Below the pieces are notes generated by a model. That model had not been told where the DNA came from, searched no databases, and was given only the letters and a program-made list of their open reading frames with translations. A DNA stretch of 64,000 bases from Cyanobacteriota bacterium (GTDB taxonomy: Bacteria; Cyanobacteriota; Cyanobacteriia; PCC-6307; Cyanobiaceae), in the NCBI GenBank assembly GCA_046052125.1, contig JBJOMY010000007.1, positions 11,114-75,113 on the forward strand. Reading direction: 5' to 3'. Below are positions 1 to 64,000 of this stretch, piece by piece (the stretch's first letter is position 1; each line of letters starts with the position of its first letter). The position numbers and the translations under genes were made by a program.

Positions 1-3000
1 CAACCCTGAGTCCTCCTCCATAGCCGAACTGACTGCCGTTTGATTCAAGTTCATAGCTCACCGTTAGATAGAGAGAAGCGTTCTTGGCAACTTGCAGGTC
101 AAATCCACCAGCCACGGCAAAGGCATTGGCTCCTCCATTTTCACCTTGGGTAGTGAAAGAGCCTGCGGCTGGTGCCTCAACGAAGCTTGAAGTGAGTGCC
201 TTGTTGCTACTGGTATTGGCTAGAGCGTCCACCTGATAGGCGACTGCGAGTCTTGGCGTGATGCTCTGCACTTTATTTTTACTCAAGGCAATCGGGCTAG
301 TTGTGAACTCCATCCCCAGAGTTCCCACCAGACTATTGGCTGTATTGCCGTTAACACGGAGGTTTAAGGCTCCACCACCAGATTCCGTAAATCCACTCTG
401 CTGGTAGCCACCCCAGGCTAGACCAGCAAAGGGCTTGAGCAGCATCGGCAATTTCGTTTTACCTGCTTTGATGGGGATGTCATAGGCGGCGTTGATGGCA
501 GCGGTGTAACCGTTGGCAGAGGTATTTCCATTAATTGTTGAACCATTACCGATATAGGCGACATTCCGGCTGCCACCCATATCAAAGTTGCTGTAGCCAA
601 GCAAAGCCTTGATGTTCCAGCGTTCAGCCGGTTTATAGACGGCATAGAGCGCACCCCCATTGACATCCGAGCTGACATTCGCCGAGGTCAGGCGCATGTC
701 AGAAAGATTGGATGTGCCATAGCCGTAGGCAGCACCAACACTCCACTGCTTGGAAGGCTTGTACTCGAGACCATAGAAGGATGAAAAGATGCCCGAGTTA
801 TAAGAGGACAGTCCATTCTGACCTCTGATGCTGCTTGTGGCATTATTAGCCTTAGCAAAGACGCAAACTGGGCGTTTCGGGGTTTTGCCTTTCTTAGTCT
901 CGGGGGCATTGATGATCCAGCCATTGCCTTGGCAGTTGCCAGCTTGTGAAAACAGGAGCTCTCGCTGACGTTTCAGAGTTGAAAGGCCAACAGCCTGGTA
1001 AGCGGAATACGGTTCCGGTGATAGTGAATCAATCGCCGCTGTGAGCTGACTGCCGGAAGTCAGGGCTAATAACTGGGAGGTGGCGGTCAGGAAATCACTC
1101 GTGATACTGGCTGCGGCTGCTTGCCCTGTCGTGAAGCCCGTCGTACCAATCGCCGTACCTGTGGCATTGAGACCAGTTGTAGTTCCCGATTGGTTGCCAG
1201 CCGCCGTAGCTAGGGATGAGAACACATTGTCAAAGGCACCAGCAGTGGCCAATTGGTTCCGCTGACCCTTACCTAAACTAGAAACAGCTGATGCGGTAGC
1301 CCCAGAGCCATTTTTGGGTTGCCACTGGACATCAAAGGTTGCGGCATTGCCGTCCACTTCTTGAACCAGGTTGGTACCAGAATTCAACAGCGCACTAGTT
1401 ACACCAGATTGATCCAAGGTGAGGCTGCTGCTGGTCGCAAAGTTGTTGCTAGCAGTAATGAGTTGATAATCGATGTTTGGCCAGGGACTACCACCGCCAT
1501 AGGGAATCAGCTTGGCGGTACCAGTGAAGTTGGTGACATTCCCGGTAACGCTGACTTTGTCGTTCTGGGGTCCTTGGATTTCGGCATCAAGGGTACCGCC
1601 ATTGAGGTTCAGACCAGCCACTCTGACCATGCCGATCGAATTGCCAGGGGCAAGTTTGGCACCAGAGACAAGGTTGGTTTGAGGCAGGCTGCCAGTACCG
1701 CCAATTGTTCCACCCGAATTGACCGTTAATCCAGAGGACGAAGCAATTGAGCCGTTGACAGAAAGAGTAGCACCGTCAGCAACGGTTGTTGAACCGGTGT
1801 AGGTGCTGGTGCCTAAAAGCGCGATCTTACCTCCCACGCCGCTGTTAGTGAAGTTGATATCTCCGCTGCCTCCAAAGACCCCCGATAGCGCAGCCTCGTT
1901 GCCATTTTGGTCAATGCTGTTCACCGACGCGCCTAATGATGTATACAAAGACCAATTGCTAGCGTAGGTGCCGGACGAATCGACAACGACGGTGCCTCCA
2001 GCGAGTGTCTGCCCCCAGGGACTAGAGATTGGTGTGGTCATCCCGGAATCGAGAACCCTTGATATCAGCAGCTGAACGTTTGTGGTTCCATAATTGATGG
2101 CGTATCGGTAACCCAACGGAAGTGTTGCATCAATGGTTGCAAATACACCGGAAATGGCCTGGCCAGCAATCAATGTGTATGGATTGGTGACGTCAAACCC
2201 TTCTCCCGAGAAGGCCAGATCAAGAGTTCCTCCTAAATTAATATTCCCTGTGGCGACTATACGATCTGCGGATGAAGAGTTTACCTCGAAGCTGCTTATC
2301 GCACCGCCATCCAACGTTAAGCTTCCTAGGACATTGATCGTACCGATGGAATTTCCTGGGGCAATTTGACCTCCTGCTTGAACTGTGGTGGATGGGAGGC
2401 TGCCGGTACCGCCAATTGTTCCACCCGAATTGACCGTTAACCCAGAGGACGAAGCAATTGAGCCGTTGACAGAAAGAGTAGCGCCGTCAGCAACGGTTGT
2501 TGAACCGGTGTAGGTGCTAATCGCAGTCAACACCGCCGAACCTGCATTTGAAAAAATTATATTTCCAGCCTGGCCAGAAACCAAGTCCGAAAATGCTCCA
2601 TTAAAAATGGAACTATTTCCACCCAGATTCATTCTGTTGGATGGCTCAGTCCCAAGTGACCAGTTCTGGCTGTACTGTCCAGAACTACTTACGAGAAGCG
2701 TGCCACCCGCGAAGGCTGTTGTATTTGAGCTGGCAATGTCGGTTGTTGTCCCAGTGCCCATTCCGCGAAAAGATACAACCAAGTCCCAGTTGTTTGGCGT
2801 CGAGCTGGCAGTTAAGCTCCACCCATATGACCCGAGTGAATATTCTGTATCCTCGTTCGTAATGTTGGGTGCTCCCACGCCTGTTAGAACATTGATGTAC
2901 CTATTGGCTTCCAGAACTGAGGTTGAATCTACCCCAAAAGCCATAGATCCTGACGACCAGGCCACTGCCAGCCTTCCGAAGTTCGTGGTTGACCGCACTA

Positions 3001-4054
3001 CGATGTTGTACGTACCTGGCAAGGCTCCGTAATATGTCAGCGGGCTATTTCCACCCTGTAAGTTGGCCAGAGTGCTGATATTCGCGTTTTCTGTTAGGCG
3101 AATGCCATAGGTGGATCCGCTGCCACCAGTTCCGCCAAGGATTGTTCCTAGATTTGTAATTGCAGTTGTCCCGCTGCTTAGTTTGACCCCATCCCCGCTC
3201 GATGCATATCCGTACATGTAGCCTGTCCCACCACCAGATGAGCCGCCCGTTATCGAGCCATTGAAGCCGTTGACAATTGAATTAGTACCCCCATTCAGAG
3301 AGATGCCTGCATCGCCATTCCCGCCTCGTGAGGAATACATCATGTAGGACATATAGCCCCCATACAAATCAGCCGAATAACCTGATTGTCCGTTGGGCAT
3401 GCCATTGCCGCCCATGCCACCACCGCCGCCGAAACCATTATTCCCTCCAGAGCCGCCTTGGCCTCCTGTTATCGATCCTGTGTTATTGATAACTATGGCA
3501 GAGCCAGATACGCCAGGCCCGCCATCGCCACCATTGCCACCTCCGCCTCCGTTCCCTCCATTCCCACCATTTCCGCCCGCGCCTTGGTACATATATCCGT
3601 ACCCGTAGTAGCAGCCGGGATCCAAAAAATCACAAGGGTCAGGCCAAGCGCCACTGCCGCCACTTCCGCCATCCCCACCCCTGCCACCAGTGCCGCCATA
3701 GCCTCCCATTCCTCCAATTATGGATCCAGAATTTGTGATGGTTATGTTTACTCCTGTCTGGCCAGCTCCTCCAGTGCTGCCATTCCCGCCAGTACCGCCA
3801 TAACTTCCTGTACCTCCGTCACCGCCTCTGCCACCATTGAGGGAGAAAATGCCATATGCACCATTAGCACCATTGCTACCCCTGACACCCGTTGCGCCGT
3901 TTTGTCCCGAGGCTCCAGACAATGCAGAAGTATTAATTATCTGTGCAGATGCGCTGGAATCTCCGATGATCTCCCCAGCTAGTAAAAAAAACAGCAGGAA
4001 TCCGAATCTGCCTAGAAAGAGGGGCCGCAGGGACGATTGATTGGGCGCGGTCAT
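1..4054 (-). CDS. Autotransporter outer-membrane beta-barrel protein with Gly-rich passenger (last few codons lie beyond the left edge)
   Basis: Manual translation from ATG at 4054 is open to position 1 (1351 codons). It has a signal-peptide-like N-terminus ([38 protein letters not shown]), GGxGGxGG tracts, two [19 protein letters not shown] passenger repeats followed by APGNSIG, and a barrel-like C-terminus (...[24 protein letters not shown]). Confidence 0.9.
1686..1807. repeat. 122-bp direct repeat copy A (autotransporter-associated beta-strand repeat)
   Basis: Matches 2397-2518 with 3 mismatches; offset 711 bp (237 codons). Confidence 0.92.
2397..2518. repeat. 122-bp direct repeat copy B
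   Basis: Matches 1686-1807 with 3 mismatches. Confidence 0.92.
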
Positions 4055-4073
4055 TGGGAGATAAATTTCTTTT

Positions 4074-4079
4074 ATTTTA
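4074..4079 (-). promoter_or_regulatory. Possible -10 element (TAAAAT) for the autotransporter
   Basis: TAAAAT on the minus strand about 20 nt upstream of ATG 4054 in an AT-rich stretch; no canonically spaced -35. Confidence 0.3.
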
Positions 4080-4199
4080 AAGGCTTTTTCTGTCGACAAA
4101 TCCGGAATAAATCTATAGGGACTTTTGACGTGGACCCCGGAGAACGATCCAGGGTGAATGAGAGTCCCCATCCGGCCAGACTGGGCCAGGTACTTCACC

Positions 4200-4478
4200 A
4201 TGAAACGCACCAGGCATACGGCGGAGCAGATCATCCGCAAGCTCAAAACTGCCGAGCAGCTGATCGCCCAGGGCAAGACCGTCGTCGACGTCTGCCGAGT
4301 GATCGAGGTGAAGCAGCCGACGTATCACCGTTGGCGGCAGCAATACGGCGGGATGCAAGCCGAGGAGGCCAAACGGCTGACTCAGCTGGAGAAGGAGAAC
4401 GCCCGGCTCAAAAGGCTTTTGGCGGAAGCCGAGTTGGAGAAGGCGATGCTCAAAGACCTTGCCGAGGGAAACTTCTGA
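4200..4478 (+). CDS. IS3 transposase OrfA (HTH DNA-binding)
   Basis: [16 protein letters not shown]...[22 protein letters not shown]...[14 protein letters not shown] is typical of IS3 OrfA. Confidence 0.9.
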
Positions 4479-4521
4479 GCCCGGAACGCAGGCGCAGGGC
4501 CGTCACGCTCCTGCAGGAGCG
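4466..4521 (+). promoter_or_regulatory. Programmed -1 ribosomal frameshift signal
   Basis: Slippery heptamer G-GGA-AAC (4466-4472) in the OrfA frame just before its stop; perfect palindrome CGCTCCTGCAGGAGCG at 4506-4521 downstream. Confidence 0.75.
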
Positions 4522-5314
4522 TTACCGGGCATCTGAGCGGTTGGCTTGCCGTGTGGTGGGTCAACATCGCAGCACCCAGCGCCATCCGGCCAAGGTCGTC
4601 TCGATCGAGGAGGGAAAGCTGCGTCATCGTCTCCGCGAGATTGCAGCTGAGCACATTCGCTGGGGCCGGCGGATGGCCTACCGCCTCCTCAGACGAGAGG
4701 GCTGGAGCGTGAACCACAAACGGGTGCAACGGCTCTGGCGGGAGGAGGGCCTGCAGCGCCCCATCTCCAGGAAGCGCAAGCGGGCCAGGCCAGCCGACGG
4801 CTCAGTGCGGCGTCACCGGGCTGAACATCCCCACCAGGTGTGGGCCATGGATATCCAGTTCGATGCCACAGCCGACGGCCGCAGACTCAAATTCCTGAAC
4901 GTGATCGACGAGCACAGCCGCCTCTGTCTGGCCATCCGCGTCGGTAGGCGCTGCAAGGCCAAGGACGTAGTAGCCGTGCTGGAAAAGCTGACCAGCATCT
5001 ATCCGGCGCCGACGTTCATCCGGTCTGACAACGGGCCGGAATTCATCGCCCAGGCACTACAGAACTGGTGCGAGGCCAGCGACACCACCAGCACGGCCTA
5101 CATCGAGCCGGGATCCCCATGGGAGAACGGTTTCGCTGAGTCGTTCAACGGACGATTCCGGGATGAGTTCCTCAACACCGAGCTGTTCACCACTGCTCCC
5201 GAGGCTCAACTCCTGGCTGATCGCTGGCGCTGGGAGTACAACACATTTAGGCCGCACTCGGCGCTCCAGGGGCGTACGCCCCTGGAGGTAGCTCAACAAG
5301 GAGCTGCAGCATGA
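4472..5314 (+). CDS. IS3 transposase OrfB (DDE integrase core), read after a -1 frameshift
   Basis: [37 protein letters not shown] and RPHSAL motifs; lies in the -1 frame relative to OrfA. Confidence 0.9.
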
Positions 5315-5357
5315 CCACGACCACCCACTCTCATAAGCACTGGACCGATAAAGGGGG

Positions 5358-5945
5358 TCACGTCAGGGCACTCACCAAGGTGGTGCTCGCCAGCAGCAGT
5401 CCATAAGCCACGCTGCGGCGCCAACTGTGGGCAACGGCAAACAGCGGCGTGGCTGCACGACCTGGATCAAGGGGAACCAGCCGGGCCTGCAACAGGATCG
5501 TGAATCCACCCGAAAGCAACACAGCACCGGCAAGCCGGATCAGATCAGCGACCGCTGGGGCGCCCGTGAAGGGACTGTTGGTGATCAGCAAACAGAGACT
5601 GACCACCAACAGCCAGTACACCTGCTGCAACTGCCAGCGGGCACTCACCCCCAAAGCGAAGGCAGTGAGCGCGATCACGCCGGTGGCCCTGAGCGGATCG
5701 CTCTGAGTGAGGGCGGCGGGGATCGAGAGCAGGGCCAGCCCCGCCACGCCAAGTAAGGCCTGACGCCAACCCAGGCGCACACACACCACAAGCGCTGCGA
5801 GGCTCGCCAGGCAGAGCAGGCCAGCGGCCCTAGGAATGCCGCACTGGTGGGCGATCTGATCGGCCGCCAGCAGCGACACAATCGCTACCGCCGCCTGAAT
5901 CAAGAAACGAAGGCGCTGGTTCAGGGCTGGGGATCGCCATCTCAA
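5358..5945 (-). pseudogene. 3'-truncated multi-pass membrane protein (FUSC-like), cut by the IS end at 5365/5366
   Basis: Hydrophobic 195-aa ORF (TTG start) whose last codons and TGA stop come from the IS terminus TGACGTGA; no continuation on the other side of the IS. Confidence 0.7.
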
Positions 5946-6086
5946 CTGCCCATGATTTCACCAAGAGCCGGGGTGAAGGGATCCTGGAGAATCGGGCACT
6001 CCATACCGATATTGATACGCAGTTCGATCAGGCCCTGCTGCAGATGAAACAAAGAGGGGACGCATCGCGGCGCTGATCGGCCCAAT

Positions 6087-6110
6087 AAAAAAGCCCCCTT
6101 TCGGGGGCTT
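6087..6110 (-). terminator. Intrinsic terminator of psbD
   Basis: Minus strand AAGCCCCC-GAAA-GGGGGCTT followed by a T-run, about 25 nt after the psbD stop. Confidence 0.85.
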
Positions 6111-6135
6111 AGCGAACACAGCTGGTGGCCAGCAA

Positions 6136-7191
6136 TCAAAGAGCGTTGCCCCGGGGCAGAACCTCTTCAGGGAAGACGAAGTTTTCGTGCGGCTGGTCAG
6201 CCGGTGCCATCCAGGCACGCAGACCTTCGTTCAGAAGAATGTTCTTCGTGTAGAAGGTCTCGAACTCGGGGTCCTCAGCAGCGCGGATTTCCTGCGACAC
6301 GAAGTCGTAGGCACGCAGGTTGAGGGCCAGGCCGATGATGCCGATGCTGCTGGTCCACAGACCCATCACCGGCACGAACAGCATGAAGAAGTGCAGCCAG
6401 CGCTTGTTGGAGAAGGCGATCCCGAAGATCTGGCTCCAGAAGCGGTTGGCGGTGACCATCGAATAGGTCTCTTCTTCCTGGGTGGGTTCGAACGCCTTGA
6501 AGGTGTTCGCCTGGTCGGAGTCTTCGAACAGGGTGTTCTCCACCGTGGCGCCGTGGATGGCGCAGAGCAGAGCACCACCGAGGATGCCGGCCACGCCCAT
6601 CATGTGGAAGGGGTTCAGCGTCCAGTTGTGGAAGCCCTGCAGGAAGAGCAGGAAGCGGAAGATCGCTGCCACACCGAAGCTGGGAGCAAAGAACCAGCTG
6701 CTCTGGCCGAGGGGGTACATCAGGAAGACACTGACGAACACCGCGATCGGGCCGGAGAAGGCGATGGCGTTGTAGGGGCGAATGCCCACCAGGCGGGCGA
6801 TCTCGAACTGACGCAGCATGAAGCCGATCAGGGAGAAGGCACCGTGCAGGGCCACGAAGGTCCACAGGCCGCCGAGCTGGCACCAGCGCACGAAGTCGCC
6901 CTGTGCCTCAGGACCCCAGAGGAGCAGGAGGGAATGGCCCATGGCATCCGCCGGGCTGCTCACCGCAGCGGTGAGGAAGTTGCAGCCCTCCAGGTAGGAG
7001 CTGGCAATGCCGTGGGTGTACCAGGAAGTGACAAAGGTGGTGCCGGTCAGCCAGCCACCCAGCGCCAGGTAGGCGGTGGGGAACAGGAGCAGACCCGACC
7101 ACCCGACAAAAACGAAGCGGTCGCGCTTGAGCCAGTCATCGAGGACGTCGAACCATCCCCGCTGCGGCGCGCGCCCTACAGCGATCGTCAT
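6136..7191 (-). CDS. psbD: Photosystem II D2 protein (stand-alone copy, not followed by psbC)
   Basis: [33 protein letters not shown]...[10 protein letters not shown]. Confidence 0.99.
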
Positions 7192-7338
7192 GAGAGCGGC
7201 TTCATGAAGCGTTACATCGCCACTGTACGGGGAACCGGGGGAGCATGGCGGGTTCCCCGACTCAATAGGTAAAAGCTCCTAGTGAGCGCCTGGACCGGCG
7301 CTAATTCGCCAAAGTGGAGCCTGGCCGAAATCCCCGAC

Positions 7339-7602
7339 GTGTTCGTTGTTGAGCTCTCCCTCAAGCTGAGCCCCATGCCCGTTGCCGTGCAGCGCAAGGA
7401 GCAGTCGGCCGCTGACGCGCTCTATCAACAGGTGAAGCAGGCCATGGAGAGCGGCCAACCTCGCCTGCTCGAGCTCACCTGCGAAAAGGAGGAGAGCAAG
7501 CGGGTGACACTGCTGACCAGCGAGGTGGTGGCCGTGCAGACCTACGAGAAATCCGCCATGGGCGGCGGCAGCAAGCGACCCGGCTTCAGCTTCGATGGCT
7601 GA
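7339..7602 (+). CDS. Conserved cyanobacterial hypothetical protein (UPF0367-like)
   Basis: [21 protein letters not shown]...LLELTCEK...RPGF; GTG start at 7339 chosen; overlaps the next gene. Confidence 0.75.
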
Positions 7603-8284
7603 GGCCAGCAGCCCCCGGCTCACGGTGGATCAGCTGGGCTTTGCCTGGCCCACCGGACACAGCGCTCTCAATCACTGCAGCTTCACCATCCCCACACCGG
7701 GGCTTTGGATGCTGGTGGGTGGCAATGGCAGTGGCAAGAGCACCCTGCTGCGCCTGATTGCCGGCCTACTCAGTCCCAGTCGCGGTCGACTGTGGTGCCC
7801 GCTCAAAGCGGCCCTGGTGTTTCAAAACCCCGACCATCAGCTGTTGCTGCCGAGCTGCGGCAGCGAGATCGAGCTCGCCCTGCCCGCCACCACGCCTGCC
7901 GAGCAGCGACTGGAGCAGGTGGAGCAGGCTCTCCACCAGGTGGGGCTCTCCGGATTCCGGCAACGGCCGATCCACAGCCTGAGCGGCGGCCAGAAACAGC
8001 GCCTGGCGATCGCCGGGGCACTGGCCAGCAAGGCTCAGCTGCTCCTGCTCGATGAGCCCACGGCCCTGCTGGATGAGACCAGCCAACTGGACGTGCTGCA
8101 GCTGATCCGCGCCCTTTGCGATCGCCCAGAGGACCCGATCACGGCGCTCTGGATCACGCACCGCCTCGAGGAACTGCGCTGGTGCAACGGCGCTGCCCTG
8201 ATGGAACGGGGGAGCGTGGGGCCCTGGCAGCGCGGCGAGGTGATGGAACGGAAGCTCAGCCCCCTTGCCGGCGGGAAGGCCTGA
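7595..8284 (+). CDS. ABC/ECF-type ATP-binding protein (CbiO/EcfA-like)
   Basis: Walker [10 protein letters not shown], signature LSGGQKQR, Walker B LLLDEP. Confidence 0.9.
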
Positions 8285-8319
8285 GGGGTAAGTTCTTCAG
8301 GCACCCGTCAGGGCCGCAT

Positions 8320-8391
<72 letters not shown>

Positions 8392-8399
8392 CTTTTTCA

Positions 8400-8425
8400 C
8401 CCCAGCCTCCCGGCTGGGGTTTTTT
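8400..8425 (+). terminator. Intrinsic terminator after tRNA-Asn
   Basis: CCCCAGCC-TCCC-GGCTGGGG-TTTTTT. Confidence 0.85.
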
Positions 8426-8696
8426 CTTGCCTCGACAAACGCAGCAATCAGGCAGCCGCTTCGCATCAATCGCCGCCAAATTGCAACACCACAAACGGAA
8501 GAAAACCTGTAAATCCGACTCAATGATCAGATCAAGCTGAGACGAAGAAGCCAGGCACTGCAAGCGTTCCCGGTGATTTTTCCTTCATTGGAGCATCCGC
8601 CGAAGTTCTGCAGATCCTCAACTTTGCAGGGAGAATGTGCCCAACGTACAGCGGACTAACCCCGCAGCGTCTGCACTCCAGCCCCGGAGCCCGACC

Positions 8697-9467
8697 ATGA
8701 AGCCCTGCATCTTGCTGATCGAAGACGACGGCGACATGCGCGAGCTGGTGGCCGGCCACCTCGAGCACAGCGGCTTTGATGTGCAACGCGCCGAAGACGG
8801 CATCAAGGGCCAGGCCCTAGCGCTGCAGTACACCCCCGATCTGATCCTGCTGGATCTGATGCTGCCCAAGGTGGATGGCCTCACCCTCTGCCAGCGCCTG
8901 CGGCGGGATGAGCGCACCACGGGCATCCCAATCCTGATGCTCACCGCCCTGGGAAGCACCAAAGACAAGGTGAGTGGCTTCAACTCCGGCGCCGACGACT
9001 ACTTGGCGAAGCCCTTTGATCTGGAAGAGCTGCTCGTGCGGATCAAGGCGCTGCTGCGCCGCAGCGACCGTGCTCCGCTCTCCACCAAGCACAACGAAAT
9101 CCTCAGCTACGGGGCCCTCACCCTTGTGCCGGAGCGCTTTGAGGCGATCTGGTTCGACGAGCCGGTGCGGCTGACCCACCTGGAGTTCGAGCTGTTGCAC
9201 TGCTTGCTGCAGCGCCATGGCCAGACCGTGGCTCCCTCGCTGATCCTCAAAGAGGTGTGGGGCTACGAGCCGGACGACGACATCGAGACGATCCGGGTGC
9301 ACATCCGCCACCTGCGCACCAAGCTCGAACCCGATCCCCGCAAACCGCGCTTCATCAAAACCGTGTACGGGGCGGGCTACTGCCTTGAGCTGCCCACCGG
9401 CAATCAGGAAGCGGAACTTGCCCAGTTGGTGCACAACGCTCGCGAAACCCGCCGCAGCGCTGCTTAG
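8697..9467 (+). CDS. rpaA: OmpR-family response regulator RpaA
   Basis: [11 protein letters not shown]...[10 protein letters not shown]...[20 protein letters not shown]...[13 protein letters not shown]. Confidence 0.92.
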
Positions 9468-10438
9468 CCCTCAACGGCACCACTGAGCTCCAGCAAGGCC
9501 ACTTCCCAGGCCAAACGAGGCTGCACGTAGGCGCGCAGCTGGCGCCTGAGGGTTTCAAAGCGATGCTGCTGGGCGGGATCGATGCGCTGACGCCACAGGC
9601 GCAGCTGCCACCAATCGAGCAACCAAAGCTGCTGCTCCACCTCGAGGGCCTCACAAAGGTCGCGAGCCAGGCTGAGGGCCTCCACCGGACTCACGGAGCG
9701 CTGGGCTTCTCCCACCAACTCCGCGCAGCGCTGGGCCAGCCCATCGGGCAACGCTTGCCACTGCTGCCGCTGCTCCAGCAGCGCACCGGGTGAACCGGCG
9801 GCCAGCTCCACCAGCTCCGGCGGATCAGAACCTTGGGGTTGCTCCGGCTGCTCAGCAAGCACTTGCTTCAGCTGATCCGGCGTGAGCCGGGAGAAGGGAA
9901 TGGACTGGCAGCGGGAGCGAATCGTGCTGAGCAAGCGATCCGGGGCTGCACTCAGCAGGATCAACAGCCCATCACCAGGCTCCTCCAGGGTTTTGAGCAA
10001 GGCGTTGGCCGCACCCTCCGCCATCGCCTCCACCGCTTCGATCACCACCAGACAACGACTGGCCTCCACCGGCCGGCGCCCCAGAAACTGCGACACCGCA
10101 CGCACCTGCTCGAGACGCAGCTGGGGTGGTGCTTTGCGGCTGATGCCAGCCGCGGCCGCTTGCGATGCGGGCACCAACTGCCCCTTCTCGCTGTAGGTGG
10201 GCTCCACCCAGAGCAGATCGGGATGGTTGCCCTCCTGGAGGCGGCGGCGGACTGAGGCCGATCCAGCAGGCCCGGCAATCACCCCCTCAAGGAAACGGCG
10301 CGCCGTGATCGATCGGCCCACCCCATCGGGCCCGCAGAACAGATAGGCGGGGGCCAGACGCTGCTGCTCCAAGGCCGCCAACAGCAACCCCGTGGCCTGC
10401 CCCTGACCCACCAACCCCGCAAACAGCGGTTCAGTCAT
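9464..10438 (-). CDS. holB: DNA polymerase III subunit delta'
   Basis: [40 protein letters not shown]. Confidence 0.93.
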
Positions 10439-11078
10439 GGGGAGCGCAGCAGCCAGCAATGGCACGCTGCAGTTCAGCGCTCACCAGCTCAACCGGCTGG
10501 CCGGCATCGAAGCGCTGCCAGCCGGGCTGGGCCGCCAGCGCGGAAAACCCAGCGCAGACCCGCGCCAGAAAGGCCTCACCACTGGCCTCGATCCGATCAG
10601 CAACCCGGTGACCTCGGCGCCGCAGGGAGTCCTGCAGGGGCAGGTCGAGCAGCAGGGTGAGATCGGGCTCGAGCCCTCGGCAGGCAATCCGGCTGAGCTG
10701 ATCGATCAACTCCAGCGATAAGCCGCGGCCGTAGCCCTGATAGGCAGCGGTGGAGCCGTGGAAGCGATCGCTGAGCACCCAATGGCCGGCCTCCAGAGCC
10801 GGACGAATCCGCTCCTGGACGTGCTGAGCGCGATCAGCGGCATAGAGCAGGAGCTCAGCGGTGCTGCATGGCTCAGCTGCACCGGGCGGATGCAACAGCA
10901 GCTGGCGCAAGGCGAGGCCGAGTTCGGTGCCACCGGGCTCACGGGTCACCAACAGCTCCGCACCGGCGGGCATCAGGCCACTGGCCGGCAACCAATGCCG
11001 CAACCGCTCGATCTGCGTGGTCTTGCCACAGCCATCGATGCCTTCCAGAACAAAAAAACGTCCGCGCTCAGTCATCAC
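10431..11078 (-). CDS. tmk: Thymidylate kinase
   Basis: FVLEGIDGCGKTTQ, TREPGGT, LSDRF, YQGYGRG. Confidence 0.95.
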   Translation of the reverse strand: MMTERGRFFVLEGIDGCGKTTQIERLRHWLPASGLMPAGAELLVTREPGGTELGLALRQLLLHPPGAAEPCSTAELLLYAADRAQHVQERIRPALEAGHWVLSDRFHGSTAAYQGYGRGLSLELIDQLSRIACRGLEPDLTLLLDLPLQDSLRRRGHRVADRIEASGEAFLARVCAGFSALAAQPGWQRFDAGQPVELVSAELQRAIAGCCAPHD

Positions 11079-13422
11079 GCCCCAGCAACAGGGCGTTCAC
11101 CACCACCGTGATTGAACTAGAGGCCATCAACAGCGCTGCCAGGGGAGGGGAGAGCACAACGCCAAAGCCTGGCAGCAGAACACCAGCAGCGATGGGCAGC
11201 ACCACCAGGTTGTAGCCAAAGGCCCAGGCCAGGTTCTGCCTCACCTTGGCCATGATCCGGCGCGCCAGGCCCAGCGCCTGCGGAATGGCCATCAGCTGAT
11301 CGCCCAGCACCACCAGATCGGCTGTATCCATGGCGATCTGGGTGCCGGTACCCACCGCGATGCCCAGATCGGCCGCTGCCAGGGCCGGCGCATCGTTGAT
11401 CCCATCGCCCACCATCGCCACCGGTGCGTGGGCGCGAGCCTGCTGCAGCCGCTCAAGCTTCTGCTGCGGGAGAAGCTCCCAGACCAGTTGATCGGGGCGC
11501 AGGCCGAGCGTGCGGCCAAGGCGCTGCACCGGGCCCTGGCGGTCGCCGCTGAGCACCGCAAGGCTGAATCCCATGGCGCCAAGGGCTGCCAGAGCCGCTT
11601 GCGCATCAGGGCGCAGGGGATCGTCAATCGCAAGCAGGGCCAGCAAACGCCCTTCGCCGGCCAGAGCCACCACCGTGGCGCCATGGCTCTCCTGCTCCTG
11701 CAACCAGGTCTGCTGTTCCGGCTGAAGGGGTGTGCCCTCAGCTACCACCCAAGCGAGGCGGCCCAGGCGGCAGCGACCGAACCCGGGAACATCGCCCTCA
11801 AGGCCATCACCAGCGAAGGTCTGAGCCTCCTGCACCGCCAGCAGCGGCAAGTCGAGCTCCTGGGCGCGCTGGAGCAGCGCGTGGGCCAGGGGGTGGCGGG
11901 TGTCTGCTTCCAAGCTGGCCGCCACGTGCACAACAACCTCCGGACTGAGCCCGGGCTGCGATGCATGAATCCCCACAAGGCTGGGGCGACCCAGCGTGAG
12001 GGTGCCGGTTTTATCGAAAAACACGGCACGCAAACCAGCCGCGGCCTCAATCACATCGCCACCGCGAAACAGGATGCCGGCCTTGGCCGCCAACCCCGTC
12101 CCGACGCTGATCGCAGCCGGCGTGGCCAACCCCAACGCACAGGGACAGGCCACCACCAGCACGGCGATGCTCAGCTGCAGCCCGAGCACAAAGGGCGTTT
12201 CCGCTCCCATCCCCAGGCTCTGATGCCCTCCATGGGCATGGGCCGAGGGAGCAGCGGCAAGCACCTGGGGCCAGAGCTGGGCGCCCACAAGCCACCAAAA
12301 CAGCAGGGTGGCCAGGGCAAACAGCATCACGGCCACGCTGAAACGACCTGCCACTCGGTCGGTGAGTCCCTGAATCGGCCCCTTGCGGGATTGGGCCTGC
12401 TCCACCAAGGCAATGATCCGCGCCACGGCGCTGTCGCGGCCGGCCCGCAGCACCTCCAGCACGAGCGGTGCCTGCAGGTTGAGACTGCCGGCGGCTAGCT
12501 CAGCACCAATCCCCACCTCGAGTGGCAAGGGTTCGCCAGTGAGGCTCGACACATCCAGGCTGGAGGCCCCCTCGAGCACGCGGCTATCCACGGGGACGCG
12601 ATCCCCCGGCAGCAGCCGCAGGCGATCGCCTGGCCTCAGCGCACCCACACGCACAGGCCGGGTTGTGGCCTCTGGGCCCTCCCCCACGAGCAGCAATGCC
12701 TCATCGGGCTGCAGCAGGGCCAGATCCTGCAGGGCCCGACCGGTCCGGAAGCGGGCCCGCTCCTCAAGGAAGCGCCCCAGCAACACGAAGCCCAGCAGCA
12801 TCACCGGCTCGTTGAAGAAGCACTGCCAACCCACCGCGGGCCAGATCAGGGCCACGAGGCTCGCGGCATAGGCGCTGGCCATCCCCAGGCCCACCAGGGT
12901 GTCCATCCCCGGGGCACCAGCGAAGGCCGATCGCCAGCCGCGCACAAGAATCGGGCGCCCCGGCAGGGCCAGGGCCAAGGTGGCCACCACGGCATGCACC
13001 CAGATCTGGGCAAGCCAGGGCAGCGGCAGCTGACCCACCTCAGCCAGATGCCCTGCAGCTGAAACGAGCAGCAGCAACAACGCCACCAGCAGCTGCCGCC
13101 AGCGCTCCCACCAACTGAGCCGCTGCTGGCGAATCAGCGGAGAATCGGGGCTCTGCTCCTCACGGCGGTGGGCCTGATAGCCCATCCCAGCGAGAGCTTC
13201 AATCAACGTCTGGGCCGGATCAGTGGCCAGCTGGGCGGCAAGGTCCGGGTCAAGCCCCACCCAGGCGGTGCGATTCAGCAGGCTCACGCTGGCCTGACGC
13301 ACGCCGGGCTGCGCCAACAAGCGCTGCTCCACGGCTCGCACGCAGCCACCGCATTTCATTCCTTCCACATCCAGCAGCAGGGCAGCCACGGGCTGCGGAG
13401 CCTGGTTAATGCCGCTGCTCAC
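11068..13422 (-). CDS. ctaA: P1B-type heavy-metal (copper) translocating ATPase, CtaA-like
   Basis: GMKCGGC metal-binding domain, TGEP, CPC, DKTGT, GDGINDAP. Confidence 0.88.
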   Translation of the reverse strand: MSSGINQAPQPVAALLLDVEGMKCGGCVRAVEQRLLAQPGVRQASVSLLNRTAWVGLDPDLAAQLATDPAQTLIEALAGMGYQAHRREEQSPDSPLIRQQRLSWWERWRQLLVALLLLLVSAAGHLAEVGQLPLPWLAQIWVHAVVATLALALPGRPILVRGWRSAFAGAPGMDTLVGLGMASAYAASLVALIWPAVGWQCFFNEPVMLLGFVLLGRFLEERARFRTGRALQDLALLQPDEALLLVGEGPEATTRPVRVGALRPGDRLRLLPGDRVPVDSRVLEGASSLDVSSLTGEPLPLEVGIGAELAAGSLNLQAPLVLEVLRAGRDSAVARIIALVEQAQSRKGPIQGLTDRVAGRFSVAVMLFALATLLFWWLVGAQLWPQVLAAAPSAHAHGGHQSLGMGAETPFVLGLQLSIAVLVVACPCALGLATPAAISVGTGLAAKAGILFRGGDVIEAAAGLRAVFFDKTGTLTLGRPSLVGIHASQPGLSPEVVVHVAASLEADTRHPLAHALLQRAQELDLPLLAVQEAQTFAGDGLEGDVPGFGRCRLGRLAWVVAEGTPLQPEQQTWLQEQESHGATVVALAGEGRLLALLAIDDPLRPDAQAALAALGAMGFSLAVLSGDRQGPVQRLGRTLGLRPDQLVWELLPQQKLERLQQARAHAPVAMVGDGINDAPALAAADLGIAVGTGTQIAMDTADLVVLGDQLMAIPQALGLARRIMAKVRQNLAWAFGYNLVVLPIAAGVLLPGFGVVLSPPLAALLMASSSITVVVNALLLGRDD

Positions 13423-13523
13423 GGATTCGCGGGTGAGTGGCTACAGGCTAGGGAGTGCGAACAGCTCAAGCAGCCGCCACCGCAGGCAGGTGAGGATGGG
13501 CCCACGAAGCTCCGCGAACCGCC

Positions 13524-14045
13524 GTGCCCCGCTCTCAGCGCAACGACAACTTCATCGACAAGAGCTTCACGGTGATGGCGGACCTGATTCTCAAGGTGCT
13601 GCCCACCAACCAACGGGCGAAAGAAGCGTTTGCGTACTACCGCGATGGCATGAGTGCCCAGGCCGATGGCGAGTACGCCGAAGCCCTCGATAACTACGCC
13701 GAAGCGCTGAAGCTCGAAGAAGACCCCAACGACCGCGCCTTCATCCTCTACAACATGGCGCTGGTGTACGCCAGCAACGGTGAGCACGAGAAGGCCCTCG
13801 AGCAGTACGGCCAGGCCCTTGATCTCAACAGCAAGATGCCGCAAGCCCTGAACAACATGGCGGTGATTCACCACCACCTGGGCTCCCTCGCCGAAGAGCA
13901 GGGCGACAGCGACCTGGCTGATCGCCACTTCGATCAGGCCGCTGATCTCTGGACCAAGGCGATCCGCCTGGCCCCGAACAACTACATCGAGGCTCAGAAC
14001 TGGCTGAAGACCAGCGGCCGCGGCAGCGTCGATGTGTACTTCTGA
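13524..14045 (+). CDS. ycf3: Photosystem I assembly protein Ycf3
   Basis: [22 protein letters not shown]...[11 protein letters not shown]; TPR repeats. Confidence 0.97.
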
Positions 14046-14084
14046 GGCAAGGCCAGCGCTTTAGGCGTTGAGCAAACGCTGGAT

Positions 14085-15536
14085 TCAGGCGCGATCGTCG
14101 GCCGGGTTCACGCCCAGCGCCGCCACCAGCGCTTCGGCGACGCCGCCGGCCTCGAGCAGCTGAAGATCCAGGCCTGCAGCCAGCCGTCCCAGGCCACTGC
14201 CCTTGGGCACCACGGCCCGGCGGAAGCCGAGGCGCGCCGATTCCTGCAGGCGCTGCTCCAGCTGGGCCACCGGGCGCAGCTGCCCGCCCAGGCCCAGCTC
14301 ACCGATCAACACCGTGCCCGGCGGCAGGGTGAGATCGCGGTAGCTGGCCACCACGGCCGCGGCCACTCCCAGATCCGCCGCCGGTTCCTCCACCTCAAGT
14401 CCACCCGCCACCGCCAGATAGCAATCGAAGCGTGAGAGGGGCAGGCCCAAATGCTTCTCCAGCACAGCCAAGATCTGGTGAAGCCGGTTGGTGCCAATGC
14501 CCGTGGCCGTGCGACGCGGGCTCGCGTAGCTGGTGGTGCTCACCAGGGCCTGCAGCTCCACCACCAAAGGGCGTGTGCCTTCGCAGGCCACGATCGTGGC
14601 GGTGCCGGCGCTGGGCTCATCGCTGCCCAGGAACAGCTCACTGGGGTTGAGCACCTGGGCCAGGCCCTGGCCGCGCATCTCAAACACGCCCAGCTCATGG
14701 GTGGCACCAAAGCGGTTCTTCACCGCCCGCAGCAGCCTGTGGCTAGCGAAGCGGTCCCCCTCAAAGGTGAGCACCGCATCCACCAGGTGCTCCAGCACCT
14801 TCGGCCCAGCGAGCATGCCTTCTTTGGTCACGTGGCCCACCAGCAGCAGGGCCGTGTCCTGGCGCTTGGCGATGCGGGCTAGGGCAGCCGCGCACTCCCG
14901 CACCTGGGCCACCGAGCCCGGAGCGCTGCCCAGCTCGCCGTCGTGCAACGCCTGGATGCTGTCGATCACCGCCACGGCCGGGCGCAGCGCCTCCAGCTCC
15001 TGCAGCACCAACTCCAGATCGGTTTCAGCCAGCAACTGCAGGCCAGGACCGCCGGGCGCAGCATCCGCCGGCAACGGCGCGAGCTCCCCCTGCTCCTCCG
15101 CCAGGCGGCGCCAGCGCAACTTCACCTGCTGAGCTGATTCCTCAGCGCTCACATAGAGCACGGAATGGCGGGCCGCCATGGCCTGGGCGCTCTGCAAGAG
15201 CAGGGTGCTCTTGCCAATGCCCGGATCCCCGCCGAGCAACACCAGCGAGCCGGGCACCAAACCGCCACCCAGCACGCGATCCAGCTCGCCGTAGCCACTG
15301 CAGAGCCGCTGCAGGGGGCGATCCCCCACCGCCGCGATCGGCTCGGAGCGGCGCGGCGCGGCCGGGATGGCGGCTTCCGCTGGGGCAGCCACCGGACGGC
15401 GGCGGCGGTTGTCGGTGGGGGCAGCGCTCTGCTCCACCAGGGTGTTCCAGTTGCCGCAGCCGGAGCAGCGACCAAAAAACTGACGGCTCTGCGCTCCGCA
15501 GCTCTGGCAGACGTAGAGGCTGGTGGCGCGGGCCAA
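14085..15536 (-). CDS. radA: DNA repair protein RadA/Sms
   Basis: N-terminal CxxC...CxxC zinc finger, GDPGIGKSTLLLQ, KNRFG. Confidence 0.96.
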   Translation of the reverse strand: MARATSLYVCQSCGAQSRQFFGRCSGCGNWNTLVEQSAAPTDNRRRRPVAAPAEAAIPAAPRRSEPIAAVGDRPLQRLCSGYGELDRVLGGGLVPGSLVLLGGDPGIGKSTLLLQSAQAMAARHSVLYVSAEESAQQVKLRWRRLAEEQGELAPLPADAAPGGPGLQLLAETDLELVLQELEALRPAVAVIDSIQALHDGELGSAPGSVAQVRECAAALARIAKRQDTALLLVGHVTKEGMLAGPKVLEHLVDAVLTFEGDRFASHRLLRAVKNRFGATHELGVFEMRGQGLAQVLNPSELFLGSDEPSAGTATIVACEGTRPLVVELQALVSTTSYASPRRTATGIGTNRLHQILAVLEKHLGLPLSRFDCYLAVAGGLEVEEPAADLGVAAAVVASYRDLTLPPGTVLIGELGLGGQLRPVAQLEQRLQESARLGFRRAVVPKGSGLGRLAAGLDLQLLEAGGVAEALVAALGVNPADDRA

Positions 15537-15633
15537 AACGGTGTATGAAGAAAGGTGGCTACCGCAGAACCCGGAGGCCTGCCGACCTTTTCAGTAGGTC
15601 GAACTACTTAACCCGTCCACAGCGAGTGGCGCA

Positions 15634-16395
15634 ATGACGGCCTCAACCGCCACACCTTCCTCCTCCGCCAAGGAAACCATCCTGGTGGTCGACGATGAAG
15701 CAAGCATCCGCCGCATCCTCGAGACCCGCCTCTCGATGATCGGCTACCAGGTGGTGACCGCCTGCGACGGCCAGGAAGCGATCGAAGCCTTCCGTCAGTG
15801 CAACCCCGATCTGGTGGTGCTCGACGTGATGATGCCCAAGCTCGATGGCTACGGCGTCTGCCAGGAGCTGCGCAAGGAATCCGATGTGCCGATCGTGATG
15901 CTCACGGCCCTCGGCGATGTGGCTGACCGCATCACCGGCCTGGAGCTCGGTGCCGACGATTACGTCGTGAAGCCGTTCAGCCCCAAGGAGCTAGAGGCCC
16001 GCATCCGCTGCGTGCTGCGCCGGGTGGAGAAAGACAGCGTGGCCGGCATCCCCAACTCCGGCGTGATCCGGGTGGGTGAGCTGCGCATCGACACCAACAA
16101 ACGCCAGGTGTACCGCGGTGAGGAGCGCATCCGGCTCACCGGGATGGAGTTCAGCCTTCTGGAACTCCTGGTGGGCCGCAGCGGCGAACCCTTCAGCCGC
16201 GGCGAGATCCTCAAGGAGGTGTGGGGCTACACGCCGGAGCGGCATGTGGACACCCGGGTGGTGGATGTTCATATCTCCCGCCTGCGCTCCAAACTGGAGG
16301 ACGATCCGGCCAACCCTGAGCTGATCCTCACGGCACGGGGCACCGGTTATCTGTTCCAACGCATCGTTGACGCTGTTGCCTCCGAAGCCCTCTGA
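15634..16395 (+). CDS. rpaB: Response regulator RpaB (Ycf27)
   Basis: ILVVDDEASIRRILETRLSMIGY...ELILTARGTGYLFQR. Confidence 0.95.
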   Translation: MTASTATPSSSAKETILVVDDEASIRRILETRLSMIGYQVVTACDGQEAIEAFRQCNPDLVVLDVMMPKLDGYGVCQELRKESDVPIVMLTALGDVADRITGLELGADDYVVKPFSPKELEARIRCVLRRVEKDSVAGIPNSGVIRVGELRIDTNKRQVYRGEERIRLTGMEFSLLELLVGRSGEPFSRGEILKEVWGYTPERHVDTRVVDVHISRLRSKLEDDPANPELILTARGTGYLFQRIVDAVASEAL

Positions 16396-17740
16396 CGCCC
16401 CAGGCCACGGTTCCGGCAATCGCCGGGGGCGTCCCCGCGCCATTCGGCGGCTGGAGATCTGGTATCGCCGCAATGCGGCGGTGACCAGCTTGGTGGGCAC
16501 AGCAACGGCAACGGCCAATGCAGCAGCCACAGCCGCCAATGCGGCGGGATCCGTGGCGGGATCGGCGGCCGGTGCAGCCGCTGGCGCTGCGGCCGGGGCG
16601 GCCAACATGGTGCTGCAGCCGCTGGTGTTCGATCCCCTGCGCCGGCTGCAACGGGGTGTGGGAGGTAGCGAAGGAACGCCGATCAACGACGCCGAGCGGC
16701 TCTGGGTGGCCGTGGATGGCATGGGCGGCGACTACGCCCCGGGGCCAATCCTCGAGGGCTGTCTGCGGGCGGTGCGCCTGCTGCCTTTGCGGGTGAAGTT
16801 TGTGGCCGAGGCCAGCGCGGTGGAAGCGGCGGTGGCCGAGTTGAACCTCACGGAGGAGCTCGAGGCCGCCCAACAGGAAGGCCTGCTGGAGCTGGTGCCC
16901 AGCGGCGTGTCGGTGGGCATGGATGAAGAAGCCACCGTGGTGCGCAAAAAGCGCGACGCCAGCATCAACCTGGCCATGGATCTGGTGAAGGCGGGCGAGG
17001 CCACCGCCGTGTATTCAGCCGGCAACTCCGGGGCGGTGATGGCATCAGCGATCTTCCGCTTGGGTCGCCTCAAGGGGATCGATCGCCCCGCCATTGGAGC
17101 TCTCTTTCCCACCAAGGACCCCGAGCAGCAGGTGCTGGTGCTGGATGTGGGCGCCAACATGGATGCCAAGCCCGCCTACCTGCACCAGTGGGCCCTGCTG
17201 GGCAACATCTACAGCCGCGATGTGCTTCAGGTGGCAAAGCCCCGCGTTGGCCTACTCAACATCGGCGAAGAGGAGTGCAAGGGCAACGACCTAGCCCTGC
17301 GCACCTATCCCCTGATGGCGGAAGAAACGCGCTTCACCTTCGCCGGGAACTGCGAAGGCCGCGATGTGCTCTCCGGTGAATTCGATGTGGTGGTGTGCGA
17401 CGGCTTCACCGGCAACGTGCTGCTGAAGTTCCTGGAGAGCGTGGGCAGCGTGCTGCTGGATGTGCTCAAGGCCGAGCTACCCCGGGGCCGCCGCGGCAAG
17501 GTGGGCTCCGCCTTCTTGATGAGCAACCTGCGCCGCATCAAGAAGCGCCTCGACCACGCGGAACACGGCGGTGCACTGCTGCTGGGCGTGAACGGCGTGT
17601 GCGTGATCGGCCATGGCAGCAGCAAGGCCCTCTCAGTGGTGAGCGCATTGCGCATCGCCCACTCCGCCGCCAACCACGGGGTGATGGATGACCTGCAGCA
17701 GCTGAGCAGCGGCGCCGAGGCCGCCATTGCCTGTGGTTGA
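16367..17740 (+). CDS. plsX: Phosphate acyltransferase PlsX with Ala/Gly-rich N-terminal extension
   Basis: VAVDGMGGDYAP, SAGNSGA, IDRPAI, GHGSS. Confidence 0.93.
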   Translation: MTLLPPKPSDAPGHGSGNRRGRPRAIRRLEIWYRRNAAVTSLVGTATATANAAATAANAAGSVAGSAAGAAAGAAAGAANMVLQPLVFDPLRRLQRGVGGSEGTPINDAERLWVAVDGMGGDYAPGPILEGCLRAVRLLPLRVKFVAEASAVEAAVAELNLTEELEAAQQEGLLELVPSGVSVGMDEEATVVRKKRDASINLAMDLVKAGEATAVYSAGNSGAVMASAIFRLGRLKGIDRPAIGALFPTKDPEQQVLVLDVGANMDAKPAYLHQWALLGNIYSRDVLQVAKPRVGLLNIGEEECKGNDLALRTYPLMAEETRFTFAGNCEGRDVLSGEFDVVVCDGFTGNVLLKFLESVGSVLLDVLKAELPRGRRGKVGSAFLMSNLRRIKKRLDHAEHGGALLLGVNGVCVIGHGSSKALSVVSALRIAHSAANHGVMDDLQQLSSGAEAAIACG

Positions 17741-17765
17741 CTGAGCCCACCGTTGGGTTGAACGG

Positions 17766-18800
17766 GTGGGGCTCGGCCAGACAAGCAGCATCGGCCACCC
17801 GATCGGGATGGCCCTGGTGGGCTGCGGCAGTGCCGTGCCGGCGATCAGCGTCAGCAACCAACAGCTGAGCGAGCGGGTCGACACCAGCGACGAATGGATC
17901 CGCACGCGGACAGGGATCGGCGCACGCCGCATCTGTGCCGCCGATGAACCCCTCACCGTGCTGGCCAGCCGCGCCGCCCAGGCCGCCCTCGACCACGCCG
18001 GCTGGGCCGCCGAGGATCTGGACCTGATCCTGATGGCCACCTCCAGCCCCGACGATCTCTTCGGCACGGCACCGCGGGTGCAAGGCGCCATCGGGGCTCG
18101 CAACGCTGTGGCCTTCGACCTCACCGCGGCCTGCAGCGGTTTTCTGTTTGCCCTGATCACCGCGGGGCAATACCTGCGCAGCGGTGCCATGCGCCGCGCC
18201 CTCGTGATCGGCGCCGATCAACTGAGCCGCTGGGTGGACTGGGACGACCGCACCACCTGTGTGCTGTTCGGCGATGGTGCCGCCGCGGTGGCGGTGGAAG
18301 CCTGCCCGGATGAGCAGAACGGCCTGCTGGGCTTCCGCATGCACTCCGATGGCAGCCGCAACGGCTGTCTCACCCTGGCCCAGACCGACAGCCATACCGA
18401 TGTGTTGGGGGGCGTGAGCGCCCAGGTGGGCGGTTTCGCCCCGCTGCGCATGAACGGCCAAGAGGTGTACAAATTCGCCGTGCGCGAGGTGCCGGCCGTA
18501 CTCAAAGAACTGCTCGAGAGCACGGGAACGCCCGCCTCGGATCTCAACTGGCTGCTGCTGCACCAGGCCAACCAGCGCATCCTTGATGCCGTGGCCGATC
18601 GCTTCGCGATTCCCCATGAGCGGGTGCTCAGCAACCTGGCCAGCTACGGCAATACCTCCGCCGCCACCATCCCGCTGATGCTCGATGAAGCGGTGAAGGA
18701 TGGCCGCGTTAAAGCGGGTGATCTGATCGCCAGCAGCGGCTTCGGCGCCGGCCTCAGTTGGGGTGGGGCGCTGCTGCGCTGGGCCGGACCTCAGGGCTGA
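17766..18800 (+). CDS. fabH: 3-oxoacyl-ACP synthase III (start may be ATG 17808)
   Basis: DTSDEWIRTRTGI, AACSGF, HQAN, GNTSAA, GFGAGLSWG. Confidence 0.96.
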   Translation: MGLGQTSSIGHPIGMALVGCGSAVPAISVSNQQLSERVDTSDEWIRTRTGIGARRICAADEPLTVLASRAAQAALDHAGWAAEDLDLILMATSSPDDLFGTAPRVQGAIGARNAVAFDLTAACSGFLFALITAGQYLRSGAMRRALVIGADQLSRWVDWDDRTTCVLFGDGAAAVAVEACPDEQNGLLGFRMHSDGSRNGCLTLAQTDSHTDVLGGVSAQVGGFAPLRMNGQEVYKFAVREVPAVLKELLESTGTPASDLNWLLLHQANQRILDAVADRFAIPHERVLSNLASYGNTSAATIPLMLDEAVKDGRVKAGDLIASSGFGAGLSWGGALLRWAGPQG

Positions 18801-18862
18801 CCTGCGGGCTGGCTTAGCTCCCGCCGCGTAATGTCCCCCCCGACAGTGCAACGCGAGCGGCC

Positions 18863-19753
18863 ATGGGTATCGCCTGGGTGTTTCCCGGACAGGGCTCACA
18901 AAAGCTGGGCATAGCAGCCGGCGTGCTCGAGCTTCCCGGCGCGAAGGAGCGCTTCGCCGCTGCCTCCGAGCTGCTGGGCCGCGACCTGCTGGCCATCTGC
19001 GCTGGCGAAGCAGCCGGTGAACTGAGCGATCTCAACGACACCCGCAACACCCAGCCGGCCCTGTTCGTGATCGAAAGCCTGCTGGTGGATGGCCTGCGCG
19101 CCCAGGGACGCCAGGCGGATCGGGTGGCAGGCCACAGCCTCGGCGAGTTGGTGGCGCTCTATGCCGCCGGTGTGTTCGACGTGGAGACGGGTTTAAAGCT
19201 GATGAAGACCCGCAGCGAGCTGATGGCAGCCGCCGGTGGTGGCGCCATGACCGCTGTGATGGGATTTGATCGCGGCGAACTCGATCAATTGGTGGCTGCC
19301 ACCGACGGCGTGGTGATCGCCAACGACAACAGCAGCGCCCAGGTGGTGCTCTCGGGCTCACCCGAGGCTGTGGCCACCGTGAGCGGTGCCCTCAAGTGCA
19401 AACGAGCCATCCCCCTGGCCGTGAGCGGCGCCTTCCACTCTCCGTTCATGCAGCAGGCCGCTGAAGCCTTTGCTGCTGAGCTGGAGGCCGTGCCCTTTGC
19501 CGATGCCAGCATCCCCGTGCAGAGCAACACCGATCCGAGCCCCGAAACCAGCGGTGCGGCCCTGAAGGCCCGGCTGAAAAGCCAGATGACCACCGGCGTG
19601 CGCTGGCGCGAAACCATGGAGCGCTTCAGCAGCGACAGCATCGACACCGCCGTGGAGATCGGCCCGGGCAACGTGCTCAGCGGCCTGATCAAGCGCAGCT
19701 GCGAGGGAATCACCACCGCCCAGATCAGCAGCGCCGCCGATCTCGGCCTGTGA
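18863..19753 (+). CDS. fabD: Malonyl-CoA:ACP transacylase
   Basis: FPGQGSQ, GHSLGE, VSGAFHS. Confidence 0.96.
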   Translation: MGIAWVFPGQGSQKLGIAAGVLELPGAKERFAAASELLGRDLLAICAGEAAGELSDLNDTRNTQPALFVIESLLVDGLRAQGRQADRVAGHSLGELVALYAAGVFDVETGLKLMKTRSELMAAAGGGAMTAVMGFDRGELDQLVAATDGVVIANDNSSAQVVLSGSPEAVATVSGALKCKRAIPLAVSGAFHSPFMQQAAEAFAAELEAVPFADASIPVQSNTDPSPETSGAALKARLKSQMTTGVRWRETMERFSSDSIDTAVEIGPGNVLSGLIKRSCEGITTAQISSAADLGL

Positions 19754-20505
19754 ACAAGCCCGTGCAGGCGATGAAACGGGCCCTGCGGCGGCGCCGCAAA
19801 CCGGCTGAGCCACCGGCGCTGCTGCGCACACCGCGCCCGAGCCTCACCTACCGGCTGGTGAGCTACCTGCTGGTGTTCCCGATCTACCGGCTGCTCTTCC
19901 GCGGCCGCACCGCCGGCAACGCCAACGTGCCCCAAGAGGGTGCCCTGGTGGTGGTGGCCAACCACGGATCCCACCTCGATCCCCCACTTCTGGGTCACGC
20001 TCTGGGCCGCCCGGTGGCCTTCATGGCCAAGGCGGAACTGTTTCGAATCCCCGTGCTCGGGCCGATCATCCGCGCCTGCGGCGCCTACCCCGTGGCCCGC
20101 GGCGCCAGCGATCGAGAAGCGATCCGCACCGCCACCGACCGGCTCGAGCAGGGCTGGGCCACCGGCGTGTTCATTGATGGCACCCGCCAGGCCGATGGCC
20201 GGGTGAACAACCCCCAGCCGGGCGCCGCCCTATTGGCAGCCCGCGCCGGGGTGCCGCTGCTGCCCGTGGCGATCATCAACAGCCACCGAGCCCTCGGCAC
20301 CGGATCCAAACAGCCGCGGCTGGTGCCTGTGCACATCCGCATCGGCACGCCCATCCCGCCACCGGCCTCCCGCAAACGGGCCGACCTCGATGCCGCCACC
20401 GCGGCCTGCCAGGCCCAGATCAACGCCCTGCTGGAGCAGGGACTGATCAGCGGCCCGGCGCTTGCTCCAGCAGCGGAGCGAACCGCGCTGCCGCCCAGCT
20501 CCTGA
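19750..20505 (+). CDS. plsC: 1-acyl-sn-glycerol-3-phosphate acyltransferase
   Basis: NHGSHLDPP, FMAKAELF, FIDGTR. Confidence 0.9.
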   Translation: MNKPVQAMKRALRRRRKPAEPPALLRTPRPSLTYRLVSYLLVFPIYRLLFRGRTAGNANVPQEGALVVVANHGSHLDPPLLGHALGRPVAFMAKAELFRIPVLGPIIRACGAYPVARGASDREAIRTATDRLEQGWATGVFIDGTRQADGRVNNPQPGAALLAARAGVPLLPVAIINSHRALGTGSKQPRLVPVHIRIGTPIPPPASRKRADLDAATAACQAQINALLEQGLISGPALAPAAERTALPPSS

Positions 20506-21121
20506 GATCACGGCCCGTGAGCACCCAAAGGGCGGCCCGGGCGCCATCGCCCCAGATCTTGCGCCAACCCTCCGGCTGACAGCGCTCACCGCAAGTCACG
20601 GCCACAGGCGTGAGGCCGATGCCGCGGCTGCCTGCCACCAGCCGCCCCACGAGCATCGCCCGCTCCATGTGGTCGCTGCTCGTCACCAAGAGCACATGGC
20701 GCACCTTGGCGCGCTTGAGCTCGTCCACGATCGAGGTGAAGTTGGTGAGCGTGTCGGTGGCGCGGTAATCGAGCTGAACCCTTCCGGCATCAAGGCCCTG
20801 GCGGCCGAACAGCCAGTGGGCATATTCGGGATTGCTGCCTCCGCTCACCAGCACCGGCAAGCCGTCGCGGCGAGCCAGCTCGCCGGCCACGCGCTCGCGC
20901 TCCACATCACCGCCGAGCACCAGGATCATTTGAGGCGGCGGCAACGGGGGCTGCCAGAGCCCCCGCGACAGCACCACCAGACCACCGGCCGCCAAGAGCG
21001 CCAGCAACCAGCGGCCCCGGCTGGGCCGCCGGCGCGGCGAACGCGTCTTGGGGCGCGGGCGCCGGCGAGGCGTCTGGCGCTGAGTGGGAACCGAGCGGCG
21101 GCGGACCGGCTCAGCCATCAC
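20447..21121 (-). CDS. YdcF/DUF218 family protein
   Basis: N-terminal TM helix, ILVLGG, VSGG, TLTNF, LVTSSDHMER. Confidence 0.85.
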   Translation of the reverse strand: MMAEPVRRRSVPTQRQTPRRRPRPKTRSPRRRPSRGRWLLALLAAGGLVVLSRGLWQPPLPPPQMILVLGGDVERERVAGELARRDGLPVLVSGGSNPEYAHWLFGRQGLDAGRVQLDYRATDTLTNFTSIVDELKRAKVRHVLLVTSSDHMERAMLVGRLVAGSRGIGLTPVAVTCGERCQPEGWRKIWGDGARAALWVLTGRDLRSWAAARFAPLLEQAPGR

Positions 21122-21759
21122 AAGCCCTCCACCGGACTAGTGGGGTAGAGGGGAAGCACCGGTGCCCAGGGGCCTTCCAGCCCCGCCGCATGGGCCAATT
21201 GCCCAAGCTCGAGCAGCTGCAGGGCGTCAGCCTCAGGATCCACCAGCGCTGCTTCCCTGGGATCGCTGCCACCCCAGGCTTCTTGGGCGGGGATCAGCCT
21301 GGGCTGCTCCAGCTCTGCAACACCGCCTAACGCGCGGGGATCGACGCCGTAACAACCCACCACGCTGCCGCGCCGGGGCAGCACCTGCTCGAGCCAGATC
21401 CGCTCACAGCCGGCCATGGCGGCGCCGGGTGCCACCAGCCGCCGCGCCATCAACAAAAAGCTGCTGAAGCCATGCAGAGGAATCTGCAGCTGCTGCGCCA
21501 GGGTGCGGGCGAACACCACCGTGAGCCGGGTGCCGGTGAAACCACCCGGGCCAGTCGCCACCACCAAACGCCCGATCTGCGGCCAGTGCTCGGCGGGCAG
21601 CAGCTGTTCCACGCAGGGGAGCAGTTCATTGGACAGGCGGCGGCCCAAAAGGAAACTCGCCACCTGAGCAGACGCGCCAGACGGGCCAAGGGGCTGCAGA
21701 GCCACGCCAAGGGTCTCGCTCGAGCTGTGCAGAGCCAGCAACAGGGGCTCAGCACTCAT
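21118..21759 (-). CDS. tsaB: tRNA threonylcarbamoyladenosine biosynthesis protein TsaB
   Basis: LLALHSSSE, VATGPGGFTGTR, PLYPTSP. Confidence 0.88.
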   Translation of the reverse strand: MSAEPLLLALHSSSETLGVALQPLGPSGASAQVASFLLGRRLSNELLPCVEQLLPAEHWPQIGRLVVATGPGGFTGTRLTVVFARTLAQQLQIPLHGFSSFLLMARRLVAPGAAMAGCERIWLEQVLPRRGSVVGCYGVDPRALGGVAELEQPRLIPAQEAWGGSDPREAALVDPEADALQLLELGQLAHAAGLEGPWAPVLPLYPTSPVEGL

Positions 21760-22007
21760 GTGGGCACCACCTGATCAGGGCAGAGCCGCTGCCAGCGGCC
21801 GCGATCGAGGGCAAAACTGCCGCAGCTGCGTACATCCCACTCCACGCCCACCTGATCACCAGGCAGATCGAGCACCTGCACATGAATCCTGGGCTGCTCG
21901 GGCACGAAGACGGGGGCATCGCTGAGATGGGGCACCCCATGCTGACGCTCCACCGCGTGGTAGGCCTGGCACTGGTCGACCCAGCGGCAATCCACGCAGA
22001 TGCACAT
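21756..22007 (-). CDS. ycf34: Ycf34 family protein
   Basis: MCICVDCRWVDQCQAYHAVERQH...EWDVRSC (83 aa). Confidence 0.9.
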   Translation of the reverse strand: MCICVDCRWVDQCQAYHAVERQHGVPHLSDAPVFVPEQPRIHVQVLDLPGDQVGVEWDVRSCGSFALDRGRWQRLCPDQVVPT

Positions 22008-22035
22008 GCCCGGCGCCGCAGCGGAAAGGGCCATT

Positions 22036-23298
22036 GTGACCCCTGCTCTGGCAGCGCAACTGGCCTGGCAGCGGCTGCAGCCCGAAGGCTGGCCCCTGCC
22101 CCGCCAGGCCTTTCCCGAGGGGTCCGCATTGGTGGGTGGAGCCGTGCGGGATGCGCTCCTGAATCGCCTGGGCCCAGCTCCTGATCTGGATCTGGTGGTG
22201 GAGGGTGATGCCATCGCGCTCTGCCGCCAGCTCAGCCGCCGCCATGGGGGCACGGCCGTGGTGCTGGATGGCGAACGCTCGATCGCTCGGCTGGTGATCC
22301 AAGGCTGGAGCGTGGATGTGGCCCGCCGGGAAGGCACGAGCTTGGAAGCCGATCTGCATCGGCGCGATTACACGGTCAACGCCATGGCCCTGCCGCTGGC
22401 GGAACCCTCTCAGCTGGTGGATCCCCTTCAGGGCCTTACGCATCTCGGCCAGGGCGTGCTGGTGGCTGTGGCAGAGCGCAACCTGCTGGACGACCCGCTG
22501 CGGCTGCTGCGGGGCTTGAGGCTGGCGTCCGAACTCGGCTTTGAGCTCGATTCCCAGACACTGAGCTGGGTGGAACAGCACCACCAGACCATGGCAACAG
22601 TGGCGGGAGAGCGGGTGCTGGCGGAGCTGGAGAAACTGGCGGCGGCCCCCAGCGGCGAACAGGAGCTGGCGTTGTGTCTGCACCTGGGCCTGCTCAACCC
22701 ATGGCGCCAAACCATTGCTGCCCAGGAGGAAGACACCGGCGCCACCCTGCTCAGCCGCTGCAGTGAACCTTCAGCCCTAGCGCTGGGGCTGAGCCAGGCC
22801 GAACAGGCCCAGGCGCTGCCGCTGGCTCGCCTGGCAGCCGCCCTCGATGGGCCCTCGCTGCAGCACTTGCGCAGCAGCCGCAAACTGCAGCAGCGGCTGA
22901 ACGTGCTGCGGCGCTGGCAGCAACAGCTGGGAGCCACCGTCCCCTGGACAGCGGCCGAAGCATTGCCAGAGGGCGAACGACTCCAACTGCACCGCGAGCT
23001 GGAAGCGGATCTGCCGGCGCTGCTGCTGGGCTGGCCTGAGACAGTCGCTCAGCCCTGGCTGGAGCGTTGGCGCCACAGCGACGACCCGCTCTTTCACCCG
23101 AGGCCTGCAATCGATGGCAGCAGCCTGCAGCGGGAGCTGGGGATCCCGGCCTCACCCGCCCTGGGCCAGCTGCTCCTGCATCTGATGCAGGAGCAAGCGT
23201 TTGGTCGCCTGCAAGGCCGCAGCGATGCACTGCAGATCGCCAGAAATTGGCTCAGATCAACTGAGCGCTGTAGCGAAAGGGCACCGCGGCGTGATTAA
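22036..23298 (+). CDS. tRNA nucleotidyltransferase / poly(A) polymerase family
   Basis: LVGGAVRD, DLDLVV, RRDYTVNAMA, DDPLRLLRG; GTG at 22036 preceded by GGAAAGGG. Confidence 0.88.
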   Translation: MTPALAAQLAWQRLQPEGWPLPRQAFPEGSALVGGAVRDALLNRLGPAPDLDLVVEGDAIALCRQLSRRHGGTAVVLDGERSIARLVIQGWSVDVARREGTSLEADLHRRDYTVNAMALPLAEPSQLVDPLQGLTHLGQGVLVAVAERNLLDDPLRLLRGLRLASELGFELDSQTLSWVEQHHQTMATVAGERVLAELEKLAAAPSGEQELALCLHLGLLNPWRQTIAAQEEDTGATLLSRCSEPSALALGLSQAEQAQALPLARLAAALDGPSLQHLRSSRKLQQRLNVLRRWQQQLGATVPWTAAEALPEGERLQLHRELEADLPALLLGWPETVAQPWLERWRHSDDPLFHPRPAIDGSSLQRELGIPASPALGQLLLHLMQEQAFGRLQGRSDALQIARNWLRSTERCSERAPRRD

Positions 23299-23502
23299 CT
23301 TCCTACGCAAAGGCGTTTAAGACGACCTGATTCGCGCCAGTTCGGACGCTGAGATCTCGCCAGTTCGGTTAACAGCCTTGAAACGCTCTTCCCTAGTACT
23401 GCAATCGCAGTGCTCTGTTGAAGTGCAGGCTTCGGCCAACTGCGTGATTGCCGCCCGATAGGCCAGAACACGTTTTTCCATCTCTTCCCTCTCCCTTTTC
23501 CC

Positions 23503-23931
23503 ATGAGCGTTCGTTTGTACGTTGGCAACCTGCCCCAGAGCTTTGATGCCAAAGAGCTCGACGCTCTGTTCACCAGCGTGGGTGAGGGCATCCGTTTCAA
23601 GGCGGTGCAAGACCGTGAGACCGGCGCTGGCCGCGGTTTCGGCTTCGCCAACGTGGACGACGAGAAAGTGGCTGATGCTGTGATCGAGCAGCTCAACGGC
23701 CGTGAGTTCGGCGGCAACGCGCTGCGCATCGAACGCTCCGAGCGCCGCGATGAGCGCCGCGGCAACGATCGCCGTCCCGGCGGTGCACCGGGCACCCCGG
23801 CTGTAGCCCGCAAGGCTGTCAACAAGGTGGTGCACCGCGACACCGTTGAGGAAGGCGCACCCGATCCCCGCTGGGCCGGCGAACTGGCCAAGCTCAAGGG
23901 CCTGCTCGACAACCAAAAGGCGGCGGTTTGA
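23503..23931 (+). CDS. RRM RNA-binding protein (Rbp3-like, with C-terminal extension)
   Basis: RNP2 LYVGNL, RNP1 RGFGFA, C-terminal PDPRWAGEL. Confidence 0.9.
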   Translation: MSVRLYVGNLPQSFDAKELDALFTSVGEGIRFKAVQDRETGAGRGFGFANVDDEKVADAVIEQLNGREFGGNALRIERSERRDERRGNDRRPGGAPGTPAVARKAVNKVVHRDTVEEGAPDPRWAGELAKLKGLLDNQKAAV

Positions 23932-23938
23932 AGCAGTG

Positions 23939-24874
23939 ATGCAGGAGCTGTGCTGGACCTGGCGCGGCTTCAGCATCAGCTACTGCCACATCAATGCAAT
24001 GGCCAACGGCTCTCCTTCTGGGAGGGCCGTTCTTTGTATCCATGGGTTCGGAGCCTCCAAAGGGCACTGGCGCCACAACCTGGGGCCGCTATCGCAGGAC
24101 ACATCGGTTTATGCAATTGATCTGCTGGGCTTTGGTCACAGCAGCAAACCGATCTCCTGCCTCAGCGGTGAAGCCGAGATCCCTGGAGGTGTGCGCTACT
24201 GCTTTGATCTATGGGCCGAGCAGATCCGGGATTTCTGCATCGACGTGATCGGCATCGATGCCAAGTGCGAGCTGCAGCTGATTGGTAATTCCATCGGCGG
24301 CGTGGTGGCCCTCAACGCCACCCGCCTGCTGGAAACCAGCGGCCACGCTCCCAAGCAAGTGATTTTGATCGACTGCGCCCAACGGGAACTCGATCTCAAA
24401 CGCCTGAACGAGCAGCCCTGGGCAGCTCAGATCGGCAGGCCCCTGCTGATGGCCGTGGTGCGCCAACGCTGGCTGATCCGCAGCCTCTTTCAGATCCTCG
24501 CGCGGCGCCCATTTGTGCGCAGCGTGCTCAAACAGGCCTACCCCAGCGGACAGAACGTTGATGACGAGCTGGTGGACCTGTTGGTGGGTCCCAGCCGAGA
24601 GCCTGGCGCCACCGAGAGCTTCCGGGGCTTCGTGAATCTGTTTGATGACTGGCTGGCCCCGCAACTGCTGGCCCAGATCCAGACACCTGTTCGTTTGTTG
24701 TGGGGCGAAGCGGATCCGTGGGAGCCAGCGCCAGAAGCCCGGCGCTGGGCCCAAAACTACAGCTGCATCCAGGAGCTGCAAGTACTCCCAGGGCTGGGCC
24801 ATTGCCCCCACGACGAAGGCCCTGAGCAGGTGAACCCAATCCTGCTGGCGTGGCTCCAGCTGGCTTGGAGCTGA
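23939..24874 (+). CDS. Alpha/beta-fold hydrolase
   Basis: IHGFGAS, DLLGFG, nucleophile GNSIGG, WGEADPW, GHCPHDE. Confidence 0.88.
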   Translation: MQELCWTWRGFSISYCHINAMANGSPSGRAVLCIHGFGASKGHWRHNLGPLSQDTSVYAIDLLGFGHSSKPISCLSGEAEIPGGVRYCFDLWAEQIRDFCIDVIGIDAKCELQLIGNSIGGVVALNATRLLETSGHAPKQVILIDCAQRELDLKRLNEQPWAAQIGRPLLMAVVRQRWLIRSLFQILARRPFVRSVLKQAYPSGQNVDDELVDLLVGPSREPGATESFRGFVNLFDDWLAPQLLAQIQTPVRLLWGEADPWEPAPEARRWAQNYSCIQELQVLPGLGHCPHDEGPEQVNPILLAWLQLAWS

Positions 24875-24895
24875 TCAAGCAGGTTGGCGCCTAAG

Positions 24896-25822
24896 TCAGC
24901 GGGCCTGAGCGATCACAAACGAGCGCGGCAAATCGAGAAACTTGCCGGATGTGGGCACATAGGCGCGGTTGTTGAACACGTCGTAATCGAGTTCTTCGAT
25001 TACATCCAGGATGCCCCGATACAGCCGCAGCGATGCCCACACAGGCCAGCGGGCATCGGGCGCAAGCCAGCGCACACCCGCTTCTGAGCGGGCAAACCAC
25101 TCGCGGGCGCGGGCCACTTGGAAACGCATCAATTCGCGCCAGCTGTCATTGAGCGTGCCGGCCAGCAGCTCCCCTTCGCTGTAGCCGAAACGGGCAAGAT
25201 CTTCCTGGGGGAGATAGATGCGGCCGCGGCCGCGATCTTCGCCCACATCGCGCAGGATGTTGGTGAGCTGATTGGCGATGCCAAGGGCCACGGCCGCTTC
25301 GCTGGTGTCGGGCGGATCACTCCAAGGGGCTGAGGTGTAAGCCGGATCGATCCCCATCACTTCCTGCGTCATCAGGCCAACCGTGCCGGCCACGCGGTAG
25401 CAGTAGAGCTCGAGCTGAGCGAAGTCGGCATAGCGATGGGTATGGAGATCCATGCGCATGCCCTCGATCATGTCGAGGTAGGGCTGAAGCGGCTGGGGAT
25501 AGCGCTCGAGCGTGTCAAGCATCACCCGATCAAGACCATCGCGCACCTTGCCTGCAAACAGCTCACGGGTGCGCTCTTCCCAGGCATCCAACCGCGCCGC
25601 CAACTCATCCACCGGTCTGGCCTGGGCCTCCGGGCTGTCCATCAGCTCATCGGTGCGGCGACACCACACGTAGATGGCCCAGATGGCGCGGCGCTTGGCC
25701 GGCGGCATCAGCAGGGTGCCGAGATAAAAGGTTTTGGCCCATTCCGCCGTTTCCCGGCGACAAGCCTCGTAGGCCTCCTCAAGGGAGGGCAGCGAGGTGG
25801 GCGAGGAAGGGGCTGCAACCAC
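24896..25822 (-). CDS. crtB: Phytoene synthase
   Basis: WAKTFYLGT, YVWCRRTDELMD, NQLTNILRDVGED. Confidence 0.96.
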   Translation of the reverse strand: MVAAPSSPTSLPSLEEAYEACRRETAEWAKTFYLGTLLMPPAKRRAIWAIYVWCRRTDELMDSPEAQARPVDELAARLDAWEERTRELFAGKVRDGLDRVMLDTLERYPQPLQPYLDMIEGMRMDLHTHRYADFAQLELYCYRVAGTVGLMTQEVMGIDPAYTSAPWSDPPDTSEAAVALGIANQLTNILRDVGEDRGRGRIYLPQEDLARFGYSEGELLAGTLNDSWRELMRFQVARAREWFARSEAGVRWLAPDARWPVWASLRLYRGILDVIEELDYDVFNNRAYVPTSGKFLDLPRSFVIAQAR

Positions 25823-25827
25823 AGGCT

Positions 25828-27318
<1,491 letters not shown>

Positions 27319-27376
27319 CTAAAGTCATGCAAGCCGGCCATTGGGTCTGCCGGCCTGTGCTGCCCTCCGCTCCACC

Positions 27377-27724
27377 ATGGCCGACACGCTGATCAAATCC
27401 ACCACCCGCCACGTGCGGATCTTCACGGCGCGTGTGGAGAACGGCCAGCTGGTGACCGATCCCCATCAGCTCACCCTCGATCTCGACCCCGACAACGAAT
27501 TTCTCTGGGACAACGCCAGCCAGGAGGCGGTGCAGCAGCGCTTCCGCGAACTGGTGGATGCCCATGCCGGCCAAGACCTCAACGACTACACCCTGCGGCG
27601 CATCGGCTCCGAGCTGGAGGGCAAGATCCGTGAGCTGCTGCAAGCCGGCCAGCTCCGCTACAACCCGGATTGCCGGGTGCTGAATTACTCCATGGGCCTG
27701 CCCCAGGCTCCCCAGAGCGCATGA
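27377..27724 (+). CDS. ndhM: NDH-1 subunit M
   Basis: [35 protein letters not shown]. Confidence 0.93.
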
Positions 27725-28380
27725 CCCGATCACGCAGCGGCCGCGGCTACGACGACGATCGCTACGGCTACGCCGATGAGCGCCGGAGTCGTGATCCGCG
27801 GGGCCGCGATGCCTACGACATTCCCCGGCGTGGCGGTGGCGGGCGGCCCGGTGGGCCCGGTTCAGGTGGTGGGCCCGGCGGTGGCGGCGGCGGTTTTCAG
27901 TTCAACGTGGCGAGTATTGCGGTGCTCGCCGGCGTGATGGTGGTGGGCATTGGCATTGGCACCGGCATCTCCAGCACCACCCAGGGCGACCAAGGCAACA
28001 TCGCCAGCTCGCAGCAGCTCGATATGGCGGTGCCCGATCCCGAGTTCTGCCGGCAGTGGGGTGCCAGTGCCTTCGTGATGGACATCGAGCTCTACACGAC
28101 GATGAACCCCAGCACCAGCTTCGTGACCCAGCCCTCGCTCAAACCGGGCTGCGTGATCAGGCGGGAAAACTGGAGTGTGCTCCAGAAGGAAGGAGCGGTG
28201 ACCGCTGAGCAGATGCGCCAGTGCAAGCAGCGCATGAACACCTTTGCCTACATCGGTTCGGTGAAGGACAAGCCTGTAGTGCGCTGCGTCTACCAGACCG
28301 ACACCAGCGAGAACAAGTTCCTCACCAAGGGCATCGCTGACGACACCGTGGGCATCACCCCAGAAGCCGATCAGTTCTGA
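27721..28380 (+). CDS. DUF3172 family protein
   Basis: Gly-rich N-terminus, TM helix, [23 protein letters not shown]. Confidence 0.8.
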
Positions 28381-29372
28381 TCAGCAGCTCCAGCCTCTGA
28401 GCCAGCCGGGGGCACCTGGTTCTGGAGCAGGGGCCGGCGCAGAGGGCTATCAGGGCTGGCAAACACCGGTAGCACCTCCTTGCGGAACGCATCCGCAGCG
28501 CGCGAGCAGTAGCGGGATGGGTGGCTGATCAGCTTCAGCTGCCGCCGCACAGACAGATCAGCCAAGGCCGGACGGTGCAGGCTGCCGGCGGCCAGCTCCC
28601 GCTCGATCGACACCACCGGCAGGAACGCCGCGCCCAGGCCGCTCTGCACCGCGTTCTTGATGGCCTCAAACGAGTTGAGCTCCATCTCAATCTTCAGCCG
28701 CGATACATCCAGGCCCGATCTCGCCAACAGCTGGTCAACCATCTTGCGGGTGGTCGACTGGGCATCGAGGCAAACAAAGCCGAGGCGATAGAGATCGTCT
28801 TTGTTCAGTTCAGGCAGCCGGGCCAGGGGATGTTTGGTGGGCAGCACCAGAGCCAGCTCATCGCTGGCGTAGGGCACCACCTGCAGCAGATCGTTGAGCT
28901 CGCTGGGCAGCTCACCGCCAATGATCGCCAGGTCGATCTGACCATTGGCCACACTCCAGCCCGTGCGGCGGGTGCTGTGCACCTGCAGCTGCACGGCCAC
29001 ATCGGGATATTTCTGGCGGAACAGCCCGATCATCCGAGGCATCAAATAGGTGCCCGTGGTCTGGCTCGCCCCCACCACCAGCGAGCCGCCCTTGAGGTTG
29101 TGGAGATCGTCGAGGGCGCGGCAGGCCTCCTGGCATTGGCTCAGGATCCGATCGCAGTAGCTGAGCAGCAGATGCCCCGCTTCGGTGAGCTGGGCCTTGC
29201 GGCCGCCCCGATCGAACAGCGACACATTCAGCTGCTTCTCCAGGTTCTGGATCTGCAGGCTCACCGCCGGCTGGGTGACGTACAGGCTGTCGGCCGCTTT
29301 CTTAAAGCTGCCCTCGCTGGCAATCGCCCGCAGGATGCGCAGCTGATCGAGGGTGAAGGGCAGATCAGCCAT
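28371..29372 (-). CDS. rbcR: LysR-family regulator RbcR/Ycf30
   Basis: [14 protein letters not shown]...[23 protein letters not shown]. Confidence 0.85.
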
Positions 29373-29504
29373 TGCTCTGGAGAATCCAGCGTCGCCCCAA
29401 GGCGCAGCGGCAGTCGTTGCTGAACTCTAGGGGCAGGAAGCCTGCTCCTGGTCTGGCGGCATCAATCGTCAGAATCGAAAGCCCTCTTGCCGCAGCAACC
29501 CGAG

Positions 29505-30239
29505 ATGCCCAGCTCACCGCACCACAGCAGCTGGGTGATGTTGGCGCTGTTGCTGGGCTTTGCCGTACTCCACAGCGGCGGTGCTTCCCTGCGCTATTGG
29601 GGTGTGGAGCGGATTGGCGAACGGGCCTGGCGGCTGCTGTTTGCGGCGGTGAGCATCCCCTCGGCGGTGGTGGTGATCGGCTATTTCCTCGCCCACCGCT
29701 ACGACGGCCTGCGCCTTTGGAACCTGCAGGAGCAGCCCTGGATCATCCCGGTGGTGTGGGTGGGCACCGCCATCAGCTTTCTCTTTCTCTATCCAGCCAC
29801 TTACAACCTGCTGGAGATCCCGGCCGTGCTCAAGCCGCAGGTGCGGATGTACGCCACCGGGATCATCCGCATCAGCCGCCATCCCCAGGCGATCGGCCAG
29901 ATCCTCTGGTGCTGCACCCATCTGCTCTGGATCGGCAGCAGCTTCATGGTGGCCACCTGTGCGGGCTTGATCGCCCATCACTTGTTTGCCATCTGGAATG
30001 GCGATCGGCGCCTCAGCAATCGCTTCGGCGCTGCTTTTGAGGAACTCAAGGCGAACACCTCGGTGATCCCGTTCCAAGCGGTGATCGACGGACGCCAGCA
30101 GCTCCAGCTCAGCGAATTTCTGCGGCCCGCCCAGCTGGGAATCGTGATCGCGGTGGGCGTGTTCTGGTGGGCCCACCGCTTCATTGGCACCGGAGCCGTG
30201 GCCTTCAGCCGCACGGGGCTGGCCCACTGGCTGGGGTAG
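29505..30239 (+). CDS. NnrU-family protein (zeta-carotene isomerase Z-ISO-like)
   Basis: HSGGASLR, HRYDG, GIIRISRHPQ, GDRRL; close to pds/crtB. Confidence 0.82.
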   Translation: MPSSPHHSSWVMLALLLGFAVLHSGGASLRYWGVERIGERAWRLLFAAVSIPSAVVVIGYFLAHRYDGLRLWNLQEQPWIIPVVWVGTAISFLFLYPATYNLLEIPAVLKPQVRMYATGIIRISRHPQAIGQILWCCTHLLWIGSSFMVATCAGLIAHHLFAIWNGDRRLSNRFGAAFEELKANTSVIPFQAVIDGRQQLQLSEFLRPAQLGIVIAVGVFWWAHRFIGTGAVAFSRTGLAHWLG

Positions 30240-30297
30240 CTGCGCAGGAAAGCGCCCTGAGGGCTGCCTACACTCGCCCTGACTGCTCCACCGCCGG

Positions 30298-32310
30298 ATG
30301 CCCTCGCCTGCCGAACTCGCCTGGCTGATCCCGGTCTTGCCCTTGGTGGGGGCTGCACTGGTGGGTTTGGGCCTGATCAGCTTCAACCGCACCGTGAATC
30401 GGTTGCGAAAACCGGTGGCGCTGCTGCTGATCACCAGCGTGGGAGCGGCCGCCGTTCTCAGCTACGCCGTGTTGGCGCAGCAGCTGGCGGGGGCAGGCCC
30501 CACCGAAGTGTTGTTCAACTGGGCTAGCGCCGGCGCGTTCACCCTTGAGATGGGTTTCCGGGTGGACGCCCTGGGCGCCGTGATGCTGGCCCTGGTGACC
30601 ACCATCGCCGTGCTGGTGATGGTGTACTCCGACGGCTACATGGCCCACGACAAGGGCTACGTGCGCTTTTTCACCTACCTGGCCCTGTTCAGCAGCTCGA
30701 TGCTGGGCCTGGTGATCAGTCCCAACCTCCTGCAGATCTACGTGTTTTGGGAGCTGGTGGGCATGTGCTCCTACCTGCTCGTGGGCTTCTGGTACGACCG
30801 CGATGGCGCCGCCAACGCCGCCCAGAAGGCCTTTGTGGTGAACCGAGTGGGCGACTTCGGCCTGCTGCTGGGCATGCTCGGCCTGTTCTGGGCCACCGGC
30901 AGTTTTGGCTTTGAGCAGGTGGGCACAGGCCTGCAAGCCGCGATTGCCAATGGCAGCGTGTCGAACGGCATCGCTGTACTGCTCTGTCTGCTGGTGTTCA
31001 TGGGGCCGATGGCGAAATCTGCCCAGTTCCCGCTTCACGTGTGGCTGCCCGATGCCATGGAGGGCCCCACACCGATCTCAGCCCTGATTCACGCCGCCAC
31101 GATGGTGGCGGCCGGCGTGTTCCTGGTGGCCCGGCTCCAACCCGTCTACGTGCCCTTCCCTGAAGTGCAGGTGGTGGTGGCCGTGATCGGCACGATCACG
31201 CTGTTCCTGGGGGCCTCGATCGCCCTCACCCAGATGGATCTCAAGAAGGGCCTGGCCTACAGCACCGTGAGCCAGCTCGGCTACATGATGCTGGCCATGG
31301 GCTGCGGCGCCCCGGTGGCCGGCATGTTCCACCTGGTGACCCACGCCTTCTTCAAGGCGATGCTCTTCCTGGGCTCCGGCTCGGTGATCCACGCCATGGA
31401 AGAGGTGGTGGGCCACGAACCGGTGCTCGCCCAGGACATGCGCCTGATGGGCGGCCTGCGCAAACACATGCCGATCACCAGCAGCACCTTCTTCATCGGC
31501 TGCCTGGCGATCAGCGGCATCCCGCCCCTGGCGGGCTTCTGGAGCAAGGACGAGATCCTCGGCCAAGCCTTCGGCAGCTTCCCGGTGCTGTGGGTGGCCG
31601 GCTTCATCACCGCCGGCATGACTGCCTTCTACATGTTCCGGCTCTACTTCCTCACCTTCGAGGGCAGCTTCCGGGGCAACGACAAAGCGATGCAGGCCCA
31701 GCTGATGGCCGCCGCAGGCAAAGGATCCGACGACCACGGCGATGACCATGGTCATGCCCACGCCGATCACCCCCACGAATCCGGCTGGCAGATGGCCATG
31801 CCTCTGGCGGTCCTGGCAGTGCCCTCAGCCCTGGTGGGTCTGTTGGGTGTGCCCTGGAACAGCCGCTTCGGCACCCTCCTCGATCCCCATGAAGCCGCCG
31901 AGGTGGCCGAACACTTCAGCTGGGGTGAATTCCTGCCCCTGGCCGGCGCTTCCGTTGGCATCTCCCTAGTTGGCATCACCGTGGCCGTGCTGGCCTACGC
32001 CCTGCGCAAGATCGATCTGGGCACCGCCGTCGCGGCGCGCTTCCCCACGATCAATGCCTTCCTGGCCAACAAGTGGTACCTCGATGCCATCAACGACAAG
32101 CTGTTCGTGCAGGGCAGCCGCAAGCTGGCCCGCTCGGTGCTCGAGGTCGACTCCAAGGTGGTGGACGGCGTGGTAAACCTCACCGGCCTGGTGACCCTCG
32201 GCAGCGGCGAAGGCCTCAAATACTTCGAAACCGGCCGCGCCCAGTTCTATGCCCTGATCGTGTTCGGCGGGGTGATCGCACTTGTGGTGCTGTTCGGAGC
32301 ACTCGGTTGA
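30298..32310 (+). CDS. ndhF1: NDH-1 subunit F1 (subunit 5)
   Basis: AWLIPVLPL, KSAQFPLHVWLPDAMEGPTP, HAFFKAMLFL, TGRAQFY. Confidence 0.95.
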   Translation: MPSPAELAWLIPVLPLVGAALVGLGLISFNRTVNRLRKPVALLLITSVGAAAVLSYAVLAQQLAGAGPTEVLFNWASAGAFTLEMGFRVDALGAVMLALVTTIAVLVMVYSDGYMAHDKGYVRFFTYLALFSSSMLGLVISPNLLQIYVFWELVGMCSYLLVGFWYDRDGAANAAQKAFVVNRVGDFGLLLGMLGLFWATGSFGFEQVGTGLQAAIANGSVSNGIAVLLCLLVFMGPMAKSAQFPLHVWLPDAMEGPTPISALIHAATMVAAGVFLVARLQPVYVPFPEVQVVVAVIGTITLFLGASIALTQMDLKKGLAYSTVSQLGYMMLAMGCGAPVAGMFHLVTHAFFKAMLFLGSGSVIHAMEEVVGHEPVLAQDMRLMGGLRKHMPITSSTFFIGCLAISGIPPLAGFWSKDEILGQAFGSFPVLWVAGFITAGMTAFYMFRLYFLTFEGSFRGNDKAMQAQLMAAAGKGSDDHGDDHGHAHADHPHESGWQMAMPLAVLAVPSALVGLLGVPWNSRFGTLLDPHEAAEVAEHFSWGEFLPLAGASVGISLVGITVAVLAYALRKIDLGTAVAARFPTINAFLANKWYLDAINDKLFVQGSRKLARSVLEVDSKVVDGVVNLTGLVTLGSGEGLKYFETGRAQFYALIVFGGVIALVVLFGALG

Positions 32311-32311
32311 T

Positions 32312-32641
32312 GGTCTGAGGCGTTGCCCTTTCGCCGGCTGCCGCTCGCGCTGCGCGCGGCGGATGCCGGCTGCAGGGCAACGCCTCAGACCCTCCGCAGG
32401 CGGGTGCTGGCGCGAGGATGTGAGCCTCATGGGTCACGAAGCCGCCAGCGCCCGGCGGCCTCAGCCTGGTGAGGCTCTTTGGCAACAACTCCTGGTGGCG
32501 GGTGTGTGTCCGCGGGGCGATGTCCGCCCCCAGCGGTGATCGCCCCGCGGACACACACCCCAGCCACAACGCTCTGTGTGACATCCGCCACGCCATCGAT
32601 GCAGCAGCGGAAGTGATTTCTACACTCCGCCCAGAGCCGTT
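32312..32641. other. Array of four long inverted-repeat hairpins in the ndhF1-ndhD1 intergenic region
   Basis: 18-bp perfect IR 32312-32329/32374-32391; 8-bp IR 32422-32429/32470-32477 enclosing GCCGCC/GGCGGC; 22-bp perfect IR 32500-32521/32539-32560; imperfect IR 32568-32576/32632-32641. Confidence 0.8.
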
Positions 32642-32649
32642 GCCCCTCT

Positions 32650-34281
32650 GTGCACCTGGATGTCGCCACGTTCCTGGCCACCACCGCAGGCCAGGGCAGC
32701 AGCACTGCCTTTCCGTGGCTGAGCGCCTCGATCCTGTTCCCGATCGGCGCCGCGCTCTGCATTCCGTTTGTGCCCGATGAGGGTGATGGCAAGAAGGTGC
32801 GCTGGTTCGCCCTTGGCATCGCCCTGATCACCTTCCTGCTCACGGTGGGGGCCTACCTCACGGGCTACGACCCCAGCAACCCGGATCTGCAGCTGGTGGA
32901 GAAGGTGAGCTGGCTCCCGGATCTGGGGCTGGCCTGGTCGGTAGGGGCCGACGGTATCTCGATGCCACTGATCCTGCTCACCAGCTTCATCACCGCCCTG
33001 GCCGTGCTCGCCGCCTGGCCGGTGAGCTTCAAGCCAAAGCTGTTCTATTTCCTGTTGCTGGCGATGGACGGCGGCCAGATCGCCGTATTCGCCGTCCAGG
33101 ACATGCTCCTGTTCTTCCTGGCCTGGGAGCTGGAACTCCTCCCGGTCTATCTGCTGCTGGCCATCTGGGGCGGCAAAAAACGCCAGTACGCCGCCACCAA
33201 ATTCATCCTCTACACGGCCGGCAGCTCGCTGTTCATCCTGCTGGCGGGCCTGGCCATGGCCTTCTATGGCGGCCACATCAGCTTCGACTACAGCGAGCTG
33301 ATGGCCAAGGGCTTCCCGGTGAAGTTCCAGTTGCTGGCTTACGCGGGGCTGTTGATCGCCTTTGGGGTGAAGTTGCCGATCGTGCCGCTGCACACCTGGC
33401 TACCGGACGCCCACGGCGAAGCCACCGCTCCGGTGCACATGCTGCTGGCGGGCATCCTGCTGAAGATGGGCGGCTACGCCCTGCTGCGCTTCAACTGCCA
33501 GATCCTTCCCGATGCCCATGCGGTGTTTGCGCCGCTCTTGGTGGTGCTGGGGGTGGTGAACATCATTTACGCCGCGCTCACCTCCTTTGCGCAGCGCAAC
33601 CTCAAACGCAAGATCGCCTACAGCTCGATCAGCCACATGGGCTTCGTGTTGATCGGCATCGGCAGCTTCAGCGCCCTGGGCTCCAGTGGCGCCATGCTCC
33701 AGATGATCAGCCACGGCCTGATCGGCGCTTCGCTGTTCTTCCTGGTGGGGGCCACCTACGACCGCACCCACACCCTCCAGCTCGATGAGATGGGGGGCGT
33801 GGGCCAGAAGATGCGCAAGATGTTTGCCCTCTGGACGGTCTGCTCGCTTGCCTCACTCGCCCTGCCGGGGATGAGTGGTTTTGTGAGTGAGCTGATGGTG
33901 TTTGTGGGCTTCGCCACCGATGACGCCTACACCCTGCCGTTCCGGGTGGCCGTGGATGGCTTGGCGGCAATTGGCGTGATCCTCACGCCGATCTACCTGC
34001 TCTCGATGCTGCGGGAGATCTTCTACGGCCAGGAAAAAGCGGAGCTCGTGGGGCACACCAACCTGGTGGATGCCGAGCCGCGCGAGATCTACATCATTGG
34101 CTGCCTGCTGGTGCCGATCATCGGCATCGGCCTCTACCCCCGCCTGATGACCGACAGCTACAAGGCCTCGATGGAGGTGCTGGTGGCACGCGATGAAAGC
34201 GCCATGAAAGCGATGAACGCTCCGGCGGGGGCGGGCCTGATTCGCCAGGCTCCCTTGAGAGCGCCGGCTCTGGCTGGGTAA
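32650..34281 (+). CDS. ndhD1: NDH-1 subunit D1 (subunit 4)
   Basis: [49 protein letters not shown]. Confidence 0.93.
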
Positions 34282-34368
34282 CAAAGCTTTCAGGCTCTCG
34301 CCCCAGCGTTGAACATCGCCGATCGAGCTTCGTAATCTCGGGCTCCAGGATTCCGCACCAACCGATCG

Positions 34369-34728
34369 ATGAAGCAGCTGAACTTCCTGCTGATCTTCAG
34401 CTTCGGCCTCGCCATGGTGATGTTCACGCTGGAGAACACCGCCGCCACCACGGTTCAGTTCCTGCCCGGGCTGAGTGCCACCCTGCCGCTTGCAGCCCTA
34501 CTGCTGCTCGTGGGTGGCATCGGCGCGACCGCCGCCTGGGTGTTTGCCGTGTGGACCGGTGTGGTGAAGCGGGTGGAAAGCCAAGTGGATCCCGGTGAGA
34601 TGGAAGCGCAGCAGGTGCGCATCCGCGAGCTTGAACAAGACGTGCAGCGCTACCGAGCCACCGTGGATGCTCAGCTGGGGCTATTGCCGGCAGCCGGAGA
34701 GAGTTCAGCCCAGAGCGAAGCCGCCTGA
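34369..34728 (+). CDS. LapA/DUF1049-domain membrane protein
   Basis: Two TM helices around LENT...VQF, followed by a coiled coil. Confidence 0.75.
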   Translation: MKQLNFLLIFSFGLAMVMFTLENTAATTVQFLPGLSATLPLAALLLLVGGIGATAAWVFAVWTGVVKRVESQVDPGEMEAQQVRIRELEQDVQRYRATVDAQLGLLPAAGESSAQSEAA

Positions 34729-34793
34729 AATCCAGCTCTGGCCTGGCTTTTCAGGCTCATAGCCGATAAGGTCGGACGAGTTCAGGCGGATCC

Positions 34794-35675
34794 GTGGCCA
34801 CAGATGGCGCCAGGCTGGCCATCCGCCTGTTGCAGGACGCCGCGGAACGAGGCGAACTGGACCCCTGGGATGTGGACGTGATCGCCGTTGTGGACGGCTT
34901 TCTCGACCAATTGCGCCAACGGATTGAAGTGCCCAGGCTCGTAGCCGCCATGGGCCGGGGCGGCAGCTACGAACAAGACCTCGCCGAAACCAGCGAGGCC
35001 TTCCTGGCCGCTTCGATGCTGGTGAGCCTGAAGGCGGAGGTGCTGGAGGCACAAACCTTCCCGCCGGAGCCCCTCGCCGAGGACGACTTCAGCTTCGACT
35101 TCGATGCCGAAGGGCAGGGCTGGCTGCTCAGCCCCGGCGTGGAACTGCCCAGGCGCCCGGAGCGGCATCTGCTGCGGCGGCCTGTGGCGCCGCCGCCCCT
35201 GCAACGCCCGGTGACCCTGGGGGAACTGATCCGCCAGCTGGAGGACATCGCCGAGCGCCTTGAGCAGGACGAGGTGCAGCGCAGCAAGCGCCAACGCAGC
35301 AAGCGCTACAGCGATCGGGCGGTGATCGAGCAGGTGGCAGCCCTGGCCCACCGCGAGAAGCTGCCGGAAACCACCGCCGCCCTCAGTCAGTTCCTGCTGC
35401 AGTGGCCCCAATCTCTGGAGTGGACCTGCTTCGAAGGCCTCGTGCAGGAGTGGCGGGCCGTTGCCCCGGCCGATCTGGATAGCGATCGGGTGGGGGTGTT
35501 CTGGGCTCTGTTGTTTCTCTGCTCCCAGGGAAAGGTGGAGCTGGAGCAGCAGGGGGGATTGTTTGGGCCGTTGCAGCTCAAGCGGCTGCTCGATGAGCGT
35601 GAGAGCGTGCAGTTGCCCCTGCCTGCAGAACTGGGGTCAGCTCGGGGGCCGGCTCGAGAGCCGCTTGCGGCCTAG
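34794..35675 (+). CDS. scpA: Segregation and condensation protein A
   Basis: GELDPWDVDVIAVVD, AASMLVSLKAE, VTLGELI, FWALLFL. Confidence 0.88.
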   Translation: MATDGARLAIRLLQDAAERGELDPWDVDVIAVVDGFLDQLRQRIEVPRLVAAMGRGGSYEQDLAETSEAFLAASMLVSLKAEVLEAQTFPPEPLAEDDFSFDFDAEGQGWLLSPGVELPRRPERHLLRRPVAPPPLQRPVTLGELIRQLEDIAERLEQDEVQRSKRQRSKRYSDRAVIEQVAALAHREKLPETTAALSQFLLQWPQSLEWTCFEGLVQEWRAVAPADLDSDRVGVFWALLFLCSQGKVELEQQGGLFGPLQLKRLLDERESVQLPLPAELGSARGPAREPLAA

Positions 35676-35721
35676 TCGTGGTGCGTAAGGTGGCTGGACT
35701 CACCGAAAGCAGACAGCGCCG

Positions 35722-36903
35722 ATGAAGGCGATGATCCTGGCGGCCGGTAAGGGGACCCGGGTGCGACCGATCACCCACATCGTCCCCAAACCGATGATTC
35801 CCATCCTTCAGAAACCCGTGATGGAGTTTCTGCTGGAGCTGCTGCGGGAACACGGCTTCACCGAAATCATGGTGAATGTCTCCCACTTGGCTGAGGAGAT
35901 TGAGAACTACTTTCGCGATGGCCAGCGCTTCGGCGTGGAAATCGCTTACAGCTTTGAAGGCCGCATCGAAGACGGCCAGCTGATCGGTGATGCCCTCGGA
36001 TCCGCCGGCGGACTGAAGAAGATCCAAACCTTCCAGCGCTTCTTCGACGACACCTTCGTGGTGCTCTGCGGCGATGCCCTGATCGATCTCGATCTGAGCG
36101 AAGCGGTGCGGCGCCACAAGGCCAAAGGGGCCATGGCCAGCCTGATCACCAAGCGCGTGCCGCGCGATCAGGTGAGCAGCTATGGCGTGGTGGTGACCGA
36201 TGCCGACGGCCGGGTGCGCTCCTTCCAGGAGAAGCCGGCGGTGGATGAAGCCGCTAGCGACATGATCAACACCGGCATCTACATCTTCGAGCCCGAGGTG
36301 CTCGATTATGTGCCGGAGGGCGTGCCCTTCGACATCGGTTCGGATCTGTTTCCGCGCCTGGTGGCCGACGATGCCGCCTTCTACGCCCTGCCGATGGAAT
36401 TCGAATGGGTGGATATCGGCAAAGTGCCCGATTACTGGCAGGCGATCCGCAGCGTGCTGCAGGGCCAGGTGCGGCAGGTGCAGATCCCCGGCAAGGAGGT
36501 GCGCCCGGGCATCTACGCCGGCCTCAATGTGGCCGCTAACTGGGACAAGATCAATGTGCAGGGCCCCATCTACGTGGGCGGCATGAGCCGCATCGAAGAC
36601 GGCGCCACGATCATTGGCCCGGCAATGATTGGCCCCAGCTGCCACATCTGCGAGGGCGCCACGATCGATAACTCGATCATCTTCGATTACTCCAGGATTG
36701 GCCCAGGCGTGCGGCTGGTGGAGAAGCTGGTGTTCGGCCGCTACTGCGTGGACCGCAATGGTGACCACTTCGACCTGCAGGAAGCAGCGCTCGACTGGCT
36801 GATCACCGATGTGCGCCGCCAGGATCACGTGAGCCCCTCACCGCAGCAGAAAGCCATGGCCGAACTACTCGGCACCGATCTGGCGATCAGCAACGCGAGC
36901 TGA
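35722..36903 (+). CDS. cugP: Cyanobacterial NDP-sugar pyrophosphorylase (CugP-type UDP-glucose pyrophosphorylase)
   Basis: MKAMILAAGKGTRVRPIT...PKPMIPILQKPVMEF; C-terminal left-handed beta-helix. Confidence 0.8.
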   Translation: MKAMILAAGKGTRVRPITHIVPKPMIPILQKPVMEFLLELLREHGFTEIMVNVSHLAEEIENYFRDGQRFGVEIAYSFEGRIEDGQLIGDALGSAGGLKKIQTFQRFFDDTFVVLCGDALIDLDLSEAVRRHKAKGAMASLITKRVPRDQVSSYGVVVTDADGRVRSFQEKPAVDEAASDMINTGIYIFEPEVLDYVPEGVPFDIGSDLFPRLVADDAAFYALPMEFEWVDIGKVPDYWQAIRSVLQGQVRQVQIPGKEVRPGIYAGLNVAANWDKINVQGPIYVGGMSRIEDGATIIGPAMIGPSCHICEGATIDNSIIFDYSRIGPGVRLVEKLVFGRYCVDRNGDHFDLQEAALDWLITDVRRQDHVSPSPQQKAMAELLGTDLAISNAS

Positions 36904-37807
36904 TTCCAGCGCGCTCCAGGATCAGGGGAATGCGTTCCTCGGCTTTCACCGCCATCAGGTGCACGCCCTGGGCAATGCCCGCGTAAGCAGCCACCTGCTC
37001 AGCGGCGATGCTGATGCCCTCATCGGCGGGATTGGCAGCCGCCGCCAGCCTGTCGACGATCGTTTGTGGGATGTTCGCGCCTGGCACCACGCGGTTGATG
37101 AAGGCGGCATTTTTGGCCGACTTGAGCAGAAACACCCCGGCCAGCACCGGCAGGCCCAAAGGGCCGGTGATCTCACCCACAAAGCGCCGCAGGCACTCGC
37201 TGTCCATCACCATCTGGGTTTGAAGGAAGCGTGCGCCGGCTTGATGCTTGCGGGCGATCCGGCTCTTGAGGCCACTCCAGCTGGGGCTCTGGGGATCGGC
37301 GGCGGCACCGGGGAACAGAGCCGTCGGCCCATCGGGCAAGGCACCCTGCACAGGATCCACGCCCTGATTGAACGCCTGCAGCTGCTGCAACAGCCGCACG
37401 GATTCGAGCTCATTCACCGGCCGGGCCCCAGGCTGATCACCCGCCCGCACCGGATCACCAGTGAGGCAAAGCACGTTGCGGATTCCAAGGGCATGGGCGC
37501 CAAGCAGATCGGCTTGCAGGCCAATGCGATTGCGATCGCGGCAGGCCAGCTGCCACACAGGCTCAATCCCCTCATCGAGCAACAGACGGCAGACCGCCAG
37601 GCTGCTCATCCGCATCACGGCACGGCTGCCATCGGTGACATTCACCGCATGCACCAGGCCTTTGAGGGCGCGGGCGTGGGAGAGGGTGCCGCTGGCATCC
37701 CCTCCCCGTGGCGGCATCACCTCGGCTGTGATGGCAAGCGAGCCCACCTCCAGTGCCTGCTGCAGCCCCAAAACGCCTTGGTTCAGATGCTGGCCATCAT
37801 CGGCCAC
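36887..37807 (-). CDS. metF: Methylenetetrahydrofolate reductase (start uncertain)
   Basis: AVNVTDGSRA, QLACRDRNRIGLQ, LTGDP, FLQTQ. Confidence 0.9.
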   Translation of the reverse strand: MADDGQHLNQGVLGLQQALEVGSLAITAEVMPPRGGDASGTLSHARALKGLVHAVNVTDGSRAVMRMSSLAVCRLLLDEGIEPVWQLACRDRNRIGLQADLLGAHALGIRNVLCLTGDPVRAGDQPGARPVNELESVRLLQQLQAFNQGVDPVQGALPDGPTALFPGAAADPQSPSWSGLKSRIARKHQAGARFLQTQMVMDSECLRRFVGEITGPLGLPVLAGVFLLKSAKNAAFINRVVPGANIPQTIVDRLAAAANPADEGISIAAEQVAAYAGIAQGVHLMAVKAEERIPLILERAGISSRC

Positions 37808-37864
37808 AGCCCTGTCCGCACAGCGCCACTCTCCCTAGAGTGAGGCCTCGGCCGGCGGGCGTGG

Positions 37865-38107
37865 ATGGATCTCTCGGAGCGCGAACTGGAGATCATCGAT
37901 CTGGTGGCTCAGGGGCTCACCAACCAGGAAATCGGCGAGCGGCTGATGATCAGCAAGCGCACGGTGGATAACCACGTGAGCAATGTGTTCACCAAAACGG
38001 GCGCCAAAAACCGGGTGGCCCTGCTGAACTGGGCCATGGATCACGGCAAGATCTGCCGGGACGGCTTCAACTGCTGCAACCTGCCTCAGGAGGGCGGGGC
38101 CGGCTGA
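37865..38107 (+). CDS. pedR: Small LuxR-type regulator, PedR-like
   Basis: LSERELEIIDLVAQGLTNQEI...KICRDGFNCC. Confidence 0.75.
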   Translation: MDLSERELEIIDLVAQGLTNQEIGERLMISKRTVDNHVSNVFTKTGAKNRVALLNWAMDHGKICRDGFNCCNLPQEGGAG

Positions 38108-38277
38108 GCGCCAGAACGCTGCGTGATTTGCTCCCGCGCCAGGCTCGGCTCATGCACCAGGGGCTCCAGGCTGAAGCTGCCCTCCGCCAGAGCAAAGAGC
38201 TCGGCATAGGCCAGGCAGTCGGCCAGGTCGCGGCCGCTGAAACGCAACAACCCTTGCTGGTCGTAGAGCCCCAGCAC
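38086..38277 (-). CDS. Small hypothetical protein
   Basis: 63-aa ORF LGLYDQQGLLRFSGRDLADCLAYAELF fills the gap between genes; start uncertain. Confidence 0.55.
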   Translation of the reverse strand: MLGLYDQQGLLRFSGRDLADCLAYAELFALAEGSFSLEPLVHEPSLAREQITQRSGAQPAPPS

Positions 38278-38305
38278 CAGCCGCCCTCAAATCCTTAAAA
38301 GAATC

Positions 38306-38824
38306 CTAAGCCTGTGGAACGCTGAGCTTTGCCAGCCAGGGCGCCTGCTCGGCCATTGACCAGTGCTGAAACGGGTGCTGGGCAAGCGCTGCATTGCTGA
38401 ACACACCCAGGCCCGTGATCTCACAGCCACACCATGGCGGGATGGCCACCGCCGCCTGCTCATGCTCCAGCTCCACTTCAGCGATCACCAGCGGTGCGTT
38501 CTCCGCTTCAAACACATCGAGAACCCACTCACCGCCAGGAAGATCCAGCCCAAAGCGAGCCTTGATCAGCCTGGCTTCGCTGCGCTCGAGTAGGGCCTCA
38601 GCATCGAGGGGTGGGATCGCGTATTCGAACTCATGGCGGGCAATGCCGGCCGCGGGATATTTGAGCGTGATCCAGGCAGAACCGGCGCCATCGCTGCGTA
38701 CCCTCAGGGTGAGACCGTCCGCCGAGCCAGCCAGATAGCCCTGCTGCAGGCTTCGGCTCCAGGACACGTGCGGCCTCCAGCCATCGCCAGCCACGAGAAA
38801 ACGCCGCTCGATCTCCAGGGCCAT
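38306..38824 (-). CDS. CYTH-domain protein
   Basis: MALEIERRFLV, QGYL, RHEFEY, IAEVEL. Confidence 0.9.
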   Translation of the reverse strand: MALEIERRFLVAGDGWRPHVSWSRSLQQGYLAGSADGLTLRVRSDGAGSAWITLKYPAAGIARHEFEYAIPPLDAEALLERSEARLIKARFGLDLPGGEWVLDVFEAENAPLVIAEVELEHEQAAVAIPPWCGCEITGLGVFSNAALAQHPFQHWSMAEQAPWLAKLSVPQA

Positions 38825-38854
38825 GGAATCCTTCGCGAATGAGAGGGGTAAGGC

Positions 38855-39766
38855 TCAGTTGGGGGAGGGTTCTGCAGCCGTGAGGCTGCCGGCCCAGTGC
38901 AGTTTGCGACTGAGGGTGCGGTAGTACGAGGGGTTTTGCTCGAGCAGCACCATCAGGGCGTGGTGCGGCGAGCGGCGCACATCGCAGCGATCGCCAGGCT
39001 CCAGCACGGTGGCGTGGGCGCCGTCGTTCCAGAGGCGCACCCGCCGGCTCACCTCACCCAGGGGCCACACCGCCAGCTGCGCCCGCGGCGGCACCACAAC
39101 CGGCCGGCTGGAGAGGCTCATCGGGCAGATCGGATTCACCACGATCGCCTCCACCCCCGGGTGCAGGATCGGACCACCGGCCGCCATGGAATACCCCGTG
39201 GAGCCCGTGGCTGTGGAAATGATCAGCCCATCGCCACGGTATTGATCCACCACCTCACCATCGATTTCCAGCTCGAGCACGCAGGTGGGCGACACCTCAT
39301 CGAGGCCAGGCCGGAAATAGAAATCATTGAGGGCCACATACACCGCGTCGCTGCGATCGGTGCTGGCCTCCAGCATCATGCGGCGCTCGAGCGCAAAGCG
39401 ATCGTCGCGTAAGCGCTCCCACAGATCACTCTCGCCATCAGGGCCAGCGCCCTGGCTCAACAGCTTGCGCTCATGGGTGAGAAAGCCAAAGTGCCCGCCC
39501 ACGTTGAAACACAAGATCGGTACCCCAAGAGGCGCCAGATGACGGGCCGCTCCGAGCACGGTGCCATCACCACCCAGCACGACCGCCAGATCCGGCGGAC
39601 CACCTTCGTCGGCCAGTAAACCCGGAAACGGATTGGCCGTGGCGCCACTCATGGCTACGGCCACCTTCACCCCTTGCTCCCGCAAGGTTTCTGCACTGCG
39701 ACGGGCCTGGCGCAAGGCTGCCTGACTGGCAGCCCTGTGAATCAACCAAACAGTCTCAAGGCGCAT
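38855..39766 (-). CDS. nadK: NAD(+) kinase
   Basis: [33 protein letters not shown]. Confidence 0.93.
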
Positions 39767-39793
39767 GGCACGCGGGCAGTGCCCCCAGCCTGC

Positions 39794-40123
39794 CTACCAA
39801 CGCAGCAAATTGAAGCGCTCCATGTCGACCGTCTCACGGTTGCGGTAGAGCGAGAGCAGGATCGCCAGACCCACAGCGGCCTCAGCAGCCGCCACGGTGA
39901 TCACAAAGATGGTGAACACCTGGCCGCGGATCAGCTGACCATCGAGGTAGCTGGAGAAGGCCATCAGATTGATGTTCACGGCGTTGAGCATCAATTCAAT
40001 GCTCATCAGCACCCGCACGGCGTTGCGGCTGTTGATCAAACCCCAGACACCTGTGCAGAACAGGATCGCCGCGAGAGCCAGGTAGGCCTGCAGGGGAACA
40101 GTGGTGGGCAGCTCGAGGTTCAT
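39794..40123 (-). CDS. ndhE: NDH-1 subunit E (4L)
   Basis: [31 protein letters not shown]. Confidence 0.96.
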
Positions 40124-40722
40124 CAGTTGGTTTTCTCCAGCAGCAGAGGAGTGCGGGATTTTTCGATCAGGCCCTGATCAGCGGGCTCGCCGGTGGAGAT
40201 GTCGGACGTCATCACATCGCGGCGGGCCAGCACGATCGCACCGATCATGGCCATCAGCAGCAGCACCGAGGCCAGCTCGAACGGCAAGAGGTAATCGCTG
40301 AAGAGGTGCTCACCGATGCGGATCGTGGCTTCCTCACCCACCGGCTCAGGACCGGGGGTGGCCCAAGGGGTGGTGAAGGCGACCCGCAACAGCAGCGTGA
40401 ACAAACCGGCGCAAACCGCACCGGAGAGCAGGCGCCGCAGCCCCAAGCCGGGGATCGCCGAAAGATCTTCCTTCTTGTTCACGAGCATGATCGCGAACAG
40501 GATCAGCACGTTCACCGCGCCCACGTAGACGAGCACCTGAGCCGCGGCCACGAAACTGGCATTGAGCAGCAGGTAGAGACCCGCCACCGACAGGAACACC
40601 CCGCCAAGCAGAAAGGCGGAATACACGATGTTGGGCAGGAGCACCACACCGAGGGCACCGATGGCTACCACAGCCGAAAGCACCGTGAAGCAGATCAGCT
40701 GCGTGGAGGAGGCAATGGTCAT
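40123..40722 (-). CDS. ndhG: NDH-1 subunit G (6)
   Basis: [38 protein letters not shown]. Confidence 0.96.
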
Positions 40723-41357
40723 CAGGCGTTCTCCTCGCTAGCGGCAGGGGCAGTTTGGCTCTTAGCCGGCTCAGGCTTGGGCAGAGTTTCCAGCACCTGG
40801 GCGGGCAGCTGACCGGCCCGCGGGCGCTTGGGATCCACGCCGTGAGGGTCGAGCTCGCCTTTGGGCAGATAGGCCAGCTCGCGCAGGGGGATCACCGCGG
40901 GATCGCTGGTGACGCTCGTGGGCAGACGTCCGAGGGCGATGTTGTCGTAGTTGAGGCTGTGGCGATCGAAGGCGGCCAGCTCGTACTCCTCAGTCATCGA
41001 GAGGCAGTTGGTGGGGCAGTACTCCACGCAGTTGCCGCAGAAGATGCACACCCCGAAATCGATCGAGTAGTTGCGCAGCTCCTTCTTCTTGGTGGCTTTG
41101 TTCATGACCCAATCCACCACAGGCAGGTTGATCGGGCACACCCGCACACACACCTCGCAGGCGATGCACTTATCGAACTCGTAGTGAATCCGCCCCCTGT
41201 AGCGCTCCGAGGGGATCAGCTTCTCGTAGGGGTACTGAACCGTGATCGGGCGGCGGCGCAGGTGGTCGAAGGTGACCGACAACCCCTGGGTCAGGTAGTT
41301 GGCTGCACCCACGGCATCGCGGGTGTAGTCACCGACTTTTTTGAGGAACCCGAACAT
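40722..41357 (-). CDS. ndhI: NDH-1 subunit I
   Basis: Two CxxCxxCxxxCP ferredoxin motifs. Confidence 0.96.
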
Positions 41358-41421
41358 GAACAGGCGAGCAGGGGCGGAGACGCCGGCACCATGATGGCCC
41401 GGCCTGAAGGAAGGCTGGGGA

Positions 41422-42564
41422 TCAGCCGCCGAAGAAGGCGGGGAAGGCGAGCTTGAGGCCGGCCGTCACCAGCAGGTTCACCAGAGCGATCGGCAACAGG
41501 AACTTCCAGCCCAGATCCAGGAGCTGGTCGATGCGCACCCGGGGCACGGTCCAGCGGAGCAGGATCGCGAAGAACACCAGCAGGTAGGCCTTGAGCACGG
41601 TCATCACGATGCCGGTGGTGGCCGTGATCACCTGCACCAGCGGTGCATCGATGGGCTGGCCGGTGAGGTTCACCACCCACTCCACCGGCAGGGGGAAGCC
41701 CCAACCGCCGAGGTAGAGCACCGCCACCAGCAGGGCGGAGAGCACCAGGTTGATGTAGCTGCCCAGATAGAAGAGGGCGAACTTCATGCCGGCGTACTCG
41801 GTCTGGTAGCCGGCCACCAGCTCTTCTTCAGCCTCAGGAAGGTCGAAGGGGAGGCGCTCGCACTCAGCCAGGGCGCAGATCCAGAAGATGGCGAAGCCCA
41901 CAGGCTGGCGCCAGATGTTCCAGCTGAGGATGCCGGCGCCGGTCTGCTGATTAACGATGTCGACAGTGCTGAGCGAGTTGCTCATCATCACGACGGCGAG
42001 CACCGCCAGGGCCAAAGGGATCTCGTAGGAGATCGACTGAGCAGCTGCGCGCAGACCGCCGAGCAAGGAATATTTGTTGTTCGAGGCGTAGCCGGCCATC
42101 AGCAGGCCAATGGGCTGGATGCTGCTGAGGGAGATCCAGAGGAAGATCCCAACACCCACATTGCTGATGAGCAGGTTCTGGCCGAAGGGCACCACGAGCC
42201 AGCTGAGGATCACCGGCACCAGCACGAGCACCGGGCCGAGCGTGAACAGCAGGCCATCGGCGCGGGCCGGGATCACATCCTCCTTAAAGAGGAGCTTCAT
42301 GCCATCAGCCAGGGGCTGAAGGATGCCCAGGGCGCCGGCGTATTCAGGACCGATGCGCTGCTGCACGGCAGCGGAGATCTTGCGCTCCAGCCACACGTTC
42401 ACCAGCACACCCACGACCGCTGCCACCAGCACCAGCAGCATCGGCAGAGGAAGCCAAAGCAGGTGCGCAGCGCCCGGCGAGAGCCCCAGACCCTGCAGGA
42501 GGTCGGTGAAGCTCGCCTCCAGGTCGAGGCCGGCGCTCACGACAGCGGGATTGGCAAACACCAT
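41422..42564 (-). CDS. ndhA: NDH-1 subunit A (1)
   Basis: [39 protein letters not shown]. Confidence 0.96.
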
Positions 42565-42613
42565 GGGTGGCCTGTGGATGGGGGCAACTTAAGCGGCCGC
42601 AGCCGCACTCGGG

Positions 42614-43801
42614 TCAGCGGGCTTGAAGCGGTGCCCAGGCGCGGGCCTCCGAACCGGTGTAGATCTGCGTGGGGCGGAAGATGCGATTGGCCCCGAGCTG
42701 CTCCTTCCAGTGGGCCAGCCAGCCGGCGGTGCGGGCAATGGCAAAGATCGGAGTGAACAGATCCACCGGGATGCCGAGCTTGCGGTACACAAGCCCGGAA
42801 TAGAAGTCCACGTTGGGGTAGATGCCCTTGGGGCCGAGGCGCACGGCTGCGGCTTCTTCGAGCTTGCGGGCCAGGTCGTAGAGGGGATCGTGGCCGAACT
42901 GATCGAAGAGCTGCTCCGCGAGCTTCTGCAGGATCACAGCGCGCGGATCCTTCACCTTGTATTCGCGGTGGCCGAAGCCCATGATCTTGCGCTTCTCGGC
43001 GATGGCCTGATCGAGCCAGGGCTCCACCTGATCAGCGCTGCCGATGCTGTCGAGCATCTCGAGCACATCCTCATTGGCACCGCCATGCAACGGACCCGCA
43101 AGCGTGCCCACGGCCGAAGCCACCACCGCATAGGGATCGGTGAGGGTGCTGGCGGTGACGCGGGCGCTGAAGGTGCTGGCGTTGAGGCTGTGCTCGGCGT
43201 GCAGGATCAAGCAGGCATCAAAGATGCGGGCCGCCAGGGGATCGGGCTCCCGCTCAGTGAGCATGTAGAGGAAGTTGGCCGCATAGGCCAGATCGTCGCG
43301 GGGCTGAATCGGATCCTGGCCTTTGCGGATCAGCTGAAATGCCGCCACCATCGTGGGGATCTTGGCGATCAGGCGCACCACCGCGGAAACGATGTATTCC
43401 GGGTTATCGAGAGCGCGGCGGGAATAGAAGAGCCCTAGGGAGGCGGCGCTGGCCTGCAGCGCATCCATCGGGTGCCCCTGGGAGGGGAAGCTCTTCATCA
43501 TGTCGCGGATGCGGAAGCTCACCCGCCGGTGCATCTGCACCTCATGCTCAAACTCCTGCAACTGGGCTGCAGTGGGCAGCTCTCCCCAGATCAGGAGATA
43601 AGCGGTTTCCAGGAAGGTGCTGTGTTGCGCCAGCTCCTCAACGCTGTAGCCGCGGTAGGTGAGCAGCCCGCGCTGGCCATCGATATCGCAGACGGCGGAC
43701 TGGGTGGCCGGCACCCCTTCCAAACCAGGCCGATACACCGGGGCCGCCGTTGCCGCGATCGCATCAGCTCCCGCTGCCCTCACCATCGCTGCAACCAGCA
43801 C
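42614..43801 (-). CDS. gltA: Citrate synthase
   Basis: GLEGV, LHAEHSLNAST, GPLHGGANE, MGFGHR, YPNVDFYSG. Confidence 0.96.
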   Translation of the reverse strand: MLVAAMVRAAGADAIAATAAPVYRPGLEGVPATQSAVCDIDGQRGLLTYRGYSVEELAQHSTFLETAYLLIWGELPTAAQLQEFEHEVQMHRRVSFRIRDMMKSFPSQGHPMDALQASAASLGLFYSRRALDNPEYIVSAVVRLIAKIPTMVAAFQLIRKGQDPIQPRDDLAYAANFLYMLTEREPDPLAARIFDACLILHAEHSLNASTFSARVTASTLTDPYAVVASAVGTLAGPLHGGANEDVLEMLDSIGSADQVEPWLDQAIAEKRKIMGFGHREYKVKDPRAVILQKLAEQLFDQFGHDPLYDLARKLEEAAAVRLGPKGIYPNVDFYSGLVYRKLGIPVDLFTPIFAIARTAGWLAHWKEQLGANRIFRPTQIYTGSEARAWAPLQAR

Positions 43802-43846
43802 ATCTGATTGGCAACCTAAGGCCGCTGCTCGCGCGGTTCGGTGCCA

Positions 43847-44404
43847 TCAGCCACCGGATGACTGGCTTTCGCGCCGGCCCAGCAGCACCCGCGGCGGCAG
43901 CAGCAACTCCAGCCGGGCACTACCGAGCAACCCCGCCTGGGGCGGCTTGGACCACTGCAACAGCACCACCCCAGCTTTCTTGAGGTGCAGGGCTTCAGGC
44001 GCCATCGCCATCGGCACACCGATCAACAGGGCCGCGAGGGTGCTGAGGTCTGGTTCGTGGCCCACCAGCGCCAGCCGGCGCCAGGCCGGCCGCGGTGAAA
44101 CCGCCCCGAGCCAGCGCTCCAAAAGAGGCAACGGATCGGCCAGGGGAGCCAGGGCTGCCGCCAACTCGAGCTCCGGGGCCAAACCCGCCTCCACGGCGAG
44201 CTCAGCCGTCTGCCGGGCACGCACCAGGGGGCTGCTCAACACCAGATCGCAGCTGAGCTCCAGATCCACCAGGGCCTGAAGCTGGGCCATGGTGCGCTCC
44301 CGCCCCTCGGGGGTGAGGCTGCGCTGGGCATCTTCCAATCCCTCGGCCCGCTCCTCCGCGATGCCGTGGCGCAGCAGCAGCAATTCCCGCTTGCGAGAGG
44401 CCAT
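43847..44404 (-). CDS. sixA: Phosphohistidine phosphatase SixA
   Basis: LLLLRHGIA, SSPLVRARQTA, LVGHEP. Confidence 0.88.
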   Translation of the reverse strand: MASRKRELLLLRHGIAEERAEGLEDAQRSLTPEGRERTMAQLQALVDLELSCDLVLSSPLVRARQTAELAVEAGLAPELELAAALAPLADPLPLLERWLGAVSPRPAWRRLALVGHEPDLSTLAALLIGVPMAMAPEALHLKKAGVVLLQWSKPPQAGLLGSARLELLLPPRVLLGRRESQSSGG

Positions 44405-44408
44405 GGCT

Positions 44409-46016
44409 TCAGCCCTTCAGCTGCAGCTGGGCCCGCAGCCGCAGGGCGCGGGCGGAGGGGCCATCACCCTCCAGGCTCAGGGCTGCCCCATCCACCAAGG
44501 GAGTGAGCGAACTGCTGGAGAGGGCGCTGATCAGCCGCCAGGGCTGCCAACCCGCCAGCAGCTGCTGGGCCGTGGAGGCGTCCATGGCCCATTGGAAGGG
44601 GGCCTCTGGGGTTCCCAACGATTCCAGTTGGTCCAGACGCTGATCGGAACCGTGGTGGCCCTCGTCCTGCTGATTGAGCACCGCCAGCCCCTGTCCCCAC
44701 CAAGCCCAGCTGTTTTGCAGCGTGCGCGCCCCTGCCAACTGGGCCTGCAGCTGATCGGGATTGCCCTTCACCGGCTTCGACTCCAAACGAGTCCAGGCCT
44801 GAAGCGCAAGGCCACGGCTCTGCAGCGGCGAGCTGCTGTAGCCCTCAGCCGACAGGGAGGCATCGAGGGCATCGAGGGGCGGTTGTTGAGCCGTTGTGCC
44901 AAGCAGCCAGCCATCGCGCGACTGCGCCCACAGCAGCGGGCCATGATCCGCCGCCGCCACCAGAGCAGGCAGGGCACCGGGCATGCGATTGAGGGCCTGA
45001 CGCAGCAGGGGGGAGAGCAGCTCGCCCCAGGGATTCGGGTCAGCCTCCAGCACCTGAGCTGGATCGCTCAGTAGAGCGAGGCTAGTGGCGGACACCTGAA
45101 GCTGCTTCTGCAAAGCCTGCGGTGGCGCGGGCAACGCAGGAAGCCCCTGACGCAACTGTGTGATGGCATCCAGCTGCAAGCCACGGCCCGAGGGGGCGAC
45201 CGCCGCCACCAGCTCAATCGCGGGCGACTCCGCATCGGCATCTCCAGAGCTGGTGGCGGCCGGGAGACCCAACCACTGCTCCATGGCCTGCGGACGGGCG
45301 GTGAGCAGGGCCACACCTCGGCCGAGACGATCCACGGCCTGCTGCAGCGGAACGCTGGCGGCCTGATTCAGTTCATCAATCTGGGACACGTCGAGGGCCT
45401 GCTCGAGAACGCCTCGACCTGAGGCGATCAGCACCAACTCGTCGTTGATCAACGCTGTGGCCAGCGGCTGCGGCTCCTGCCCCAGCAGGGCGCCACGACC
45501 ACTGATCAGCCCCATGCCGCGATAGCTGCTGATCTGCAGATCAGTGCCAGCCAGGCTGCGGCTCTGCCAGAACCGCTGGAGAAAACGGCGCGCACCCTCA
45601 CTATCGCGGCTGCGCAGAGCCAGCACCCAACCGGGGGGCTCCTGCGCCGCCGGAGGGGTGAGCAAAGCAAAACTGCTTTCGCGCCCCAGCCAAGGAGCCA
45701 ACTCACTGGCGTAGTCGAGCCCGGCGGCAGCAAAGGCGCCATCACGCAGACGATCCGCGGCTGCCGCGGCCTCTCGGCGCTGGCGCGGCGCCGCCACGGC
45801 GCGTGCGTAGGCAGCAGGCTGCTCAGGCGAGAGCAACCAGTGCACGCTCAGGGGCGCCGTGCGGGGCACAAAGCGGGCCGCCAGGGGCAAGGCGAGGCGC
45901 TGGTTCTGCAACCCCAGCGGACTGTGCTGCAGGAGCAACCACCAGCCCGCGGCTCCCAAGCTCAGCAAGGCCACGGCCGCCGCCAACACTGCCGCCAGGA
46001 AGGGGCGGGCCTTCAT
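44409..46016 (-). CDS. DUF3352-like conserved cyanobacterial protein
   Basis: N-terminal anchor, FVPRTA, GLDYASELAPWLG, SYRGM; sits next to gltA/sixA. Confidence 0.7.
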   Translation of the reverse strand: MKARPFLAAVLAAAVALLSLGAAGWWLLLQHSPLGLQNQRLALPLAARFVPRTAPLSVHWLLSPEQPAAYARAVAAPRQRREAAAAADRLRDGAFAAAGLDYASELAPWLGRESSFALLTPPAAQEPPGWVLALRSRDSEGARRFLQRFWQSRSLAGTDLQISSYRGMGLISGRGALLGQEPQPLATALINDELVLIASGRGVLEQALDVSQIDELNQAASVPLQQAVDRLGRGVALLTARPQAMEQWLGLPAATSSGDADAESPAIELVAAVAPSGRGLQLDAITQLRQGLPALPAPPQALQKQLQVSATSLALLSDPAQVLEADPNPWGELLSPLLRQALNRMPGALPALVAAADHGPLLWAQSRDGWLLGTTAQQPPLDALDASLSAEGYSSSPLQSRGLALQAWTRLESKPVKGNPDQLQAQLAGARTLQNSWAWWGQGLAVLNQQDEGHHGSDQRLDQLESLGTPEAPFQWAMDASTAQQLLAGWQPWRLISALSSSSLTPLVDGAALSLEGDGPSARALRLRAQLQLKG

Positions 46017-46093
46017 GGGTTGCCTGCAGGACTGGCCTCATCTTTATGCATGGGGGCAGTGTTTGGCACCCTGAGCAGCCCTAGCTTCTGGCG

Positions 46094-46438
46094 ATGAGCA
46101 CACCCACACCCCTCAGCGCCCACCAACTGCACCAGCGCCTCGAAGCCGGTGAGCCGTTGCAGCTCGTGGATGTGCGCGAGTCAATGGAACTGGAGCTGGC
46201 GCGGCTCAACGCGCCTGTGGTTCACCTACCGCTGAGCGAATCGGAGCGGTGGATCCCCTCCCTGCGGGAGCAGCTCGATGCCGAACGGGATGTGGTGGTG
46301 CTGTGCCACGCCGGCATCCGCAGCTGGCAATTCGGCTGCTGGCTGATGGAGGCCCAGGGCTTCCCACGGGTGTGGAACCTGCAGGGCGGCATCGACGCTT
46401 GGAGCGCCGAGGTTGATCCGAGCGTGCCGCGCTACTGA
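46094..46438 (+). CDS. Rhodanese-like domain protein
   Basis: LVDVRE, VLCHAGIRS, NLQGGIDAWS...VPRY. Confidence 0.9.
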   Translation: MSTPTPLSAHQLHQRLEAGEPLQLVDVRESMELELARLNAPVVHLPLSESERWIPSLREQLDAERDVVVLCHAGIRSWQFGCWLMEAQGFPRVWNLQGGIDAWSAEVDPSVPRY

Positions 46439-46488
46439 GCCGCAACCGCCCCTACGATCCCCGCACCTCTCGCACCAGGCGCGTTTCC

Positions 46489-47481
46489 GTGCAGCCGTTG
46501 CCCCGCCGGCAAGAGCAGGTGCTGCAGGCCACCGTGCGCCACTACGTGGACACCACCGAGCCGGTGGGCAGCAAAACCCTGGTGCAGCGCTTCGGGCTGG
46601 AGGCGAGCCCGGCCACGATCCGCTCGGCGATGGGCGCCCTCGAACAGCGGGGTCTACTCACCCAGCCCCACACCTCCGCCGGCCGGGTGCCGAGCCCGCT
46701 GGGCTACCGGCACTTCGTGAACTGCTTATTACCGGCCCCCGGCGCGGCAGCCGGGCAGCTGCAGCGGGAACTGATGGGCTTGAGCCTGCAGTGGGCCGCC
46801 CTCGACGACCTCCTGCTGCACCTGGCCCGCCGGCTCGCGGATCTCACCGGTCTGCTGAGCCTGATCACCCGGCCGCAGCGCCTCACCCCCGGGCTACAAA
46901 CCGTGCGTCTGGTGCCCAGCGGCGATCGCCTGCTGGTGTTTCTGGTGGATGGAGGGGCCTGCGCCACGAGCCTCAACCTGCGCCTGCCGCATGGCAGCGC
47001 GCACAACCTGCCCGCCCTGGAACGCTGGGTGAGCGATCAGCTGGCCCAGGGAGCTATCAACTGGCAGAGCCTGCCGCCGCAGCTCCAGGGCTGCGGTGAT
47101 TTGCTGCGCCAGGGGCTGATCAGCCACCACCAGGCCAGCGCCAGCCAACCCAGCAGCGCCGTCACCCTCGGCCTGGGCGGTTTGCTGAGCCAGCCGGAAT
47201 TCCAACGCAGTGAAAGTCTGCGGCCGCTGCTGCAGTTGGTGGAACAGGAGCCGCAGCGGGTGTTGCAGGCGGATCAGGTGAGTCCGCTCGGGGGCGTGTG
47301 GATCGGTGCCGAGCACCCGGATCCGGCACTGCACCAATGCGCGGTGGTGCAGTCGCGCTACGACACCGCCACTGGCGGTTCGGGCCAGGTGGCCCTGATC
47401 GGACCAATGCGGATGCCCTATGCCACAGCCCGCTCAGCCGTGCAGGCGGTGGCCAACACGCTGGAACGGCTGCTGAGCTGA
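46489..47481 (+). CDS. hrcA: Heat-inducible transcription repressor HrcA
   Basis: EPVGSKTL, SPATIRSAM, QPHTSAGRVPS, IGPMRMPY. Confidence 0.92.
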   Translation: MQPLPRRQEQVLQATVRHYVDTTEPVGSKTLVQRFGLEASPATIRSAMGALEQRGLLTQPHTSAGRVPSPLGYRHFVNCLLPAPGAAAGQLQRELMGLSLQWAALDDLLLHLARRLADLTGLLSLITRPQRLTPGLQTVRLVPSGDRLLVFLVDGGACATSLNLRLPHGSAHNLPALERWVSDQLAQGAINWQSLPPQLQGCGDLLRQGLISHHQASASQPSSAVTLGLGGLLSQPEFQRSESLRPLLQLVEQEPQRVLQADQVSPLGGVWIGAEHPDPALHQCAVVQSRYDTATGGSGQVALIGPMRMPYATARSAVQAVANTLERLLS

Positions 47482-47484
47482 GCT

Positions 47485-48759
<1,275 letters not shown>

Positions 48760-48910
48760 TGCAGCGTAGGAACTGGCGGTGGCGGCAGGACGGGCCAGCC
48801 AGCCGGCTCGTCAAAACGCACCATCTCCAGCTGCAGAGGAGGCATCTCCATCGAGCGAGACGGCGCTGTCCAACCCGTGCGCTGAACTGGGTGTAGCGAA
48901 CAACCAAGCA

Positions 48911-49234
48911 ATGGCCAAGGGCGGCTGGCAGGAATTCAGCAGGCCGGAGAGCCTGCAGCGAGGGATGCCAGCGTCGGACCCCACCCCGAAAAACCAGCAG
49001 CGCGTGCGGGTGCAACGCACCAAAGCTGGCAAGGGCGGAAAGATGGTGACGGCGATCACCGGTCTAGAAGCAGCTGAAGCCGAGCTGAAGGCCCTGCTAA
49101 AGCAGCTCAAGGCCGCAGCCGGCACCGGCGGCACCGTGAAAGACGGGGTGATTGAACTGCAGGGCGATCAGGTAGCGCCTGCGCTCGCTGCACTCGAGAA
49201 GGCGGGCTACAAACCAAAACAGGCCGGAGGTTGA
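48911..49234 (+). CDS. Translation initiation factor SUI1 (YciH-like)
   Basis: GKGGKMVT, GTGGTVKDGVIELQGD. Confidence 0.9.
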   Translation: MAKGGWQEFSRPESLQRGMPASDPTPKNQQRVRVQRTKAGKGGKMVTAITGLEAAEAELKALLKQLKAAAGTGGTVKDGVIELQGDQVAPALAALEKAGYKPKQAGG

Positions 49235-49238
49235 GGCA

Positions 49239-50366
49239 TTGCTGAAACCCTCCCTCGGCCTGCTCCTGGCGGGCAGCCTGCTGAGTGGTCCTCAGGCGGC
49301 GCTTGCTGAAACCAGCAAGGACTGCCAAACCGCTCTGGCAGCAGCAGCGCAGCAGCAAAGCGATCTGCTGCAGCGCGCACCAGAGTTGGCTGTGCTGATG
49401 CTGGGCGAAATCCACACCAGCAGCGCCGACCATGAGTGGCAGCTGCGCACCCTCGAGCGGTTGAGCTTGCAACGCCAACTGGTGCTCGGACTCGAGATGA
49501 TTCCGGCAGCCCGGCAACCTGTTCTCAACCGCTTCAACAACGGTGAGATCGATCTGGCGACCTTGCCGAAGGAGGTGGACTGGGCATCGGTCTGGGGCCA
49601 TGACCCTGAGCTGTATGCACCCTTGCTGCGCTGGGCTCGCTTGAAACGAGTGCCCCTACTGGCCCTGAATGCCGAGCCTGCGCTTGTTCGGCAGGTGAGA
49701 CAAGGCGGGTTGGCGGCGCTTTCACCGGCTCAGCTCCAAAGAATCGACCAACCAGCACCGGCCAGCCAGGCCTATCGCCAACGGTTGACCATCAGCTGGC
49801 GAGTGCACCAACCCCCGGGGGATTCACACAGCAACGCTGCAGACCTGGAGCGCTTCATCGATAGCCAAGTGCTGCGTGACCGCGTGATGGCCAAGCGACT
49901 CCTGGCTGCTCATCGCCTGAATCCCCAGCCGTTGCTGGTGGCCCTCATCGGGGCGGGGCACATGGAAGGGAACGATGGCGTTCCCCAACAGCTCCAGCAG
50001 CTCGGCCTCAAACAACAACTCGCCCTCAAGCGCCCCCTTCTGCCGGATGGCTGCGTTCCACCCCCGAGTGGTGCACGTTTAGGTGCCTTCCTGGAAAGCG
50101 ATCCGTCCGGGGTCTGGGTGCGCCAGGTAGCGCCTGGGTCTGCAGCCGCGGCGGCAGGGCTGCGACCAGGCGATCGAATCCTTGAACTGAACGGACAGAG
50201 TGTTCAACGGGCCGGCCAGGTGATCCGTGGGGTGCGGCTCCATCCCGATGGCGTTCAGCTGCGATTGACCATCGAACGCAAAGGCCAGCGCATCCAGTTG
50301 GACCTGCAGCTGCCCGCCTCGAACGAACCGGCGATTGCCGCCAGGGACAATGGCGCCAACGTCTAG
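49239..50366 (+). CDS. Exported ChaN-family domain fused to a C-terminal PDZ domain
   Basis: Signal peptide; LGEIH, LGLEM, LLALN, QVLRD, GAGH; then [23 protein letters not shown] (PDZ). Confidence 0.8.
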
Positions 50367-50373
50367 CGCCCTG

Positions 50374-51021
50374 ATGACCACGACCCCCTCCTACGGCGAA
50401 CTCACCACCAAAGGCGCCTCGACCAACATCGCCTGGCACCACGCCTCCGTGGATCGGGCGGCACGGGCAGAGCAGCGGGGCCATCGCAGCGCGATTCTGT
50501 GGTTCACCGGCCTGAGCGGCTCGGGCAAGAGCACCCTGGCCAACGCCGTGAACCAGGCCCTGTTCGAGCGGGGGCTGGCCTGCTACGTGCTCGATGGCGA
50601 CAACATCCGCCACGGCCTCTGCAAAGACCTCGGCTTCTCTGATGCCGACCGCGAAGAAAACATCCGCCGCATCGGTGAGGTGAGCAAGCTCTTCCTCGAT
50701 GCCGGCGTGGTGGTGCTCACCGCCTTCGTGTCGCCCTTCAAAGCCGATCGCGACCGTGCCCGCGCTCTGGTGGCTGCCGGTGATTTCGTGGAGATTCACT
50801 GCGCCGCCGACCTAGCCGTGTGCGAAGAGCGCGACACCAAAGGCCTCTACGCCAAGGCCCGCGCCGGCGAGATCAAGGAATTCACCGGGATCTCCAGCCC
50901 CTATGAGGCCCCCGAGGCGCCCGAGCTGAAGGTGGACACCGGCAGCCAGACCCTCGAGCAGAGCGTGGAGCAGGTGCTCGCCTACCTGAGCGCTGAGGGC
51001 GTTATTCCCCAGCAGGGCTGA
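50374..51021 (+). CDS. cysC: Adenylyl-sulfate kinase
   Basis: [31 protein letters not shown]. Confidence 0.96.
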
Positions 51022-52102
51022 GGCCAGAGCTGCTCGGTGATGCCTGGCCCAGTCCCCGCTGCTGGGCCCAGGCATCGAGAAAGGTCTTCAGGCAGCTGGC
51101 CACCGGCACCGCCAGCAACAAACCGAGCAGGTCACCGAATCCCATCAGGTTGCCCACCCGTGCTCCTACGGGGAGCGACACCAATAGCCAGGCGGGTTGA
51201 AGCCCCACGATGCTGCCCATCAGCCGCGGCTGAATCACCTGATCCACCAGCTGGCCCACCGTGATCGCTGCAGCCAACACCTCGAGGGCCGTGCGCGGAT
51301 CATCCAGAGCCAGCAACACGCTCACCAACACGATCGTGACCGCGCTGGCGTAAGGCACCAAGGTGGTGAAGCCGATGGCGACGGCAAACAGCACCCCATA
51401 GGGGATGCCGAGCAACGTGAACACCACGATCTGCAGCACGCTGAGGATCAAAGCCAACAGCACCTGTCCGGCGAAGTAGCCCCGGAAGGTGCGATTGAGC
51501 GTGGTGGTGACCAGGTCGCGAACGCCGTCCGGCAGCCAGCGGGCCAGACCCGCCACGATCCGATCGCCGCCCAGCAGCAGGAAGACCGCCAGCACCGTGA
51601 CGATCACGGTGTTCACCGTGATGCCCACCGTGGCTCCAAGGATGCCAAGCAGGCGCTGGCTCAACTGACTGGCCAGCTGACTGGCCCGGGTGAACAGGGT
51701 GCTGCTGAGATCGGTGAATTCCGTTGGCAGGCCGCGATCCGCCGCCCAGGCCTCAAGGCGATCCAACCAGGCCTCGCCCTCCACCAGCCAGCCAGGCAGG
51801 GCGCTCACCAATTCACCCAGCTGCTCGATCAAGCGGGGCACCAGCCAGAGCGCCGACAGCACCAGCAGCCCGAAGCCAAGGCCCACCACTGCCAACACCG
51901 CCAGGAGCCGCGGCAAGCCCCGATCCGCCAGCCAACGGGTGGGCAGATCCAGCAAAAAGGCGATCAAAGCGGCCGCCAGGAACAGGGCCGGAAAGGGCGC
52001 CAGCGGCAGGAGCAGCTTCTGCAGCACCCATAAGTTGAGTCCAAGCAAGGGCAGCGCCAAGCTCAGCTGCAGCCACAGGGGCAGAACGAGGCGCTCGAGC
52101 AT
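51002..52102 (-). CDS. AI-2E family transporter
   Basis: Multi-TM; [24 protein letters not shown]. Confidence 0.88.
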
Positions 52103-52117
52103 TCGCAGCCCGCTAGA

Positions 52118-52744
52118 TCAGCTCTGAACCTTCAGCTTGGCGGCACCAGCGCTGGCCTGCCACCAGAACGAGAGCCAGCAGACGATCCCAAGGAACTTGG
52201 CCCCTTCTTCGTAGAGCTGAAGGGTGGTGTAGGGCACCGGAATCAACTCCTGGAGCAGGTCGAGCAACACCGATAGGCCCAAAAGCGCCACCGCCAGGAT
52301 GAAACTGCCTCCCCCAAGGGCAAGCACCTGCTGGCGAAAGCGAAACAGGATCAGCAGCGCGAACACCGCATACAGCCCATACAAAAAGCTGGAGCCGATG
52401 TAGCGGTCGTGCAGGAGGAACATGTCGTCCAAGCAGAGCAGCAGGGAAAAGCCACCACCACAGAGCAGCAGCTGCCGTTCCCGGCCGCGCACCCCACCCA
52501 CCCGGGCCAGCGCCGTGAACAAGGCGATCGCTGCCGCTGAGATCCAAAGCAGGTAGCCGAGGTTGGACAGGAAGCCAACGCCCAACGGCGTATCGCAACT
52601 CTGCGCCAGATCTCGGATCACGAGCTGGGAATTCACCCCCGCAGCGCTACTCAGCGCCAGCGCCAGCAGGTACACGACCAGAGCAGGCAGCAAGCCCACC
52701 AGCACAGTCCGCACGACAGGACGGTTCGGCATCAGCCCGCGCAA
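52118..52744 (-). CDS. Hypothetical multi-pass membrane protein
   Basis: About 6 hydrophobic helices; LDDMFLLHD and EEGAKF motifs. Confidence 0.7.
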   Translation of the reverse strand: MRGLMPNRPVVRTVLVGLLPALVVYLLALALSSAAGVNSQLVIRDLAQSCDTPLGVGFLSNLGYLLWISAAAIALFTALARVGGVRGRERQLLLCGGGFSLLLCLDDMFLLHDRYIGSSFLYGLYAVFALLILFRFRQQVLALGGGSFILAVALLGLSVLLDLLQELIPVPYTTLQLYEEGAKFLGIVCWLSFWWQASAGAAKLKVQS

Positions 52745-52784
52745 ATGACTGGATCCAGCGAAGCAGATCCCGCCCAGCGCCGCC

Positions 52785-53318
52785 TCACATCTGGGCCAGA
52801 TAAGCGGCGCTGCCTAACTCCAGTAGGCGTTGATCCTTCGCCACCACCTGATCATGCAGGCCCTGGCGATAAGCCTGAACGCGCCCGGCCAGATCTGAAT
52901 CAGCCGTGGCCAGGATCTGGGCGGCCAGCAGCCCGGCGTTGGCACCGGTACCGATCGCCACGGTGGCCACGGGGATGCCGGCGGGCATCTGCACGATCGA
53001 GTGCAACGAGTCCACGCCGGAGAGGGCGCGGGTTTGCACGGGTACGCCGATCACCGGCAGGGTGGTGAGCGAGGCCACCATGCCCGGCAGATGGGCGGCG
53101 CCGCCGGCGCCGGCAATGATCACCTTGAAACCGCGGTCGGCGGCCTGCTGGGCAAACGCCACCATTTCGAGGGGCGTGCGATGGGCCGAGAGCACCCGCA
53201 CCTCGGTGGCCACGCCGAAGTTCTGCAGCATCTCCACCGCAGGCTGCATGGTGGGCAGATCGGAATCGCTGCCCATCACCACAGCAACGAGCGGTGCGGG
53301 GGCGGACAGATCAGACAT
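52785..53318 (-). CDS. purE: N5-CAIR mutase
   Basis: [32 protein letters not shown]. Confidence 0.97.
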
Positions 53319-53371
53319 CAGTGAAAGCCTGCGAAGCCGGCGAGGATGGCATTCTCACGCCCTGCCGCCCG

Positions 53372-54505
53372 ATGCGCTGGCTCAGCTCCGTTCGCCTGCC
53401 AGCTATCGACGGCCTGTGGCGGATCGGCGTGGATGGAGAGGAGCGCATCACTGCGGTGCACCCCTTGCCCCCCGGCAGCAGCTCCGCCGGTGAGGATTGG
53501 AACTGCGACTGGCTCAGTCCGATGGGGGTGGACCTGCAGATCAACGGCGGTCTTGGGCTGGCCTTCCCCGAGCTGAGCTCCAGCGATCTGCCCAACCTGC
53601 TGGAGTTACTGGAGCTGCTGTGGCGCGATGGCGTGGAGGCGATCGCCCCCACCCTGGTGACCTGCGGCGTAGCGGAACTGCGCCAGGCACTGGGGGTGCT
53701 GCGCGAGGCGAGGGCGCTACACCAGCCGGGGCGCTGCCAGCTACTGGGGGCCCATCTGGAGGGGCCCTTCCTGGCAGAGGCGCGGCGGGGGGCCCATCCG
53801 CGCCAGCACCTGGCGGCACCGAGCCTGGAGGCGCTCAACAGCCGCATCGGCGGCTTCGAGCAGGAGATCAGCCTGGTGACCCTGGCCCCTGAACTCGATG
53901 GTGCCGATGCCGTGATCGAGGCCTTGCTGCAGCTGGGCATCCAGGTGAGCCTTGGCCACAGCGAAGCCAATGAAGCCCAGGCCAGCGCAGCCTTTGAAAG
54001 CGGCGTGGGGATGATCACTCACGCCTTCAACGCCATGGCCGGGCTGCACCACCGGGCCCCCGGGCCCATCGCCGCGGCCGCCCTACGAGGCGATGTGGCC
54101 CTGGGGCTGATCGCCGACGGCGTGCATGTGGCGCCGTCGATGGCGGTGCTGTTGCAGCGGTTGATGCCCAATCAGGTGGTGCTGGTGAGCGATGCCCTCG
54201 CCCCCTATGGCCTGGCCGATGGCGTGCACCGCTGGGATGAACGGGCGCTGATCGTGGAGAAGGGCAGCTGCCGGCTGGAGGACGGCACCCTGGCCGGGGT
54301 GACCCTGCCTCTGCTCGAGGCCGTGCGGCGCCTGGCCAGCTGGAGCGGCAAAGCAGGCCAGGCCATTGCGGCAGCCACGCTGCTGCCGCGACGCGTACTG
54401 GGCGAGCAGCGCGGGAGTCAGGAACTGCTCTTGGGCCGACCGCTGGCCCACTGCCTGCGCTGGAGCGGCCCGGCTCAGGATCTGCGCTGGCAACGGGCGG
54501 CCTGA
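53372..54505 (+). CDS. nagA: N-acetylglucosamine-6-phosphate deacetylase
   Basis: DLQINGG, HLEGPFL, THAFNAM, IADGVHV, SDALAP. Confidence 0.9.
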   Translation: MRWLSSVRLPAIDGLWRIGVDGEERITAVHPLPPGSSSAGEDWNCDWLSPMGVDLQINGGLGLAFPELSSSDLPNLLELLELLWRDGVEAIAPTLVTCGVAELRQALGVLREARALHQPGRCQLLGAHLEGPFLAEARRGAHPRQHLAAPSLEALNSRIGGFEQEISLVTLAPELDGADAVIEALLQLGIQVSLGHSEANEAQASAAFESGVGMITHAFNAMAGLHHRAPGPIAAAALRGDVALGLIADGVHVAPSMAVLLQRLMPNQVVLVSDALAPYGLADGVHRWDERALIVEKGSCRLEDGTLAGVTLPLLEAVRRLASWSGKAGQAIAAATLLPRRVLGEQRGSQELLLGRPLAHCLRWSGPAQDLRWQRAA

Positions 54506-54547
54506 ATAGGATCCGCGCTTCTCTCTCCACGCCCCAGGCCCGAGCCG

Positions 54548-55273
54548 ATGCCCGCCGAGCAGCTTCTCAACAGCACCGAGGCCCAGAAAGCCGCCGAGAA
54601 GCAGGAGGTGAAGGGCTACTTCGAAACCACAGGCTTCGATCGCTGGAACCGCATCTACAGCGATTCCGACGACGTGAACAAGGTGCAGCGCAATATCCGC
54701 ATCGGCCACCAAAAAACGGTGGACAACGTGCTTGCCTGGCTGCAGGAGCAAGGCAACCTGGCCGGCCGCAGCTTCTGCGATGCCGGCTGCGGCGTGGGCA
54801 GCCTCACCCTGCCCCTGGCCCAGCTCGGAGCTGGCTCGATCGCTGCCTCCGACCTCTCCGCCGCGATGGTGCAGGAGGCCGAGCGGCGGGCGAACGAGGC
54901 CGGCGTGCAGAAGGGCCAAATCAGCTTCCTGGCCTCCGATCTGGAGAGCCTCAGCGGCCGCTTCAACACCGTGGTTTGCCTGGACGTGTTCATTCACTAC
55001 CCCCAGCAGCCAGCCGAGGAGATGGTGCGGCACCTGGCCTCGATGGCCGAACAGCATCTGATCGTGAGCTTCGCCCCCTACACGCCGCTGTTGGCGCTGC
55101 TCAAAGGCATTGGCCAGCTCTTCCCGGGCCCCAGCAAAACCACCCGCGCTTACACCCTGAAGGAGGCAGGCATCGTGAAGGCGGCCGAGGAAGCGGGCTT
55201 CGTGCTCAAGCGCCGCAGCCTCAACAAGGCTCCCTTCTATTTCTCTCGCTTGCTGGCGTTCGAAAAGGCCTGA
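54548..55273 (+). CDS. chlM: Mg-protoporphyrin IX methyltransferase
   Basis: YFETTGFDRWNRIY, CDAGCGVG, CLDVFIHYP, FYFSRLL. Confidence 0.96.
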   Translation: MPAEQLLNSTEAQKAAEKQEVKGYFETTGFDRWNRIYSDSDDVNKVQRNIRIGHQKTVDNVLAWLQEQGNLAGRSFCDAGCGVGSLTLPLAQLGAGSIAASDLSAAMVQEAERRANEAGVQKGQISFLASDLESLSGRFNTVVCLDVFIHYPQQPAEEMVRHLASMAEQHLIVSFAPYTPLLALLKGIGQLFPGPSKTTRAYTLKEAGIVKAAEEAGFVLKRRSLNKAPFYFSRLLAFEKA

Positions 55274-55277
55274 AGCA

Positions 55278-56042
55278 GTGGAGCCCTCCCAGCTGCTGAT
55301 TCCGGCGCTGCTGGGAGCCGGAGCCATCGCCTCCGGCCTTGCTCGCCGTCATCAGGTCCGCCAATTGAGCCACCTGCTGGATGCCCGCAGCACCAGCGTG
55401 GCCGAGCTGCTGGATCTGCAGCGCACCGTGGCCGAGCAGATGGGCGCCGGCTCCTTCAGCGAGCGGGTGAAGCTCTCGGGAGAGATCGTGTGCAACGAGC
55501 CGCTCACGGCCCCATGGAGCGGTGAGCCGTGCATTGCCTTCAGGCAGAGCACCACAGCCCTGCTGGAGGTGAGGGAGGAACGCACCAGCAGCGACAAGGA
55601 AGGCAACACGACAACCGACGTGTACTGGGAACGCCGGGAGGACACCATCAGCACCCTCGAGCGCCGCTGCAGCTTTGAACTACGTCAGGGTCAGCAGAGC
55701 CTGAGGCTGGATCCTGAGGGCGCGGAACTTGAGCTTGAACCGGTGTTCAGCGAGATGAGCCCCGCCAGCAACCCAGACACCTTCAACACGCGCCAGTTGG
55801 GCATCCGCCGCGAGGAAGCGGTGCTCCGCCCCACGGGCATGGCCTTTGTGGTGGCCGAGTGCAGCGATGCCAGCGGCACCCTCACCCTGCAGGCCCCCAG
55901 CGAGCAGGGGATGTTCGTGGTGCGTCGCGGCAGTGAAGCTGAATTCAGTCGCAACATCCGACGCTGGCGACGGGTCTGGACTGTGAGCACCTGGGTGTTG
56001 ACGCTTGCCGCAGCGCTAAGCGGGCTGCTGATCGCGCTGTAA
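55278..56042 (+). CDS. GIDE/BAM-domain-like membrane protein (N- and C-terminal TM helices, no RING)
   Basis: TM - VKLSGEIVCNEPLTAPWSGEPC - Glu/Thr-rich segment - REEAVL - TM, resembling the MUL1/SP1 intermembrane domain; GTG start. Confidence 0.65.
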   Translation: MEPSQLLIPALLGAGAIASGLARRHQVRQLSHLLDARSTSVAELLDLQRTVAEQMGAGSFSERVKLSGEIVCNEPLTAPWSGEPCIAFRQSTTALLEVREERTSSDKEGNTTTDVYWERREDTISTLERRCSFELRQGQQSLRLDPEGAELELEPVFSEMSPASNPDTFNTRQLGIRREEAVLRPTGMAFVVAECSDASGTLTLQAPSEQGMFVVRRGSEAEFSRNIRRWRRVWTVSTWVLTLAAALSGLLIAL

Positions 56043-56086
56043 CGACGCAAGCTGGAAGAGCAGTGATCTCCTGAACCAGGTCGCCC

Positions 56087-56392
56087 ATGTTCAAACAACT
56101 GCTTGCGTTGATGGGCTGCATCGGCCTGGCCCTGGTGCCAACAACCGCTCAAGCCTGGGAGCCTGGGGATGACTGGCAAGACAGCCAGTGCCGCACCACC
56201 CGCGATGAAGGGGGAAACAGCGTGGAGGTGTGCCAAGCCATCTATGACGGCAACAAGGTGTATCTCGGTGCTTATTGGAATGACGGCTCCGAAGTGGTGG
56301 GTCCCTGCTCCACCGAAGACCCTGAGCCGATCGAGTACAAGGGCATGACGAAGTCCGAAGCCCGCACCTGGGTGAAGACCTACTGCCCCTGA
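56087..56392 (+). CDS. Small secreted protein with four mature-region cysteines
   Basis: Signal peptide ending AQA, then an acidic ~78-aa domain ending TYCP. Confidence 0.75.
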   Translation: MFKQLLALMGCIGLALVPTTAQAWEPGDDWQDSQCRTTRDEGGNSVEVCQAIYDGNKVYLGAYWNDGSEVVGPCSTEDPEPIEYKGMTKSEARTWVKTYCP

Positions 56393-57396
56393 ACGGTGAG
56401 CGCCTCTGGCAGCGCCGCTTCGAGTTGCAGAACACCCCCAACTGGCGGCTGGAGTTCCAGGCGATGGGCATGCAGCCGATAGCCCCCTGCTCCCGGGAGT
56501 GACCCCGAATCAGCGAGGCCTCCGGCGCGATAGAGCGGATCACCGAGCAACGGTGCACCGATGGCGGCCGTGTGGATGCGGATCTGATGGGGGCGGCCTG
56601 TGGCAATCGCCACCTCCACCAAACAAGCCTCCGCGCGGCGTTCCAGCAGGGTGATGGTGCTGAGGGAGGGCAGGGCGGCAGGGTCGCCGGGTTCTGCTGC
56701 GCACCAGATCTGACCGAGTAAGGGGTGCGCCCGTCTGCCGATCGCAGCCGTGATCGCTCGTGTCTCCCCCAGCCGCCACTCGGATGGGAGCGGCTGGCAA
56801 AGCGCGCGGTAAAGCTTGCGACAGGCGCGATGGGGAGCAGCATCAGCCGCTCCACTGGTGCTCTCCCGCAACTGAGCGCTGAGCCAGGCGCGGGTTTGGC
56901 TGCGGCGGGCGCACACCAGCAAACCGGAGGTGAAGCGTCCGAGCCGATGCACCGGCCGGGGCCGACCAGCCATGGCGCAGATCCGCCCAGCCGTCACCCA
57001 GCCCTGCAGCTGGGCCAAGAGCGTGTGGCTGAGAAACCCTCCGGCCGGCAGCACTGGAAGGCCGCTGGGCTTGTTGAGCACCAGCAGATCGCCATCGTCA
57101 AACACGATCGAGCGCTCGCTGAGCACCGGCACGGCCGCCTCCTGCCAGGGGGGCCGATGCCACAGCAAACGATCACCGGCTGCGAGCGCTGCATCGGCCC
57201 GGAGCTGCTGGCCGTTGCACCAGATCTCGCCGGCGGCGAGCCGCTCGATCCAAGTGGACTGATCGGAATGGGCGTAACGCCCGGCATAAAAACCAGCGAT
57301 GCTGGCGGCCGGTTCGCTCACGCGATCGCGATAGGCATGGCCGGCATTCAGCGCAGCCGGCAGCCAGGACTCGCCAGCAACCTGCTCGCTACTCAA
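56380..57396 (-). CDS. RluA-family pseudouridine synthase (start uncertain)
   Basis: LNKPSGL, VHRLGRFTSG, TGRPHQIR, GDPLY, LHAHRL. Confidence 0.88.
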   Translation of the reverse strand: MSSEQVAGESWLPAALNAGHAYRDRVSEPAASIAGFYAGRYAHSDQSTWIERLAAGEIWCNGQQLRADAALAAGDRLLWHRPPWQEAAVPVLSERSIVFDDGDLLVLNKPSGLPVLPAGGFLSHTLLAQLQGWVTAGRICAMAGRPRPVHRLGRFTSGLLVCARRSQTRAWLSAQLRESTSGAADAAPHRACRKLYRALCQPLPSEWRLGETRAITAAIGRRAHPLLGQIWCAAEPGDPAALPSLSTITLLERRAEACLVEVAIATGRPHQIRIHTAAIGAPLLGDPLYRAGGLADSGSLPGAGGYRLHAHRLELQPPVGGVLQLEAALPEALTVQGQ

Positions 57397-58123
57397 CCAG
57401 CCCGTTCTCGAGGGCGTAGCGCACCAATTCGGTGCGGCTGGCGGTGCCGGTTTTGGTGAACAGGCGGCTCACGTATTTCTCCACGTTGCGAATGGAGGTT
57501 TCCAGGCGGCGGGCAATCTCCTTGTTCATCATTCCCTCCGCCACCAGCTGGAGCACCGAAGCCTCACGCGGGGTGAACTCATGTTTGACGCCTCCGGGAG
57601 CCTTCTTGCTACCGCCGGTGGCCAGCAGGGAGCGGATCTCGGTGATCTGCTTGGCCATCTGGCCGATATCGGCATCGGCGAAACGGGCGGCCTCCTGCAG
57701 CAAGCGCTCCTGGCGGCGCACCACGTTGTGCACCCGGGCCACCAGCTCATCGGGATCGAAGGGCTTGGGGATGTAGTCGTCGCAGCCGGCCTGGAAGCCC
57801 TCGATGCGATCGGCCGTCATCCCCTTGGCGGTGAGGAAAATCACCGGGGTGCCGCCGAGGCGCTCGTCGTCGCGCAGTTTGCGCAGCAGCCCATAGCCAT
57901 CGAGGCGGGGCATCATCACGTCGCTGATCACCACATCGGGCAGCAGCTCCTGGGCCTTGGTCCAGCCGTCTTCACCGTCGACGGCGGTGGTCACCTGGAA
58001 GCCCTCGTCTTCCAGGTAGGCCTGCACGGCGGTGCGCAGGCCGGGTTCGTCATCCACCAACAGCAGCCGCGCCGGGGGCTGGGGCACCGCTTCCGGGGCC
58101 TGGGTTTCAGGTTCGAGGTTCAT
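57389..58123 (-). CDS. ycf29: NarL-family response regulator (Ycf29/Rre1-like)
   Basis: LLLVDDEPGLR, SDVMMP, TPREASVL, RNVEKYVSRL. Confidence 0.8.
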   Translation of the reverse strand: MNLEPETQAPEAVPQPPARLLLVDDEPGLRTAVQAYLEDEGFQVTTAVDGEDGWTKAQELLPDVVISDVMMPRLDGYGLLRKLRDDERLGGTPVIFLTAKGMTADRIEGFQAGCDDYIPKPFDPDELVARVHNVVRRQERLLQEAARFADADIGQMAKQITEIRSLLATGGSKKAPGGVKHEFTPREASVLQLVAEGMMNKEIARRLETSIRNVEKYVSRLFTKTGTASRTELVRYALENGLVE

Positions 58124-58132
58124 GGGCGCAAT

Positions 58133-58657
58133 CTATCGAGGGTTGCCAGGAAGCACCTGCTGCTGCTCCCGCAGCAAGCCCGAGTAGCCAAGCTTCCGGG
58201 CCAGGGCCTGGAGAGTGGCGGGGTCCTTGCCGGCCTGCTCCGGGACACAGGCGGCCCACCAGATCTGGTGATCCAGGCGGTTGGCGTCGTTGATCGACCC
58301 ACCAGGGTTGAGCTCTTTGATGAGGAGGCTGCTGCCCTTGCGCGTCAGCCGCATCGGCGCATCCGGGCTGCAACGCAGGGTGTCGATCGCCAGCTGCACC
58401 CCCGTCGGGGATTCCACCCACACCACGATCGTGCGGGCCGTTGGATCGCGCGGATCGGGCTTCACACCATGCACGCCGATGGCGAAGCCGCCTTCCATGG
58501 TGCTCCACTCGCGCAGCAGCACCAGATCAGCGGGCCGCTGCTCGTTGGACGCCCGATGCGGGTTGCTGGGGTCGGGGGCACCGAGGGAGGTTTGAGCAGC
58601 GGCGGGGAGCGTAAGCATGGCCACAGCCAGCAGCAGCTTCAGTGATCGAGCAGCCAT
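58133..58657 (-). CDS. Hypothetical exported protein
   Basis: Signal peptide (LLLAVAMLTLPAAAQ); WWAAC motif with two Cys. Confidence 0.65.
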   Translation of the reverse strand: MAARSLKLLLAVAMLTLPAAAQTSLGAPDPSNPHRASNEQRPADLVLLREWSTMEGGFAIGVHGVKPDPRDPTARTIVVWVESPTGVQLAIDTLRCSPDAPMRLTRKGSSLLIKELNPGGSINDANRLDHQIWWAACVPEQAGKDPATLQALARKLGYSGLLREQQQVLPGNPR

Positions 58658-58697
58658 AACGCTCAGCGGTGGCAGGGAGCTTGCCAGCATGGTGTCC

Positions 58698-59843
58698 ATG
58701 CCGTCCCCTGTCATCTACCTCGACCATCAAGCCACCAGTCCCTGCAGAGCGGAGGTTCTGGCGGCGATGGAACCGTGGTGGCGGGAGTCTGGGGCCAATC
58801 CCAGCAGCCGGCTCCACCGACCGGGGCTTCAGGCTGCCGCCGCGATCGAGCTAGCCCGCGAACAGATCGCCCAGGCCCTGGGGGGCTCCGGAGGCCGGTT
58901 GGTGTTCACCAGCGGTGCTACGGAAGCCAACAATCTCGCTCTCAAAGGCCTGGCGGAGGCTGAACTGGAATCAGGCGGTGGGCGACGCCATCTGATCACC
59001 GTCTGCACCGAGCATCGATCCGTGCTCGATCCCCTGCGCCACCTCAGCCGCCATGGCTTCGAGCTGACGGAACTTCCGGTGCACGCCGATGGGCTGGTGG
59101 ATCTGGAGGAGCTGGAGGCCGCTCTGCGAGCCGACACGCTGCTGGTGAGCGTGATGGCTGCCAACAACGAGATCGGGGTCATCCAGCCGATCGCGGCCAT
59201 GGCCAACCTCTGCAGGCGCCGTGCTGTGGCGCTGCACTGCGATGCCGCCCAGGCTCTGGGCCACATCCCTCTGGATGCGGCTGAGCTCGGCGTGCAGCTG
59301 CTCAGCCTCAGCGCCCACAAGCTCGGGGGCCCGATGGGCATCGGCGGTATTTGGATCGCGGATGGCATCCGCATCGCACCGCAACTGCATGGCGGCAGCC
59401 ATGAGGGGGGATCGCGGGCCGGCACCCCAGCACTCCCTCTGATTGTTGGCTTCCAGAAAGCCCTGGAGCTAGCCCTTCAGGAGCAACCCGAGCGGTTACA
59501 CCAGCTCACAGTCCTGCGTGATGCGTTGTGGCATGGCATCCGCGACCTGGGCGGCATCGTTTGCAATGGGGCCGGCACACCACGGCTGGCCCACAACCTC
59601 AACATCTGGGTGGACGGCGTGGATGGCGTCGAACTGCACAGGCAACTGCGCCGGCATCTCGCCGTGAGCAGTGGATCCGCGTGCAGCAACGGTGAACCCT
59701 CCCACGTGCTGCAGGCGCTGGGGCTGAGCCGTCAGCAGGCGGCTGCCGCTGTTCGCTTCAGCCTCGGCCCCGAGAGCACGGCTGCGGATGTTGAGCGCGC
59801 CATCGACGTGTTCTGCACAACCGTGCAGGCCCTACGGCGTTAA
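58698..59843 (+). CDS. Cysteine desulfurase (NifS/IscS family)
   Basis: IYLDHQATSP, TSGATEANN, HCDAAQ, SAHKLGGP, SSGSAC. Confidence 0.93.
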   Translation: MPSPVIYLDHQATSPCRAEVLAAMEPWWRESGANPSSRLHRPGLQAAAAIELAREQIAQALGGSGGRLVFTSGATEANNLALKGLAEAELESGGGRRHLITVCTEHRSVLDPLRHLSRHGFELTELPVHADGLVDLEELEAALRADTLLVSVMAANNEIGVIQPIAAMANLCRRRAVALHCDAAQALGHIPLDAAELGVQLLSLSAHKLGGPMGIGGIWIADGIRIAPQLHGGSHEGGSRAGTPALPLIVGFQKALELALQEQPERLHQLTVLRDALWHGIRDLGGIVCNGAGTPRLAHNLNIWVDGVDGVELHRQLRRHLAVSSGSACSNGEPSHVLQALGLSRQQAAAAVRFSLGPESTAADVERAIDVFCTTVQALRR

Positions 59844-60661
59844 GCCGTTTTGCGCGCTGACGCACGGGGCTTGCGCTCCCGGGGCTTGGACGATTTAGAG
59901 GCCTTGGTGGATGGCGTCTCCGTTGCCTGAACGAGACTGACGGGAGGCACGGGCGACTGCACCTGAGCGATCCGCGACAGCACCCGCTGCTGGGCTGTTT
60001 CAGAGAACAGGAATGTCCCGACGTGACCAAGAGCAAAGCGCTTGGAAAGGAACACTTTGCCGCCGAGATCACGCCAACGATTGCAGAACATCCAGTCTTC
60101 ACTCATGTAAACGTCATGCCCTGGCACCAGGCCGCAATCGAAGTAGGCGTAGAGGAAGGGATTCAATGAAGGATCCAGGCCGCAGTCATCGGTGTATTTA
60201 AGATGGGGATTGGCCTCCGCCAGCCGCACAAACACCTCCCTCCGAATCAGCAGAAACCCTGTACCCAATCGCAACACCTCCACCTTGCCATCATCTTGGA
60301 AACCACCAGGGCAGGGATTGATGACGTAATCAACAGGCAGGCTTTTCTTGGGGTAACCACCACCAATAACATCCACATTCTCCTGCAACAGAGTCAGCAC
60401 ATCAGACGGCTCAAAGAGAATGTCCGAGTCGATGAACATCAGATGCGTGGCCAGCGGGTTCGCCATCGCCCGGGCCACCAGAGCATTGCGACCGCGGGGA
60501 ATCAGGCTCTCATTCACCAAGGTGTCAAGAGTCCAGTCGACCCCCCAGTCGCGGGCTTGAACCGTGAACCGAACAAAACTGGTGAACGTGGCTTCAGAAA
60601 TCTGCCCCCCGTAACAAGGAATCAGAAAATGAACGTGGGGAACAGCAGCGCCATAAACCAT
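59840..60661 (-). CDS. GT-A-fold glycosyltransferase-like protein
   Basis: LIPCYGG, ESLIPRGRN, HLMFIDSDI (DXD), YPKK, GTGFLLIRR, SEDWMFC, GHVG. Confidence 0.75.
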   Translation of the reverse strand: MVYGAAVPHVHFLIPCYGGQISEATFTSFVRFTVQARDWGVDWTLDTLVNESLIPRGRNALVARAMANPLATHLMFIDSDILFEPSDVLTLLQENVDVIGGGYPKKSLPVDYVINPCPGGFQDDGKVEVLRLGTGFLLIRREVFVRLAEANPHLKYTDDCGLDPSLNPFLYAYFDCGLVPGHDVYMSEDWMFCNRWRDLGGKVFLSKRFALGHVGTFLFSETAQQRVLSRIAQVQSPVPPVSLVQATETPSTKASKSSKPRERKPRASARKTA

Positions 60662-60765
60662 TTTGAGTTACAGATGCGCTCAGTGCGGTCCCGGGAATCT
60701 AGGCGAAAAACCCCAAAAAACTGATAGGGTCGCCGACCGAAACAGCCCTTCACGCAGCAGTCAGC

Positions 60766-61554
60766 ATGACCTTTGCGCGCCGCTTTCGTCGCCGCCTGTC
60801 GGCTCCTCTGCTGCTCCTGATCACGTCGGCCTCGTCAGTGCCGTTGGCCATGCCGGCTCACGCTCTCGACGATGCAGCCCTGGCACGGAAACTCGCCTCG
60901 ATTCCCGTGCTCCTGCCCACGGACACGGCAGGCAAACCGGTGCTGATCGATCGTCCCGTGGGGGGCAAGAGCACGCCGGTTCTGTTCGGCGCTTTCTCAC
61001 CCGAAGCCGCTGAGGCGCTCCAACAACAGATCATTCAGCCGCAGCTCAAGGCGAAGGCCGCCAGCATCCAATTCAGGGCCACCAACCTGGTGGATTTCGA
61101 AGCCGTGCTGCTGGATTCACGTAAACAGCAACCTGCTGTTGTGCGCGCTTACATCCCCGATCCCCTGCAGGAGTCAGCTGTGGTGCCGATGCTGATCGAA
61201 CAGGGGGCCAAACCCGAGGAGGCGCGCCAACTTGCACGCAGCCAACCGGTGATCTTCTGCCCGGACCCGTTGGTTCAGGTCAACGTCAAACGCGACAAAC
61301 TCAACACCACCACAGTGCCCTGCGGCCTGGATTTCCGCGAGATGGCGCTGTTTGTGCTCGGACCTCGCCTCAAAGATCGCCGCCCCGGCCTGGTGGGCTT
61401 ACCGCTGGAGCGGATGGTGACGCTGATGCGCACGCTAAAGGGAAGCGAAGGCGACCATCTCACCATCACCCCATCGCCATCGATGCAGGCGCTGCTGAAC
61501 CGGCTGGCCAGCAGCAACACCACTCCCGCATCGCCAGCAACCAAGAAGCCCTAG
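60766..61554 (+). CDS. Divergent Tic22-family periplasmic chaperone
   Basis: Signal peptide, then PAHALDDAALARKLASIPVLLPTD, GAFSPEAAEAL, YIPDPLQ and ITPSPS, colinear with remembered cyanobacterial Tic22 motifs. Confidence 0.7.
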   Translation: MTFARRFRRRLSAPLLLLITSASSVPLAMPAHALDDAALARKLASIPVLLPTDTAGKPVLIDRPVGGKSTPVLFGAFSPEAAEALQQQIIQPQLKAKAASIQFRATNLVDFEAVLLDSRKQQPAVVRAYIPDPLQESAVVPMLIEQGAKPEEARQLARSQPVIFCPDPLVQVNVKRDKLNTTTVPCGLDFREMALFVLGPRLKDRRPGLVGLPLERMVTLMRTLKGSEGDHLTITPSPSMQALLNRLASSNTTPASPATKKP

Positions 61555-61558
61555 GGCA

Positions 61559-61885
61559 TCAGGCAGCGATTGGCTCCTCAACCTGGGTCAGGGGCTCAAC
61601 GCCCTGGACGTCAAGCTCCTGCTTGATCAGCGTCACATAAGTTTGTTGAGCCGCTTGAAGGTTGCGCAAACGAAACTGCAGCTCGTTCTGCTCCTGACTG
61701 CAGCGCAGGAGGTCGTTGATCATCGCCGTCACGGTTTCGGGAAGGCTGTCGATGGCGTAGGTCACACCGTCGATGTTGAACAACGGACGCTCTGCCGCAC
61801 TGTCCAGCACCTCAAGAGTTCTCGGATCGGGGCTCTCACCGGTCACATCGGTCTCGAGCTCGGCCTCGAAATGGTCGTCGGACAT
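61559..61885 (-). CDS. DUF6447-like small acidic coiled-coil protein
   Basis: FNIDGVTYAIDSLPE...LQFRLRNLQAAQQTYVTLIKQEL. Confidence 0.6.
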   Translation of the reverse strand: MSDDHFEAELETDVTGESPDPRTLEVLDSAAERPLFNIDGVTYAIDSLPETVTAMINDLLRCSQEQNELQFRLRNLQAAQQTYVTLIKQELDVQGVEPLTQVEEPIAA

Positions 61886-62041
61886 ACCAGGGACCTCCCC
61901 AACAGTGCGGTGAACTTAAGCCCATTTCCCAGCGGCGCCGCACAAGCCGCAGCGGGGGGGGCATCAGAAAGGCGAACAAATTCCGAAGAGCCCTTTCTTT
62001 TTCATACGGCAATGCAAAAATGGCGCACCTTTCCGTCGTAA

Positions 62042-64000
62042 GTGCGCCAAAACCGCGCTGCTCTGGGTCTCCTGCCTGCCTTCCTGCTCCTGAGCGGGAC
62101 GGCAACCTCCGTGCTGGCACAGACCCAGAACATCGGCACCAGCAGCGGCACTTACACCTCTCCGAGCTCTCAGCCCTTCGTCTACGGCCAGGGCAACAAC
62201 GGCAGCACACCCAGCTACAACCCCTGGGGTAATGGCCGCACCGGTGGCACCGGCGGCAGCGGCCCGACGATCACCTACAGCCTGATCAACGGCTCCTCCA
62301 TCGGGACAACAGCCGGAGCCAGCTCCGCCGGCGGACGCGGCGGCAACGGCGGCACCAGTGCCGGTGATGGTGGTGATGGCGGATCCGGTGGGTCCCCGGG
62401 GAACGTCACGGTCACCATTACCTCCGGCACGAACATCAGCGCCAGCTCGCTGGTGAATGGCGGCTATACGAGCGTTCTTGGAGCCATTGCCAGCGTCAGC
62501 GCTGGTAATGGCGGCGATGGCGCCAATGCCGGACTGGTGAGTGGTGGTTCCGGCGGTGTCGGAGGTAGCTCCGCCGGCCAGACGGCCCAGCTGAACACCC
62601 AGGGCGGCAGCTCCATCAGCGCCACCAGCACCTCGGGCTCCTACGGCGCCATCGGCCTGCTGTCGCAAGCCACCGGGGGGATCGGTGGCGATGGCGGCAG
62701 CGGCACCTTTGGTGGCGGTGGCAGCGGTGGCAGCGGCGGTTTCTCCGGCACCGCCTCGGTCAACAATGCCGGCAACATCACCGTTACCTCCAGTGGCGGC
62801 GCTGGTGGCGCCGGCATCCTGGTTCAGTCGGTGGGCGGCCAGGGCGGCTCCTCTGGCAGCGGCGGCATCATCTCCTTCGGCAACCTCGGGGGCACCGGCG
62901 GTAATGCCGGCACGGTGAACGTGGTGAACTCCGGAAACATCACCGTGAGCGGTAACGGGGTGTTTGGCATCAACGCCCAAAGCGTGGGCGGCGGCGGCGG
63001 TGCTGTGGCTCCCAGCATTTCCCTAGCCAACCTTGGTTCCTCCGAGGGCGGCGGCGGCGGTGCCGGCGGCAGTGCCACCGTAACCATGAGCGGCGGCAGC
63101 ATCCGCACCAATGGCTCCAATGCCATAGGCATCATTGTTCAGTCGATTGGCGGCGGCGGCGGCGCCATCGGCAGCAGTGCCGCTGCGATCAATCTGGGCG
63201 GCTCATCCTCGGGTGGCTTCGGCGGCAATGCCGGTAGCGCCACGCTGAACTTCAGCGGCGGAAGCGTCACCACTGGTAGCGCCACCGTTGGCACGCTCTC
63301 CAGCGGCATCCTGGTGCAGAGCATCGGCGGCGGCGGCGGCAGTGCCGGCACGAGCTATGGCCTGATCTCTTTTGGCGCATCCGGTGGCAACGGAGGCAAC
63401 GGAGGTACTGCCACTGCTTATCTCAGCAGCGGCAGTGTCACCACCTACCAGGATTTCGCCCCCGGTATCACCGTGCAGAGCATCGGTGGCGGTGGTGGCA
63501 ATGGCGGCAATGCTTCATCAGCCGGCGTGGGCGTATCGGTGGCCGTGGGCGGCACCGGTGCCGCTGGCGGCGTCGGCGGCACGGCTCAGGTCTTTGCTCC
63601 ATCGCTGAACAGTGTTCCGATCACCATCAACACCTCCGGCAACAGTTCGCCAGGCCTGTTGGTGCAAAGCATTGGTGGCGGTGGCGGCAATGGCGGCAGC
63701 TCCACCAGCGCCTCCGTTGGCATTGCCAGTGCCTCAATCGCCGTGGGCGGCAGCGGCGGCAGCGGTGCAACCGCCGGCAAAGTCACAGTTGGAACGTCGA
63801 GCGTCCCTCTCTATATCAATGTCACCACCCAAGGAGCTAGCTCGCCCGGCATCAGCCTGATGTCGGTTGGCGGGGGCGGCGGCAGCGGCGGTGCCAGCGG
63901 GTCGCTGGCCGGCGGCGCCGCGGGCAGCTTCAGCCTCGGCATCGGTGGCACCGGCGGTACCGGCGCCAACTCTGGCGTCGTCTACGCCAACATCGCCGGC
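62042..64000 (+). CDS. Large secreted Gly/Ser-rich repeat protein, probable autotransporter passenger (runs off the right edge)
   Basis: GTG start, signal peptide MRQNRAALGLLPAFLLLSGTATSVLAQ, open for 653 codons. Six QS[IV]GG repeats (five reading QS[IV]GGGGG) plus MSVGGGGG recur every ~52-65 aa. Confidence 0.85.
   Translation, partial: MRQNRAALGLLPAFLLLSGTATSVLAQTQNIGTSSGTYTSPSSQPFVYGQGNNGSTPSYNPWGNGRTGGTGGSGPTITYSLINGSSIGTTAGASSAGGRGGNGGTSAGDGGDGGSGGSPGNVTVTITSGTNISASSLVNGGYTSVLGAIASVSAGNGGDGANAGLVSGGSGGVGGSSAGQTAQLNTQGGSSISATSTSGSYGAIGLLSQATGGIGGDGGSGTFGGGGSGGSGGFSGTASVNNAGNITVTSSGGAGGAGILVQSVGGQGGSSGSGGIISFGNLGGTGGNAGTVNVVNSGNITVSGNGVFGINAQSVGGGGGAVAPSISLANLGSSEGGGGGAGGSATVTMSGGSIRTNGSNAIGIIVQSIGGGGGAIGSSAAAINLGGSSSGGFGGNAGSATLNFSGGSVTTGSATVGTLSSGILVQSIGGGGGSAGTSYGLISFGASGGNGGNGGTATAYLSSGSVTTYQDFAPGITVQSIGGGGGNGGNASSAGVGVSVAVGGTGAAGGVGGTAQVFAPSLNSVPITINTSGNSSPGLLVQSIGGGGGNGGSSTSASVGIASASIAVGGSGGSGATAGKVTVGTSSVPLYINVTTQGASSPGISLMSVGGGGGSGGASGSLAGGAAGSFSLGIGGTGGTGANSGVVYANIAG

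What the first reader, a model, noticed from the sequence alone, without database searches (positions are those of the whole stretch)
59840..64000. Candidate dedicated export/modification module for a giant Gly-rich surface protein: GT-A enzyme + Tic22 paralogue + DUF6447-like + repeat protein
Seen: immediately after the core cysteine desulfurase, four tightly packed accessory genes in two divergent pairs (GT<- ->Tic22-like; DUF6447-like<- ->repeat protein). Known: Tic22 is a periplasmic chaperone in Omp85-dependent outer-membrane biogenesis. Adhesins often travel with dedicated glycosyltransferases (AIDA-I/TibA with AAH/TibC heptosyltransferases; HMW1 with HMW1C), but those belong to other families than this CYGG/DXD GT-A type. 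Inference: a picocyanobacterial surface-adhesin system with its own chaperone and a new type of protein glycosylation of the Ser/Thr-rich passenger. I do not recognise this gene combination from any described system.
Basis: partly seen in the sequence, partly recalled or inferred. Interest (0 to 1): 0.75.

Follow-up and report, generated by a model that had tools for sequence, protein, structure and literature searches.

The report
Giant autotransporter with dedicated Tic22-like chaperone
A freshwater picocyanobacterium encodes a surface protein of more than 8,000 residues, secreted by the autotransporter route, next to its own diverged copy of the periplasmic chaperone Tic22, a small DUF6447-like protein and a glycosyltransferase; the same helpers sit beside other giant secreted proteins in related genomes, which points to an undescribed helper set for exporting giant proteins.

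Summary
The four genes exist exactly as described. The repeat protein is the N-terminus of a giant type Va autotransporter. Its 5,735-aa continuation, which ends in a PF03797 barrel, opens contig C2. In complete marine Synechococcus genomes the orthologue is one ORF of 7,400-10,800 aa.

The Tic22-like gene is a true but diverged Tic22 paralogue. Its family profile matches Anabaena Tic22 (4EV1) over the full length, and it carries a subfamily FCPxP...PC cysteine pair. It is not the genome's core Tic22, which lies on contig C3.

This genome holds three such paralogues and three DUF6447-like genes. All of them lie beside giant type V secretion genes: this autotransporter, and a two-partner secretion locus with TpsA proteins of 4,673 and 9,625 aa. 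Across relatives, 16 of 20 paralogue loci examined abut such giants. No Skp or SurA was detected in this genome.

The glycosyltransferase (GT-A fold, invariant DxD, closest in fold to collagen hydroxylysine glycosyltransferases) travels only with the autotransporter-type loci. It also occurs alone in one genome and in phages, so its target is less certain.

Verdict: a conserved, undescribed accessory module of cyanobacterial type V secretion. The chaperone and glycosylation mechanisms are inferred, not shown.

The parts
59840..60661 (-). Cytoplasmic GT-A glycosyltransferase, 273 aa. It has no signal peptide, a CYGG motif, a DSD (DxD) motif at residues 78-80, invariant His213, and a basic low-complexity C-terminal tail. 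The gene has low G+C.
   Evidence: ORF. phrog_1574 at E 1e-32. 1,216 homologues. Invariant columns. AlphaFold model with pLDDT 80.7. Top Foldseek hits are LH3 GT domain, STIV A197, COLGALT1 and Mnn9, and phage GT-A proteins. G+C 0.54.
60662..60765 (.). 104-bp divergent spacer between the GT and the Tic22-like gene. It presumably holds both promoters.
   Evidence: Sequence. The sigma-70 consensus scan found nothing, so promoters are inferred from the gene arrangement alone.
60766..61554 (+). Tic22-family paralogue, 262 aa. It has a Sec signal peptide (...AMPAHA|LDD) and the subfamily-specific FCPDP...VPC cysteine pair (Cys165, Cys186). Predicted to be a periplasmic holdase.
   Evidence: PF04278 at 23.9 bits, cut-off 23. 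Family profile against Anabaena Tic22 4EV1 over the full length, E 4.6e-8. A separate core Tic22 lies on C3. Tree: paralogue clade against core clade, 100/100 support. The Cys pair is present in 20 of the 21 best-scoring 50%-identity clusters. Metatranscriptome contigs cover the gene.
61559..61885 (-). DUF6447-like small protein, 108 aa, with no signal peptide. It has an acidic disordered N-terminus, a beta-hairpin (residues 35-44) and one long helix (residues 50-93).
   Evidence: PF20045 at 13.1 bits, below the cut-off. Two paralogues in the C1 TPS locus. Relatives are annotated DUF6447. Model. No structural match in the PDB.
61886..62041 (.). 156-bp divergent spacer between the small gene and the giant gene.
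   Evidence: Sequence. No consensus promoter or terminator was found.
62042..62119 (+). Sec signal peptide of the giant protein (VRQNRAALGLLPAFLLLSGTATSVLA|QTQ).
   Evidence: Read from the translation. It is conserved in orthologues L003 and L015. The cleavage site is inferred by eye.
62120..64000 (+). Start of the passenger of a giant type Va autotransporter, built of Gly/Ser-rich repeats of about 53-75 aa carrying QS[IV]GGGGG. The ORF runs to the end of contig C7 (2,431 aa). It most probably continues in the 5,735-aa ORF that opens contig C2 and ends in an autotransporter beta-domain.
   Evidence: Synteny across the join: IscS | p255 | RsmH. Single-ORF orthologues of 7,451-10,770 aa with the barrel in complete marine genomes.

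Best explanation
The window ends in the head of a type Va secretion locus of a freshwater picocyanobacterium. The nearest named relative is a Vulcanococcus MAG.

**The substrate.** It is a Gly/Ser-rich repeat protein of more than 8,166 aa with a Sec signal peptide and a C-terminal autotransporter barrel.

**Two accessory genes belong to it.**
1. A periplasmic Tic22-family paralogue. It most likely holds the enormous unfolded passenger (or a TpsA) in a secretion-competent state. It would then hand it to the Omp85-type machinery: BamA for the autotransporter barrel, and the POTRA domains of TpsB in the sister two-partner loci. In this organism no Skp or SurA was detected.
2. A small, probably cytoplasmic DUF6447-like coiled-coil protein of unknown biochemical role. 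Its core homologue always follows an MsbA-like ABC exporter gene, so an envelope-export role is suspected.

**The third gene.** It is a cytoplasmic GT-A glycosyltransferase found only with the autotransporter-type loci. It probably modifies the passenger before export. It may act together with the PhyH-family dioxygenase that belongs to the cluster in most relatives and lies on another contig here.

**What is shown:** gene identities, the barrel, the paralogy, and the conserved linkage across loci and genera.

**What is inferred:** chaperoning, the POTRA hand-off, cytoplasmic glycosylation, and the join of contigs C7 and C2.
For: **Barrel.** The ORF that opens C2 carries the same repeats and ends in PF03797 (E 3e-36...GGGFRWRF). 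Orthologues in complete genomes are single ORFs whose N-terminus abuts the Tic22 paralogue. One example is G182 = Synechococcus MIT S9451: 10,689 aa at 1046299-1078366, with the Tic22 paralogue starting at 1078385.

**Tic22 identity.**

**Core against paralogue.** Among 301 genomes of the family, all other matches at E <= 1e-8 score 36-52 bits and cover only the N-terminal half, as core Tic22 copies do. Twelve genomes have full-length paralogues above 100 bits. The two groups form separate clades.

**Linkage inside one genome.** All three Tic22 paralogues and all three DUF6447-like genes sit at type V loci. The second locus, C1:556.7-604.6 kb, holds TpsB (POTRA_2, E 2e-21) and two TpsA proteins (TPS domain, E 2e-25).

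**Linkage across genomes.** 16 of 20 paralogue loci examined abut a giant type V gene.

**GT.** In seven of eight genomes of the sample that carry it, it lies in a locus with the small gene and a giant autotransporter. It also lies so in G011 and in metagenome loci. This holds in two genera, with different flanks and gene order.

**No general periplasmic chaperones.** No Skp (PF03938) and no SurA_N (PF09312) were found.

**Literature.** Tic22 binds Toc75 POTRA domains, and Anabaena Tic22 cross-links to Omp85 (PMC4811774).

**Expression.** Freshwater metatranscriptome assemblies hold contigs over all four genes.
Against: - No experiment links any of these proteins.
- Four paralogue loci (G093, G168, G213, G006) are not next to type V genes.
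- The GT occurs without a Tic22 paralogue, an autotransporter or a TPS in G023 (Synechococcus LTW-R), on an integrase-bearing island. It also occurs in phages.
- The two-partner loci have no GT.
- The window's small protein fails the DUF6447 cut-off.
- The C7-to-C2 join rests on synteny, not on reads.
- Genomes within one genus are not independent observations. The GT linkage rests on about two lineages.
- The Tic22 paralogue fold was not modelled, because the prediction quota went to the GT and the small protein.
Confidence: 0.65

Rival explanations
1. Only the Tic22 paralogue and the DUF6447-like gene serve the giant protein. The glycosyltransferase is a mobile, phage-derived envelope-sugar enzyme that acts on LPS, exopolysaccharide or another protein, and merely sits in the same variable island.
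For: The gene has low G+C. There are 1,216 homologues, against a few dozen for the Tic22 paralogue. The GT stands alone beside an integrase in G023. Homologues occur in cyanophages, rhizobiophages and jumbo-phage-like contigs. In marine loci it borders hisS and a UDP-glucose dehydrogenase/epimerase block. The two-partner loci lack it.
Against: Every autotransporter-type Tic22 paralogue found has the GT in the same genome. It lies in the same cluster except in G307, where the GT sits beside the small gene and other giant autotransporters elsewhere on the chromosome. This holds in two genera with different flanking genes and gene order. In the cyanophage it sits inside the tail-fibre module, next to a repeat surface protein, which fits a protein substrate. 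The nearest folds are protein (hydroxylysine) glycosyltransferases.
Confidence: 0.3
2. There is no functional link. All four genes are hitch-hikers in a hypervariable genomic island, kept together by shared descent and horizontal transfer of the whole block.
For: Giant ORFs are classic island content in Synechococcus (PMC2441476). Transposases interrupt the cluster in L007 and L021. The distribution is patchy.
Against: The Tic22-like + DUF6447-like pair recurs with two mechanistically different type V systems (Va and Vb). It does so as diverged paralogues (21-33% identity) inside one genome, and in rearranged orders across genera. Hitch-hiking does not predict this.
Confidence: 0.1
3. The gene after TpsA is an immunity or regulatory protein, in the manner of cdiI after cdiA, rather than a chaperone.
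For: One paralogue lies immediately downstream of each TpsA examined (G000 C1, G233, G109, L008). That is where contact-dependent-inhibition immunity genes lie.
Against: It has a Sec signal peptide and a conserved full-length Tic22 homology. Immunity proteins are cytoplasmic and hypervariable. The TpsA C-termini are conserved, not polymorphic. In autotransporter loci the gene is divergent and upstream of the giant gene.
Confidence: 0.05

Closest known systems
Classical (type Va) autotransporters with a dedicated cytoplasmic glycosyltransferase: AIDA-I/Aah and TibA/TibC of E. coli
   Same: A Sec signal, a repetitive passenger and a C-terminal PF03797 barrel, with a neighbouring cytoplasmic glycosyltransferase gene.
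   Different: The passenger is more than ten times longer. The enzyme is a GT-A/DxD protein with phage relatives, not a BAHT heptosyltransferase. The locus also encodes a periplasmic Tic22 paralogue and a DUF6447-like protein. The host is a cyanobacterium. Glycosylation is not shown.
HMW1A/HMW1B/HMW1C two-partner secretion of Haemophilus influenzae
   Same: A large type V exoprotein with locus-encoded accessory factors. The sister locus on C1 is a true TpsA/TpsB system.
   Different: HMW1C is a GT41 (GT-B) N-glycosyltransferase. The cyanobacterial two-partner loci here have no GT at all. They carry Tic22 paralogues and DUF6447-like genes instead.
Core cyanobacterial and plastid Tic22 (Anabaena alr0114, PDB 4EV1; plant Tic22-III/IV)
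   Same: Same family by full-length profile match. Located in the periplasm or intermembrane space. Members of the family bind Omp85/Toc75 POTRA domains (PMC4811774).
   Different: The window's gene is a separate, long-branch paralogue clade with an FCPxP...PC cysteine pair. It is accessory rather than core, and it is genomically tied to type V secretion genes.
General or dedicated periplasmic helpers of type V secretion in proteobacteria (SurA, Skp, DegP; Par27 for FHA; SadB for SadA), from established knowledge and not tested here
   Same: The proposed role: keeping a long unfolded passenger competent between Sec and the outer-membrane transporter.
   Different: The protein families are unrelated. 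Those helpers, except SadB, are not encoded in the substrate's locus. This genome has no detectable Skp or SurA.
Collagen hydroxylysine glycosylation (LH3 / COLGALT1, GT25-like; mimivirus analogues)
   Same: Best structural matches of the GT. A 2OG-dioxygenase gene (PhyH type, or P4H type in G023) accompanies the GT. The substrate candidate is a Gly-rich fibrous protein.
   Different: Sequence identity is only 12-17% and TM-score about 0.5. Lys makes up only 0.5-0.9% of the passenger. No hydroxylation or glycan is shown. This is an analogy, not membership.
Giant ORFs of marine Synechococcus, including SwmB
   Same: Cell-surface giants of about 10,000 aa in variable islands. The marine orthologues found here belong to that class.
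   Different: The papers available here describe no secretion route or accessory genes for them. Whether SwmB itself is of this type could not be tested.

Membership tests
Tic22 family (PF04278) | Profile-HMM match above the curated threshold | tested here: met
   23.9 bits against a cut-off of 23 for the window's protein. The two paralogues on C1 do not reach it on their own.
Tic22 family (PF04278) | Full-length homology to a structurally defined Tic22 | tested here: met
   A 19-sequence family profile matches Anabaena Tic22 4EV1 at residues 3-228, E 4.6e-8, and algal Tic22 (8XKS, 8XQW) at E about 3e-3.
Tic22 family (PF04278) | Export to the periplasm (signal peptide) | tested here: met
   N-terminal hydrophobic signal sequences are present in the aligned paralogues and in the 50%-identity cluster representatives, apart from N-terminally truncated fragments. 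Read by eye, without a predictor.
Tic22 family (PF04278) | Tic22 fold and binding to Omp85 POTRA domains | not tested
An interaction needs an experiment or a complex prediction.
Type Va autotransporter | C-terminal autotransporter beta-domain (PF03797) on the same polypeptide as the passenger | tested here: inconclusive
   The barrel is present on the 5'-open C2 ORF, which has the same repeats. The join to the window's ORF is inferred from synteny. It is met outright in single-ORF orthologues of complete genomes.
Type Va autotransporter | N-terminal Sec signal peptide | tested here: met
   VRQNRAALGLLPAFLLLSGTATSVLA|QTQ, conserved in orthologues.
Two-partner secretion (type Vb), sister locus on C1 | TpsA with an N-terminal TPS domain, plus TpsB with POTRA and a ShlB barrel | tested here: met
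   PF05860 at E 2e-25, PF08479 at E 2e-21. PF03865 on the orthologous TpsB in L008 and L021.
DUF6447 (PF20045) | Profile-HMM match above the curated threshold | tested here: not met
   13.1 bits against 27 for the window's copy, and 18.8 and 20.4 bits for the C1 copies. Marine relatives carry PF20045 or the name 'DUF6447 family protein'. The canonical family member is a different, core gene (about 140 bits). The window's gene is therefore a diverged paralogue, not a canonical member.
GT-A glycosyltransferases | Rossmann-like GT-A fold with a DxD metal/nucleotide-sugar motif | tested here: met
   Model with pLDDT 80.7. Foldseek probability 1.0 to LH3 GT, A197, COLGALT1, Mnn9 and SpsA. D78 and D80 are invariant in 30 homologues.
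GT2 (PF00535), the name NCBI gives its relatives | Match to the Glycos_transf_2 model | tested here: not met
   No PF00535 hit at E <= 0.1. Only Anp1 at 13.9 bits, below its cut-off.
Autotransporter heptosyltransferases (Aah/TibC) and HMW1C-type GT41 | Sequence or fold membership in those families | tested here: not met
   No such family appears in the Pfam or NCBIfam scans. None appears among the 50 best fold matches listed, which are almost all GT-A enzymes.

The most novel reading that the evidence does not exclude
Picocyanobacteria have duplicated Tic22 into a dedicated escort for polypeptide translocation through Omp85-family transporters (TpsB and autotransporter/BamA). This would be a living bacterial counterpart of the Tic22-Toc75 POTRA hand-off used for chloroplast protein import. 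In addition, the autotransporter-type loci would carry a collagen-like modification pair: a PhyH-type hydroxylase plus an LH3/GT25-like GT-A that decorates a Gly-rich giant fibre, an enzyme shared with cyanophage tail-fibre modules.
Probability: 0.25. Interest if true: 0.85.

Novelty: new variant of a known kind. Interest (0 to 1): 0.66.

Why it matters
Type V secretion is usually described as needing only general periplasmic chaperones. How proteins of 8,000-20,000 residues cross the periplasm unfolded is unclear, especially in cyanobacteria that lack Skp and SurA.

A locus-encoded Tic22 paralogue, found with both autotransporters and two-partner systems, gives a concrete and testable answer. 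It also connects to an old question in plastid evolution: why Tic22 works with the Omp85-type channel Toc75.

The result gives the 'giant ORFs' of marine and freshwater picocyanobacteria a secretion route and a set of candidate biogenesis genes. These ORFs have been implicated in grazing defence and motility. It also gives the first genomic context for the DUF6447 family.

Tried and rejected
- **Family scans of the repeat protein's N-terminus.** Pfam and NCBIfam found nothing. The barrel was found only by following the ORF into other contigs.
- **GT against PDB sequences.** The single sequence found nothing. The profile gave only a marginal hit to STIV A197 (E 0.0036). Fold search was needed.
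- **Fold search of the small protein.** No match with E < 1.
- **Literature.** No paper holds 'DUF6447'. None links Tic22 to two-partner or autotransporter secretion in cyanobacteria. The SwmB paper (PMC1797281) is not held, so SwmB's architecture could not be compared.
- **The search for related loci.** The full paralogue alignment failed because no conserved stretch was long enough. A narrower alignment returned only 5 loci.
- **Promoter and terminator consensus scans.** Nothing found.
- **'This is the core Tic22'.** Rejected.
- **Nif11/PhyH/650-aa trio as an obligatory part of the module.** Rejected for this genome. It lies on contig C5 beside pepN.
- **CDI-type immunity.** Rejected, see the rival explanations.
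- **Bridging C7 to C2 with reads.** Not attempted, because the runs are held only as short-read contigs that break in the repeats (one search shows many repeat-induced joints).

Full report
**Observation.** They follow an IscS/NifS-type cysteine desulfurase at 58617-59843. G+C falls to about 0.54 over the first gene, against 0.65 for the genome. The window is G000:C7:11114-75113 of a 2.64-Mb, 10-contig genome. Its nearest named relative is a Vulcanococcus MAG, and the DNA is found in freshwater metagenomes.

**The repeat protein is a giant autotransporter.**
- The ORF runs 2,431 aa to the end of contig C7 without a stop.
- Contig C2 opens with a 5'-open ORF of 5,735 aa made of the same QS[IV]GGGGG repeats. 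It ends ...GGGFRWRF and has an autotransporter beta-domain (PF03797, E 3e-36).
- It is the only such open-ended partner among the contig ends.
- Synteny supports the join. In relatives the order is IscS, a 255-aa membrane protein, then RsmH. Here IscS precedes the locus on C7, and the 255-aa homologue and RsmH follow the giant ORF on C2.
- In complete marine Synechococcus genomes the orthologue is one ORF with the barrel at its C-terminus and a signal peptide at the N-terminus. The ORFs have 9,151 aa (G233), 9,433 (G242), 10,689 (G182 = MIT S9451), 7,858 and 8,643 (G250), and 7,451 and 10,770 (G307).
- The passenger is 22-30% Gly and 22-26% Ser+Thr, has almost no charged residues, and repeats every 53-75 aa.

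**The Tic22-like gene is a real, extra Tic22.**
- It just passes PF04278.
- A 19-member family profile aligns to Anabaena Tic22 (4EV1) over residues 3-228 at E 4.6e-8, and to algal Tic22.
- The genome has a distinct core Tic22 on C3 (37 bits).
- In 301 genomes of the family, all other matches at E <= 1e-8 score 36-52 bits and cover only the N-terminal half, as core Tic22 copies do. Twelve genomes have one to three full-length copies above 100 bits.
- A maximum-likelihood tree puts eight core sequences and twenty paralogues on opposite sides of a long branch with 100/100 support.
- The paralogues share a signal peptide and an FCPxP...PC cysteine pair that is absent from 4EV1 in the alignment. 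The pair is present in 20 of the 21 best-scoring 50%-identity clusters, out of 1.84 billion representatives searched.
- Only 18 clusters reach E 1e-30, so this is a small family.

**Linkage to type V secretion.** The own genome holds three paralogues of the Tic22-like gene and three of the small gene, and all sit at type V loci. The second locus, C1:556.7-604.6 kb, contains these genes:

| Gene | Coordinates | Note |
|---|---|---|
| Tic22-like | 556699-557457(+) | |
| small | 557974-558258(-) | |
| TpsB | 558275-560089(-) | POTRA_2, E 2e-21 |
| small | 560120-560398(-) | |
| TpsA | 560661-574679(-) | 4,673 aa; TPS domain, E 2e-25 |
| Tic22-like | 574901-575713(-) | |
| TpsA | 575722-604596(-) | 9,625 aa |

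Linkage elsewhere:
- G011 repeats the window's arrangement.
- Freshwater contigs L003-L007 have GT, Tic22-like, small, Nif11-like, PhyH, a 647-aa protein and the giant.
- Marine Synechococcus (UW140, MIT S9451, and L018-L020) have the same seven genes in another order, beside hisS and psbEFLJ.
- L008 and L021 repeat the two-partner layout.
- G233 has TpsB, a double small gene, a 20,437-aa TpsA and then the Tic22-like gene.
- In G160 and G109 the paralogue directly follows the C-terminus of a repeat giant.
- In G002, G026 and G329 the small gene precedes TpsB or TpsA.
- Four paralogue loci (G093, G168, G213, G006) are orphans, beside carB/katG, minD or chlM.
- Altogether 16 of 20 loci examined abut a type V giant.

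**The small protein.**
- It has no signal peptide, an acidic disordered N-terminus, a beta-hairpin and one 44-residue helix. It has no structural neighbour in the PDB.
- It fails the PF20045 cut-off, but marine relatives are annotated DUF6447.
- The canonical DUF6447 gene (about 140 bits) is a different, core gene of about 80 aa. Among 301 genomes of the phylum it was found only in this family.
- In all 12 loci examined, that core gene lies directly downstream of an MsbA-like ABC exporter.
- So both accessory proteins repeat one pattern: a core copy plus paralogues linked to type V loci.

**The glycosyltransferase.**
- It has 1,216 homologues, with invariant D78, D80 and H213 and a near-invariant CYGG motif.
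- The model (pLDDT 80.7) is a GT-A fold. Its best matches are the GT domain of human lysyl hydroxylase LH3 (E 6e-9), STIV A197, COLGALT1, Mnn9 and mimivirus R699, and phage GT-A proteins.
- It co-locates with the small gene and a giant autotransporter in 7 of 8 carrier genomes of the family sample, and in G011 and the metagenome loci.
- It is absent from two-partner loci.
- It stands alone in G023 (LTW-R), beside a P4H-type 2OG oxygenase and an integrase, in a genome with no PF03797 or TPS match.
- It occurs in T4-like cyanophages inside the tail-fibre module, next to a repeat surface protein, another GT and a sugar epimerase.
- In this genome the PhyH/Nif11/647-aa trio lies on contig C5.
- Passenger glycosylation, perhaps coupled to hydroxylation, is therefore a reasonable inference. 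It is the weakest link.

**Context for a chaperone role.** The genome has no detectable Skp or SurA N-domain. Tic22 proteins bind POTRA domains of Toc75, and Anabaena Tic22 cross-links to Omp85 (PMC4811774). TpsB and BamA are Omp85-family proteins with POTRA domains. Freshwater metatranscriptome assemblies contain contigs over all four genes. The Tic22-like gene reaches word depths of about 10-12 in two of the four runs, above its neighbours there. These are assemblies of unknown purity and show presence only.

**Comparison and novelty.**
- The locus works like a classical autotransporter with helpers, and its sister locus is a classical two-partner system.
- What is new is the helper set: a locus-encoded Tic22 paralogue and a DUF6447 paralogue shared by type Va and Vb loci, and a GT-A of a kind not known from autotransporter glycosylation.
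- No paper in the library describes this. Giant ORFs of Synechococcus are known only as a class.
- I rate it a new variant of a known kind. Confidence is about 0.65 for functional linkage of the module, lower for each specific mechanism.

Noticed in passing
window 2-4276 (-): A second, ordinary-sized autotransporter of about 1,425-1,443 aa, with its PF03797 barrel at window 59-862. It has no Tic22-like or DUF6447-like neighbour. G000 has further PF03797 matches at C1:610299-611081 and C3:12383-13174.
   Followed up: partly
G000:C1:556699-604596 (outside the window): A complete two-partner secretion locus with TpsA proteins of 4,673 and 9,625 aa, one TpsB, two Tic22 paralogues and two DUF6447-like genes.
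   Followed up: yes
G000:C1:471249-473272; loci L039-L050: The canonical (core) DUF6447 gene lies directly downstream of an MsbA-like ABC exporter in all 12 picocyanobacterial genomes examined. Among 301 genomes of the phylum, the family was found only in this bacterial family.
   Followed up: partly
G000:C5:3992-7118; L003:8967-12137; L014:4780-7935: A conserved trio: a Nif11-domain protein (TIGR03798, just over its cut-off), a PhyH-family dioxygenase, and a protein of about 650 aa that matches no family. It usually sits inside the autotransporter cluster, but here it lies apart, beside pepN. It could be a RiPP-like unit or a modification unit.
   Followed up: partly
L062 (Synechococcus phage ACG-2014f_Syn7803C8, NC_047713.1:213736-214494): The GT's cyanophage homologue (37% identity, annotated as hypothetical) sits in the tail-fibre/baseplate module, next to a 26-residue-repeat surface protein, a second GT and a nucleotide-sugar epimerase.
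   Followed up: partly
G233:C1:~843100-922900: An open reading frame of 20,437 aa with an N-terminal TPS domain, one of the longest bacterial ORFs. It is flanked by TpsB and a double DUF6447-like gene upstream, and by a Tic22 paralogue downstream.
   Followed up: partly
L009 (G023:C1:1264000-1283900): In Synechococcus LTW-R the GT stands on an island with a phage-type integrase, a P4H-type 2OG-Fe(II) oxygenase and an OprB porin, and has no type V partner.
   Followed up: partly
window 62700-63950: Metatranscriptome and metagenome contigs laid on the giant gene show many 'skips' of about 120-740 bp between repeat units. These are assembly collapse in the repeats, or natural variation in repeat number.
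   Followed up: no
G000:C5:2-2953 (-): Another large ORF (more than 984 aa, with no signal peptide seen) runs off the start of contig C5, next to the Nif11/PhyH/650-aa trio. Its nature was not examined.
   Followed up: no
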